In this document: positions 1 through 9,313 of the stretch, in pieces | Layout of the letters: every line of letters begins with the position of its first letter | Position numbering within the stretch: the stretch's first letter is position 1 | Translations under genes and position numbers: made by a program | Notes under the pieces: model-generated | Database searches by the model: none | The model's input: the letters and a program-made list of their open reading frames with translations, nothing else | What the model was told of the DNA's origin: nothing | Virus record (IMG/VR): IMGVR_UViG_2526164634_000020 | Span: 1-9,313 of that record | Length of the DNA: 9,313 nt | Source of the DNA: a virus | Lineage: Duplodnaviria; Heunggongvirae; Uroviricota; Caudoviricetes | Reading direction: 5' to 3' (one strand)

Positions 1-1514
1 AACGATATTATTCCGGCCGACCACTGCCTGCATGATGTGCAGGATATGAGTACGCTGAATCATCCGAAGGCAGACCTGAGCAAAGGGCAGTACGGCTGTG
101 TCGGCCAGGGCTTACATATTGCCAAAAAACTGCTCCCGTATATCCCGAATAACGCGGGGATCCTGCTGGTACCATGCTGTCGTGGTGGTTCGGCATTCAC
201 CCAGGGCGCGGAGGGGGACATTCAGTGCGGACACGGGGGCCAGCCAGGATTCGGCACGCTGGGGGGTGGGTAAACCGTTATATCAGGACCTGATTGCGCG
301 CACTAAAGCTGCATTACAGAAGAACCCGAAAAATGTGTTGCTGGCGGTGTGCTGGATGCAGGGAGAGTTTGACATGAGCGCCGCCACCTACGCACAGCAA
401 CCTGCGCTGTTTACAGCCATGCTGAAGCAGTTTCGTGCTGACCTCACTGTGTTTAACGCGCAGTGTCATGGTGGCAGTGCTGTAAATGTGCCGTGGATTT
501 GTGGTGACACGACGTATTACTGGAAAAATACATACGCTACCCAGTACGACACCGTGTACGGCGGGTATAAAAACAGGGAGAGTGAGGGCGTTTATTTTGT
601 GCCCTTCATGACAGACGGTAACGGCGTCAATACCGCCACTAACGCACCGGCAGAAGATCCGGATATTCCGGCATCAGGATATTACGGTGCGGCATCGAGA
701 ACGAATGGAAACCAGGTATCATCAAACCGCCCGACACATTTCAGTTCATGGGCGCGCAGGAGCATTATTCCGGATCGTATGGCAACCGCTATTCTGAACG
801 CAGCCGGGCGCACCTCAGCTTTCATCAGTGGTAAGGCACCGGAAATCAAACCCTCGCCCGGCGTCGACACGCCATCGGGGCCGTCTGAAGATGCATCCGT
901 ACGCACAATCTCCCTGTTGCCGACAGCCGGAGAGGCTGCTGCGCAGGGCTGGACCATTAAGGACGGCGGAATTCAGTTGTCGGGTGGTGTATTTAAGATC
1001 GCCAAGCAGAGCAATAAAACCTGGTCCCTGATGCATCCGGTGGATGACGCAGTCTCCCTGCTGACACGGGGTGGCAGACTGAGCTGTAAGTTTCGACTGT
1101 CAGGCGCACTGACCAACAACCAGTTCGGCCTGGGAATTTATCTGTATACCGATGTAGCGTTACCTGACGTCGTGGCGATGACCGGGACTGGTAACCCGTT
1201 CCTGATGTCGTTCTTCACCCCAGACCACAGACGGCAAACTGAATCTGATGCATCACAAGAAAGCAGGAAACACAAAGTTGGGCGAGTTCGGGAATTACAG
1301 TAATGACTGGCAGACGCTGGAACTGGTGTTCACCGCCGGCAGTGCCACGGTTACTCCGAAACTGAATGGAGTGGCTGGCCCGGCATTCCAGGTCATAAAA
1401 GACAGTCTGACACTGGGGCTGAATGCGCTGACGCTGACGGATATTACCAAAAATGCAGCGTATGGCGTTGAGATAGAAAGTCTGGTGCTGGAGATAAATG
1501 CACCGGCAGCATAA
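1..1514 (+). pseudogene. nanS: Prophage sialate O-acetylesterase, NanS-p-like (SASA/DUF303 family), 5'-partial at window edge, two apparent +1 frameshifts
   Basis: Frame 1 from the window edge reads ...HCLHDVQDM...GQGLHIAKKLLPYIPNNAGILLVPCCRGGSAFTQGAEG; frame 2 continues ...TGASQDSARWGVGKPLYQDLIARTKAALQKNPKNVLLAVCWMQGEFD...PWICGDTTYYWK...TNAPAEDPDIPASGYYG...; I recognise these motifs from E. coli NanS and prophage NanS-p esterases. Frame switches at the G5 run 213-217 and again at the C4 run 1218-1221; the C-terminal part runs in frame 3 to the stop at 1512-1514. ORF-track entries 37..273, 98..1303 and 1248..1514 are pieces of this one gene. Confidence 0.6.
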
Positions 1515-1521
1515 TAAAAAA

Positions 1522-1551
1522 AGCCAGCGCCCACTCTGAAGGACGCTGGCT
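1522..1551 (-). terminator. Hairpin with flanking A/T run, candidate intrinsic terminator (better formed for minus-strand transcription)
   Basis: GCCAGCG (1523-1529) pairs with CGCTGGC (1544-1550), loop about 14 nt; A7 at 1515-1521 becomes a U-run after the stem only on the minus strand; plus-strand side is followed by TAAAAC. Confidence 0.3.
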
Positions 1552-1725
1552 AAAACGGGTAGATGTACTTCACATGATACTTATACTTGGCAGTACATTT
1601 TCTGACAGACAGTGACGGATGATGTCAAGATATTGTGTCATTTATAACCTGAATCAGGGGTGGCCGGAATGTTATCTGGCATTTTTAGCAGAGCCTGAAT
1701 GCCATAATCACGGCTCCCGGCGTTG

Positions 1726-1765
1726 GCCGTCAGTGGGTGACACTGGCGGCTTTTTTGTTTTTCTT
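1726..1765 (+). terminator. Strong rho-independent terminator upstream of the holin gene (tR-prime-like)
   Basis: 10-bp stem GCCGTCAGTG / CACTGGCGGC (one G-U pair), 5-nt loop GGTGA, then TTTTTTGTTTTT; sits 40 bp upstream of S. Confidence 0.55.
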
Positions 1766-1806
1766 TACTTTCATTTTCTGTCGGCGGTGACGGAGACATA
1801 CATCAG

Positions 1807-2013
1807 ATGGAAAAAATCACAACAGGTGTGTCATACACCACGTCAGCGGTGGGGACGGGATACTGGTTACTGCAGCTGCTGGACAAAGTCTCTCCGTCCC
1901 AGTGGGTGGCAATAGGTGTGCTGGGGAGTCTGCTGTTTGGCCTGCTGACGTATCTGACAAACCTTTATTTCAAGATTAAAGAAGATAAGCGTAAGGCTGC
2001 GAGAGGTGAATAA
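1807..2013 (+). CDS. S: Class II holin, phage-21 S-type pinholin (68 aa)
   Basis: [68 protein letters not shown]; two TMDs plus charged C-tail; near-colinear with my recollection of phage 21 S21; stop overlaps the R start (TAATG). Confidence 0.8.
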
Positions 2014-2510
2014 TGTCGCCGTCATTACGCAAGGCTGTTGCTGCTGCTATTGGTGGTGGGGCTGTTGCCATAGCGTCTGTGCTCATCACTGGTCCGAGTG
2101 GTGACGATGGCCTGGAAGGTGTCAGCTACATACCATACGAAGATATCGTTGGCGTATGGACTGTATGTCACGGACACACCGGAAAAGACATCATGCCCGG
2201 TAAAACGTATACCGAAGCAGAATGCAAAGCCCTCCTGAATAAAGACCTTGCCACGGTCGCCAGACAAATAAACCCGTACATCAACGTCGATATACCGGAA
2301 ACAACGCGCGGCGCTCTTTACTCGTTCGTTTACAACGTGGGCGCTGGCAATTTCAGAACATCGACGCTTCTTCGCAAAATAAACCAGGGCGATATCAAAG
2401 GCGCATGTGATCAGCTACGGCGCTGGACATACGCTGGCGGTAAGCAATGGAAAGGGCTGATGACTCGCCGTGAGATTGAGCGTGAAGTCTGTTTGTGGGG
2501 GCAACAATGA
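2013..2510 (+). CDS. R: SAR endolysin, phage-21 R-type lysozyme (165 aa)
   Basis: N-terminal Gly/Ala-rich signal-anchor-release segment [30 protein letters not shown] followed by lysozyme core [21 protein letters not shown]...; immediately follows the pinholin, typical pinholin/SAR-endolysin pairing. Confidence 0.9.
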
Positions 2511-2944
2511 GCAGAGTAACCGCGATTATCTACGTTCTGGTCATCTGCCTCATCGTCTGCCTTTCATGGGCTGTTAATCATTACCGTGATAACGCCATCG
2601 CCTACAAAGAGCAGCGCGATAAAGCCACATCCATCATCGCTGATATGCAGAAGCGGCAACGTGATGTAGCAGAACTTGACGCCAGATACACAAAGGAGCT
2701 TGCTGATGCTAATGCGACTATCGAAAGTCTCCGTGCTGATGTTTCTGCTGGGCGTAAGCGCCTGCAAGTCGCCGCCACCTGTGCAAAGTCAACGACCGGA
2801 GCCAGCGGCATGGGCAATGGAGAAACCCCAGGACTTACAGCAGATGCTGAACTCAATTATTACCGTCTCCGAAGTGGAATCGACAGGATAACCGCGCAGG
2901 TTAACTACTTGCAGGAGTACATTAGGACGCAATGCCTTCGATGA
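2507..2944 (+). CDS. Rz: Rz i-spanin (inner-membrane spanin subunit)
   Basis: ATGA start/stop overlap with R; [34 protein letters not shown]... N-terminal TMD plus coiled-coil periplasmic region, closely lambda-Rz-like. The ORF-track start at 2495 is GTG; ATG 2507 is the more likely start. Confidence 0.85.
2706..2891 (+). CDS. Rz1: Rz1 o-spanin lipoprotein, embedded in the +1 frame of Rz
   Basis: AAGGAG at 2693-2698 about 7 nt before ATG 2706; [20 protein letters not shown] with lipobox VSAC, then proline-rich [13 protein letters not shown] as in lambda Rz1; lies entirely inside Rz. Confidence 0.75.
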
Positions 2945-3016
2945 TAGCGATAATTTTCCCATTATCTTTCATATGCGTGATTTTAGTTAGTTTTAGTCGC
3001 AACACGAATAAAACAG

Positions 3017-3043
3017 AGAACCACCCGCTATACGAGTGGTTCT
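3017..3043. terminator. Bidirectional intrinsic terminator between convergent Rz and the minus-strand small ORF
   Basis: 8-bp stem AGAACCAC / GTGGTTCT with 11-nt loop; T-rich on both sides (plus: GATTTACACTTTTG; minus: CTGTTTTATTCG). Confidence 0.4.
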
Positions 3044-3060
3044 GATTTACACTTTTGAAA

Positions 3061-3291
3061 CTAAAAGCTAAATACTTGAGCAAGAACAGCTAGCGCTGCG
3101 CAAAAAGCAGCCCGTTTATTCCATTTACTTTGTATTTCAATGGCTTTAAAACAACCCAGTGATGAGAAACTGCCTTGTTCCGTTTTTGGTGGGTGTTCTT
3201 TGGAAGATGCAAAACATGAAATAATCCAAAAAATGGCGGAAAAAATTCCAAAAATTATTGAAGGCAAATGATGCTCTTTCAAAAACTCCAT
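3061..3291 (-). CDS. Hypothetical small membrane or lipoprotein-like protein (76 aa), AT-rich accessory gene
   Basis: MEFLKEHHLPSIIFGIFSAIFWIISCFASS...; hydrophobic N-terminal segment ending in a lipobox-like IISC; convergent with Rz and followed on its own strand by the 3017-3043 terminator. No family recognised. Several T homopolymers make the frame fragile. Confidence 0.35.
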   Translation of the reverse strand: MEFLKEHHLPSIIFGIFSAIFWIISCFASSKEHPPKTEQGSFSSLGCFKAIEIQSKWNKRAAFCAALAVLAQVFSF

Positions 3292-3903
3292 GACTTAACT
3301 CTCTTAAAAGTTGCTAAACATCGCTCGCAAACAAGAAAGAAAAGTTCTGTTGCGGGCACTCCACAATTTAAACGCCACACAAGCAGCTATTAGGTGGACG
3401 GTTCCAAGATTGCTATCAACTGCCACCCGAATACCGTCAAAACTTGACGTCCAACCAAGAATTATTGAGTTGTAAACTCAACGCAATGATCTGGTTGGTA
3501 TAAATGTGACATATGTCATGAATCGACTAGTTGAGATAGTCAAGATGGGCTTGCTTGACATCATCACCACAACCGGAGCCAACAATGGCAGATTGCGTTA
3601 CCCAGATTTGATAAAGGCATTTTAGCCTGACATAACTATGCACTGTATCGTCGCCGTATTCCCGCATCAACAGAGACCACAGCCCGAGAGGGAGACTCCT
3701 CTGCGCGAGTGTGCGGGGATAATCAAAAACGATACACACCGGGGTTTACCGTGTTAACGGAGCGCGGCGTTGTCCCCTCATGGTCGCTGGTCCGGTGCGA
3801 TGGTGGAAGAAACCGGACGATGTGTTACCTCGCAAGCTCTGTTATGTCATGTGTCTGATTTGTGATTTAAGTCGGATAATTGTCATTGCCATTAAGCAGA
3901 GGA

Positions 3904-3934
3904 TTGATGACCGACAGGGCTGCATTGTTAGAAT
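3904..3934 (+). promoter_or_regulatory. Candidate sigma70 promoter for the TonB_C lipoprotein gene
   Basis: TTGATG (3904-3909), about 19-bp spacer, TAGAAT (3929-3934), roughly 30 nt upstream of ATG 3967; pattern match only. Confidence 0.2.
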
Positions 3935-3966
3935 AAGACTTATTCTTATCTATGCCGGGAATAAAA

Positions 3967-4293
3967 ATGAAAAGAAATCTTCCGTTAATTATTTTGTTGT
4001 CTTCTTTGGTTATGGGCTGTACGCAACATAAAACAGATATGCCTCGACAGTTGGTTAAGGCATTACCACAATATCCGGCCTATGCCGCGGCAAATTATAT
4101 AAAGGGACGGGTTGATGTGAAGTTTGATATTGGTGCTGATGGTACTGTCACCCGAATTGAGTTTATCCGTTCAGAGCCGCACCATCTGTTTGATGAGCAG
4201 GTTGTAAAGGCGATGGCAAAATGGCGATTTGAGAAGGACAAGCCGCGTAAAGGCGTGAAGAAAACATTTATCTTTAGTCCTTCAGCACCCTGA
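3967..4293 (+). CDS. Outer-membrane lipoprotein carrying a stand-alone TonB C-terminal domain (about 108 aa)
   Basis: Signal peptide MKRNLPLIILLSSLVMGC with lipobox and +2 Thr; mature part LPQYPAYAAANYIKGRVDVKFDIGADGTVTRIEFIRSEPHHLFDEQVVKAMAKWRFEKDKP aligns motif for motif with the E. coli TonB C-terminal domain (QYPA..A....G.V.VKFD...DG.V......S.P...F...V..AM..WR.E..KP). The ORF-track start 3952 lacks an RBS; 3967 is preferred. Confidence 0.7.
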   Translation: MKRNLPLIILLSSLVMGCTQHKTDMPRQLVKALPQYPAYAAANYIKGRVDVKFDIGADGTVTRIEFIRSEPHHLFDEQVVKAMAKWRFEKDKPRKGVKKTFIFSPSAP

Positions 4294-4484
4294 TTATTTT
4301 ATCAGAAGTTAATTATCACTCTGTTGCTATTCAGTACATCCCTGCAGGGTAAAGTCTTGTTTCGCCGGATATGAAGATGAAATATTGTTAGAAGACAGTA
4401 GCTACCGGTTCCTGTAACCGAACGTTCATTTCTCGTTATTTTTCATGCTGGCCGGGCGCAGGTGCTTTGCACTGAGAGATCCCC

Positions 4485-5693
4485 TCATAATTTCCCCAAA
4501 GCGTAACCATGTGTGAATAAATTTTGAGCTAGTAGGGTTGCAGCCACGAGTAAGTCTTCCCTTGTTATTGTGTAGCCAGAATGCCGCAAAACTTCCATGC
4601 CTAAGCGAACTGTTGAGAGTACGTTTCGATTTCTGACTGTGTTAGCCTGGAAGTGCTTGTCCCAACCTTGTTTCTGAGCATGAACGCCCGCAAGCCAACA
4701 TGTTAGTTGAAGCATCAGGGCGATTAGCAGCATGATATCAAAACGCTCTGAGCTGCTCGTTCGGCTATGGCGTAGGCCTAGTCCGTAGGCAGGACTTTTC
4801 AAGTCTCGGAAGGTTTCTTCAATCTGCATTCGCTTCGAATAGATATTAACAAGTTGTTTGGGTGTTCGAATTTCAACAGGTAAGTTAGTTGCTAGAACCC
4901 ATGGCTCCTTTGCCGACGCTGAGTAGATTTTAGGTGACGGGTGGTGACAATGAGTCCGTGTCGAGCGCTGATTTTTTCGGCCTTTAGAGCGAGATTTATA
5001 CAATAGAATTTGGCATGAGATTGGATTGCTTTTAGTCAGCCTCTTATAGCCTAAAGTCTTTGAGTGACTAGATGACATATCATGTAAGTTGCTGATAGGT
5101 TTCCAGTTTTCCGCTCCTAGGTCTGCATATTGTACTTTTCCTCTTACTCGACTTAACCAGTACCAACCCAGCTTCTCAACGGATTTATACCATGGCACTT
5201 TAAAGCCAGCATCACTGACAATGAGCGGTGTGGTGTTACTCGGTAGAATGCTCGCAAGGTCGGCTAGAAATTGGTCATGAGCTTTCTTTGAACATTGCTC
5301 TGAAAGCGGGAACGCTTTCTCATAAAGAGTAACAGAACGACCGTGTAGTGCGACTGAAGCTCGCAATACCATAAGTCGTTTTTGCTCACGAATATCAGAC
5401 CAGTCAACAAGTACAATGGGCATCGTATTGCCCGAACAGATAAAGCTAGCATGCCAACGGTATACAGCGAGTCGCTCTTTGTGGAGGTGACGATTACCTA
5501 ACAATCGGTCGATTCGTTTGATGTTATGTTTTGTTCTCGCTTTGGTTGGCAGGTTACGGCCAAGTTCGGTAAGAGTGAGAGTTTTACAGTCAAGTAATGC
5601 GTGGCAAGCCAACGTTAAGCTGTTGAGTCGTTTTAAGTGTAATTCGGGGCAGAATTGGTAAAGAGAGTCGTGTAAAATATCGAGTTCGCACAT
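4485..5693 (-). CDS. tnp: IS10 transposase (402 aa), apparently intact
   Basis: MCELDILHDSLYQFCPELHLKRLNSLTLACHALLDCKTLTLTELGRNLPTKARTKHNIKRIDRLLGNRHL... matches the Tn10/IS10 transposase over its full length. Confidence 0.95.
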   Translation of the reverse strand: MCELDILHDSLYQFCPELHLKRLNSLTLACHALLDCKTLTLTELGRNLPTKARTKHNIKRIDRLLGNRHLHKERLAVYRWHASFICSGNTMPIVLVDWSDIREQKRLMVLRASVALHGRSVTLYEKAFPLSEQCSKKAHDQFLADLASILPSNTTPLIVSDAGFKVPWYKSVEKLGWYWLSRVRGKVQYADLGAENWKPISNLHDMSSSHSKTLGYKRLTKSNPISCQILLYKSRSKGRKNQRSTRTHCHHPSPKIYSASAKEPWVLATNLPVEIRTPKQLVNIYSKRMQIEETFRDLKSPAYGLGLRHSRTSSSERFDIMLLIALMLQLTCWLAGVHAQKQGWDKHFQANTVRNRNVLSTVRLGMEVLRHSGYTITREDLLVAATLLAQNLFTHGYALGKL

Positions 5694-5754
5694 CTTGTTG
5701 TCTGATTATTGATTTTTCGCGAAACCATTTGATCATATGACAAGATGTGTATCC
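5686..5754 (+). ncRNA. IS10 RNA-OUT antisense RNA (region retained in the truncated IS10)
   Basis: Position inferred from remembered IS10 coordinates (pOUT near nt 115 directed toward the outside end); the region contains the long imperfect inverted repeat ACATCTTGTTGTC...GACAAGATGT that forms the RNA-OUT stem. Boundaries approximate. Confidence 0.35.
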
Positions 5755-5844
5755 ACCTTAACGTAAGCGTACAGCCTGAACCGTCTGGTCAGAATCTGAC
5801 GAATTAGACAAAGTGGTGTCCACCAAATAAGTAGTGGGAACCAA

Positions 5845-5873
5845 TGAGGTAGCCTGAGTTTAACGGACACTCC
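5845..5873 (+). repeat. Left terminal inverted repeat of the IS3-family element
   Basis: See element entry; hand alignment, imperfect. Confidence 0.4.
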
Positions 5874-5908
5874 TTCCTGAAATAGAATGGCATCAGAAGG
5901 AGCTAATA

Positions 5909-7048
5909 ATGAGCAGAAAAACCCAACGTTACTCTAAAGAGTTCAAAGCCGAAGCTGTCAGAACGGTTCTTGAAAATCAACTTTCGATCAGTGAAGGTGC
6001 TTCCCGATTATCTCTTCCTGAAGGCACTTTAGGACAATGGGTTACCGCCGCCAGAAAAGGGCTCGGTACTCCTGGTTCCCGCACGGTGGCTGAACTGGAA
6101 TCTGAAATTCTGCAACTGCGTAAGGCGTTAAATGAAGCTCGCCTTGAGCGAGATATATTAAATTGCACAGGAGTCGCTGAAAAATACGCGTTAATCGAAC
6201 AATGGCGACAACAATTTCCCATTGAAGCGATGTGTCAGGTATTTGGTGTATCCAGGAGCGGTTATTACAACTGGGTACAGCATGAACCCTCAGACAGAAA
6301 ACAAAGTGATGAGCGGCTAAAACTGGAGATTAAGGTGGCGCATATCCGCACTCGCGAAACATATGGAACCCGGCAGCTCCAGACGGAGCTGGCAGAGAAT
6401 GGCATCATCGTTGGTCGTGACCGACTGGCACGTCTTCGTAAGGAGCTAAGGCTACGCTGTAAGCAGAAACGCAAGTTCAGAGCGACTACGAACTCGAACC
6501 ACAATCTGCCAGTTGCGCCAAATCTGCTGAACCAGACGTTCGCTCCTACAGCACCAAATCAGGTCTGGGTGGCGGACCTGACGTATGTTGCCACACAGGA
6601 GGGATGGTTGTACCTCGCTGGCATCAAAGATGTTTATACGTGCGAAATTGTCGGCTACGCCATGGGAGAGCGCATGACAAAAGAGCTGACAGGTAAAGCC
6701 CTGTTTATGGCGCTCAGGAGCCAGCGCCCACCTGCCGGGCTAATCCACCACTCTGATCGAGGTTCACAGTACTGCGCATACGATTACCGTGTCATACAGG
6801 AGCAGTTTGGTCTGAAAACATCAATGTCGCGTAAAGGTAACTGTTACGACAACGCTCCGATGGAAAGCTTCTGGGGAACGCTGAAAAATGAGAGCCTGAG
6901 CCACTATCGTTTTAATAACCGGGATGAAGCCATCTCAGTAATACGGGAATACATTGAGATTTTCTACAATCGTCAGCGTCGTCACTCTCGTCTGGGGAAT
7001 ATCTCCCCGGCAGCCTTCAGGGAAAAATACCATCAGATGGCTGCTTAA
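5909..7048 (+). CDS. IS3-family transposase, single fused OrfAB-type ORF (379 aa)
   Basis: AAGGAG RBS 7 nt before the ATG; N-terminal HTH (MSRKTQRYSKEFKAEAVRTV...) and leucine zipper (ELESEILQLRKALNEARLERDIL) typical of IS3 OrfA, joined in frame to an rve/DDE core (VWVADLTYV, HHSDRGSQYCA, NAPMESFWGTLKNE, NRQRRHSRLGNISP). Confidence 0.9.
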   Translation: MSRKTQRYSKEFKAEAVRTVLENQLSISEGASRLSLPEGTLGQWVTAARKGLGTPGSRTVAELESEILQLRKALNEARLERDILNCTGVAEKYALIEQWRQQFPIEAMCQVFGVSRSGYYNWVQHEPSDRKQSDERLKLEIKVAHIRTRETYGTRQLQTELAENGIIVGRDRLARLRKELRLRCKQKRKFRATTNSNHNLPVAPNLLNQTFAPTAPNQVWVADLTYVATQEGWLYLAGIKDVYTCEIVGYAMGERMTKELTGKALFMALRSQRPPAGLIHHSDRGSQYCAYDYRVIQEQFGLKTSMSRKGNCYDNAPMESFWGTLKNESLSHYRFNNRDEAISVIREYIEIFYNRQRRHSRLGNISPAAFREKYHQMAA

Positions 7049-7061
7049 AAAAAGAACAAAT

Positions 7062-7091
7062 GGTAGTGTCCGCTATTGCCAGTACACCTCA
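7062..7091 (+). repeat. Right terminal inverted repeat of the IS3-family element
   Basis: See element entry; hand alignment, imperfect. Confidence 0.4.
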
Positions 7092-7202
7092 ACATTCCAC
7101 CATGCATTCCGATTAACGCCGCATAGCCAGTTGGACTTTGCTACTTTGTGAGAGGTAGTACCTTCTATCCAGTGCGAATCTAATTAATGGAATAAATGAT
7201 TT

Positions 7203-9199
7203 ATGAGTGAAAATGATACAATCCCAAAGAAGTCTACAAGTCAGATTAACAAAGCGGTATTCTTTACATCTGCTTTGCTAATTTTCCTTCTTGTCGCCTT
7301 TGCCGCCGTATTCCCGGATGTCGCCGACAAAATTTTAAACTACTTCAGCAACAAATCTTCACGAATGCCAGCTGGTTCTACATCCTTGCTGTGGCCCTGA
7401 TTTTACTGAGTGTCACGTTCCTTGGACTCTCACGCTACGGTGATATCAAGCTGGGCCCGGACCATGCGCAGCCTGATTTCGGCCACCACTCCTGGTTTGC
7501 GATGCTTTTTTCGGCAGGGATGGGGATCGGCCTGATGTTCTTTGGCGTTGCCGAACCTGTAATGCATTATCTTTCGCCACCCGTTGGCACTCCAGAAACC
7601 GTTGCGGCAGCTAAGGAAGCAATGCGTCTGACCTTTTTCCACTGGGGACTGCACGCATGGGCAATTTATGCCATTGTGGCGCTGATTCTGGCGTTCTTCA
7701 GTTACCGTCACGGTCTGCCTTTAACTCTGCGCTCCGCACTCTATCCCATTATTGGCGATCGCATATACGGACCTGTAGGACATGCGGTTGATATTTTCGC
7801 TGTTATAGGCACGGTCTTTGGCGTTGCGACATCACTGGGTTACGGTGTTTTGCAGGTGAATGCCGGTTTGAACCATCTTTTCGGGGTGCCCATCAATGAA
7901 ACGGTGCAGGTAATTCTGATCGTGGTCATCACGGGGTTAGCGACGATTTCAGTGGTGTCCGGTCTGGATAAGGGAATACGTATCCTGTCTGAACTCAATC
8001 TGGGTCTGGCTTTGTTGCTCCTGGCGCTGGTCCTGTGTCTGGGACCAACCGTGCTTCTGCTGAAGTCATTTGTGGAAAATACGGGCGGTTATCTTTCGGA
8101 ACTGGTGAGTAAAACGTTCAACCTTTACGCGTATGAGCCCAAGTCGAGCAACTGGCTGGGGGGCTGGACATTACTGTACTGGGGATGGTGGCTTTCATGG
8201 TCGCCGTTTGTGGGGATGTTCATCGCACGGGTCTCCCGCGGGCGAACCATTCGCGAGTTTGTCACCGGCGTGCTGTTTGTTCCCGCGGGTTTTACGCTAA
8301 TGTGGATGACGGTGTTTGGTAACAGCGCGATCTATCTCATTATGAACCAGGGGGCCACAGACCTCGCCAATACTGTTCAGCAGGATGTGGCGCTGGCCCT
8401 GTTTAATTTCCTGGAGCATTTCCCGTTCTCTTCTGTGCTGTCATTCATTGCAATGGCGATGGTCATCGTCTTCTTTGTAACGTCTGCTGATTCGGGGGCA
8501 ATGGTTGTGGATACTCTGGCATCAGGTGGAGTGGCAAACACACCCGTCTGGCAGCGAATATTCTGGGCCTCGCTCATGGGCATTGTTGCAATTGCGCTTC
8601 TCCTTGCCGGAGGGCTAAGTGCGCTGCAAACGGTGACAATAGCGAGTGCATTGCCCTTCTCAGTGATCTTACTAATATCTATATACGGACTTTTAAAAGC
8701 TTTGCGCCGGGATTTGACCAAGCGTGAAAGCCTGAGCATGGCGACAATTGCTCCTACGGCTGCACGTAACCCAATTCCTTGGCAGAGAAGGTTACGCAAT
8801 ATCGCGTATCTGCCGAAGCGATCTCTTGTGAAACGTTTTATGGACGACGTTATCCAGCCCGCCATGACGCTGGTTCAGGAGGAACTGAACAAGCAGGGGA
8901 CGATAAGCCACATTAGTGATGCAGTCGACGATCGTATTCGTCTTGAAGTCGATTTGGGCAACGAGCTGAATTTTATATATGAAGTGAGGCTTCGCGGGTA
9001 TATCTCACCGACCTTCGCGCTCGCCGCAATGGATAATGATGAGCAGCAGACTGAACAACATCGATATTATCGCGCTGAGGTTTATCTCAAAGAAGGCGGT
9101 CAAAATTATGATGTGATGGGCTGGAACCAGGAACAGCTGATTAATGACATACTGGACCAGTACGAAAAACACCTGCACTTCCTGCACCTGGTTCGTTAA
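7203..9199 (+). CDS. BCCT-family transporter, BetT-like choline/betaine transporter, with apparent -1 frameshift near the 5' end (possible pseudogene)
   Basis: BCCT signature WTLLYWGWWLSWSPFVGMFIARVSRGRTIREF; C-terminal cytoplasmic tail resembles BetT. The N-terminus (7203-7355, frame 3: MSENDTIPKK...ADKILNYFSNK) continues as IFTNASWFYILAVALILL... in frame 2; the shift lies at the A3 run 7353-7355. ORF-track entries 7203..7400 and 7391..9199 are one gene. Confidence 0.8.
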
Positions 9200-9261
9200 T
9201 AGCAACATGCCGTCCTGGGGGCGGCAATTATTATCCCGGCCGCAATATGGGGGAATGCAGA

Positions 9262-9313
9262 ATGATTTCACGCTGGAAATGGATGCTGAAGCAGACAATT
9301 AAAAAACTATGGT
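9262..9313 (+). CDS. Possible 5' end of a downstream gene (partial, unknown product)
   Basis: ATG 9262 with G-rich SD-like GGGGGAA about 7 nt upstream; frame open to the window end (MISRWKWMLKQTIKKLW...). Too short to classify. Confidence 0.2.
   Translation, partial: MISRWKWMLKQTIKKLW

Follow-up and report, generated by a model that had tools for sequence, protein, structure and literature searches.

Two extra bases that break a prophage nanS-p-type esterase gene in the draft genome of Escherichia coli DEC12D are probably homopolymer errors of the assembly

The stretch of DNA analysed here, referred to as the window, is 9,313 nucleotides long and corresponds to the entire contig AIHD01000030.1 of assembly GCA_000250275.2, the draft genome of Escherichia coli DEC12D. 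By exact protein look-up, the products of its open reading frames (ORFs) were matched to EHX49023-EHX49037. The window is laid out as follows:

1-4471: late region of a lambdoid prophage, with esterase, holin, RrrD lysozyme, Rz-type lysis protein and TonB-like gene
1-1514, + strand: nanS-p-type esterase gene, 3' 1,514 nt (82% of the gene), read in frame 1, then 2, then 3, with the stop codon at 1512-1514
1522-1551: GC-rich terminator-like hairpin with A/T runs on both sides, immediately 3' of the esterase stop, scored on the - strand
1807-2944, + strand: lysis cassette (class II holin, RrrD lysozyme, Rz-type lysis protein), intact and belonging to the esterase prophage
4472-5762: IS10/ISVsa5 copy, about 37 nt of one end absent
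5763-9313: common chromosomal locus, with the region 3' of lpxM, an IS3-family transposase, a BCCT gene and the start of a DUF2254 gene

The gene at 1-1514 had been taken for a nanS-p-like esterase in a preliminary description, and this identification is borne out by the SASA and DUF6645 domains detected with Pfam, by the annotations of homologues in genomes and phages, and by its place directly 5' of the holin gene of a lambdoid prophage, as expected for NanS-p. Homologous copies were found by megablast in 1,973 of the 5,426 complete E. coli genomes, where they are annotated as 'SASA family carbohydrate esterase' or 'DUF6645 domain-containing protein'. The best two matches in this search were 99.3% identical and covered 1,598 nt against 1,600 nt of the query; the closest intact genes, those of loci L001 and L002, are 1,851 nt long. 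Moreover, the homologue in Stx1a phages, with 93-95% DNA identity, is annotated as '9-O-acetyl-N-acetylneuraminic acid deacetylase'. The contig ends within the gene, and the 5' 339 nt, which would include DUF1737 and the GQSN serine motif, are missing from the window. For a full-length repaired protein, the N-terminus with DUF1737 and GQSN (aa 71-74) was borrowed from the L001 allele; on this protein, Pfam placed DUF1737 at 3-50, SASA at 66-262 and DUF6645 at 467-577. The SASA domain (PF03629) scored 47.4 bits on the repaired full-length protein against a cut-off of 24.8, and 27.1 bits on the frame-2 fragment alone, while DUF6645 within the window scored 70.1 bits after repair. The window gene is, with its function predicted by homology, an ordinary prophage nanS-p sialate O-acetylesterase gene of a known family.

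NanS-p removes the 9-O-acetyl group of Neu5,9Ac2, which allows growth of the lysogen on mucin-derived sialic acids, and carries a lectin-like carbohydrate-binding module as its C-terminal domain (PMC8065619, PMC10462455). Activity on Neu5,9Ac2 was reported for every tested allele of EDL933 and O104:H4 (PMC8065619). We compared the window gene with NanS-p of STEC and EPEC lambdoid prophages (for example z1466 of 933W and vb_24B_21 of phi24B). With the borrowed N-terminus, the repaired protein would have the same DUF1737-SASA-C-terminal (DUF6645) architecture (PMC10462455), and the gene likewise lies between the Q/tRNA region and the holin. Several paralogues are present per genome, as in EDL933 and O104:H4 (PMC8065619): complete E. 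coli genomes contain a median of 2 and up to 12 nanS-p places, and relatives carry 4-5 or more copies. Unlike NanS-p Stx prophages, the related loci examined contain no stx and have IraM and a DNA methyltransferase upstream instead; 5' of the esterase, the near-identical loci comprise a Q-like gene, the methyltransferase, tRNA-Ile, tRNA-Arg and iraM. Also unlike known NanS-p, the window gene is, as recorded, split into three ORFs. With the chromosomal NanS (YjhS) of E. coli K-12, it shares the SASA family (PF03629) and the presumed substrate, but NanS is a much shorter, chromosomally encoded protein of 326 aa that lacks DUF1737 and DUF6645 (PMC8065619, PMC10462455), whereas the window gene resides on a prophage.

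The split of the esterase was examined by three-frame translation. The protein is read in frame 1 from position 1 to about 213, ending ...RGGSAFTQGAEG, then in frame 2 from ...GTFSADTGASQDSARWGVGK... through ...NPFLMSFFT, and finally in frame 3, which begins QTTDGKLNLMHHKK... and runs to the stop codon at 1512-1514. The runs at which the frame changes, the resulting fragments and a further length difference downstream are listed below:

213-217, + strand: G5 run, one G above the G4 of every other copy examined; shift after Gly185, inside SASA
1218-1221, + strand: C4 run, one C above the C3 of every other copy examined; shift after Thr519, inside DUF6645
1-273, + strand: frame-1 fragment EHX49023.1, 90 aa, partial, its last 18 residues out-of-frame
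266-1303, + strand: frame-2 fragment EHX49024.1, 345 aa
1278-1514, + strand: frame-3 fragment EHX49025.1, 78 aa, with one other carrier, an indel-riddled NCTC assembly
1660-1661, + strand: T against TT in all ten related loci, a single-base deletion in the non-coding spacer between esterase and holin

In a global alignment against the two best loci, positions 1-1600 showed 10 substitutions and exactly two gaps, both of them single-base insertions in the window. The two +1 frameshifts that had been proposed at the G5 run and the C4 run are thereby located exactly, by alignment as well as by translation. As had been predicted, the removal of one base at each site yields an uninterrupted frame; it has 503 codons, and the repaired product differs from WP_000874278.1 by only 3 residues (A191T, G401V and N402D in full-length numbering). 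Apart from the two indels, the esterase contains no stop codons. The alignment to intact nanS-p genes that had been called for shows that the relatives read G4 and C3 and do not follow the frames as written in the window. The earlier picture of a gene broken by two frameshifts holds for both sites; to this must be added the truncation of its 5' end by the contig end.

With the deletion at 1660-1661, the prophage part of the window has three indels, and two more lie at the BCCT gene (see below). All five single-base indels of the window are located within runs. In four of the five, the longer allele forms a run of at least 3 bases, against 16% expected for random insertions (p = 0.003).

We then looked for the extra bases in other sequences. 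In the 5,426 complete E. coli genomes, a 57-mer with the G5 allele had no exact match among 2,514 places in 1,301 genomes, and a 71-mer with the C4 allele had none among 1,164 places in 795 genomes; in both searches, the best match per record was always the query with one gap. Likewise, exact-pattern scans of species-representative genomes, JGI metagenomes and IMG/VR returned no match to a 24-mer with G5 or a 28-mer with C4, while the G4 version and the C3 version of the patterns were each found in at least 120 viral contigs. At the protein level, the frameshifted 345-aa product was present on no other contig among ~15 billion proteins, and it sits in a 249-member cluster of mostly partial proteins. 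The repaired esterase, both single-repair versions and the repaired BCCT protein had no exact match in the protein collection, a result that is uninformative for the esterase, since its N-terminus came from another strain. If the gene were a genuine pseudogene, its lesions might be shared with relatives; no relative and no other assembly shares either of them. Each is a single-base change in a run that is confined to one assembly, as expected of homopolymer artefacts.

Two apparent carriers were considered and set aside. The Logan protein P0073, which clusters with the frame-1 fragment, was a candidate for an independent G5 allele, and its sequence proved to be that of a divergent in-frame homologue. 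The NCTC assembly L028 (GCA_900448305.1), the other carrier of the 78-aa fragment, was a candidate for a shared C4; its run reads CC and is accompanied by 21 other indels. Overall, over 6.2 kb aligned with the complete 12A genome, L028 shows 22 single-base indels and not a single substitution. These indels split the same esterase into four or more ORFs, and one of the deletions lies in the very same C run. Another NCTC assembly, L017 (GCA_900449865.1), shows 6 homopolymer deletions in 13 kb.

The same prophage carries an intact 616-aa gene in the complete genomes of the O111:H2 strain 12A and of FDAARGOS_1059, as well as in the drafts AIHA01, AIHB01 and AIHE01 (GCA_000250215, GCA_000250235 and GCA_000250295). 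We infer from the adjacent accessions and EHX numbers that these three drafts are other DEC12 strains of the same submission. To compare indel counts, each locus was aligned to the complete O111:H2 12A genome and recombinant or mosaic blocks were masked, with the following result:

Window (AIHD): 3 single-base indels in 4.4 kb aligned
AIHB (L020): 5 single-base indels in 19.3 kb aligned
AIHE (L021): 7 single-base indels in 18.1 kb aligned
AIHA (L022): 6 single-base indels in 16.7 kb aligned
Five other-project assemblies (JHTA01, DADFIK01, DAJQHX01, CP066032, UASE01): 0 indels in 78.6 kb aligned

The four AIHA-AIHE drafts together carry 21 indels in 58.5 kb, all at different prophage positions. 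Fourteen of the 21 lie in mononucleotide runs of at least 3 bases, and only three fall outside runs of at least 2. They split the genes for the terminase large subunit, portal, gpW and protease as well as the TonB-like gene; the complete genomes have unbroken copies of the terminase, portal and protease genes. In the five assemblies of other projects, 90 substitutions and 0 indels were counted. The chance that all 21 indels would fall in the four batch drafts is very low (binomial p = 1.7e-8). Moreover, the indel:substitution ratio of the window, taken over both parts outside the IS, is 5:13 against 0:90 in these controls (Fisher p = 7.7e-5). An excess of non-shared indels is thus seen in the batch-mates but not in the independent assemblies, the distribution expected of homopolymer artefacts. 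At the batch density of 0.33-0.63 indels per kb, a stretch of 1.5 kb would contain two indels with a probability of 0.09-0.25. The two hits in the esterase gene are therefore unremarkable at the batch rate, and no gene-specific explanation is needed.

The preliminary description had also relied on the BCCT gene as an example of the same pattern in the same window. Two run-length differences were found there:

7198-7200, + strand: T3 run, one T above all relatives compared (T2), 3 nt 5' of the BCCT start codon (7203)
7329-7332, + strand: A4 run, one A below intact BCCT genes (A5), a single-base deletion

Contrary to that description, the lesion inside the gene is a deletion (A5 to A4), accompanied by an extra T 5' of the ATG. 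The deletion splits the BCCT gene (7203-9199) into an ORF of 65 aa at 7203-7400 and an ORF of 602 aa at 7391-9199. The 602-aa product is present on this contig only. The 65-aa product was found in identical form on 19 contigs from unrelated strains, among them NCTC, nanopore-like and Logan assemblies. Several of the A4 carriers are obviously error-rich; two Logan contigs (L011 and L012) are otherwise clean. To judge from these contigs, the A run is a recurrent hotspot, technical or real, and a real mutation may have occurred there. Since the lesion is a deletion and its truncated product recurs on 19 unrelated contigs, the BCCT lesion alone is weaker support for a technical cause than had been assumed.

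Two further changes in this gene, the transitions at 7481 and 7484, lie 3 nt apart and convert Ser94-Tyr95 of the BCCT protein to Gly-His. Together with 7134G and 7180C, they were found in no other BCCT locus compared.

We infer with good confidence that the extra G and the extra C of the esterase gene are homopolymer base-calling or consensus errors of the draft assembly, and not lesions in the bacterial DNA. The consensus of the 2012 draft would over-call the G run at 213-217 and the C run at 1218-1221, and the gene in the DEC12D cell would have G4 and C3 at these sites, coding for an intact esterase of 616 aa. The batch was presumably sequenced on a homopolymer-error-prone platform. The 2012 DEC collection was probably sequenced largely by Roche 454 pyrosequencing, which would fit. 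A technical cause had already been leaned to in the preliminary description, and it gains strength from the scattered indels of the batch-mate drafts and their lack in the assemblies of other projects. The pattern is like that of pyrosequencing or early long-read homopolymer errors: single-base indels in runs, at assembly-specific sites, which frameshift an otherwise identical sequence and are absent from the same element in assemblies of other projects. Unlike in a pure series of homopolymer errors, two or three of the batch indels lie outside runs.

From the batch-mates' intact allele, the window copy differs by 8 non-mosaic substitutions over 4.4 kb, of which 864T is private. Within the gene, nine of the ten substitutions that separate it from the batch-mates' allele match alleles of other nanS-p paralogues, and five of these nine cluster at the contig end, within its first 27 nt. 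Paralogue-type substitutions are located at window positions 6-27, 233, 256, 866 and 1466, and 864T is found on no other contig. By the alleles that they carry, the paralogue-type substitutions seem to point to natural mosaicism or to a consensus mixed from several paralogues.

A variant of the technical explanation follows from the second of these readings, namely that reads of nanS-p copies, which are 90-96% identical, were merged into a mosaic consensus with miscounted runs. The paralogue alleles and their crowding at the contig end favour such a collapse, as do the 4-5 or more nanS-p copies in genomes of the lineage. No paralogue examined carries G5 or C4, however, so that collapse alone cannot make the extra bases, and the same mosaic pattern arises when prophages recombine naturally. 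Moreover, the chromosomal part of the window, which is single-copy, has single-base indels as well (7200 and 7329-7332). We regard collapsed paralogues as a possible but rather doubtful source of the errors, and what weight they receive overlaps with the confidence placed in the technical explanation.

If the frameshifts were instead real, the gene would be a strain-specific pseudogene in which slippage had twice independently inserted one base (+1), within a prophage remnant cut short by IS10; its loss would be tolerated through other nanS-p paralogues. We consider this unlikely. Redundancy is plausible with several nanS-p copies per genome, slippage mutations in nature likewise favour homopolymers, and the BCCT A4 allele recurs elsewhere on some contigs that are otherwise clean (L011 and L012). 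The several substitutions relative to the batch-mates' intact allele would also allow the copy a history of its own. Against this, both esterase lesions are singletons in every collection searched, and the window has a far higher indel:substitution ratio than clean assemblies of this phage. Similar scattered indels are found in essential phage genes of the batch-mate drafts, at sites that are not shared. Other signs of decay are absent from the esterase, which has no stops and only 3 amino-acid changes.

The pseudogene reading also draws on the state of the prophage, which ends at a truncated IS10 and lacks terminase and head genes; a separate, decaying copy under relaxed selection would be possible. 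The prophage sequence stops at 4471 against IS10, without the terminase and head genes that are present in relatives. The IS10 copy lacks about 37 nt of its outer end, and the right junction, at 5762/5763, is off any IS terminus. Neither the junction at 4471/4472 nor that at 5762/5763 was found in any of the 5,426 complete E. coli genomes. The IS10 copy joins the prophage late region to the lpxM-BCCT locus, through either a strain-specific rearrangement or a chimeric contig. Given that no complete genome has these junctions and that the one on the right is non-canonical, a chimeric contig is possible, which speaks against the pseudogene. The picture of a decaying prophage rests on IS10 junctions that are unique to this contig and that may themselves be products of the assembly.

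Functional recoding, by two programmed +1 ribosomal frameshifts or with the runs as phase-variable switches, would account for two homopolymer sites at which one base less restores the full-length protein, but such a signal should be conserved, and it is practically excluded by thousands of homologues that are all in frame with G4 and C3, with no conserved frameshift site or variable tract among them. Among clean assemblies, no length variation was observed beyond this single record, and known contingency tracts are longer than runs of 4-5 bases.

If the cause is technical, the GenBank ORFs EHX49023-EHX49025 and the split BCCT products (EHX49036 and EHX49037) are spurious, and such fragments of drafts add false entries to protein databases. 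Read support is needed before frameshifts in the 2012 batch drafts, or in some NCTC long-read assemblies, are called pseudogenes. If the lesions were real, they would represent a further case of decay in a prophage gene that has several copies, and would indicate ongoing erosion of redundant prophage esterase copies in the EPEC O111:H2 lineage. The biological weight of the finding is small.

Two other features of the window are worth recording. Strong terminator-like hairpins lie at 1522-1551 and 1725-1751, between the esterase stop and the holin start, with four terminator-like sites counted in all against 0.4 expected in shuffles.

The IS3-family (IS600-like) transposase at 5909-7048 is a single ORF of 379 aa without the orfA/orfB frameshift, of which the GenBank record of the contig annotates only the last 272 codons. 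It occupies a fixed site, with lpxM on one side and the BCCT gene on the other, and this IS copy may have become fixed and possibly domesticated. The identical transposase protein is recorded in >3,000 blocks of the collection.

Follow-up and report, generated by a model that had tools for sequence, protein, structure and literature searches.

The lysis cassette and the phage portion of the window

The window, by which we mean the whole stretch of DNA analysed here, is the entire 9313-bp draft contig AIHD01000030.1 (assembly GCA_000250275), and both of its ends are assembly breaks at repeats. It makes up all that is visible here of the genome, and the absence of a gene past the contig ends carries no information. 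Judged by its sequence, the window content is an ordinary late-region fragment of a lambda-like E. coli prophage, running from nanS-p through a lysis cassette into the moron segment that lies before cos and terminase. The features of the phage portion are:

1-1514, plus strand: 3' part (codons 114-616 of 616) of nanS-p, a prophage gene for a SASA-family sialate O-acetylesterase
1725-1761, plus strand: intrinsic-terminator-like hairpin (1725-1751) with T run
1807-2013, plus strand: S, a 68-aa class II holin (phage-21-type pinholin)
2013-2510, plus strand: R, a 165-aa SAR endolysin, GH24 lysozyme of the R21/RrrD type
2507-2944, plus strand: Rz, a 145-aa i-spanin
2706-2891, plus strand: Rz1, an o-spanin lipoprotein of 61 aa (59 aa from the ATG at 2712)
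2945-4471, no strand assigned: low-GC phage segment
3061-3291, minus strand: 76-aa membrane ORF with two TM segments
3967-4293, plus strand: TonB_C-domain lipoprotein
4425-4471, minus strand: 3' remnant of a DUF3950 gene, ending at IS10

The order nanS-p, S, R and Rz/Rz1, described in an earlier note on this DNA as that of lambdoid late regions, is indeed present, with every gene on the plus strand and with family matches far above chance. S matches PF04971, 'Bacteriophage P21 holin S', over profile positions 1-63 of 64 (E 1.2e-32) and it also matches holin PHROGs. A simple hydropathy scan of S finds a single strong segment at residues 30-53; residues 8-26 are rich in Gly, Ala, Ser and Thr and fall below the scan threshold, as expected of a SAR-like TMD1. 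R matches PF00959 (E 1.5e-45) and, over its full length with E about 1e-107, both the RrrD lysozyme (4ZPU), to which it is about 96% identical, and 3HDE/3HDF, which we take to be R21 (the database entry says 'Lysozyme' only). It carries E35, D44 and T50, the catalytic residues as established for R21. A Gly/Ala-rich hydrophobic stretch occupies residues 6-31 of R, and residues 1-30 are near-identical to those of 4ZPU and 3HDE; by this N-terminal signal-anchor-release segment R is classed as a SAR endolysin, for which release from the membrane is predicted. Rz (PF03245, E 1e-34) has an N-terminal hydrophobic segment and its start overlaps the stop of R (ATGA). Rz1 (PF06085, E 2.4e-20) lies wholly inside Rz in the +1 frame and has the lipobox VSAC, and the pair has the features of a two-component spanin of the embedded architecture.

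The cassette had been called complete, of phage-21 type and intact, and we agree: the pinholin, the SAR endolysin and the embedded two-component spanin are undamaged, and no disabling mutation was found in S, R, Rz or Rz1. The interval 1661-3092 is identical to the complete prophages of two finished genomes, E. coli FDAARGOS_1059 and O111:H2 12A, each of which has a full terminase-to-tail set, and positions 1-4471 as a whole are 99.6% identical to them. The phage part had been thought to end at 2944; homology to complete prophages in fact runs on to 4471. What had been termed accessory DNA after Rz is the stretch that complete relatives ordinarily have between Rz and terminase. This segment is 99.9% identical to L001 and L015, has a GC content of 39-46% and contains the membrane ORF, the lipoprotein and the DUF3950 remnant, with family matches among them. 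Past this point the complete relatives go on to DUF3950, the small and large subunits of terminase, and portal, head and tail genes; in L001 the 5' part of DUF3950, cos and terminase occupy 24472-27408.

The damage to nanS-p had been overlooked. Its 3' part alone is in the window, as placed by alignment to the intact 616-aa gene of complete relatives (L001/L015), and as read it is frameshifted twice, by an extra G at 213 and an extra C at 1218, and the first stop codon falls at 271-273. When the two extra bases are removed the frame is open and there are 3 amino acid differences from the intact relative, whose nanS-p product has Pfam matches to DUF1737, SASA and DUF6645. The nanS-p product is 55% identical in protein sequence to chromosomal NanS. 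Entry of the phage fragment beside the chromosomal nan locus by nanS/nanS-p recombination was considered and rejected, DNA identity being just 69% over 290 bp. Likewise overlooked was a frameshift in the BCCT gene near the other end of the window, caused by the loss of one A at 7329.

In all, five 1-base indels separate the 9.3 kb from near-identical relatives (213, 1218, 1660, 7200 and 7329; that at 7200 is an extra T just before the BCCT start codon). All five are in homopolymer runs, two of them in non-coding DNA, and a protein look-up across assemblies found the fragment proteins created by the frameshifts in this single assembly only. Because the indels are all single bases in homopolymer runs, and because the fragment proteins are unique to one assembly, the frameshifts of nanS-p and BCCT most probably arose as homopolymer errors in the sequencing of this draft and not in the organism. 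As a counterpoint to the explanation preferred below, the frameshifts could be genuine private mutations.

Real frameshifts would make of the contig a decaying remnant in which selection has kept the lysis genes alone, a domesticated module like that proposed for DLP12. The distribution of the frameshifts, with two in nanS-p, one in BCCT and zero in S, R, Rz and Rz1, is consistent with such decay, and in K-12 the DLP12 lysis genes are reported to be undamaged and transcribed and to influence vesicle production (PMC7918800). However, single-base changes confined to homopolymer runs and extending into non-coding DNA form the pattern of sequencing error, as does the restriction of the fragment proteins to one assembly, and the lysis genes cover just 1.1 kb, too short a stretch for the lack of errors there to be significant. 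We regard a decaying remnant as doubtful. The fuller proposition, in which the remnant is real, the lysis module is under selection and its flanks are decaying, would represent a second, independent, IS10-generated case of DLP12-like domestication, for which a role in envelope turnover and vesicle production has been proposed; we consider it very improbable.

Control of the lysis genes and relation to known cassettes

The terminator-like hairpin has an 11-bp stem with 7 GC pairs, is followed by TTTTTGTTTT and lies immediately upstream of S; no promoter-like site was found between it (1725-1751) and S. Because a terminator directly precedes S with no promoter after it, the lysis genes are expected to depend on terminator-resistant, Q-modified late transcription, and their expression plausibly needs read-through from an upstream Q-dependent late promoter. 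That promoter and a Q-type antiterminator would act from upstream, off this contig; in complete relatives a Q-like protein (phrog_753, DUF1133) is encoded about 3.4 kb upstream of nanS-p. Once the genes are transcribed, and going by the functions of their families, the S pinholin would depolarise the inner membrane, the membrane-tethered SAR endolysin R would then be released and activated, and as the last step Rz/Rz1 would fuse the inner and outer membranes.

The S gene of phage 21 has two starts, which give the antiholin S71 and the holin S68, and this is a feature of the prototype and not of every family member. The cassette in the window shares with that of phage 21 its gene order and overlaps, an S protein in the Pfam family that is named after the P21 holin, an R protein that keeps E35/D44/T50 and an N-terminal SAR segment, and an Rz1 embedded in Rz. 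It differs in having nanS-p upstream and in an S with a single start (MEKITT...): the dual-start motif is absent from S, where there is a sole in-frame start after the preceding stop and a single Met in the protein.

The Stx phage records 1717, 2851 and JLK-2012 have a cassette 97-98% identical to that of the window. Unlike the window, these records and the prophages of FDAARGOS_1059 and 12A have an intact nanS-p and go on to DUF3950, terminase, portal, head and tail genes. A known parallel is DLP12 (essD, rrrD/ybcS, rzpD/rzoD), which has an intact S-R-Rz/Rz1 operon of phage-21 type in a lambdoid prophage that is unable to make virions, and Q-type antiterminator control has been reported for its lysis module in K-12 (PMC7918800). 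The decay of DLP12 is known from a finished genome, whereas the defectiveness of the prophage in the window rests on one draft contig; the two differ also in that the breakpoint here is IS10. Phage-21-type cassettes, nanS-p upstream of them and defective lambdoid prophages with a working lysis module are all already described in E. coli.

The IS10 boundary and the chromosomal side

The features beyond the phage portion are:

4472-5762, minus strand: IS10 (ISVsa5), with an outside end short of its final 38 bp
4485-5693, minus strand: IS10 transposase ORF, intact, 402 aa
5686-5755, plus strand: RNA-OUT
5763-5845, plus strand: chromosomal DNA (83 bp), usually found after an lpxM-like acyltransferase gene
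5846-7091, plus strand: IS600-family derivative with a fused 379-aa ORF at 5909-7048
7203-9199, plus strand: BCCT-family transporter gene, frameshifted as read

IS10 was delimited by alignment to a complete copy and its transposase matches PF01609; RNA-OUT (RF00240, 98.8 bits) is the sole Rfam family matched in the window, and a tRNA search found no tRNA gene there. From 5763 onward the chromosomal DNA is identical to L003-L005 and L007-L012. The IS600 derivative has Pfam HTH_Tnp_1 and rve matches, and its protein is found next to BCCT in 3383 blocks of the assembly collection and also in 12A; we read it as a fixed chromosomal resident beside the BCCT gene.

ORFs and family searches bear out the statement of the earlier note that the window has no terminase, head or tail gene and that two IS elements and the transporter gene follow instead. 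Within this contig it is an IS element that physically separates the lysis cassette from genes for packaging and morphogenesis. The point of the break has to be moved, from the end of Rz to IS10 at 4472.

The two junctions of IS10 differ. Phage homology ends exactly at 4471, where the inside end of IS10 starts, abutting the target TGCTTTGCA; the phage continuation after TGCTTTGCA is TTTGTTGCC. This 9-mer fits the IS10 target consensus NGCTNAGCN at 5 of the 6 specified positions, and it resembles TGCTTTGTC, the 9-bp duplication of a complete IS10 in L002. On the other side the outside end is 38 bp short. Because of this loss the IS10 copy should be immobile, and for the same reason the right junction is judged not to be a transposition junction; its origin calls for a second event, either a deletion or a rearrangement, or else for a mis-join in the assembly. 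A composite IS10 transposon carrying the phage fragment was rejected, the IS10 end being truncated at the chromosomal junction. As in IS10/Tn10-associated deletions and rearrangements, IS10 marks the place where phage DNA gives way to chromosomal DNA unrelated to it, and one of its ends adjoins a target that resembles the consensus. Deletions and inversions made by transposase keep both IS ends, however, whereas this copy lacks part of one, and the right junction was therefore made by another route.

Origin of the break and its significance

The most economical explanation is a real IS10-associated deletion. IS10 would have transposed into the phage DUF3950 gene at 4471/4472; an illegitimate deletion that followed, one endpoint of which lay 38 bp into the outside end of IS10, would have taken cos, terminase, head and tail and fused the phage remnant to the chromosome just upstream of the resident IS600 derivative and BCCT gene. 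Lacking cos and structural genes, the fragment could not make or package virions. Since the assembly continues across the 1.3-kb IS10 but stops at the repeats that bound the contig on either side, IS10 appears to be single-copy in this genome. A single copy favours one insertion and one deletion over scenarios with two IS10 copies. We favour, with modest confidence, a real truncation by IS10 insertion followed by deletion, in which the lysis cassette is left intact and Q-dependent and the frameshifts are sequencing errors. 'Truncated prophage' is nevertheless an inference from one 9.3-kb draft contig, which does not demonstrate loss of the structural genes.

The deletion route requires that the prophage lay upstream of the IS600-BCCT locus, that both faced the same way and that nothing but dispensable DNA stood in between. 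Counting against it is O111:H2 12A, which has a prophage of the same type and in which the two loci joined here are 1.5 Mb apart in opposite orientation. The same geometry speaks for a chimeric contig. On this reading a full-length IS10 is simply inserted in a prophage that is otherwise entire, a second, truncated copy stands before the IS600-BCCT locus, and the assembler mis-joined the left flank of the first to the right flank of the second by way of the 1.3 kb that they share. Such a prophage would be disrupted in the small DUF3950 gene alone and would retain its packaging genes. The contig is short and from a draft, shows signs of low quality in its five homopolymer indels, and has junctions that differ in kind, with a clean transposition end on one side and a truncated end on the other, all of which fits a mis-join. 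Junction-spanning queries found neither junction in any record of 5426 complete E. coli genomes, and the exact junction patterns had zero matches in the GTDB representatives and a metagenome collection; because neither was found in any collection searched, the junctions and their linkage have no independent confirmation, and this too is as a chimera would predict. Assemblers normally break at multi-copy IS elements, however, as this one did at both contig ends; a chimera needs more events, namely two insertions, a truncation and a mis-join; and there is no second IS10 flank to support it. A chimeric contig is in our estimation unlikely, though it has to be taken seriously.

The same comparison with 12A allows a third possibility, that a large chromosomal segment was inverted or moved, by recombination between two IS10 copies in inverted orientation or by some other rearrangement, and that cos and the terminase, head and tail genes of the prophage now stand at the reciprocal junction in another part of the genome. 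The late genes of 12A are on the minus strand at 3.15 Mb and its IS600-to-BCCT segment is on the plus strand at 4.656 Mb, which would make the join in the window an inversion-type junction. Such a junction in a 12A background is the 'inverted arrangement' by which the earlier note would have been refuted; the host here, however, differs in lineage. The chromosomal part of the window has 16 differing sites from 12A in 3.5 kb, which argues that the host is of another lineage, where the prophage may be integrated at another site. Inversions of 1.5 Mb that stay within one replichore generally carry a cost, and the two IS10 copies would persist, yet the assembler did not break at IS10. We hold a split prophage to be decidedly unlikely.

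The finding is an ordinary one and matters little. Its lesson is one of method: a truncated prophage that is read from a 9-kb draft contig with repeat ends and homopolymer indels should be accepted only once the complete genome or the reads have been consulted. Should the truncation that we prefer be real, the strain would carry a lysis module that is unable to spread as phage but that could still kill the cell under a Q-type antiterminator, supplied possibly by its own prophage or by a co-resident lambdoid prophage.

The lysis cassette and its predicted operation

The order nanS-p, S, R, Rz/Rz1, proposed in the earlier note together with intact lysis genes of the phage 21 type, is borne out by the ORF list, the family scans and the translations:

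1-1514 (+), 3' part of nanS-p, the prophage sialate O-acetylesterase gene
1807-2013 (+), S, pinholin, 68 aa
2013-2510 (+), R, SAR endolysin, 165 aa
2507-2944 (+), Rz, i-spanin, 145 aa
2706-2891 (+), Rz1, o-spanin lipoprotein, embedded within Rz

S matches 63 of the 64 profile positions of the Pfam phage 21 holin family (E 1e-32). A phage lysozyme domain is present in R, whose alignments with 3HDE/3HDF and with RrrD of the K-12 defective prophage DLP12 (4ZPU; 7 differences in 165 residues) span its full length; R also retains E35, D44, T50 and a Gly/Ala-rich N-terminal segment. Rz and Rz1 are each matched by their own Pfam family, and the lipobox of Rz1 is VSAC. Window positions 1661-3092 show zero differences from the complete prophages of E. 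coli FDAARGOS_1059 and O111:H2 strain 12A, and Stx phage records, 1717 and 2851 among them, share 97-98% identity with the cassette; the lysis genes are therefore intact, as had been claimed, and the phage 21 label is correct. The phage 21 prototype and K-12 essD have a dual-start antiholin/holin arrangement, whereas S in the window has only one possible start codon and thus encodes no S71-like antiholin form.

In the known families, the pinholin first builds up, then triggers and collapses the potential across the inner membrane; SAR endolysin next leaves that membrane for the periplasm in its active form, and the outer membrane is disrupted by the two spanins. By analogy, lysis by the window cassette would proceed from S to R and then to Rz/Rz1. 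A strong intrinsic terminator (1725-1751, followed by a T run) lies immediately before S, and no promoter-like site was found in the window between it and S, an arrangement suggesting that transcription of the cassette should come from upstream in a terminator-resistant, Q-modified form. The complete relatives encode a Q-like protein (phrog_753, DUF1133, weak Phage_antitermQ match) about 3.4 kb before nanS-p, in a region that lies outside the window contig. Directly past the nanS-p stop, and facing the late operon, is a strong minus-strand terminator-like hairpin (1522-1551; 11 pairs, 8 of them GC, then T7); no minus-strand gene that it might serve was identified.

Contig ends and single-base indels

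A look-up of its own proteins identified the window as the entire 9313-bp contig AIHD01000030.1 of draft assembly GCA_000250275.2, so both of its ends are assembly breaks. The left end falls within nanS-p, where the first 27 bases carry five third-codon-position differences from otherwise near-identical relatives, and the right end lies 14 bp before the point at which strain 12A has an annotated IS3-family remnant; at each end the assembly seems to have stopped in a repeat.

The state of nanS-p had been overlooked: intact copies in relatives encode 616 aa, and the window copy begins at codon 114. As read, it is frameshifted by an extra G in the G-run at 213, with a stop at 271-273, and by an extra C in the C-run at 1218; removing these two bases restores an open frame, in which three amino acids differ. 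Further homopolymer indels of one base occur at 1660 (non-coding), at 7200, just before the start codon of a BCCT transporter gene, and at 7329, which frameshifts that gene. Since all five indels relative to near-identical genomes, three of them gene-disrupting, lie in homopolymer runs of a draft contig, sequencing error seems a likelier origin for them than decay, and the pattern is one that pyrosequencing-type errors leave in draft assemblies. This contig alone encodes the resulting fragment proteins; every other assembly of the collection lacks them.

Phage DNA beyond Rz and the join to the chromosome

The phage part had been taken to end at 2944, with accessory DNA following it. This does not hold: homology to the complete prophages reaches 4471, and the low-GC stretch 2945-4471 is normal phage DNA, present before the terminase in both complete relatives. 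About 500 bp past the equivalent segment, both have terminase small and large subunits, portal, protease, capsid and tail genes. Features from Rz onwards are:

3061-3291 (-), 76-aa ORF with two TM/hydrophobic segments, matching only the unknown-function PHROG phrog_14357
3967-4293 (+), 108-aa lipoprotein with a TonB C-terminal domain (Pfam TonB_C)
within 2945-4471, remaining 3' part of a small DUF3950 gene
5846-7091, IS600-family derivative with a single 379-aa ORF formed by fusion of its two reading frames

The 76-aa ORF, probably a moron gene, is read in the direction opposite to the late operon, and a terminator-like hairpin comes after it on the same strand (3043-3017, -). PHROGs files the TonB_C lipoprotein as 'Rz-like spanin' (phrog_1267, E 3e-42); the genuine Rz/Rz1 pair sits upstream, and the label seems to have been transferred on the strength of gene position.

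An IS10 begins with its inside end at 4472 (CTGAGAGATCCCC...). It is preceded by nine phage bases, TGCTTTGCA, that conform to the target consensus of IS10, NGCTNAGCN, and resemble the duplication TGCTTTGTC around a complete IS10 of another genome. The transposase ORF is intact and a full RNA-OUT is present (5686-5762 region; Rfam RF00240, 98.8 bits). The element ends at 5762 with its outside end short by 38 bp, so this copy should be unable to transpose; that side is fused directly to chromosomal DNA located, in many E. coli, after an lpxM-like acyltransferase gene. Judged from the sequence, the junction at 4472 is a genuine transposition junction and that at 5762 is not. Neither was found in 5426 complete E. 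coli genomes, GTDB representatives or the metagenome set.

After IS10 come 83 bp of chromosomal DNA, the IS600 derivative and the BCCT gene. The assembly collection has 3383 blocks with the latter pair, and 1467 complete genomes contain at least 80% of 5763-9313. The IS600 derivative is a fixed neighbour of the BCCT gene: the identical protein, present in those 3383 blocks, stood in this context in all ten places read. In 12A (locus L017, 12197-19565) the pair belongs to the fec-leuX island, where a polysaccharide deacetylase gene, capU, virK and a second lpxM immediately precede it; this cluster is more familiar from virulence plasmids of Shigella and EAEC.

Truncation of the prophage is plausible but unproven, and we lean towards a real deletion as the origin of the join. 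The simplest history has two events: IS10 would have inserted into the prophage, and an illegitimate deletion from 38 bp inside IS10 to a point upstream of the IS600 derivative would then have taken away cos and all structural genes. A chimeric contig, mis-joined through two IS10 copies, would look the same; we consider it unlikely, as the assembler read through the 1.3-kb IS10 although it stopped in repeated sequence at either end of the contig, a sign that IS10 may be single-copy in this genome and a further point in favour of deletion. In 12A, with the same prophage type, the late genes (3.15 Mb, minus strand) and the IS600-BCCT pair (4.656 Mb, plus strand) are so placed that the join would be the inversion junction of a split prophage rather than a deletion junction. 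That reading is improbable: over 3.5 kb of chromosomal sequence the window has 16 differences from 12A and only about 5 from other genomes, so the host belongs to another lineage, whose prophage may sit at a different site.

Relation to known lysis modules

DLP12 carries the same type of module (essD, rrrD/ybcS, rzpD/rzoD), which is reported as intact and transcribed, as regulated by a Q-type antiterminator, RpoE and Hha, and as affecting vesicle production (PMC7918800). For Stx phages, nanS-p is reported to lie upstream of a P21-family pinholin (PMC10462455). The window does not depart from these precedents, and a lysis cassette in a lambdoid prophage fragment is a feature already known.

What the first reader, a model, noticed from the sequence alone, without database searches (positions are those of the whole stretch)
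2945..3966. AT-rich accessory islet between Rz and the lipoprotein gene with a convergent small membrane-protein ORF and no assignable function
About 1 kb of markedly AT-rich DNA follows the lysis cassette where intact lambdoid phages carry bor and then cos/terminase. It contains a 76-aa minus-strand ORF (3061-3291) with a hydrophobic N-terminal segment ending in a lipobox-like IISC, and its own terminator shared convergently with Rz. The remaining roughly 650 bp up to the lipoprotein gene have no ORF above 60 aa. Small hydrophobic proteins in this position are often lysogenic-conversion or exclusion factors, or type I toxin-like peptides. Composition and context suggest horizontally acquired cargo.
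Basis: partly seen in the sequence, partly recalled or inferred. Interest (0 to 1): 0.45.

Follow-up and report, generated by a model that had tools for sequence, protein, structure and literature searches.

The report
Mosaic prophage spacer, one small gene
The 1 kb between the phage lysis genes and the TonB-like lipoprotein gene is a patchwork of recombination scars (a dead terminase fragment, the tail of a rha gene, a widespread 180-nt phage element) plus one real, conserved, uncharacterised small two-helix membrane-protein gene of the ordinary prophage "moron" type.

Summary
The 76-aa minus-strand ORF (3061-3291) and its terminator hairpin (3017-3043) are real. The ORF is a protein-coding gene under purifying selection (dN/dS 0.18 against a Citrobacter homologue). 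It belongs to a rare family of 75-99-aa two-helix membrane proteins (phrog_14357, function unknown). Family members sit antisense in the lysis-to-terminase gap of prophages.

The lipobox reading fails, because the Cys is not conserved in the family. No homology was found to Bor, T4 Imm, HK97 gp15 or gp23, or the S21 holin. Function is inferred only: probably a prophage-expressed inner-membrane moron product, perhaps for superinfection exclusion.

The "remaining 650 bp" is not anonymous cargo. It consists of:
- 3318-3592: a Terminase_2 small-subunit pseudogene, also present in P22.
- 3593-3630: the last 13 codons of a rha gene, fused at a 6-nt microhomology.
- 3638-3819: a GC-rich ~180-nt element with discrete ends, matched in about 1,900 of 5,426 E. 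coli genomes and present in lambda. It shows signs of a plus-strand RNA fold.
- 3820-3966: the upstream region of the TonB-like gene.

Only the left half is AT-rich. The finding is ordinary overall; the 180-nt element is the most novel loose end.

The parts
2495..2944 (+). Rz spanin gene (context). The embedded Rz1-like lipoprotein ORF lies at 2676-2891. This is the last gene of the holin / SAR-endolysin / Rz lysis cassette.
   Evidence: Pfam Phage_lysis, E 1e-34. 94% identical to P22 gene 15 over 2543-2935.
3017..3043 (.). Bidirectional intrinsic-terminator hairpin. It is strong for the minus-strand ORF76 transcript and weak for plus-strand (late operon) transcripts.
   Evidence: 12-pair stem with 6 GC pairs and a 3-nt loop, then CTGTTTTATT on the minus strand. 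-19.6 kcal/mol on the minus strand against -13.4 on the plus strand in a 56-nt context.
3061..3291 (-). ORF76: a real gene for a 76-aa two-helix membrane protein of the phrog_14357 family. It lies antisense to the late operon (a 'reverse moron').
   Evidence: - dN/dS 0.18 against the Citrobacter homologue, with differences by codon position 14/12/26 and an in-frame 1-codon indel.
- Other family pairs give dN/dS of roughly 0.06-0.17 where dS is not saturated.
- It is the only open frame in 6 orthologues.
- An HMM search of 1.84 billion representatives gave 22 hits, nearly all 74-99 aa.
- Invariant W22, Q54, N58, A62.
- phrog_14357, E 1.3e-6.
- AlphaFold2 mean pLDDT 89, helices 2-26 and 44-75.
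- PGAP annotates it as WP_157778920.1, hypothetical protein, in E2348/69.
3318..3592 (+). terS' pseudogene: the N-terminal ~92 of 187 codons of a Terminase_2-type small terminase subunit. The start codon is lost (ATG to ACA at 3318-3320). Codons ~26-40 are scrambled. There is an in-frame TAA at 3476-3478. The gene is truncated. The last 8 nt (ATGGCAGA, 3585-3592) equal the start of P22 orf80.
   Evidence: - tblastn with the intact Citrobacter terS: 55% identity over aa 17-98, including LNATQAAIR, with a stop.
- 73% DNA identity to L005.
- 83% identity to P22 40757-41021, which carries the same dead terS.
- Start-codon comparison.
- Junction reading.
3593..3630 (+). rha' tail: the last 13 codons plus stop of a Rha-family regulator gene, joined to terS'/orf80' at the 6-nt microhomology GGCAGA (3587-3592).
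   Evidence: 96% identity to E. coli RM10466, where this sequence is the 3' end of an annotated Rha family gene. The window translates as QIALPRFDKGILA*, against QIALPGFDKGISA* for Rha.
3638..3819 (+). A conserved ~180-nt GC-rich non-coding element of lambdoid late regions. It corresponds to lambda 46868-47053 and to the DLP12 bor-ybcV gap. It is either a recombination linker or a plus-strand structured RNA.
   Evidence: - A query of 3600-3966 matched 1,911 of 5,426 E. coli genomes, with up to 9 places per genome, mostly through this stretch.
- The ends are sharp and the flanks vary.
- There is no conserved ORF.
- RNAalifold on 68 variants gave -42.65 kcal/mol on the plus strand and -21.33 on the minus strand.
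- 99.2% of cells pair, and 4 pairs show compensatory change.
- No Rfam hit.
- It is hypervariable among otherwise near-identical prophages.
3820..3966 (+). AT-rich 5' region of the TonB-like lipoprotein gene, with a promoter-like site at 3907-3934 (ATGACC-16-TAGAAT, with a TG extension).
   Evidence: Contiguous with the TonB-family gene at 96% identity in many E. coli prophages. Promoter scan. GC 0.388.
3967..4293 (+). TonB_C-domain lipoprotein gene (context). It is a second, plus-strand accessory gene. Homology to E. coli prophages ends at 4474, where an IS10 copy cuts the prophage off.
   Evidence: Pfam TonB_C, E 2.7e-15. NCBIfam tonB_Cterm. PGAP 'TonB family protein'. Homology end at 4474. 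RNA-OUT at 5686-5755.

Best explanation
The interval is a recombination junction in the accessory ('moron') gap that lambdoid phages keep between the lysis cassette and the packaging genes. It contains one functional unit and several scars.

The functional unit is ORF76 with its terminator. It is a gene antisense to the late operon and encodes a 76-aa helical-hairpin protein. From charge distribution, the protein is inferred to insert in the inner membrane with both ends in the periplasm and a basic 30-aa loop in the cytoplasm.

Its ancestral position, still seen in a Citrobacter prophage and a metagenomic phage, is 19-26 bp divergent from the start of a Terminase_2 terS gene. When the packaging module was replaced, the 5' part of terS stayed attached to it. 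That part then decayed into the pseudogene at 3318-3592. The pseudogene was later joined, at a 6-nt microhomology, to the tail of a rha gene, followed by a common 180-nt element and a TonB-like lipoprotein gene.

Inferred mechanism, not shown: like bor in the same slot of lambda, ORF76 is transcribed from the repressed prophage. During lytic growth it is silenced by convergent late transcription. Its product acts at the inner membrane on a host or incoming-phage component. The most likely activity is superinfection exclusion or blocking of phage entry. I put about 0.3 on that specific activity and about 0.8 on 'real prophage-borne membrane-protein moron plus gene remnants'.
For: That the gene is real:
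- dN/dS of 0.18 against the Citrobacter homologue, and roughly 0.06-0.17 in the other unsaturated family pairs, with third-position excess and an in-frame indel.
- It is the only open frame in six orthologues.
- It belongs to a family of small proteins with invariant W22, Q54, N58, A62.
- It matches phrog_14357.
- AlphaFold2 gives a confident hairpin.
- It is the least polymorphic block among E. coli copies. This is partly biased, because those loci were found by exact protein match.

Moron character:
- It lies on the strand opposite the late operon in E. coli, Citrobacter, Yersinia, Pantoea, Hafnia and a metagenomic phage. In Pseudomonas it is opposite all its immediate neighbours.
- It has its own terminator.
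- Its GC is 0.368, against 0.513 for the lysis genes.
- It is present in only 11 of 5,426 complete E. coli genomes.
- bor occupies the same slot in DLP12.
- P22 has a different antisense ORF plus terminator in the equivalent slot.

Topology: the loop carries 4-7 K/R residues and the N-terminus 0-2, across 20 members.

Scars:
- terS'.
- Independent terS remnants of 26 and about 112 codons lie next to the Pantoea and Hafnia orthologues.
- Intact terS lies next to the gene in L005 and L028.
- The junction sequences.
- The rha tail.
Against: - No sigma-70-like promoter scoring 8 of 12 or better was found within 260 nt upstream of ORF76 in the window. The nearest minus-strand site (3757..3729, 9 of 12) is about 440 nt away. 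Expression in this genome is therefore unproven.
- This copy sits in a decaying, IS-truncated prophage remnant and might be inert.
- The Citrobacter orthologue starts with TTG.
- No cultured phage in INPHARED carries the family, so no biology is attached to it.
- No defence-system model matches.
- The exclusion function rests only on analogy of size, location and orientation.
- Homology to known exclusion proteins was tested and is absent.
Confidence: 0.7

Rival explanations
1. ORF76 is a membrane-damaging toxin: either a type I toxin-like peptide or an abortive-infection effector held in check by antisense late transcription or an unseen antisense RNA.
For: It is small and hydrophobic and lies antisense to a long transcript. 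One distant family member lies three genes upstream of a SAVED-domain protein and a ThiF-like enzyme in an integrative element. The predicted fold is a plain helical hairpin.
Against: - At 76-99 aa with two helices, it is longer than typical type I toxins.
- Polar residues (Q54, N58, Q72, W22) are conserved at fixed positions, which suggests a specific partner rather than nonspecific pore formation.
- No Rfam antisense or toxin-antitoxin RNA family matched at E of 1 or below.
- No PADLOC hit.
- No conserved partner gene appears across contexts.
Confidence: 0.12
2. ORF76 is an accessory of the lysis system, for example an antiholin-like or spanin-modulating membrane protein. This would explain its position next to Rz.
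For: It lies directly after Rz in E. coli, Yersinia and Hafnia, with end-to-end distances from -4 to +116 nt. All enterobacterial contexts except L015 carry a P21-type holin (Phage_holin_2_1).
Against: - It is on the opposite strand, so it cannot be co-transcribed with the lysis genes.
- In Citrobacter, Pantoea and the metagenomic phage it is not adjacent to Rz and is instead tied to terS.
- In Pseudomonas and Methylobacterium it lies away from any lysis genes.
- L015 has the same Rz-ORF76 unit with an unrelated holin and endolysin.
- hhalign probability against the S21-type holin is 2%.
Confidence: 0.07
3. The main function is at the RNA level. The ORF76 mRNA leader, transcribed through the terS start region, acts as an antisense regulator of terminase small-subunit translation. 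The protein is secondary.
For: The start codons of ORF76 and terS are only 19-26 bp apart and divergent in L005 and L028. Remnants in Pantoea and Hafnia lie about 20 bp away. Any ORF76 promoter must therefore lie inside terS, and its leader would be complementary to the terS ribosome-binding site.
Against: The protein itself is under strong purifying selection. The gene is kept where terS is dead or absent (window, Yersinia, Pseudomonas). The promoter has not been located.
Confidence: 0.06
4. One reading: one horizontally acquired AT-rich islet whose 76-aa product is a lipoprotein or exclusion factor, with the rest being anonymous cargo.
For: IISC fits the relaxed lipobox pattern, and the closest homologue has IVSC. 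The left half is AT-rich.
Against: - The Cys is absent from the other 18 aligned members.
- The n-region has one basic and two acidic residues.
- Cleavage would leave a periplasmic peptide that still carries a C-terminal hydrophobic helix.
- The interval is five or more segments, each with its own set of relatives.
- 3638-3819 is GC-rich.
Confidence: 0.04
5. ORF76 is a chance ORF in AT-rich DNA and the annotation is spurious.
For: It is short, has no Pfam or NCBIfam family, has no recognisable promoter, and has only a weak Shine-Dalgarno sequence (AAGAGAG).
Against: See: codon-position bias, family-wide conservation down to about 30% identity, and a confident fold.
Confidence: 0.02

Closest known systems
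phrog_14357 (PHROGs v4, 'unknown function')
   Same: Direct HMM match: window ORF E 1.3e-6, and 16 of 20 family members match with a best E of 1.9e-32. Similar size and two-helix layout.
   Different: Nothing is known about the family. The E. coli / Citrobacter branch has a loop about 7 residues shorter than the 86-aa branch.
Lambda / DLP12 bor (lysogen-expressed moron downstream of Rz)
   Same: Same genomic slot and same orientation: convergent with Rz and antisense to the late operon. Both are small envelope proteins.
   Different: Bor is an outer-membrane lipoprotein (established knowledge). There is no sequence relationship: hhalign probability 0.09%. ORF76 is a two-helix integral membrane protein without a conserved lipobox Cys.
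HK97 gp15 (superinfection-exclusion moron) and gp23 ('reverse moron'); T4 Imm
   Same: These are small phage-encoded proteins made independently of the surrounding operon. gp23 is annotated as a reverse moron with its own terminator. T4 Imm is annotated as a membrane protein. Calling HK97 gp15 a membrane-located exclusion protein rests on my own knowledge; its record says only 'moron product'. They offer a functional analogy.
   Different: No homology: hhalign probabilities are 0.4% (Imm), 0.9% (gp15) and 0.07% (gp23). No Pfam family, Imm_superinfect included, matched any family member.
P22 late-region gap between orf25 and orf80
   Same: It holds the same dead Terminase_2 terS fragment, at 83% DNA identity. 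The fragment ends at the same nucleotide, directly before ATGGCAGA of orf80. P22 also has an antisense small ORF with a terminator just upstream of it.
   Different: The P22 antisense ORF is an unrelated, non-hydrophobic 86-aa protein (phrog_16546). P22 continues into orf80, whereas the window jumps into a rha tail.
Type I toxins (Hok, Ldr, Ibs, Tis-type)
   Same: Small hydrophobic product, with an antisense relationship to another transcript.
   Different: ORF76 is longer and has two helices with conserved polar positions. No matching RNA family was found. Toxicity was not tested.

Membership tests
phrog_14357 small membrane protein family | Significant match to the family HMM | tested here: met
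   E 1.3e-6, residues 3-73 against profile positions 10-87 of 90. An independent profile search recovers the same family.
phrog_14357 small membrane protein family | Shared architecture: two hydrophobic helices, the FW motif in helix 1, and Q-x-K-W/Y-N-x-x-A-A at the start of helix 2 | tested here: met
   Alignment A2: invariant W22, Q54, N58, A62. AlphaFold2 helices 2-26 and 44-75.
Moron (independent transcription unit inserted in a phage operon) | Lies between genes that are adjacent or differently filled in related phages, and is present in some relatives but absent in others | tested here: met
   The Rz-to-terminase gap holds bor/ybcV in DLP12, rha or KilA-N in EHEC prophages, and ORF76 in only 11 of 5,426 genomes.
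Moron (independent transcription unit inserted in a phage operon) | Own transcription terminator | tested here: met
   Hairpin 3043..3017 plus a T-run, 17 nt after the stop codon.
Moron (independent transcription unit inserted in a phage operon) | Own promoter | tested here: inconclusive
   No site scoring 8 of 12 or better within 260 nt upstream. The nearest minus-strand site is 3757..3729. Retention of 78 nt or more of terS 5' sequence in three lineages suggests the promoter lies there.
Moron (independent transcription unit inserted in a phage operon) | Base composition differing from its neighbours | tested here: met
   GC 0.368, against 0.513 for the lysis cassette.
Moron (independent transcription unit inserted in a phage operon) | Expressed from the repressed prophage | not testable with these tools
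   Needs RNA-seq, tagging or similar in a lysogen.
Bacterial lipoprotein | Lipobox [LVI][ASTVI][GAS]C at the end of the signal peptide | tested here: met
   IISC at residues 23-26. IVSC in the C. sedlakii homologue.
Bacterial lipoprotein | The lipidated Cys is conserved in homologues | tested here: not met
   Cys at this column occurs only in P0001 and P0002 of 20 aligned members. The others have A or S there.
Bacterial lipoprotein | Positively charged n-region before the hydrophobic core | tested here: not met
   MEFLKEHH has one K and two E.
Type I toxin | Single-helix hydrophobic peptide, usually under 60 aa | tested here: not met
   76 aa with two helices.
Type I toxin | Cognate antisense RNA or known toxin-antitoxin RNA family | tested here: inconclusive
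   No Rfam match at E of 1 or below in 2400-4500. An undescribed RNA cannot be excluded.
T4 Imm / HK97 gp15 superinfection-exclusion proteins | Sequence or profile homology | tested here: not met
   hhalign probabilities 0.4% and 0.9%. No Pfam hit for any member.
T4 Imm / HK97 gp15 superinfection-exclusion proteins | Blocks infection by other phages when expressed | not testable with these tools
   Needs plating assays.
Terminase_2 small terminase subunit (for 3318-3592) | N-terminal helix-turn-helix region with the LNATQAAIRAGYS motif | tested here: met
   NLNATQAAIR is present. 55% identity over aa 17-98 of the intact Citrobacter protein.
Terminase_2 small terminase subunit (for 3318-3592) | Complete open reading frame | tested here: not met
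   Start codon is ACA, there is an internal TAA, a stretch is scrambled, and the gene is truncated at about codon 92 of 187. Pfam finds nothing in the fragments. It is therefore a pseudogene.
Lambda Bor | Sequence homology | tested here: not met
   hhalign probability 0.09% against DLP12 Bor.

The most novel reading that the evidence does not exclude
The ~180-nt element at 3638-3819 may be an undescribed structured RNA carried in the late transcript, rather than a passive linker. It is present in about a third of complete E. coli genomes, in up to 9 places per genome, and in phage lambda itself (46868-47053).

The support comes from 68 distinct variants. Their consensus fold is twice as stable on the late-operon strand (-42.65 against -21.33 kcal/mol). 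Common polymorphisms in stems keep pairing in 14 cases against 2. Four pairs show compensatory change.
Probability: 0.25. Interest if true: 0.6.

Novelty: new member of a known kind. Interest (0 to 1): 0.33.

Why it matters
As it stands this is a tidy but ordinary result: a prophage accessory gap dissected into its parts. It still has some uses.

- It shows that RefSeq's 'hypothetical protein' WP_157778920.1 is a real, selected gene in a definable family. That makes it a reasonable candidate for the screens now used to find prophage-encoded exclusion or defence functions.
- It documents a reusable insertion slot, antisense and immediately upstream of Terminase_2 terS. That slot carries different small genes in P22 and in enterobacterial prophages.
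- It explains unannotated DNA in P22 as a dead terS gene.
- It flags a widespread 180-nt element in lambdoid late regions. If that element is a structured RNA, it would be new biology in a very well-studied phage group.

Tried and rejected
- tblastn of ORF76 and of two 86-89-aa family members against 50,697 phage records found no match.
- A genome-contig scan with the two-sequence alignment gave no confirmed relative.
- IMG/VR scans returned only near-identical copies plus the one metagenomic phage already found. A first attempt with the 20-sequence alignment failed for lack of a conserved block.
- Pfam, NCBIfam and PADLOC scans of all 20 members found nothing credible. The single-sequence Pfam hit to Tmemb_14 (E 0.018, below cut-off) was dismissed.
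- PDB sequence search and Foldseek against PDB and BFVD gave only generic helical hairpins, with E of 0.2 or higher. afdb50 was not available.
- hhalign against T4 Imm, HK97 gp15 and gp23, Bor and the S21-type holin was negative in every case.
- Promoter hunting upstream of ORF76 in nine orthologous loci found no conserved sigma-70-like site.
- The 37-aa plus-strand ORF 2932-3045 is conserved only where it overlaps Rz, so it was rejected.
- I tested whether the 180-nt element is a ybcV (DUF1398) remnant and rejected the idea. Only a read-through tail of one annotated gene overlaps it.
- Single-sequence folding of the element is unremarkable, with z-scores of -1.1 and -0.8.
- Literature searches for the protein accession, locus tag or PHROG found no paper.
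- The epsilon34 genome paper and the Pas sRNA preprint do not cover this interval.
- The frameshifted homologue P0003 was disregarded, because its NCTC assembly has many broken neighbouring genes.
Full report
**Setting.** The window is the right end of a lambdoid prophage remnant, followed by insertion sequences and a host gene.
- A frameshifted SASA-type esterase gene occupies 98-1514.
- The lysis cassette follows: a P21-type holin (1807-2013), a phage lysozyme (2013-2510) and Rz (2495-2944) with an embedded Rz1-like ORF.
- Downstream of the finding lies a TonB_C-domain lipoprotein gene (3967-4293).
- Homology to E. coli prophages stops at 4474. Beyond it lie an IS10 copy (IS4-family transposase, RNA-OUT at 5686-5755), an IS3-family element and a split betT.
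- Positions 2900-4000 are 99.5-99.8% identical in 10 complete E. coli genomes, including EPEC E2348/69, and 97.6% in an eleventh.
- In E2348/69, PGAP annotates Rz, a 76-aa hypothetical protein on the opposite strand, a 675-bp gap, a TonB family protein, DUF3950 and a Nu1-type terminase.

**Checking the observation.**
- The hairpin is a good terminator for the minus strand: a 12-pair stem followed by CTGTTTTATT, at -19.6 kcal/mol. It is poor for the plus strand: -13.4 kcal/mol with a broken T-run.
- The AT-richness holds only for 2945-3450 (GC 0.387). 3638-3819 has GC 0.588.
- Two mechanical ORFs above 60 aa do exist in the 'empty' part: 3527..3739 minus and 3780..4031 plus. The 70-aa ORF has no Pfam or PHROG hit. 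The 83-aa ORF, scanned against PHROGs only, has two marginal hits at E about 0.005.

**ORF76 is a real gene.**
- A word-indexed search of 5.8 billion proteins found only three clusters: the E. coli protein itself (586 contigs), a 75-aa Citrobacter sedlakii protein (74% identity) and a frameshifted copy from a low-quality assembly.
- Against the Citrobacter gene, DNA identity is about 73%. Differences fall 14/12/26 on codon positions 1/2/3. There is one in-frame codon indel. dN/dS is 0.18.
- A profile search of 1.84 billion cluster representatives found 22 hits at E of 0.001 or below, nearly all 74-99 aa.
- The 20-member alignment shows two hydrophobic helices and invariant W22, Q54, N58 and A62.
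- Pairs within the 86-aa branch show even stronger third-position excess. Pantoea against Hafnia gives 14/6/42, with dN 0.11 and dS about 2.
- In all six orthologues with DNA available, only the annotated frame is free of stops.
- AlphaFold2 with this alignment gives mean pLDDT 89 and two long helices, 2-26 and 44-75.
- The family matches phrog_14357 ('unknown function') for 16 of 20 members. The window protein scores E 1.3e-6.
- Nothing matches in Pfam, NCBIfam or PADLOC, in PDB sequences or in Foldseek libraries.

**What kind of protein it is.**
- The 30-39-residue loop between the helices carries 4-7 Lys/Arg in every member. The short N-terminus carries 0-2.
- By the positive-inside rule (established knowledge), the loop is cytoplasmic and both termini are periplasmic. 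This is an inference.
The Cys, however, occurs only in the E. coli and C. sedlakii proteins among the 20 aligned members. The n-region has one basic and two acidic residues. The segment is modelled as part of a continuous helix. I therefore reject the lipoprotein reading.
- Profile comparisons with T4 Imm, HK97 gp15 and gp23, DLP12 Bor and the window's own S21-type holin are all negative, with probabilities of 0.07-2.2%.

**Genomic context of the family.**
- In Yersinia and Hafnia the gene lies immediately after Rz and convergent with it.
- In Pantoea it is two genes away from Rz.
- In Citrobacter and in a metagenomic phage contig it lies 26 and 19 bp, respectively, divergent from the start of an intact Terminase_2 terS gene.
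- In all of these contexts it is antisense to the late operon.
- In a Pseudomonas prophage it lies on the strand opposite all its immediate neighbours in the early region.
- Distant members lie in integrative elements. One is three genes upstream of SAVED and ThiF-like genes.
- The exact E. coli protein always sits in the order Rz, ORF76, 675-bp gap, TonB_C. This holds even where the holin and endolysin upstream of Rz are of a different type.
- The ORF segment occurs in only 11 of 5,426 complete E. coli genomes, all at 99.7% identity, and in no cultured phage record.
- The position and orientation are those of bor in DLP12.
- Taken together, this is the signature of a moron, with one gap. I could not find a credible sigma-70 promoter within 260 nt upstream. 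The nearest minus-strand site is 3757..3729.

**The 'empty' 650 bp, segment by segment.**
1. 3318-3592 is a dead Terminase_2 terS.
   - tblastn with the intact Citrobacter protein aligns aa 17-98 at 55% identity, including NLNATQAAIR, with an internal stop.
   - The start codon has become ACA.
   - The gene breaks off at about codon 92 of 187.
   - Pantoea and Hafnia carry independent remnants of 26 and about 112 codons in the same place relative to their ORF76 orthologues.
   - The gene and the 5' end of terS therefore travel together. This is consistent with the ORF76 promoter lying inside terS (an inference).
   - P22 carries the same pseudogene in its unannotated gap at 40744-41021, at 83% DNA identity.
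2. The junction.
   - The window reads ...GGAGCCAACAATGGCAGA|TTGCGTTACCC...
   - P22 reads ...GGAGCCAACAATGGCAGA|GATTATT..., where ATGGCAGAG is the start of orf80.
   - An E. coli Rha gene reads ...GGGGCAGA|TTGCGTTACCC....
   - The window arrangement therefore arose from a P22-like terS'-orf80 arrangement by a crossover with the 3' end of rha at the 6-nt microhomology GGCAGA (3587-3592).
3. 3593-3630 is the last 13 codons and stop of rha.
4. 3638-3819 is a discrete, GC-rich element, described in the next section.
5. 3820-3966 is the AT-rich upstream region that accompanies the TonB-like gene in many prophages. It has a promoter-like site at 3907-3934.

**The 180-nt element.**
- A query of 3600-3966 matched 1,911 of 5,426 E. 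coli genomes, with up to 9 places per genome, mostly through 3638-3819. Annotation under the match was usually 'none'.
- Its ends are sharp. At least six different left flanks and seven different right flanks were seen.
- It always lies in the lysis-to-terminase gap, in the orientation of the late operon, next to varied cargo: rha, KilA-N, ylcI, the TonB-like gene, ybcV.
- It lies between bor and ybcV in K-12 DLP12 and at 46868-47053 in lambda, at 73-78% identity.
- It has no conserved ORF: the consensus ATG frame stops at codon 11. It is not a ybcV remnant.
- Among otherwise near-identical copies of this prophage module it is the most polymorphic block, with 15 variable columns per 100. That pattern fits exchange between prophage copies.
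- On 68 distinct IMG/VR variants, RNAalifold gives -42.65 kcal/mol on the plus strand and -21.33 on the minus strand.
- 99.2% of cells pair. Four pairs have compensatory changes (5 of 500 shuffles reach this). Twelve cells show such changes (0 of 500 shuffles).
- Common stem polymorphisms keep pairing in 14 cases against 2.
- Caveats: the structure was derived from the same alignment; the sequences are related; single-sequence z-scores are unremarkable; and Rfam has no match. I leave it as an unresolved candidate.

**Mechanism, and what is shown versus inferred.**
- Shown: the gene is under selection; the family, the fold and the charge pattern; the antisense position; the terminator; the identities of the remnants; and the junction sequences.
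- Inferred: transcription from the repressed prophage; inner-membrane N-out/C-out insertion; silencing by convergent late transcription; and a role at the envelope.
- I favour superinfection exclusion or interference with a host inner-membrane protein, at about 0.3. The grounds are analogy with other small prophage membrane proteins and the conserved polar residues at helix positions, which suggest a specific partner.
- The alternatives are a toxin, a lysis accessory and an antisense regulator of terS. They are listed under rival explanations with the tests that would separate them.

**Verdict.** However, the 'islet' is a mosaic of scars around one ordinary, though uncharacterised, moron gene. 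That gene is already annotated as hypothetical and already belongs to a PHROG. It is a new member of a known kind, of modest interest. The 180-nt element is the one item that could turn out to be new.

Noticed in passing
window 1515-1806: This is a 290-bp gap between the sialic-acid esterase (SASA) gene and the holin gene. [quoted passage not shown] These are the prophage Hfq-dependent sRNA genes discovered in E2348/69. Rfam found nothing here, and I did not have the Pas sequences to compare.
   Followed up: no
window 98-1514: The SASA / DUF6645 esterase gene is split by a frameshift into two ORFs, 98-1303 and 1248-1514. It is a single 616-aa gene in E. coli prophages. This is further evidence that the prophage is decaying in this genome.
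   Followed up: partly
window 4475-5800: An IS10 copy (IS4-family transposase at 4485-5693 on the minus strand, RNA-OUT antisense RNA at 5686-5755 scoring 98.8 bits) cuts the prophage off 181 bp after the TonB-like gene. Homology to intact prophages ends at 4474.
   Followed up: partly
window 5909-7048 and 7203-9199: An IS3-family transposase reads as a single fused 379-aa ORF. The choline transporter gene betT is split by a frameshift (7203-7400 and 7391-9199). The pattern suggests an IS-rich, pseudogene-rich genome of the Shigella type. The organism was not identified.
   Followed up: no
L003 (P22, BK000583) 1690-2265 = P22 about 40446-41021: The unannotated P22 gap between orf25 and orf80 holds two things. 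One is a dead Terminase_2 terS fragment. The other, just upstream and antisense, is an 86-aa ORF (MSDIEQKIAHLEDI...) with a good Shine-Dalgarno sequence and a strong terminator; it matches phrog_16546 at E 9e-51. The slot antisense to and upstream of terS thus carries different small genes in different phages.
   Followed up: partly
window 3967-4293: The TonB_C-domain lipoprotein (Pfam TonB_C, E 2.7e-15) matches phrog_1267 at E 3.4e-42. PHROGs labels that family 'Rz-like spanin', which is probably a mislabel carried over from its position next to the lysis genes.
   Followed up: no
L029 5001-5252 with 5906-10252: A distant ORF76-family member (83 aa) lies in an integrase-bearing element, three genes upstream of a SAVED-domain protein and a ThiF-like enzyme. 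That resembles a CBASS-like defence neighbourhood. This single case is not evidence of linkage.
   Followed up: no
window 3093 and 3355: These are the only two positions in 2945-3640 where the window differs from all nine E. coli copies compared. 3093 is a synonymous Leu67 change in ORF76 (CTA against TTA). 3355 lies in the terS pseudogene.
   Followed up: yes
window 3507-3518: A perfect 12-bp palindrome, TGACATATGTCA, lies inside the terS pseudogene. It is not palindromic in the Citrobacter intact gene, so it is probably chance.
   Followed up: partly

Follow-up and report, generated by a model that had tools for sequence, protein, structure and literature searches.

A small TonB C-terminal-domain lipoprotein gene beside a prophage lysis cassette and its candidate role as a TonB mimic

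The window analysed here is the whole stretch of 9,313 nucleotides of a Caudoviricetes record (IMG/VR record IMGVR_UViG_2526164634_000020, positions 1 to 9,313), in which a short gene encoding a TonB C-terminal (TonB_C) domain lies between a lysis cassette (1807..2944), whose gene order is common to the window, phage 21, UTI89 and E2348/69, and a series of insertion sequences. The features of this region are the following:

1807-2013, plus strand: P21-type pinholin (profile match), lysis cassette
2013-2510, plus strand: lysozyme, lysis cassette
2495-2944, plus strand: Rz, lysis cassette
2676-2891, plus strand: Rz1, embedded in Rz, lysis cassette
3061-3291, minus strand: small two-helix ORF between Rz and the TonB_C gene, in the slot of bor/iss in phage 21
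3907-3934, plus strand: promoter-like site (ATGACC, 16-nt spacer, TAGAAT) with an extended -10, TGTTAGAAT, at 3926-3934 (consensus match)
3930-3946, no strand assigned: perfect 8-1-8 palindrome, AGAATAAGaCTTATTCT, overlapping the -10 (from the sequence)
3967-4293, plus strand: coding sequence of the predicted TonB_C lipoprotein, 108 aa, stop included (ORF, Pfam, PDB, AF2 and RefSeq)
3967-4020, plus strand: signal peptide with lipobox, residues 1-18, MKRNLPLIILLSSLVMG-C18 (read from the sequence)
4021-4044, plus strand: short tether, residues 19-26, TQHKTDMP (AF2 strand start and pLDDT rise)
4045-4278, plus strand: TonB C-terminal domain, residues 27-104, including the YP motif Y36/P37 and the beta-3 strand 94-103 (Pfam, PDB and AF2)
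4426-4471, minus strand: 3' remnant, 46 bp, of a convergent DUF3950/YlcI gene (coordinates transferred from L001)

The YlcI remnant is cut by an IS4-family element, the end of which (CTGAGAGATCCCC...) starts at 4472, and which is followed by an IS3-family element / IS600 and then by a frameshifted BCCT transporter gene. The head and tail genes of the prophage are lost in the window, and the junction between the insertion sequences and the BCCT transporter is absent from all complete E. coli genomes compared. An earlier sequence-only reading of this DNA had placed the gene in AT-rich accessory DNA between the lysis cassette and IS elements; both parts of that description stand, the flanks being pinholin–lysozyme–Rz/Rz1 upstream and the IS4-family element from 4472 downstream, with a GC content of 43.1% for the TonB_C gene against 51.3% for the lysis cassette.

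The same interval, 3967-4293, is annotated identically in E. coli E2348/69 as “TonB family protein” (RefSeq WP_000828067.1), and the two sequences are 99.9% identical over window positions 3700-4474. The ATG at 3967 is favoured over the one at 3952, because the stretch from the ribosome-binding site to the former (GGAATAAAAATGAAAAG) is also kept in phage 21, where the segment carrying the latter is deleted. The promoter-like site ends 33 nt 5' of the start codon, and its extended -10 is retained in phage 21 as TGTCAGAAT; five such sites were found versus 3.2 expected in shuffled sequences, and it is to be read as a consensus match only. As the late genes run on the same strand, read-through from the late operon is likely; no terminator is predicted downstream. 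The palindrome at 3930-3946 was considered as a conserved operator and rejected, as phage 21 lacks its right half. Regulation by Fur was also discarded: the best upstream match to a Fur box reaches 13/19 positions, a score attained by about 6% of shuffles, and is not kept in phage 21. Over positions 2900-4500, no structured RNA was matched in Rfam.

The sequence-only reading had described the product as a lipoprotein signal followed by a TonB_C fold and nothing else, and had proposed a profile search and structure prediction as checks, both of which bear it out. Residues 34-101 match the Pfam domain TonB_C (PF03544) with 57.2 bits (gathering cutoff: 24.6; E=2.4e-15), and TIGR01352 is matched with 57.1 bits (cutoff: 27.1), while searches against the PDB align residues 26-104 with residues 153-231 of E. 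coli TonB in the C-terminal domain structures 1u07, 2gsk and 2grx (E~1e-16). An AF2 model computed from a 12-sequence family alignment has a mean pLDDT of 86.8, rising from 55 (residues 11-20) through 83 (21-30) to 96 (31-40) and exceeding 95 through the TonB_C domain. Its top PDB structure matches (Foldseek) are all TonB C-terminal domains (rmsd 1.0-1.3 Å, TM 0.89-0.92), including the TonB chains of BtuB:TonB (2gsk; rmsd 1.0 Å, TM 0.92) and FhuA:TonB (2grx; rmsd 1.1 Å), and Y36-P37 of the lipoprotein align with Y163-P164 of TonB. Among viral structures, no BFVD match was obtained at E<=0.001, and no PADLOC defence-system model was matched.

What is missing is equally informative. The 108-aa protein has neither a TonB-like N-terminal membrane anchor nor a proline-rich spacer, as the sequence-only reading had noticed, and it scores only 50-74 bits against the full-length TonB equivalogs (NCBIfam, PRK10819), whose cutoffs lie at 265-448 bits, with only the last ~85 profile positions matched. 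It belongs to the TonB_C domain family but cannot be called a TonB, since the tests for anchor and rod both fail. In the place of these two elements stands a signal sequence in which the n-region, h-region and lipobox of a lipoprotein are all present (MKRN-LPLIILLSSL-VMG-C18). Both E. coli clades and distant relatives retain the lipobox, which a pattern scan recovers in 18 of 24 family members examined, and its Cys is invariant or nearly so across three family alignments. Under the Lol sorting rule, a Thr, Ser or Ala at position +2 directs a lipoprotein to the outer membrane, and in the family the residue after the Cys is always one of these three, never Asp (Thr19 here). On these sequence grounds, Cys18 is predicted to be the acylated N-terminus and Thr19 to route the protein to the outer membrane through Lol. 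The first ordered strand of the AF2 model starts at residue 28, hence the domain is set off from the lipid anchor by no more than about eight residues.

A protein reduced to the end of TonB could, at face value, be the functionless remnant of a captured tonB gene, and older annotations suggest just that (“partial tonB-like membrane protein ... CP-933N”, “TonB fragment”). The population data speak against it. Of 5426 complete E. coli genomes, 414 carry the allele of the window type and 1221 the phage 21-type allele (at least 99% identical in 1203 of the 1221), so that 1635 genome matches carry an intact gene, mostly at 95-100% identity, and its position is conserved across genera. Between the window and phage 21, whose copy (gp73, “TonB C-terminal domain protein”) is 70% identical and adjoins bor, dN/dS amounts to 0.13 over a dS of ~1.5, and the lipoprotein signal peptide, an acquired feature, is kept from clade to clade. 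With so low a ratio, and with the signal peptide and the Cys of the lipobox both conserved, a decaying tonB fragment is ruled out. We attach next to no probability to that reading, and the worry, voiced in the sequence-only reading itself, that homologues might be mere pieces of full-length tonB genes is disposed of. The TonB_C lipoprotein gene is instead a dedicated and conserved small gene under purifying selection. Among deposited phage genomes, 15 of 50,697 yield a match, and lambda (NC_001416) is not one of the 15.

The position of the gene is as stable as its sequence. Across 80 IMG/VR loci, with the evaluable subset serving as denominator in each case, Rz is found no more than 2.5 kb upstream in 56 of 59 loci, YlcI/DUF3950 lies downstream in 50 of 50, and a small terminase subunit, of two different types, follows downstream in 45 of 50. 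The order in intact prophages is thus lysis genes, TonB_C gene, ylcI/DUF3950 (minus strand), an optional HNH gene and the terminase genes, and the same lysis–terminase slot holds the TonB_C gene in a Klebsiella phage (41% identity) and in a prophage of Serratia montpellierensis. Insertion between Rz and terminase, a GC content of 43% against 51% and presence/absence polymorphism are all as in a moron, and the recurrence at lysis-proximal sites that the sequence-only reading had wished to see surveyed is borne out, although relatives also occur at non-phage sites (see below).

Such a location invites the view that the protein belongs to the lysis module, as a spanin-like component or lysis regulator acting late in the lytic cycle. 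Over its full length it matches phrog_1267, a group labelled “Rz-like spanin” (E=3.4e-42), and its gene stands on the same strand directly downstream of the lysis genes, which makes transcription from the late promoter probable. Yet the locus already has its full Rz/Rz1 pair, some 1 kb upstream, and there are homologues without lysis genes nearby. Moreover, o-spanins are small and proline-rich, quite unlike the compact, confidently folded TonB_C domain found here. Despite the PHROG 1267 profile match, the protein does not qualify as a spanin; most likely, the label of that group stems from misannotated neighbours, and a part in lysis appears very improbable.

The gene keeps the company of other envelope-modifying conversion genes, which also counts in favour of the TonB mimic discussed below, namely iss/bor and an ompC-like porin in UTI89, where the phage 21-type allele sits beside both in a prophage integrated at icd, and sitABCD in phage 21. 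An envelope-stabilising function might be envisaged, in which an outer-membrane lipoprotein would bind peptidoglycan as a tether of the Lpp/Pal/Bor kind and raise the resistance of the lysogen to serum or stress. In favour of this reading, the gene adjoins iss/bor, coding for a serum-survival lipoprotein, in phage 21 and UTI89, chromosomal homologues (see below) would suit a housekeeping role in the envelope, and the C-terminus of TonB is said (Kaserer et al., 2008) to have a LysM-like fold and to bind peptidoglycan. Against it, a tether of ~8 residues would be too short to reach the peptidoglycan as Lpp does, the protein has no similarity to Bor, and its conserved residues are those tied in TonB to discrimination between transporters and colicins (PMC3005593). 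On balance, we regard such a tether as rather improbable.

This last point deserves closer inspection. Cys scanning has pointed to seven functionally important residues of TonB, Y163, F180, G186, F202, W213, Y215 and F230 (PMC3005593), and all seven positions are kept in the lipoprotein, as Y36, F53, G59, F75, W86, F88 and F103, respectively. Over 24 family sequences they are near-invariant, with F/Y exchanges only. Among TonBs generally, four of the seven show a conservation of 22-53%, but they are conserved in enterics, which is thought to track, or co-evolve with, transporter recognition (PMC3005593). The TonB box docks on the beta-3 strand of TonB by beta-augmentation (PMC11658791), and in the AF2 model the corresponding strand (94-103) is followed only by a short, non-conserved SPSAP tail. 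Other positions have diverged, which counts against mimicry of TonB: the equivalent of TonB 158-162, a segment implicated in touching the TonB box, is variable in the family, P161 alone being kept, even though TonB deleted for 158-162 retains 60% of transport (PMC3005593). The position of TonB R166 is a conserved Tyr throughout the family. In TonB, R166 is a residue that we take to contact the FhuA plug.

Homologues were also sought beyond phages. An exhaustive HMMER search returned many relatives of ~100-135 aa that align from residue 1, most of them with a lipobox, and a scan of species-representative genomes with a 7-sequence alignment gave 15 loci in Raoultella, Klebsiella, Serratia, Erwinia, Pantoea and Pseudescherichia, one of which is a prophage. 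The other loci examined have ordinary chromosomal neighbours: in Serratia grimesii the homologue lies between a ycgN-like gene and dsbB, in Raoultella it adjoins lacI/lacZ and a DUF1440 gene, and in Erwinia it adjoins panE. TonB_C lipoproteins of ~110 aa are thus found at non-phage chromosomal sites in Serratia, Raoultella, Erwinia and Pantoea, and at those examined, none of the neighbours is a phage gene, a TonB-dependent transporter or exbBD. The family has a signature of its own, distinct from that of TonB (YPxYA, SEPxHLFD, KPxxGM). As judged from these searches, the phage gene is one branch of an uncharacterised enterobacterial family of TonB_C lipoproteins, and, given the homologues at non-phage chromosomal sites, phage defence cannot be the only role of that family.

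These relatives lend weight to an alternative in which the protein would be an accessory or regulatory partner of TonB-dependent uptake and no anti-phage decoy. On this view, enterobacteria would have an outer-membrane lipoprotein of their own that binds to particular transporters or to TonB and thereby adjusts the level or the order of uptake or acts as a gate, for instance by keeping idle transporters parked; phages would have borrowed it for the fitness of their host. The lipobox-bearing relatives of ~110 aa at non-phage sites in Serratia grimesii, Raoultella and Erwinia, as well as the family-specific signature, which differs from TonB, point in this direction, and the gene is compatible with a siderophore-dependent life in ExPEC. 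However, no link to a transporter, to exbBD or to iron regulation emerged in any context examined, there is no conserved Fur box, and no such regulator is described in the literature searched. We therefore deem this alternative unlikely, if less so than an envelope tether. In mechanistic terms, it overlaps with a mimic of TonB, the main difference being one of purpose.

Altogether, the best-supported mechanism is that of a predicted dominant-negative TonB mimic acting at the outer membrane, which we advance tentatively, as plausible rather than probable. The lipid anchor and its ~8-residue tether would hold the TonB_C domain just beneath the outer membrane, presumably at the height of the periplasmic mouth of the transporters, where these expose their TonB boxes. 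As the membrane anchor and the proline-rich rod are missing, the protein can neither couple to ExbB/ExbD nor deliver energy, and it is this inability to energise that makes a dominant-negative mimic its likeliest action. It might do so in two ways, either by occupying the TonB boxes of transporters or colicins through strand addition at the beta-3 edge, or by trapping the scarce real TonB in non-productive mixed dimers. Of periplasmic TonB domains, Howard and colleagues reportedly suggested that they either compete at the transporters or pair with TonB into mixed dimers that do not function. With the phage lipoprotein, the outcome would be a reduction of TonB-dependent uptake, which could make a lysogen or a late-infected cell more tolerant to phages of the T1/phi80 type, group B colicins and siderophore-microcins, at the cost of some loss of siderophore iron uptake. 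SitABCD is a TonB-independent Fe/Mn importer, and the sitABCD genes that phage 21 also carries could offset that cost.

Two precedents make both halves of this scenario conceivable. First, the sequence-only reading had pointed out that free periplasmic C-terminal fragments of TonB inhibit TonB-dependent transport. This agrees with what PMC9841981 relates of Howard et al. (2001), in whose work TonB-dependent transporters imported less iron when a periplasmic domain of TonB was overexpressed. By the same account, the published inhibition required overexpressed soluble fragments (Howard 2001, via PMC9841981), a point that weighs against the mimic. Second, in phage T5 the lipoprotein Llp, located in the inner leaflet of the outer membrane, attaches to FhuA from the periplasm and depends on its acyl anchor (10.64898/2026.03.26.714494). 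Llp thus demonstrates that a lipoprotein anchored in this leaflet by an acyl chain is able to close a TonB-dependent transporter from within the periplasm.

The strength of any such inhibition is nonetheless constrained by the distribution of the gene, which is nearly invariant in ExPEC such as UTI89. The virulence of ExPEC needs TonB-dependent siderophore uptake. In view of this near-invariance in siderophore-dependent strains, a strong constitutive inhibition of TonB is unlikely, and any inhibition would be mild, selective or conditional. The tail tips of the carriers were examined as well: the C-termini of the J proteins of phage 21, UTI89 and E2348/69 are 35-64% identical to lambda J, and the last 150 residues of these three proteins have no similarity to HK022 J. 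Self-exclusion through FhuA is thus not supported, the J tips of the carriers being of the lambda type and not of the HK022/FhuA type.

In its boldest form, the mimicry hypothesis would make this protein the first viral TonB mimic, a lipid-tethered “cap” on TonB boxes or on TonB itself that confers on lysogens a broad tolerance to TonB-dependent invaders, with the chromosomal relatives as unrecognised endogenous brakes on TonB-dependent transport. The invaders meant are phages of the T1/phi80 type, group B colicins, siderophore-microcins and sideromycin antibiotics. We rate this full version as somewhat unlikely, and below the plain mimic.

Should the protein indeed mimic TonB, a single small gene would modulate the sensitivity of its host to TonB-dependent phages, colicins, microcins and siderophore-conjugated antibiotics, as well as iron uptake. 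With carriage in 22-30% of complete E. coli genomes (roughly a quarter), including EHEC, EPEC and ExPEC, this would have a bearing on phage therapy, on microcin competition in the gut and on “Trojan horse” drugs, of which cefiderocol is one. It would also amount to a new principle of exclusion, in which imitation of the energy coupler affects a whole class of transporters, as opposed to the single receptor of Llp/Cor, and would offer a natural, evolved inhibitor with which to probe the interactions of TonB boxes and TonB dimers. Whatever the phenotype, an uncharacterised family of predicted outer-membrane lipoproteins is now defined in enterobacteria.

The existence of the gene is not new, since it is already annotated in phage 21 and in EHEC prophages; the novelty lies in a proposal of function based on architecture. 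No paper on this protein was found in the literature searched, in keeping with the opinion of the sequence-only reading that this is not a characterised protein. All descriptive claims of that reading hold, and the decoy or superinfection-exclusion function that it proposed is plausible. Beyond that reading, our analysis adds the non-phage chromosomal relatives and the lambda-type tail tips of the carriers.

Among known systems, the obvious comparison is with the C-terminal domain of E. coli TonB itself (residues ~150-239; 1u07, 1xx3, 2gsk, 2grx), with which the lipoprotein shares its fold, the YP motif, the seven functional residues and ~38-44% identity. Unlike TonB, it has no N-terminal anchor, no ExbB/ExbD coupling and no proline-rich rod, and is predicted to be held by a lipid at the opposite membrane; its tail is four residues shorter and proline-rich, and the family has motifs of its own (YPxYA, SEPxHLFD) while segment 158-162 is not conserved. 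A TonB_C domain outside the classical TonB architecture also occurs in NCBIfam NF047760 (LIC_10042 family TonB-like protein), which nevertheless belongs to a different lineage and is only weakly matched (30.4 bits against a cutoff of 100). To our knowledge, none of the other short TonB_C protein lineages, such as NF047760, is phage-borne.

Among the conversion genes, Bor/Iss (lambda bor, ExPEC iss) is likewise an outer-membrane lipoprotein encoded in the interval between Rz and cos, and directly adjacent to the TonB_C gene in phage 21 and UTI89, but it is encoded on the opposite strand, has a proposed role in serum survival and shows no sequence similarity to the TonB_C lipoprotein. Llp of T5 and the lambdoid Cor proteins, which mediate superinfection exclusion by acting on FhuA, are small phage-encoded lipoproteins too, Cor being a known accessory gene of HK022. 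However, they are specific to FhuA, allosterically so for Llp, whereas a TonB mimic would act generically via TonB boxes or TonB; their fold is unrelated to TonB_C; and genes of the Cor/Llp type come after J, whereas the TonB_C gene comes after Rz. HK022 Cor gives no BLASTP alignment with the TonB_C lipoprotein, and the Llp chain of FhuA:Llp (PDB 8A60) is absent among the best 50 PDB matches listed. The engineered periplasmic TonB fragments of Howard et al. (2001), as presented in PMC9841981, similarly consist of an isolated TonB domain in the periplasm and inhibit FecA- and FhuA-dependent transport; by that account they are artificial, soluble and overexpressed, whereas the phage protein is the product of a natural gene and is predicted to be lipid-tethered to the outer membrane. 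By analogy, then, its closest functional counterparts would be these engineered TonB fragments and, as far as location is concerned, Llp.

The profile that matches the entire TonB C-terminal-domain (TonB_C) protein, PHROG phrog_1267 (E=3.4e-42), carries the label “Rz-like spanin”, which is probably an annotation error inherited from the adjacent genes. In this protein, Leu33 (codon 4063-4065) is the equivalent of TonB Q160, and Q160L is the classical TonB substitution by which mutations in the TonB boxes of FhuA and colicin M are suppressed (PMC11658791). This likeness may nonetheless be a coincidence, since position 33 varies across the family, in which it is occupied by L, Y, H, K, R and other residues. 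As a separate observation, many of the best matches outside the family are long proteins (P0034, P0037, P0043 and others; 370-1300 aa) with three to five tandem TonB_C domains.

The TonB_C gene is accompanied in the window by the following features, from the prophage remnant through the insertion sequences (IS) to a transporter gene:

98-1303 and 1248-1514, plus strand: SASA-family (sialate O-acetylesterase-like) prophage gene, in two overlapping frames
3043-3017, minus strand: strong terminator-like hairpin at the 76-aa ORF, stem of 12 bp
3061-3291, minus strand: 76-aa ORF with two hydrophobic segments
3282-3254, minus strand: promoter-like site of the 76-aa ORF, 10/12 matches
3800-3865, plus strand: mini-ORF MVEETGRCVTSQALLCHVSDL, 5' of the TonB_C gene
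4472-7100: IS4-family element abutting the prophage remnant, followed by IS600
5909-7048: single fused transposase ORF (379 aa) of the IS600 copy, which is next after the IS4-family element
7203-7400 and 7391-9199, plus strand: BetT-subfamily BCCT transporter, in two overlapping ORFs

The 76-aa ORF between Rz and the TonB_C gene is probably a second accessory gene. It occupies the slot and the strand held in phage 21 and in the UTI89 prophage by the lipoprotein conversion genes bor/iss. Its sole match is PHROG 14357 (function unknown), and it is annotated as hypothetical in E. coli E2348/69. On the other strand, the initial ~10 codons of the mini-ORF recur in phage 21 gp72 (MVEETGSCITES...; L003 3846-3983), where they are likewise the first, and the DNA around it, CCGGTGCGATGGTGGAAGAAAC, is kept in both the window-type and the phage 21-type clades.

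Because the DUF6645 matches of the SASA-family gene continue past the break between its two frames, this gene is frameshifted in the window; it is unbroken in E2348/69 and in strain 2013C-3033. The BCCT transporter gene likewise appears to be frameshifted, its ~60 N-terminal residues lying in an overlapping ORF of their own and the profile match of the long ORF starting at position 62. The transposase and the end (CTGAGAGATCCCCTCATAATTTCCCC) of the IS4-family element at 4472 resemble those of IS10. The succession of prophage remnant, IS4-family element and IS600 was not found in any complete E. coli genome, and the DNA may therefore come from Shigella or from an E. coli rich in IS elements.

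Among related elements, phage 21 (OL657228) carries sitBCD, an Fe/Mn ABC importer, 3' of the tail fibres (L101 10968-13001), with bor and the TonB_C gene also aboard. In the icd-integrated prophage of UTI89, iss, the TonB_C gene and the gene for an ompC-like porin all fall inside 4 kb (L102 16354-20327). A TonB-independent metal importer could compensate for a putative TonB inhibitor encoded by the same phage. Finally, a gene for a DUF1440 (YagU-like) membrane protein lies a few kb from the TonB_C lipoprotein gene in a Klebsiella phage (L004 1277-1903) and in two Raoultella chromosomal loci (L086 6738-7301; L088 6727-7290), with 61% protein identity between phage and chromosome, and the pairing may reflect an accessory-gene cassette common to these loci or what is left of a prophage.

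Follow-up and report, generated by a model that had tools for sequence, protein, structure and literature searches.

The locus described here is a nested pile-up of three known insertion sequences and their remnants in an Escherichia coli draft contig. A copy of IS10 that has kept only its inside end adjoins the first 82 bp of ISEc8, which in turn adjoins a derivative of IS600 (Table 1). There is about an even chance, in our estimation, that the pile-up marks a rearrangement joint between a lambdoid prophage and an unrelated chromosomal island. The window, by which we mean the whole stretch of DNA that was analysed, is the entire 9313-bp contig AIHD01000030.1 of draft assembly GCA_000250275.2, and every close match to it is from E. 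coli. The main value of the work lies in annotation: the locus holds three nested IS remnants, not two, and the 82 bp in their midst are to be read as a solo ISEc8 end. Nested insertions and IS-mediated inversions and deletions are already known as routine in E. coli, and no new mechanism or type of element is implied.

Table 1. Features of the 9313-bp window, in order along the contig.
Feature	Position	Strand	Basis
Lambdoid prophage late region	1-4471	+	99.6% identity to the prophages of FDAARGOS_1059 and O111:H2 12A
IS10 9-bp target site TGCTTTGCA, single copy	4463-4471	.	Direct sequence reading
IS10 (NCBI name ISVsa5), element nt 1329 down to 39	4472-5762	-	Gap-free alignment
ISEc8 (IS66 family) nt 1-82: left terminal inverted repeat and leader upstream of tnpA	5763-5844	+	100% identity
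IS600 derivative (IS3 family), 1247 bp	5845-7091	+	Alignment to 1264-bp IS600
Native right flank of the relic: BCCT upstream region, split BCCT gene and start of DUF2254 gene	7092-9313	+	

The IS10 copy was aligned with a complete 1329-bp IS10 that lies at 15560-16888 of a locus of strain 23CRST032 (L004) and bears the 9-bp duplication TGCTTTGTC. The alignment covers 1291 nt of the minus strand without a gap and with a single mismatch, at 5718; it begins at the inside end, CTGAGAGATCCCC, at position 4472 and stops 38 nt before the outside end. A sequence-only reading of this DNA had proposed just this truncation, and the alignment fixes the truncation point at nt 39; the full 1329 bp with both terminal repeats are not present. 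The absent 38 nt are TTAATGATTTTTACCAAAATCATTAGGGGATTCATCAG, the outside-end repeat being CTGATGAATCCCC, and this outer 38-mer was found nowhere in the 9313-bp window with up to three mismatches allowed. We rejected the GTAA that follows 5762 as IS10 sequence: BLAST extends the match by these four bases through a chance mismatch, and the G at 5763 is specific to ISEc8. The boundary at nt 39 presumably takes away the terminal transposase-binding site and most of the IHF site. IS10 transposition needs a two-ended complex, and a copy with an inside end only offers no two-ended substrate; this copy is, to judge from its ends, a one-ended remnant that cannot transpose, as had also been claimed.

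The same reading held that the transposase ORF and the RNA-IN/RNA-OUT region were retained, and this is borne out by the alignment. The 402-aa ORF (4485-5693, minus strand) is intact, and its DNA is identical to that of the L004 copy over the whole ORF. The product is a transposase of the DDE_Tnp_1/IS4 type that scores 404 bits against the IS4-family model NF033591, for which the cutoff is 152. Its ATG falls at element nt 108 (position 5693), in agreement with the canonical numbering, while nt 81 and nt 115, which we take from the Tn10 literature to be the starts of RNA-IN and RNA-OUT in that numbering, map to 5720 and 5686; the region of overlap between the two RNAs is therefore kept. A further suggestion, that the copy still supplies transposase in trans, is doubtful, since IS10 transposase acts preferentially in cis, and no second IS10 copy is visible within the 9313-bp window.

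At its inside end the IS10 copy abuts TGCTTTGCA, which agrees at five of the six specified positions with the IS10 target consensus, NGCTNAGCN. No second copy of TGCTTTGCA was found beyond IS10 anywhere in the 9313-bp window, and a 9-bp target-site duplication is thus absent. On the other side of this target lie the genes for a SASA-family esterase (frameshifted), a class II holin, lysozyme RrrD, an Rz-type lysis protein and a small protein with a TonB C-terminal domain, in DNA that is 99.6% identical to that of two intact E. coli prophages (Table 1). Homology to these prophages stops at 4471. Past the equivalent of this position, the prophages of FDAARGOS_1059 and 12A carry DUF3950, terminase Nu1/A, W, portal, protease and capsid genes. 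An identical 108-aa TonB-domain protein occurs in 894 blocks of the assembly collection, and the DUF3950/terminase order recurs in 10 further relatives, these being the 10 contexts of the protein listed out of the 894 blocks. IS10 at the prophage site was sought in relatives by way of the same protein and was absent, all 10 listed contexts running directly into the terminase genes. The un-inserted site, as seen in a relative (L003), reads ...GGTGCTTTGCA followed directly by TTTGTTGCC, and the prophage sequence expected beyond a second target copy, toward the packaging genes, is TTTGTTGCCAGCC.

The junction with the prophage had been put forward as the most likely breakpoint for the loss of its packaging and morphogenesis genes. 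Prophage homology does stop here; loss of the genes, in contrast, does not follow, as the window is one whole contig and an inversion would merely displace them. As a separate observation, the TonB C-terminal-domain protein (108-113 aa, encoded at 3952-4293) lies between the Rz lysis gene and the prophage packaging region, a position more suggestive of accessory cargo than of a core phage gene. The window also differs from its relatives by indels at 213, 1218, 1660 and 7200, all in short homopolymer runs, and two homopolymer indels fragment the SASA esterase gene; the resulting 345-aa esterase fragment was found in this contig and in no other assembly of the collection. The indels at these four positions may be sequencing errors rather than pseudogenisation.

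Beyond IS10 the sequence switches at 5763. The 82 bp that follow had been measured correctly but called unassigned; they are identical at 82 of 82 positions to ISEc8 nt 1-82, beginning at the GTAAGCG of its terminal inverted repeat (E = 2e-34), and all of the element matches reported here are far beyond chance. In O157:H7 strain PV15-279 the 82-bp match (3001-3082 of L001) lies directly upstream of tnpA, tnpB and an ISEc8-family transposase gene, and it runs from the first base of a complete ISEc8 of 2442 bp that has an 8-bp duplication, CTTTTCTC, on either side. In this complete reference element the first 13 nt, GTAAGCGTACAGC, are common to both terminal repeats, left and right, and the right end is GTACGCTTAC; the sequence from nt 83 onward, AGTATCAGATATG, is absent from our contig. 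Also missing are tnpA, tnpB, tnpC and the right repeat, for IS600 starts at nt 83, and no IS66-type ORF was found in the 9313-bp window. Judged by this alignment, 5763-5844 is a solo ISEc8 left end that has kept 82 of 2442 bp and was cut by IS600. A longer IS600-type element that would take in the 82 bp was considered and rejected, as a normal IS600 with its own duplication begins at TGAGGT. The homology to IS10 ends exactly at ISEc8 nt 1 (5762/5763). A breakpoint that falls on the outermost base of an IS indicates either transposition chemistry or recombination within that IS, and not a random deletion; we conclude that IS10 was cut by an ISEc8 end.

The IS600 copy has both of its terminal repeats intact (TGAGGT...ACCTCA, with the TG...CA ends of such elements), and its transposase matches the IS3-family model NF033516 at 399 bits. 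It is flanked by CAA on one side and ACA on the other and so has no 3-bp duplication, in agreement with the earlier statement that this IS3-family element lacks a matching flanking repeat; a normal copy (L026) has ATC on both sides. Compared with the 1264-bp IS600 of L026, 17 bp are deleted and identity over the remainder is about 99.4%. The deletion (at about 6160-6163) takes away the A7 run that serves as frameshift site, and orfA and orfB are thereby fused to a single 379-aa ORF (5909-7048). The usual IS600 arrangement, in which a slippery A-run links orfA (frame 0) to orfB (frame -1), is lost. The identical 379-aa product occurs in 3383 blocks of the assembly collection. In each of the 10 places listed from these blocks it lies directly upstream of the BCCT locus; the same BCCT gene call is seen in nine of the 10, and DUF2254, TetR and DeoR genes are present in most. 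Strain 23CRST032 has the same IS600 without the deletion, but with an IS30 inside exactly those 17 bp (GCAAC, then IS30, then ACAGCG), and the 17-bp deletion may be the scar of an IS30 loss.

The arrangement of ISEc8 nt 1-82 and IS600 minus 17 bp, with lpxM on the left, was found in 486 of 5426 complete E. coli genomes. From 5763 to its end at 9313 the window is 99.7-99.8% identical to such relic loci in many E. coli, and its last part, 7092-9313, is 99.7% identical to 1932 E. coli genomes. In most of the places listed, IS600 has the 82-bp ISEc8 end before it, and the left flank of the relic is an lpxM paralogue that runs up to GTAAGCG as ...CACTAGTTGTTT (also read as ...TAGTTGTTT). Because the arrangement is present in 486 genomes, hundreds of which have no prophage or IS10 at the site, the relic predates the IS10 event and is unrelated to the prophage. 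On this distribution, three features were inherited with a widespread relic: the junction of ISEc8 with IS600, the lack of ISEc8 nt 83-2442 and the absence of an IS600 duplication. A missing target duplication can be inherited by hundreds of genomes in this way, without signifying a local event.

Comparison with related genomes, which the sequence-only reading had recommended, thus bears on both sides of the locus: intact prophages continue past 4471 without IS10, and the BCCT relic has lpxM as its left flank. Target-site duplications flanking IS10 and IS600 were found for neither element, and the view that the locus is not the product of two simple insertions stands. What does not stand is the attribution of the absent IS600 duplication to the same event. 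That attribution belonged to an account in which a single IS-mediated deletion or illegitimate recombination removed the outside end of IS10 together with the packaging genes and left IS600 without its duplication. Such an event would account for a truncated IS10, for the bare IS600 flanks and for the end of prophage homology at this point. However, given that the 82 bp are an ISEc8 terminus and not anonymous DNA, that hundreds of genomes without prophage or IS10 at the site have these same IS600 flanks, and that a random endpoint falling exactly on the tip of an IS is very unlikely, we regard this explanation as highly improbable.

To the right of the relic, the transporter encoded in 7092-9313 matches BetT/BCCT models at 709 bits. 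Its BetT-like gene is split by the loss of 1 nt in an A-run at 7328, giving ORFs at 7203-7400 and 7391-9199. The 65-aa N-terminal fragment occurs in 19 other contigs as well, including L015 and L018, and relatives with the normal lpxM flank are among them. As the 7328 frameshift is common to L015 and L018, it is a real polymorphism in several lineages, in which the transporter gene has probably become a pseudogene. What lies to the left of IS600-BCCT in the relic differs between strains; the site is a recurrent hot spot of IS rearrangement, and the island is of a type known for this. In L004 (about 5800-6000) and L020 (about 1990-2190) a fragment of an IS3-family transposase gene abuts IS600 nt 1 and there is no ISEc8 stub, and in L008 (9267-9980) IS1 truncates IS600. 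In L015, an NCTC-type assembly, the lpxM paralogue is frameshifted and closes a cluster of four genes (polysaccharide deacetylase, glycosyltransferase, DUF535 and lipid A acyltransferase) at 4652-8527, adjoining fecCDE; we take this cluster to resemble the plasmid-borne shf-capU-virK-msbB2 locus. The contig analysed here ends, at 9313, 5 nt before the position at which IS911 lies in the DUF2254 gene of L015 (12112), which suggests that the source strain also has a repeat at the contig end.

The sole junction peculiar to our contig is that between IS10 and ISEc8, at 5762/5763. It was found in none of 5426 complete E. coli genomes, 72,556 plasmids, the GTDB representative genomes and the JGI metagenomes, and its absence from all collections searched points to a recent, strain-specific event. 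A 45-aa ORF that runs across both junctions has no record in the collections. The 602-aa BCCT fragment was found in this contig only and, taken with the 345-aa esterase fragment, indicates that the collections hold no second assembly of the lineage.

The linkage of IS10, the 82 bp of ISEc8 and IS600 rests on one draft contig, and this raises the question of whether the linkage was made by the assembler. An IS10 interrupted by ISEc8 at nt 38/39 could lie in the prophage and a normal relic elsewhere in the same genome, the assembler having crossed from one to the other through the 82-bp repeat; the IS10/ISEc8 junction would then still be real and the linkage of prophage and BCCT would not. In favour of such a chimera, the window makes up one entire contig of a draft assembly and traverses three repeated elements, and the join is in no independent assembly of the collections searched. 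The 82 bp themselves occur, in most cases at 100% identity, at 9766 places in 3422 of the 5426 complete E. coli genomes, with a median of two and a maximum of 22 places per genome, and the several homopolymer indels relative to relatives suggest a modest sequence quality. However, assemblers normally break at unresolved repeats and do not join across them. At other repeats our contig behaves normally: it starts within a multi-copy prophage gene and stops just short of the L015 IS911 point, and repeats thus lie near both of its ends. Moreover, a mis-join needs read or pair support that the genome so proposed would not give, and errors of the homopolymer type hint at long pyrosequencing reads, which would be able to span 82 bp. 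We consider a chimeric assembly a minor possibility.

Based on these observations, we propose that IS10 first received a full ISEc8 at nt 38/39 and that this ISEc8 then recombined with the 82-bp relic; we hold this to be the most likely route and place moderate confidence in it. First, given that the inside-end junction is genuine, that the target is consensus-like and that the site is uninterrupted in relatives, IS10 inserted into the lambdoid prophage at TGCTTTGCA, in the interval that separates the TonB-like gene from DUF3950 and terminase. Once there, its outside end would have received an ISEc8 between nt 38 and nt 39, an event of which the junction is seen in the contig and the whole element is supposed. 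This insertion would have separated the transposase-binding terminus from the rest of IS10, with ACCTTAAC (5755-5762) as the predicted 8-bp duplication. Independently, and at an earlier time, the fixed relic (lpxM, ISEc8 nt 1-82, IS600 minus 17 bp, BCCT) arose by an ancient insertion of IS600 into an ISEc8 and subsequent loss of the remainder of that ISEc8. Finally, the new ISEc8 copy would have undergone homologous recombination, through its first 82 bp, with the 82-bp relic, so that the DNA to the left of the new copy (IS10 nt 39 and the prophage) became joined to the DNA to the right of the relic (IS600 and BCCT). If the two copies were inverted relative to one another, the outcome would be a chromosomal inversion, with the packaging genes now elsewhere, beside lpxM, a full ISEc8, ACCTTAAC and a 38-nt IS10 stub; if they were direct, the outcome would be a deletion and the packaging genes would be lost. 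Either outcome, provided that the contig is right, is specific to this strain and leaves a lambdoid prophage with its lysis module cut off from the packaging genes.

Besides the dependence on one draft contig, two points count against this route. Recombination over only 82 bp is infrequent, and the full ISEc8, the 38-nt IS10 stub and the reciprocal junction, if they exist, all lie outside the window. The predicted reciprocal junction consists of the ISEc8 right end GTACGCTTAC, then ACCTTAAC, then the IS10 stub TTAATGATTTTTACC..., and no such succession of ISEc8 right end, 8 nt and IS10 stub was found in the GTDB representative genomes. A documented case is a deletion in Agrobacterium pAt15955, in which IS66 copies recombined and the 8-mers on the two sides no longer match (PMC6778807).

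The window by itself does not tell such recombination apart from an event mediated by transposase. ISEc8 transposase acting in trans could have paired the left repeat of the relic with the right end, or a surrogate end, of another ISEc8 copy downstream of BCCT, and the segment between them could have moved into IS10 nt 38/39 as a composite transposon or by intramolecular strand transfer. The breakpoint lies exactly at ISEc8 nt 1, as cleavage by transposase would give. Furthermore, ISEc8 or IS66-type copies lie a few kilobases downstream of BCCT in two relatives (L011 and L013), making partner ends plausible, and no separate insertion of ISEc8 into IS10 would be needed. However, neither a right end nor an 8-bp duplication is in view in the window, which ends 110 bp past BCCT, and more assumptions have to be made than for insertion followed by recombination. 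To our knowledge, there is no documented precedent for solo-end or composite use in the IS66 family. Transposase-mediated joining seems to us a minor possibility. Its strongest form, in which ISEc8 transposase recognised in trans a long-orphaned 82-bp solo left end, matched it with a right end that was distant or a surrogate, and so carried the IS600-BCCT segment into the prophage IS10, we consider decidedly improbable; if true, it would mean that an IS66-family element had mobilised chromosomal genes from one end or as a composite.

The preferred route, insertion of ISEc8 followed by recombination, has its closest known parallel in the IS66-flanked deletion of Agrobacterium pAt15955 (PMC6778807), where non-matching target duplications are likewise the signature left after recombination. 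In our case, in contrast, the homology offered by one partner amounts to no more than an 82-bp relic, and a search of the GTDB representatives did not find the reciprocal product. As to the elements themselves, the IS10 copy resembles IS10/IS10R of Tn10 (IS4 family) in 1291 of 1329 nt with one mismatch, in its inside end, its 402-aa transposase, its RNA-IN/RNA-OUT region and its consensus-like 9-bp target, and differs from it in the lack of the outer 38 nt and in having a single copy of the target site. The IS600 derivative shares both terminal repeats with IS600 and about 99.4% identity over the rest; unlike IS600, it has a 17-bp deletion, a fused 379-aa ORF and no 3-bp duplication, and among the places listed it occupies a single locus, upstream of BCCT. 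Similarly, the 82 bp are identical to nt 1-82 of the ISEc8 of E. coli O157:H7 and many other E. coli, including the GTAAGCG left inverted repeat. In contrast to that element, with its 2442 bp, tnpA, tnpB, tnpC and right repeat, what is present here is an 82-bp solo end, one that has become fixed in many E. coli.

Follow-up and report, generated by a model that had tools for sequence, protein, structure and literature searches.

Is an IS3-family transposase gene that is open from end to end the mark of an element that works without programmed frameshifting, or of one that has lost it? The question is raised by an open reading frame at positions 5909–7048 of the DNA analysed here, a stretch of 9313 nucleotides corresponding to positions 1–9313 of IMG/VR virus record IMGVR_UViG_2526164634_000020 (hereafter the window). 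An earlier reading made from the sequence alone, the sequence-only reading, described this frame as a constitutively fused IS3-family transposase gene and implied that the element is naturally free of programmed frameshifting. The description stands in nearly all its parts. The implication does not, and we set out below what the element is, how its two frames were joined, where the fused allele is found and what has probably become of it.

IS600 identity and the lost frameshift cassette

On alignment, the segment at 5845–7091 (+ strand) is a copy of IS600, an element of the IS3 family first described in Shigella sonnei. It is 1247 bp long, compared with 1264 bp for the canonical element. Global alignment with the IS600 copy of S. 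sonnei 53G (L002:301–1564), named 'IS3-like element IS600 family transposase' in RefSeq, gives five substitutions and one gap of 17 bp. Of the 1247 aligned bases, 1242 are identical (99.6 per cent outside the gap), which is above the isoform level of about 95 per cent, the name IS600 being based here on copies named by RefSeq/PGAP. Only one of the substitutions changes an amino acid (R156Q); the other four are synonymous. A megablast search with 5845–7091 found matches in 5721 E. coli records, and in thousands of E. coli and Shigella records overall; the matches of 1264 bp carry the name 'IS3-like element IS600 family transposase', and those of 1247–1248 bp are called 'IS3 family transposase' only.

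The left terminal inverted repeat (IRL, TGAGGTAGCCTGAGTTTAACGGACACT) lies at 5845–5871 (+) and the right one (IRR, ...AGTACACCTCA) at 7065–7091 (+). They form a pair (I1) of 27 nt that is imperfect and 70 per cent complementary, of the form TGAGG...CCTCA, with the 5'-TG...CA-3' ends of the IS3 family. IRL has no substitution relative to canonical IS600, IRR is the same as in canonical IS600, and there is likewise no change ahead of the ATG, in the start codon or at the catalytic residues D223, D283 and E319. Canonical copies (e.g. NC_016833.1, 159572–160835) therefore share with the window copy the inverted repeats, the promoter-proximal region, the start codon, residues 1–84 of OrfA, the DDE triad and, except for R156Q, the residues of the OrfB frame.

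The fused orfA–orfB frame runs from ATG to stop at 5909–7048 (+) and encodes 379 amino acids, as indicated by the open reading frame scan, Pfam and NCBIfam. The protein is identical in sequence to the product of RefSeq CDS WP_000088351.1, annotated as 'IS3 family transposase', and the nucleotide CDS in the comparison sequence L001 differs from that of the window by one synonymous change. Pfam places HTH_Tnp_1 at residues 3–75, HTH_21 at 134–190 and rve/rve_3/rve_2 at 214–373 (rve match, 5.9e-26), all in the single frame, and the score with the NCBIfam model NF033516, 'IS3 family transposase', is 399 bits, where 160 is the cut-off. These matches bear out both the family assignment made from the sequence and the statement that OrfA-like and DDE parts lie in one uninterrupted frame.

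The OrfA-derived part (5909–6162, +) extends to L84, and its residues 1–84 are those of canonical OrfA. It comprises HTH_Tnp_1 and a leucine-zipper-like helix, as in the IS3 family, with heptad hydrophobic positions read from the sequence as L63, I67, L70, L74, A77 and L84; the last turn of the zipper (V90/F91 of canonical OrfAB) is deleted. The OrfB-derived part (6163–7048, +) holds HTH_21 and the DDE/rve core. The catalytic residues of the family, D223, D283 and E319, are found there in the motifs VADLTY, HSDRGS and PMESFW, and R156Q is the only amino-acid change from the canonical sequence in this part.

Canonical IS600 is organized differently at the boundary between the two parts. Its orfA continues in frame 0 through ...ATA TTA AAA AAA GCA... 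and the 100-residue protein ends in ...DILKKATAYFAQESLKNTR*, whereas a −1 slip on the heptamer A AAA AAA G reconstructs an OrfAB of 385 amino acids that contains ...DILKKSNSVFCTGVAEKY... Six nucleotides past the heptamer, beyond the spacer GCAACA, a 9-bp hairpin (GCGUAUUUU/AAAAUACGC) is predicted. Its minimum free energy in RNA folding is −14 kcal/mol (z = −1.6, which is not statistically strong alone), and it is plausible as a stimulator of frameshifting.

The alignment places the 17-bp deletion of the window copy between 6162 and 6163, and the bases lost are nt 319–335 of canonical IS600, AAAAGCAACAGCGTATT. Four of the seven A's in the slippery run are gone with them, as is the spacer, and the hairpin has lost seven bases from its 5' arm. 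The heptamer A AAA AAA G is absent from the window element, and on folding of the window sequence the hairpin no longer formed. Because 17 is of the form 3n + 2, orfB is now in frame with orfA, which is the equivalent of a permanent −1 shift. The deletion point is spanned by the codon AAT (Asn85) at 6161–6163 (+). The fused protein is six residues shorter than the reconstructed canonical OrfAB, in agreement with the earlier remark that the linker looked a few residues short: DILKKSNSVFCTG has become DILNCTG, with KKSNSVF replaced by N. At the junction the window protein reads ...DILNCTGVAEKY..., and the comparison with OrfAB sets ...ERDILKKSNSVFCTGVAEKY... against ...ERDILNCTGVAEKY...

The former end of OrfA can still be read out of frame. 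Its C-terminal tail, AQESLKNTR*, lies at 6165–6194 (+), now in the +1 frame, with the former OrfA stop at 6192–6194; judged by its sequence, this remnant is a direct footprint of a two-ORF ancestor. Stops around the junction fall at 6129, 6159 and 6192 in the +1 frame and at 6121, 6133, 6145, 6178 and 6223 in the +2 frame, so both alternative frames are closed there, as had been reported. The sequence-only reading had also proposed that the usual control of the OrfA:OrfAB ratio is removed. Loss of the slippery site and the shift of the OrfA stop out of frame make this control impossible. With this coding layout, no separate OrfA can be made from the window element, and its only possible product is the predicted 379-residue OrfAB-like fusion. 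The lack of the two-ORF, −1 frameshift arrangement of the IS3 family is, on the alignment, a secondary loss by the 17-bp deletion.

Locus and distribution of the fused allele

A 47-mer across the deletion junction, which cannot seed on canonical IS600 copies, is present in 461 of 5426 complete E. coli genomes (about 8 per cent). The places number 469, and the median genome has a single one. A shorter probe for this junction, a 34-mer, matched 33 metagenome contigs; it had no match in a scan of one genome per species, a result that is uninformative on age beyond E. coli. The exact 379-residue protein is indexed in 3383 assembly blocks. Carriers have one to five IS600-like places per record, and for many of them the fused copy is the sole IS600-like place.

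The surroundings of the fused frame are strikingly uniform. All 10 distinct protein neighbourhoods returned place it just upstream of a BCCT transporter/DUF2254/TetR (acuR) region. Its left neighbours, among these neighbourhoods, are usually lpxM (msbB2) and virK; in one of them (L010) the annotation has no call for either lpxM or the BCCT gene. In the window, the left flank consists of the 82 bp (5763–5844, +) that follow msbB2/lpxM in other strains. It is cut on its left side by a truncated IS10, and the identity of the window with L001 begins exactly at 5763. Elsewhere, on plasmids of some 90 kb and on other chromosomes, these 82 bp are found with no IS600 beside them. The right flank (7092–7202, +) leads to the BCCT transporter gene, and the junction between IRR and this flank is the conserved anchor of the IS600 copy: an 80-bp sequence covering IRR and the BCCT flank is found in 1495 of the 5426 complete E. 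coli genomes. The junction of the msbB2 flank with IRL is found in 489 complete E. coli genomes.

When the 17 bp were restored in the query, 29 further genomes were found with IS600 at exactly the same site, including IAI39, CE10 and NCTC86. Alleles of this type keep the slippery heptamer and have just a 3-bp deletion at nt 327–329. As the sum of 461 and 29 is close to 489, essentially every 17-bp-deleted copy in complete genomes is at one site.

The IS600 alleles of BL21, IAI39, CE10 and NCTC86, which share the anchor, have a right junction identical to that of the window copy, and in IAI39 and NCTC86 the msbB2 left junction is identical as well. All four keep the slippery heptamer and two ORFs, whereas the window copy does not. 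In BL21 the IRR/BCCT junction belongs to a full-length IS600 of 1264 bp, annotated with 'programmed frameshift', that has a cluster of four substitutions at nt 328–332 and a different left flank (fec/ISEc52). Because alleles at the same site have an intact slippery site, the fusion is a derived mutation that arose in situ. The sequence-only reading had itself allowed that canonical two-ORF copies elsewhere would make this copy a mutant, and BL21, IAI39 and NCTC86 carry them at this very site.

The window IS600 lacks a 3-bp target duplication, since the triplet before it is CAA and the one after it ACA. Other IS600 copies have such duplications, CTG in L002 and ACC in L003, and the window copy differs from the canonical element in lacking both a duplication and evidence of mobility. 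An empty site, with the left and right flanks joined without the IS, was found in none of the complete genomes searched, so that a comparison of the locus before and after insertion is impossible. The missing duplication and the origin of the flanks from different sequence blocks point to a later rearrangement at the IS and not to a different family.

A chromosomal shf–capU–virK–msbB2 locus has been described for the enteroaggregative strain EAEC 042 (PMC2808357), and this strain carries the 17-bp-deleted allele (H167). As its flanks are read here, IS600 sits at the right edge of the chromosomal shf–capU–virK–msbB2 island, at a mosaic boundary. Taken together, the comparisons of junctions and flanks show an old IS600 insertion upstream of the BCCT gene, which later became a recombination boundary with the shf–capU–virK–msbB2 module.

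A second fusion of the two frames was found on the EIEC plasmid pINV CP119444. This IS600 allele (L003) has independently lost 14 bp (also 3n + 2), beginning at the same A-run, and encodes a 380-residue fusion. It differs from the window allele in its end points (KSNSV lost) and in having the ACC duplication. A search for spread of this 14-bp allele returned one record only. Independent changes are clustered in the frameshift cassette of IS600 (nt 316–340; 20 bp): the 17-bp and 14-bp deletions, the 3-bp spacer deletion of 29 genomes (L015/L016, IAI39 and NCTC86) and the four-substitution cluster of BL21 (L051). An unannotated IS600 copy of about 1251 bp (H36, NZ_CP065612.1) is also altered in the cassette. 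This clustering suggests either a mutational hot spot, formed by the A-run and the hairpin, or selection to disable frameshifting in resident copies.

Activity and fate of the fused allele

In the IS3 family, the level of frameshifting sets the level of transposition, and the pausing associated with frameshifting favours action in cis (PMC5009743). OrfAB of IS911 has the layout HTH-LZ-M-DDE; its frames have been fused by engineered 1-bp insertion with the protein unchanged, and such clean fusions yield OrfAB alone (PMC2909936). Engineered fused-frame versions of IS911, IS2 and IS3, obtained by a single-base insertion in the slippery run, have no frameshift control and make no OrfA (PMC2909936). 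OrfAB is able by itself to form the bridged figure-eight intermediate (PMC1636345). The naive expectation from the work on fused frames and figure-eights would be a hyperactive element, and the data presented here point the other way. We found no sign of hyperactivity of the constitutive fusion, which is single-copy and in apparent neutral decay. The engineered fusions and the window allele are alike in having only the fusion protein and no OrfA. However, the OrfAB sequence is unchanged and active in the engineered fusions, whereas the window allele has lost six residues and gives no sign of activity.

The junction-sampled alleles from metagenome contigs vary at 21 nonsynonymous and 10 synonymous sites, which gives a crude dN/dS of 0.64. 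The changes are mostly transitions, and the observed N:S ratio of 2.1 compares with 1.93 in the neutral, transition-only expectation. About one in six of the ORFs sampled (5 of some 30) is disrupted, with premature stops in L020, L023, L036, L042 and L047. One further allele (L022) has the changes H281Q and D283H, the second of which removes the second catalytic Asp. The fused-ORF alleles vary about neutrally; some constraint on the fused ORF may nevertheless exist.

We consider it probable (about 0.85) that the element as a whole is an immobile, slowly decaying IS600 relic, fused by a 17-bp deletion at an inherited site upstream of the BCCT gene. Canonical IS600 makes OrfA (100 amino acids) in frame 0 and OrfAB (385 amino acids) by a −1 slip on A AAA AAA G. 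A single 17-bp deletion, in one lineage and in situ in the msbB2/BCCT configuration, fused orfB permanently to orfA, leaving neither free OrfA nor frameshift control. We infer that the fused element transposes hardly or not at all and is slowly decaying. By analogy with IS911, the inactivity might come from the loss of K85–F91, which would end the multimerisation region of the zipper and includes V90/F91 at heptad positions; in part of the published work on IS911, the leucine zipper is reportedly essential for multimerisation. Alternatively, the loss of the frameshift-linked pause that favours action in cis could be responsible, or expression may simply be too low.

Several observations count against a relic. 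The ORF is intact in most of the sampled alleles. The inverted repeats, the upstream region, the start codon and D223/D283/E319 are all canonical, and to this extent inactivity is unproven by sequence. The 469 places in 461 genomes leave eight second places, which lie outside the inspected contexts. An active element would be expected at several sites with target duplications of its own; all of the inspected contexts are the same.

The alternative that survives best, although we regard it as improbable, is that the fused allele encodes an active, constitutively expressed and possibly hyperactive transposase that mobilises itself or other IS600 copies. The open ORF and the intact inverted repeats and catalytic residues agree with this, as do the independent in-frame fusion of pINV CP119444, with its ACC duplication, and metagenome contigs in which the deleted form has new flanks. 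In 7 of the 33 junction-bearing contigs (L017, L020, L026, L033, L034, L035 and L045), an intact IRL is joined to flanks other than the msbB2/BCCT pair, one or both flanks being different, and in L026 a 3-bp duplication, AAC, surrounds the deleted form. However, at the L026 site the complete genome N32 has a canonical IS600 of 1264 bp, and the internal substitutions of L026 agree with another IS600 lineage. The left flank of L034 is the BL21-type flank, which belongs to a canonical copy. For these reasons, and because of the junction counts in complete genomes, the contigs were rejected as proof of transposition. They are more likely to be chimeras due to the collapse of repeats in short-read assembly, or IS–IS recombinants; real transposition, formally admissible, is the less likely source. 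In complete genomes the fused allele occupies 469 places in 461 genomes, the 489 msbB2/IRL junctions are fully covered by the 461 deleted and 29 restored-query alleles, and in many carriers there is no other IS600-like place, all of which argues against an active transposase. So do the singleton status of the 14-bp variant and the six residues that are deleted here in addition to the fusion, unlike in the engineered constructs.

Less likely again is that the deletion gave rise to an OrfAB-like protein that is stable, translated constitutively, still able to bind IS600 ends and retained as useful. Such a protein might supply transposase in trans to the cell's other IS600 copies or, conversely, damp their transposition in a dominant-negative way; it could also drive or regulate the BCCT–DUF2254–acuR genes, which lie downstream in the same orientation. 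If true, this would be a natural example of the loss of frameshifting turning a transposase into a host-level factor. We give slightly less credit still to outright domestication, in which the fused protein would be kept by selection at the locus, for example as a DNA-binding regulator or as a driver of the BCCT operon. The fused frame does occupy the same position and orientation upstream of the BCCT gene in hundreds of genomes, and thousands of assemblies carry the major allele in intact form (3383 index blocks). Inheritance of the island nevertheless accounts for this wide occurrence, and the preponderance of nonsynonymous sites (21 against 10), the disruption of about one sampled ORF in six, the frameshift in the downstream BCCT gene of the window and the unfused alleles at the same site in sister strains all speak against selection for such a role.

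The case implied by the sequence-only reading, a separate IS3-family element whose transposase gene is by nature a single ORF, has next to no probability left. The uninterrupted ORF and the stops in both other frames gave it its appeal, and it was refuted by the alignment with IS600 and by the same-locus alleles that keep the slippery site: canonical copies use A AAA AAA G, identity is 99.6 per cent outside the one gap, which covers the frameshift cassette exactly, and at 6165–6194 the OrfA tail and its stop remain out of frame. An error of sequencing or assembly in the A-rich run is the least credible reading of all and is likewise refuted, as had been argued for a single-base artefact at a slippery site. 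A7 homopolymers are error-prone and odd-length singletons do occur in plasmid records (H35, H36), but 17 bp and not 1–2 bp are lost, and the complete genomes in which the identical junction recurs, 461 in all, were assembled independently; it recurs in 33 metagenome contigs as well.

We rate the fused IS600 relic as already known in kind, being a mutant allele of a known IS; the literature search returned no description of a natural IS600 fusion allele, or of IS600 with msbB2/virK. For annotation, the lesson is that a long single ORF called 'IS3 family transposase' should not be taken as frameshift-independent until it has been aligned with the closest IS. The fused allele is also a convenient lineage marker, present in 461 of the 1495 genomes with the IS600/BCCT anchor. 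As a natural mutant without slippery site, hairpin or OrfA, and with a six-residue loss at the end of the zipper, it could be used to probe the roles of the cassette and of the last zipper turn in IS600 activity.

Other features of the window

None of the complete E. coli genomes in the collection matches the window as a whole. To the left of the IS600 flank there is a copy of IS10/ISVsa5 (4472–5762, − strand) with an intact transposase ORF of 402 amino acids (4485–5693). Its inside end (CTGAGAGATCCCC...) is present at 4472, and the outer 38 bp, including the outside-end inverted repeat, are missing. The element ends in ...CCACCTTAAC and meets, at 5763, the sequence that follows msbB2; prophage DNA lies on its other side. 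From this abutment it follows that msbB2/lpxM, virK and the rest are deleted in the window genome.

To the right, the BCCT-family transporter gene (7203–9199) is split into parts of 65 and 602 amino acids because an A5 run at about 7328 has lost one A. In other strains (L001) the gene is whole and encodes 665 amino acids, and the split gene is either a pseudogene or the product of a homopolymer sequencing error.

The left part of the window (98–1303, 1807–2944 and 3952–4293) is DNA of a lambdoid prophage late region. It contains an ORF with a SASA domain (sialate O-acetylesterase-like), truncated or degenerate in appearance, followed by a P21-type holin S, lysozyme R and Rz, and then by a small protein that has a TonB_C domain and, at its N terminus, a lipoprotein-like motif (LVMGC).

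Follow-up and report, generated by a model that had tools for sequence, protein, structure and literature searches.

The window, which is the whole 9,313-bp contig AIHD01000030.1 of the draft assembly GCA_000250275.2 of Escherichia coli DEC12D, carries a transporter gene that can be assigned by its sequence to betU, an already known gene for a betaine-specific osmoprotectant transporter of the BCCT family. The A run at codons 43-44 of this gene is one base short, so that translation from the native ATG would stop after 65 residues and the remaining 621 betU codons would be left in another frame. Comparison with intact copies and with the rest of the contig suggests that a homopolymer miscall is somewhat more probable than a true null mutation.

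Organization of the contig

The window contains the following features.

1-4471: lambdoid prophage lysis region (nanS-like esterase, holin, lysozyme RrrD, lysis protein, TonB-like protein)
4472-5762, minus strand: IS10 (ISVsa5-like) copy, about 38 bp of the outside end missing
4485-5693, minus strand: IS10 transposase
5686-5755, plus strand: RNA-OUT of IS10 (Rfam match)
5763-5844: island remnant of 82 bp, located in other E. coli downstream of an lpxM-like gene
5845-7091, plus strand: IS600 derivative (IS3 family) with TG...CA ends
7092-7202, plus strand: betU leader, 111 bp from the IS600 end to the start codon
7203-9199, plus strand: transporter gene betU, split into two ORFs
7203-7400, plus strand: betU 5' fragment ORF, frame 3, ATG start, 65 aa
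7329-7332, plus strand: frameshift site, A4 here and A5 in intact betU (codons K43-N44, AAA AAT)
7334-9199, plus strand: betU body, frame 2, native codons 45-665 and stop
7391-9199, plus strand: betU 3' ORF, frame 2, GTG start, 602 aa
9262-9313, plus strand: first 52 bp of the DUF2254 gene, which follows betU in the mobile cassette and is cut here by the contig end

Through the IS10 copy, the betU island is joined to the lysis region of the prophage. None of the complete E. coli genomes carries this IS10/betU-island junction, and the complete O111:H2 genome of the sister strain 12A has the prophage without it.

A missing adenine at codons 43-44 splits betU

The division of the gene into an ATG-initiated ORF of 65 aa and a GTG-initiated ORF of 602 aa, reported by the first-pass annotation, is real in the record. 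The shorter ORF consists of 43 native codons, which encode the N-terminus and TM1 (AVFFTSALLIFLLVAFAAVF), followed by 22 out-of-frame codons and a TGA. The first in-frame start of the betU body is the GTG at 7391 in the middle of TM2 (WFYILAVALILLSVTFLGLS). This codon is located seven bases before the stop of the first ORF and is preceded by no evident Shine-Dalgarno sequence; stop and start of the two ORFs overlap (GTGGCCCTGA). As deposited, TM1 is thus encoded in another frame than the rest of the protein and the 12-TM reading frame is interrupted.

According to the ORF translations, the body frame is open from 7304 or earlier and the N-terminal frame up to 7400. Any one-base insertion in this interval therefore joins the two ORFs, and ORF logic cannot place the lesion. 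Base-by-base alignment with intact copies revealed a single in-gene indel, the absence of one A at 7329-7332, where the window has GACAAAATTTT and the intact copies have GACAAAAATTTT. The first-pass annotation was right in proposing a frameshift of the one-nucleotide deletion type, but it had assigned the lesion to the A3 run at 7353-7355. This run exists, and it is A3 in the window and in intact genes alike. Reading it as A4 gives the right length of 665 aa but wrong residues 44-51, ILNYFSNK in place of NFKLLQQQ. The alignment places the true junction between ...FPDVADK and NFKLLQQQIFTNASW, and translation of the intact gene yields ...FPDVADK NFKLLQQQ IFTNASWFY..., in which the F-x-x-L-Q pattern is retained in homologues down to about 60% identity. 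By ORF logic alone the lesion had thus been put about 25 bp off, with eight incorrect residues as the result; intact copies, used for comparison, locate it exactly.

A 61-base query centred on the short run (7300-7360) was compared with complete E. coli genomes and plasmids. Matches were obtained in 1,949 complete E. coli genomes (1,987 records), and none was identical to the window. All of these records fell in the 95-99% identity band (98.4% among the matches listed), had A5 and differed from the window over 7300-7360 by exactly one base. Over the same stretch none of the 1,353 PLSDB plasmid records was identical to the window, and all but one were in the single-difference identity band. The reading frame was intact in every complete E. 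coli genome carrying the gene (1,949/1,949). Many complete E. coli chromosomes share 99.7% identity with the window across 7050-9313; their annotation shows a 1,998-bp gene for a 665-aa "BCCT family transporter" (WP_001293435.1). From 7485 to 9313 there are zero differences to strain NT1F25.

The transporter is BetU, a paralogue of BetT

With the family model TIGR00842 (cut-off 407.55), the intact protein scored 541 bits and the 602-aa ORF of the window 529 bits. The same ORF scored 709 bits with NF007399, and PF02028 is recorded for the gene call of the window. The W-rich TM8 and G-rich TM3 segments (WTLLYWGWWLSWSPFVGMFIARVSRGRTIREF, SAGMGIGLMFFG) are found in the frame-2 ORF and align to BetP and BetT. 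These results bear out the earlier description of a BCCT transporter with a BetT-like full-length architecture, and the intact protein also scored above the cut-off of the BetT subfamily model in NCBIfam (751 versus 695 bits). Orthology to betT was ruled out by a full-length identity of only 42% to K-12 BetT (b0314) and by the lack of betIBA neighbours: the gene is flanked by IS600 and the DUF2254 gene, not by betI, betB and betA.

The name betU follows from comparison with L015, a copy flanked by IS1 that resides on an IncHI1 plasmid of Salmonella. Both published primers with which the two genes of Tn6062 had been cloned (PMC3139670) match this copy without mismatch, and its Tn6062-type BetU is identical to the E. 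coli chromosomal protein at 663 of 665 positions (99.7%). The exact primer matches together with this near-identity of the products identify the window gene as betU.

BetU was first described in uropathogenic E. coli. The E. coli protein (Ly et al. 2004, J Bacteriol 186:296, as cited in PMC3139670 and PMC4411257) is a second BCCT member of this species; its specificity is for betaine, that of BetT for choline (PMC4411257). Both osmoprotection and uptake of glycine betaine and proline betaine have been reported for BetU and Tn6062 (PMC3139670, PMC4411257). In work by Holt et al. (2011, PMC3139670), Tn6062, a composite transposon of IncHI1 PST6 plasmids, was shown to contain betU (SPAP0106) and a second putative transporter and to make growth of S. 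Typhi possible at 0.8 M NaCl. Both betU and the IS-bounded cassette are hence already known. As in the E. coli locus, betU of Tn6062 is followed by the DUF2254 gene, an IS abuts its short leader, and the protein is the same. The window differs from it by the A run that is one base short, by private changes of two amino acids and at three places in the leader, and by the flanking IS, which is IS600 in the window and IS1 in Tn6062.

BetU and K-12 BetT align from end to end and have in common the BCCT fold and a conserved cytoplasmic domain at the C-terminus (about 160 aa). BetU differs in sequence, as given above, and in its reported substrate, which is betaine and not choline (PMC4411257). The aspartate motif GIGID of TM3 is absent in BetU, which has GMGIG instead. 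The unwound part of TM3 reads AGMGIGLMF in BetU and, identically, in BetP, and AGIGIDLMF in K-12 BetT and in the structure of a "high-affinity choline transport protein". The G153D substitution in BetP reportedly shifts specificity towards choline with H+ coupling. The TM3 motif of BetU thus appears to fit its reported betaine specificity. The core of BetP, the Na+/betaine symporter of C. glutamicum (PDB 2WIT, 4AIN and further entries), aligns over BetU residues 13-513 (E ~1e-97); unlike BetP, BetU possesses a long BetT-type C-terminal domain and lacks the N-terminal extension. The best full-length structural relative of BetU is 8YBQ, which has the same long C-terminal domain. Many database records call BetU "choline transporter BetT", whereas motif and literature indicate betaine.

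Sequencing artefact or real mutation

Comparison of the contig with its closest relatives revealed five indels over 9.3 kb, each of them a change of one base in the length of a homopolymer (G4 to G5 at 213, C3 to C4 at 1218, T2 to T1 at 1660, T2 to T3 at 7200 and A5 to A4 at 7329). Three of the five break ORFs that are intact elsewhere. The changes at 213 and 1218 split the prophage esterase, a single ORF of about 620 aa in relatives, into three frames, and no sequence identical to the window at these two insertions was found among 1,027 and 795 complete E. coli records (2,715 and 1,164 places), respectively. Neither the resulting esterase fragment of 345 aa nor the BetU fragment of 602 aa was seen on any other contig. 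The DEC drafts were presumably pyrosequenced. Three private ORF-breaking homopolymer changes within 9.3 kb fit a homopolymer-sensitive platform and a poorly covered, repeat-rich contig. The missing A is, with some preference, attributed to a homopolymer-length miscall of the draft assembly, in which case the betU gene of DEC12D would be intact.

The short run is not confined to DEC12D. The 65-aa betU product was also called in 19 contigs of other assemblies, and the N-terminal frameshift fragment (...VADKILNY...) was found on at least five allelic backgrounds, Klebsiella alleles included. Four of these assemblies (L004, L005, L011 and L012) have deletions also at other betU homopolymers of at least five bases (T6 at 7506, G6 at 8158, G5 at 8350 and 8494), which marks these sequences as error-laden and is expected of platform error. 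Three assemblies (L003, L009 and L010) have A4 without any other in-gene indel, which makes it probable that real A5 to A4 mutations exist. Homopolymers are, moreover, true slippage sites and real hot spots of mutation.

Genuine replication slippage from A5 to A4, which would have inactivated betU in DEC12D, accordingly has to be given serious weight, and its probability is put at somewhat below one half. A4 is the sequence as deposited, it stands alone in the three assemblies just named, and its presence on several distinct haplotypes or alleles is what a slippage hot spot would produce; the nearby private changes, two of them non-synonymous and one altering TTGAAC to TTGGAC in the leader, are compatible with a copy on which selection no longer acts. 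However, three private ORF-breaking homopolymer changes per 9.3 kb exceed what real decay readily explains, A4 occurs in none of the complete E. coli genomes, and neutral decay would not cluster seven differences in 455 bp and leave the other 3.1 kb without any. In JGI metagenome contigs, neither the A4 allele nor the private variants were found.

Private variants cluster around the 5' end of betU

The seven differences were found by comparing positions 5763-9313 (3,551 bp) with strain NT1F25. They comprise T7030C, A7134G, T7180C, an additional T at 7200, the missing A at 7329, A7481G and T7484C, and all lie within the 455 bp from 7030 to 7484, a clustering with a probability of about 3e-5 by chance. 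This segment covers the IS600 end, into which T7030C falls, together with the leader and first 94 codons of betU. Of the seven differences, five are A:T>G:C transitions and two are homopolymer changes of plus or minus one base. Each of the five substitutions was private in comparison with 11 other loci, and the extra T was present in no other copy examined.

The private variants of the leader are G7134, C7180 and the extra T at 7198-7200 (T3 versus T2). The position of A7134G is occupied by A in every other copy aligned there. The extra T falls in the interval that follows the conserved GGAATAAAT element and precedes the ATG; in native orthologues the length of this interval varies by 1-2 nt. 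Within the gene, the two substitutions at 7481-7484 (plus strand) are non-synonymous (S95G and Y96H) and change PDFSYHSW to PDFGHHSW. This pair was absent in 1,537 E. coli records, in about 80 homologues and in JGI metagenome contigs. Gene conversion from a divergent betU allele was considered and rejected, as no copy from Klebsiella, Enterobacter, Salmonella, Citrobacter, Raoultella or Serratia has any of the variants.

The five substitutions are not explained by homopolymer miscalls and could therefore mark a genuinely mutated segment. Localized error-prone synthesis beside the IS end, for instance break-repair-associated mutagenesis, might have knocked out betU, but this is regarded as unlikely. 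If such a burst were real, the A run, at which the frameshift recurs on E. coli and Klebsiella alleles, would constitute a natural off-switch hot spot in a plasmid-borne osmotolerance gene. As to the preferred miscall, it may be conjectured that the 455-bp span, about the length of one pyrosequencing read, reflects a consensus of few reads, possibly with amplification errors.

IS600 is an old neighbour of betU

The IS600 derivative was delimited by alignment to a Shigella IS600, both ends of which match, and the matches of other IS600 copies in E. coli genomes end at 7091-7095. The element shares 98% identity over its whole length and the same terminal repeats with IS600 of Shigella and E. coli. 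Unlike these, the window copy has a single fused ORF of 379 aa (5909-7048), resulting from the loss of 16 bp, and with them of the orfA/orfB frameshift site, at 6162/6163, and in E. coli it has a fixed position beside betU. The transposase profile NF033516 scored 399 bits on the element, which is recognizable as an IS3-family member by descent. The end of an IS3-family element at 7091, 111 bp before the betU ATG, had been noted correctly in the first-pass annotation.

The same IS600 element is present at the same position in L001, and strains such as NT1F25 and 504239 have the IS600-betU junction next to an intact gene. All of 7050-9313, including the last 42 bp of IS600, is matched by about 1,930 complete E. 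coli genomes. These genomes share the junction and have an intact betU, which rules out a strain-specific IS insertion and, with it, a strain-specific disruption of the promoter. From this distribution, IS600 is judged to have been fixed beside betU in E. coli for a long time and to be no new insertion.

Other copies of betU have other neighbours. In Klebsiella IncF plasmids IS1 abuts the betU leader 27 bp further upstream than the IS600 junction, in the Tn6062-type copy IS1 is about 80 bp from the ATG, and in a plasmid of Enterobacter asburiae IS256 abuts the leader. In the copies of Citrobacter braakii and Raoultella ornithinolytica, the upstream sequence continues past the IS600 junction and is shared with Klebsiella; this continuation of the native sequence indicates that IS600 did cut something off, on one occasion, in the ancestral E. 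coli island. An orthologue with 93% identity is located in Serratia montpellierensis between genes for a class-V aminotransferase and lysyl-tRNA synthetase, at a locus with neither an IS nor a DUF2254 gene, and this looks like a native chromosomal setting. Together, betU and the DUF2254 gene form a cassette that has been carried by insertion sequences between chromosomes and plasmids.

A fragment of Tn6062 cloned with a leader of 73 bp confers osmotolerance, where read-through from the vector is possible (PMC3139670), and the IS1-adjacent betU of a Klebsiella plasmid is transcribed in E. coli (PMC6286996). In the window, the stretch corresponding to the 73-bp leader is entirely downstream of the IS600 end. 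A sigma-70 consensus scan of the leader, in the window and in one intact copy, found no site on the plus strand, so the position of the promoter stays inferred; the leader also gave no match to an Rfam family (riboswitch or sRNA) and no unusual fold. The betU promoter is probably contained in the last 70 bp or so of the leader, downstream of every IS junction seen. For mobile betU, an IS beside the promoter is the normal state and not damage.

The earlier reading as a whole, with the lesion in the A3 run at 7353-7355 and a native promoter displaced or replaced by the IS in this strain, is consequently held to be very unlikely. It draws on the 665-aa ORF restored by reading A3 as A4, on the proximity of the IS600 end and on the native sequence that extends upstream of the IS600 start in Klebsiella, Citrobacter and Raoultella, a trace of past truncation. 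It conflicts with the position of the only in-gene indel and the A3 run of intact genes, with the common junction of the complete E. coli genomes, with the osmotolerance conferred by Tn6062 behind a leader of about 73 bp and with the transcription of the Klebsiella plasmid copy.

Consequences of the frameshift

A functional role of the frameshift, be it programmed ribosomal frameshifting, transcriptional slippage or a phase-variable betU switch at the A run, is the least probable reading and almost certainly wrong: the frameshift recurs at one site across different backgrounds and the stop of the first ORF overlaps the start of the second, but frame restoration requires +1 with no in-register +1 or -1 slippery motif, the tracts known for slippage or contingency are far longer than A4/A5, an in-frame A5 is present in more than 99% of copies and A4 in no complete E. 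coli genome or PLSDB plasmid, and no stimulatory structure or Rfam family is found nearby. Programmed or phase-variable reading was rejected on the missing motif, the short run and the in-frame copies, and betU is taken to contain no recoding device, whether the missing A is an artefact or real.

Whether it represents an ordinary pseudogene or an ordinary error, a homopolymer frameshift of one base in a draft contig matters little. If the A is truly missing, the allele is, from its predicted products, most likely null: it would encode a 65-aa stub with TM1 only and a nonsense tail of 22 residues, and at best traces of a 602-aa product re-initiated at the GTG at 7391 inside TM2. DEC12D would in this case lose betaine uptake by BetU and keep ProP, ProU and BetT, which provide redundant uptake of osmoprotectants.

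Capture of the betU cassette and conservation of its leader

The part of the contig carrying the betaine transporter gene betU is organized as follows:

4472-5762, IS10/ISVsa5 copy, about 38 bp of the outside end missing
5845-7091, IS600 derivative
7092-7202, leader
7203-9199, + strand, betU
9262, start of the DUF2254 gene

In a comparison of the regions upstream of betU (L013, L014, L015 and L020-L022), the betU-DUF2254 pair was bounded by different insertion sequences, namely IS600, IS1 (at two positions) and IS256, each ending approximately 80-340 bp before the betU ATG. A Serratia betU orthologue (93% identical) has neither an IS nor DUF2254 next to it; an aminotransferase gene lies on one side and a lysyl-tRNA synthetase gene on the other. 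The cassette has thus been captured more than once, and every capture kept at least about 80 bp of leader.

Two leader segments, the short element TTTGCTAC-N(8-11)-GT(A/T)..AC (7139-7165) and a GGAATAAAT box before the ATG, were kept across the orthologous leaders (L020-L023, L067), even those of Serratia and Scandinavium, where no IS is present. Both are candidate signals that could act as promoter, operator or ribosome-binding site.

Frameshifts and homopolymer differences

The same ...VADK/ILNY... frameshift fragment recurred in betU alleles from both E. coli and Klebsiella, alleles that are not identical at other positions (P0046-P0056, a cluster of 63-67-aa N-terminal fragments). This marks the A5T4 run as a recurrent site, whether of real slippage, sequencing error, or both. 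In the prophage, insertions in homopolymers break the nanS-like sialate O-acetylesterase gene into three frames; they are listed here with a further site:

209-213, insertion G4>G5
1216-1219, insertion C3>C4
1660, further site

The G4>G5 and C3>C4 insertions were each absent from all complete E. coli genomes. The split esterase, a "pseudogene" that this small contig carries in addition to the frameshifted betU, points to systematic homopolymer error.

Comparison with an otherwise identical E. coli locus over 3,551 bp placed all seven differences within a 455-bp patch (7030-7484), a clustering with P ~3e-5. Two of the seven were ±1 changes in homopolymers and the other five were A:T>G:C transitions; all five transitions, and the homopolymer change that adds a T, were private to this contig. 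The patch could be a low-read consensus with amplification errors or the product of real local hypermutation.

The IS600 and IS10 copies

In the IS600 copy adjoining betU, a 16-bp deletion at 6162/6163 spans the orfA/orfB slippery site and thereby gives a constitutively fused OrfAB of 379 aa. At least 1,000 contigs carry exactly this fused protein, which makes the IS600 derivative a fixed and widespread form.

The prophage lysis cassette is joined directly to the betU island via the IS10/ISVsa5 copy, whose RNA-OUT (5686-5755) is intact despite the shortened outside end. This junction occurred in no complete E. coli genome; in the O111:H2 strain 12A, the prophage runs on into terminase genes. 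Either an IS has mediated a real rearrangement or deletion here, or repeats have led to a chimeric join.

Naming of the BetU protein

Many plasmid and older records (L013, L015 and many PLSDB records) name BetU "choline BCCT transporter BetT". Since the protein is only 42% identical to BetT, contains the BetP-type motif GMGIG and is betaine specific according to the literature, this database name is probably misleading.
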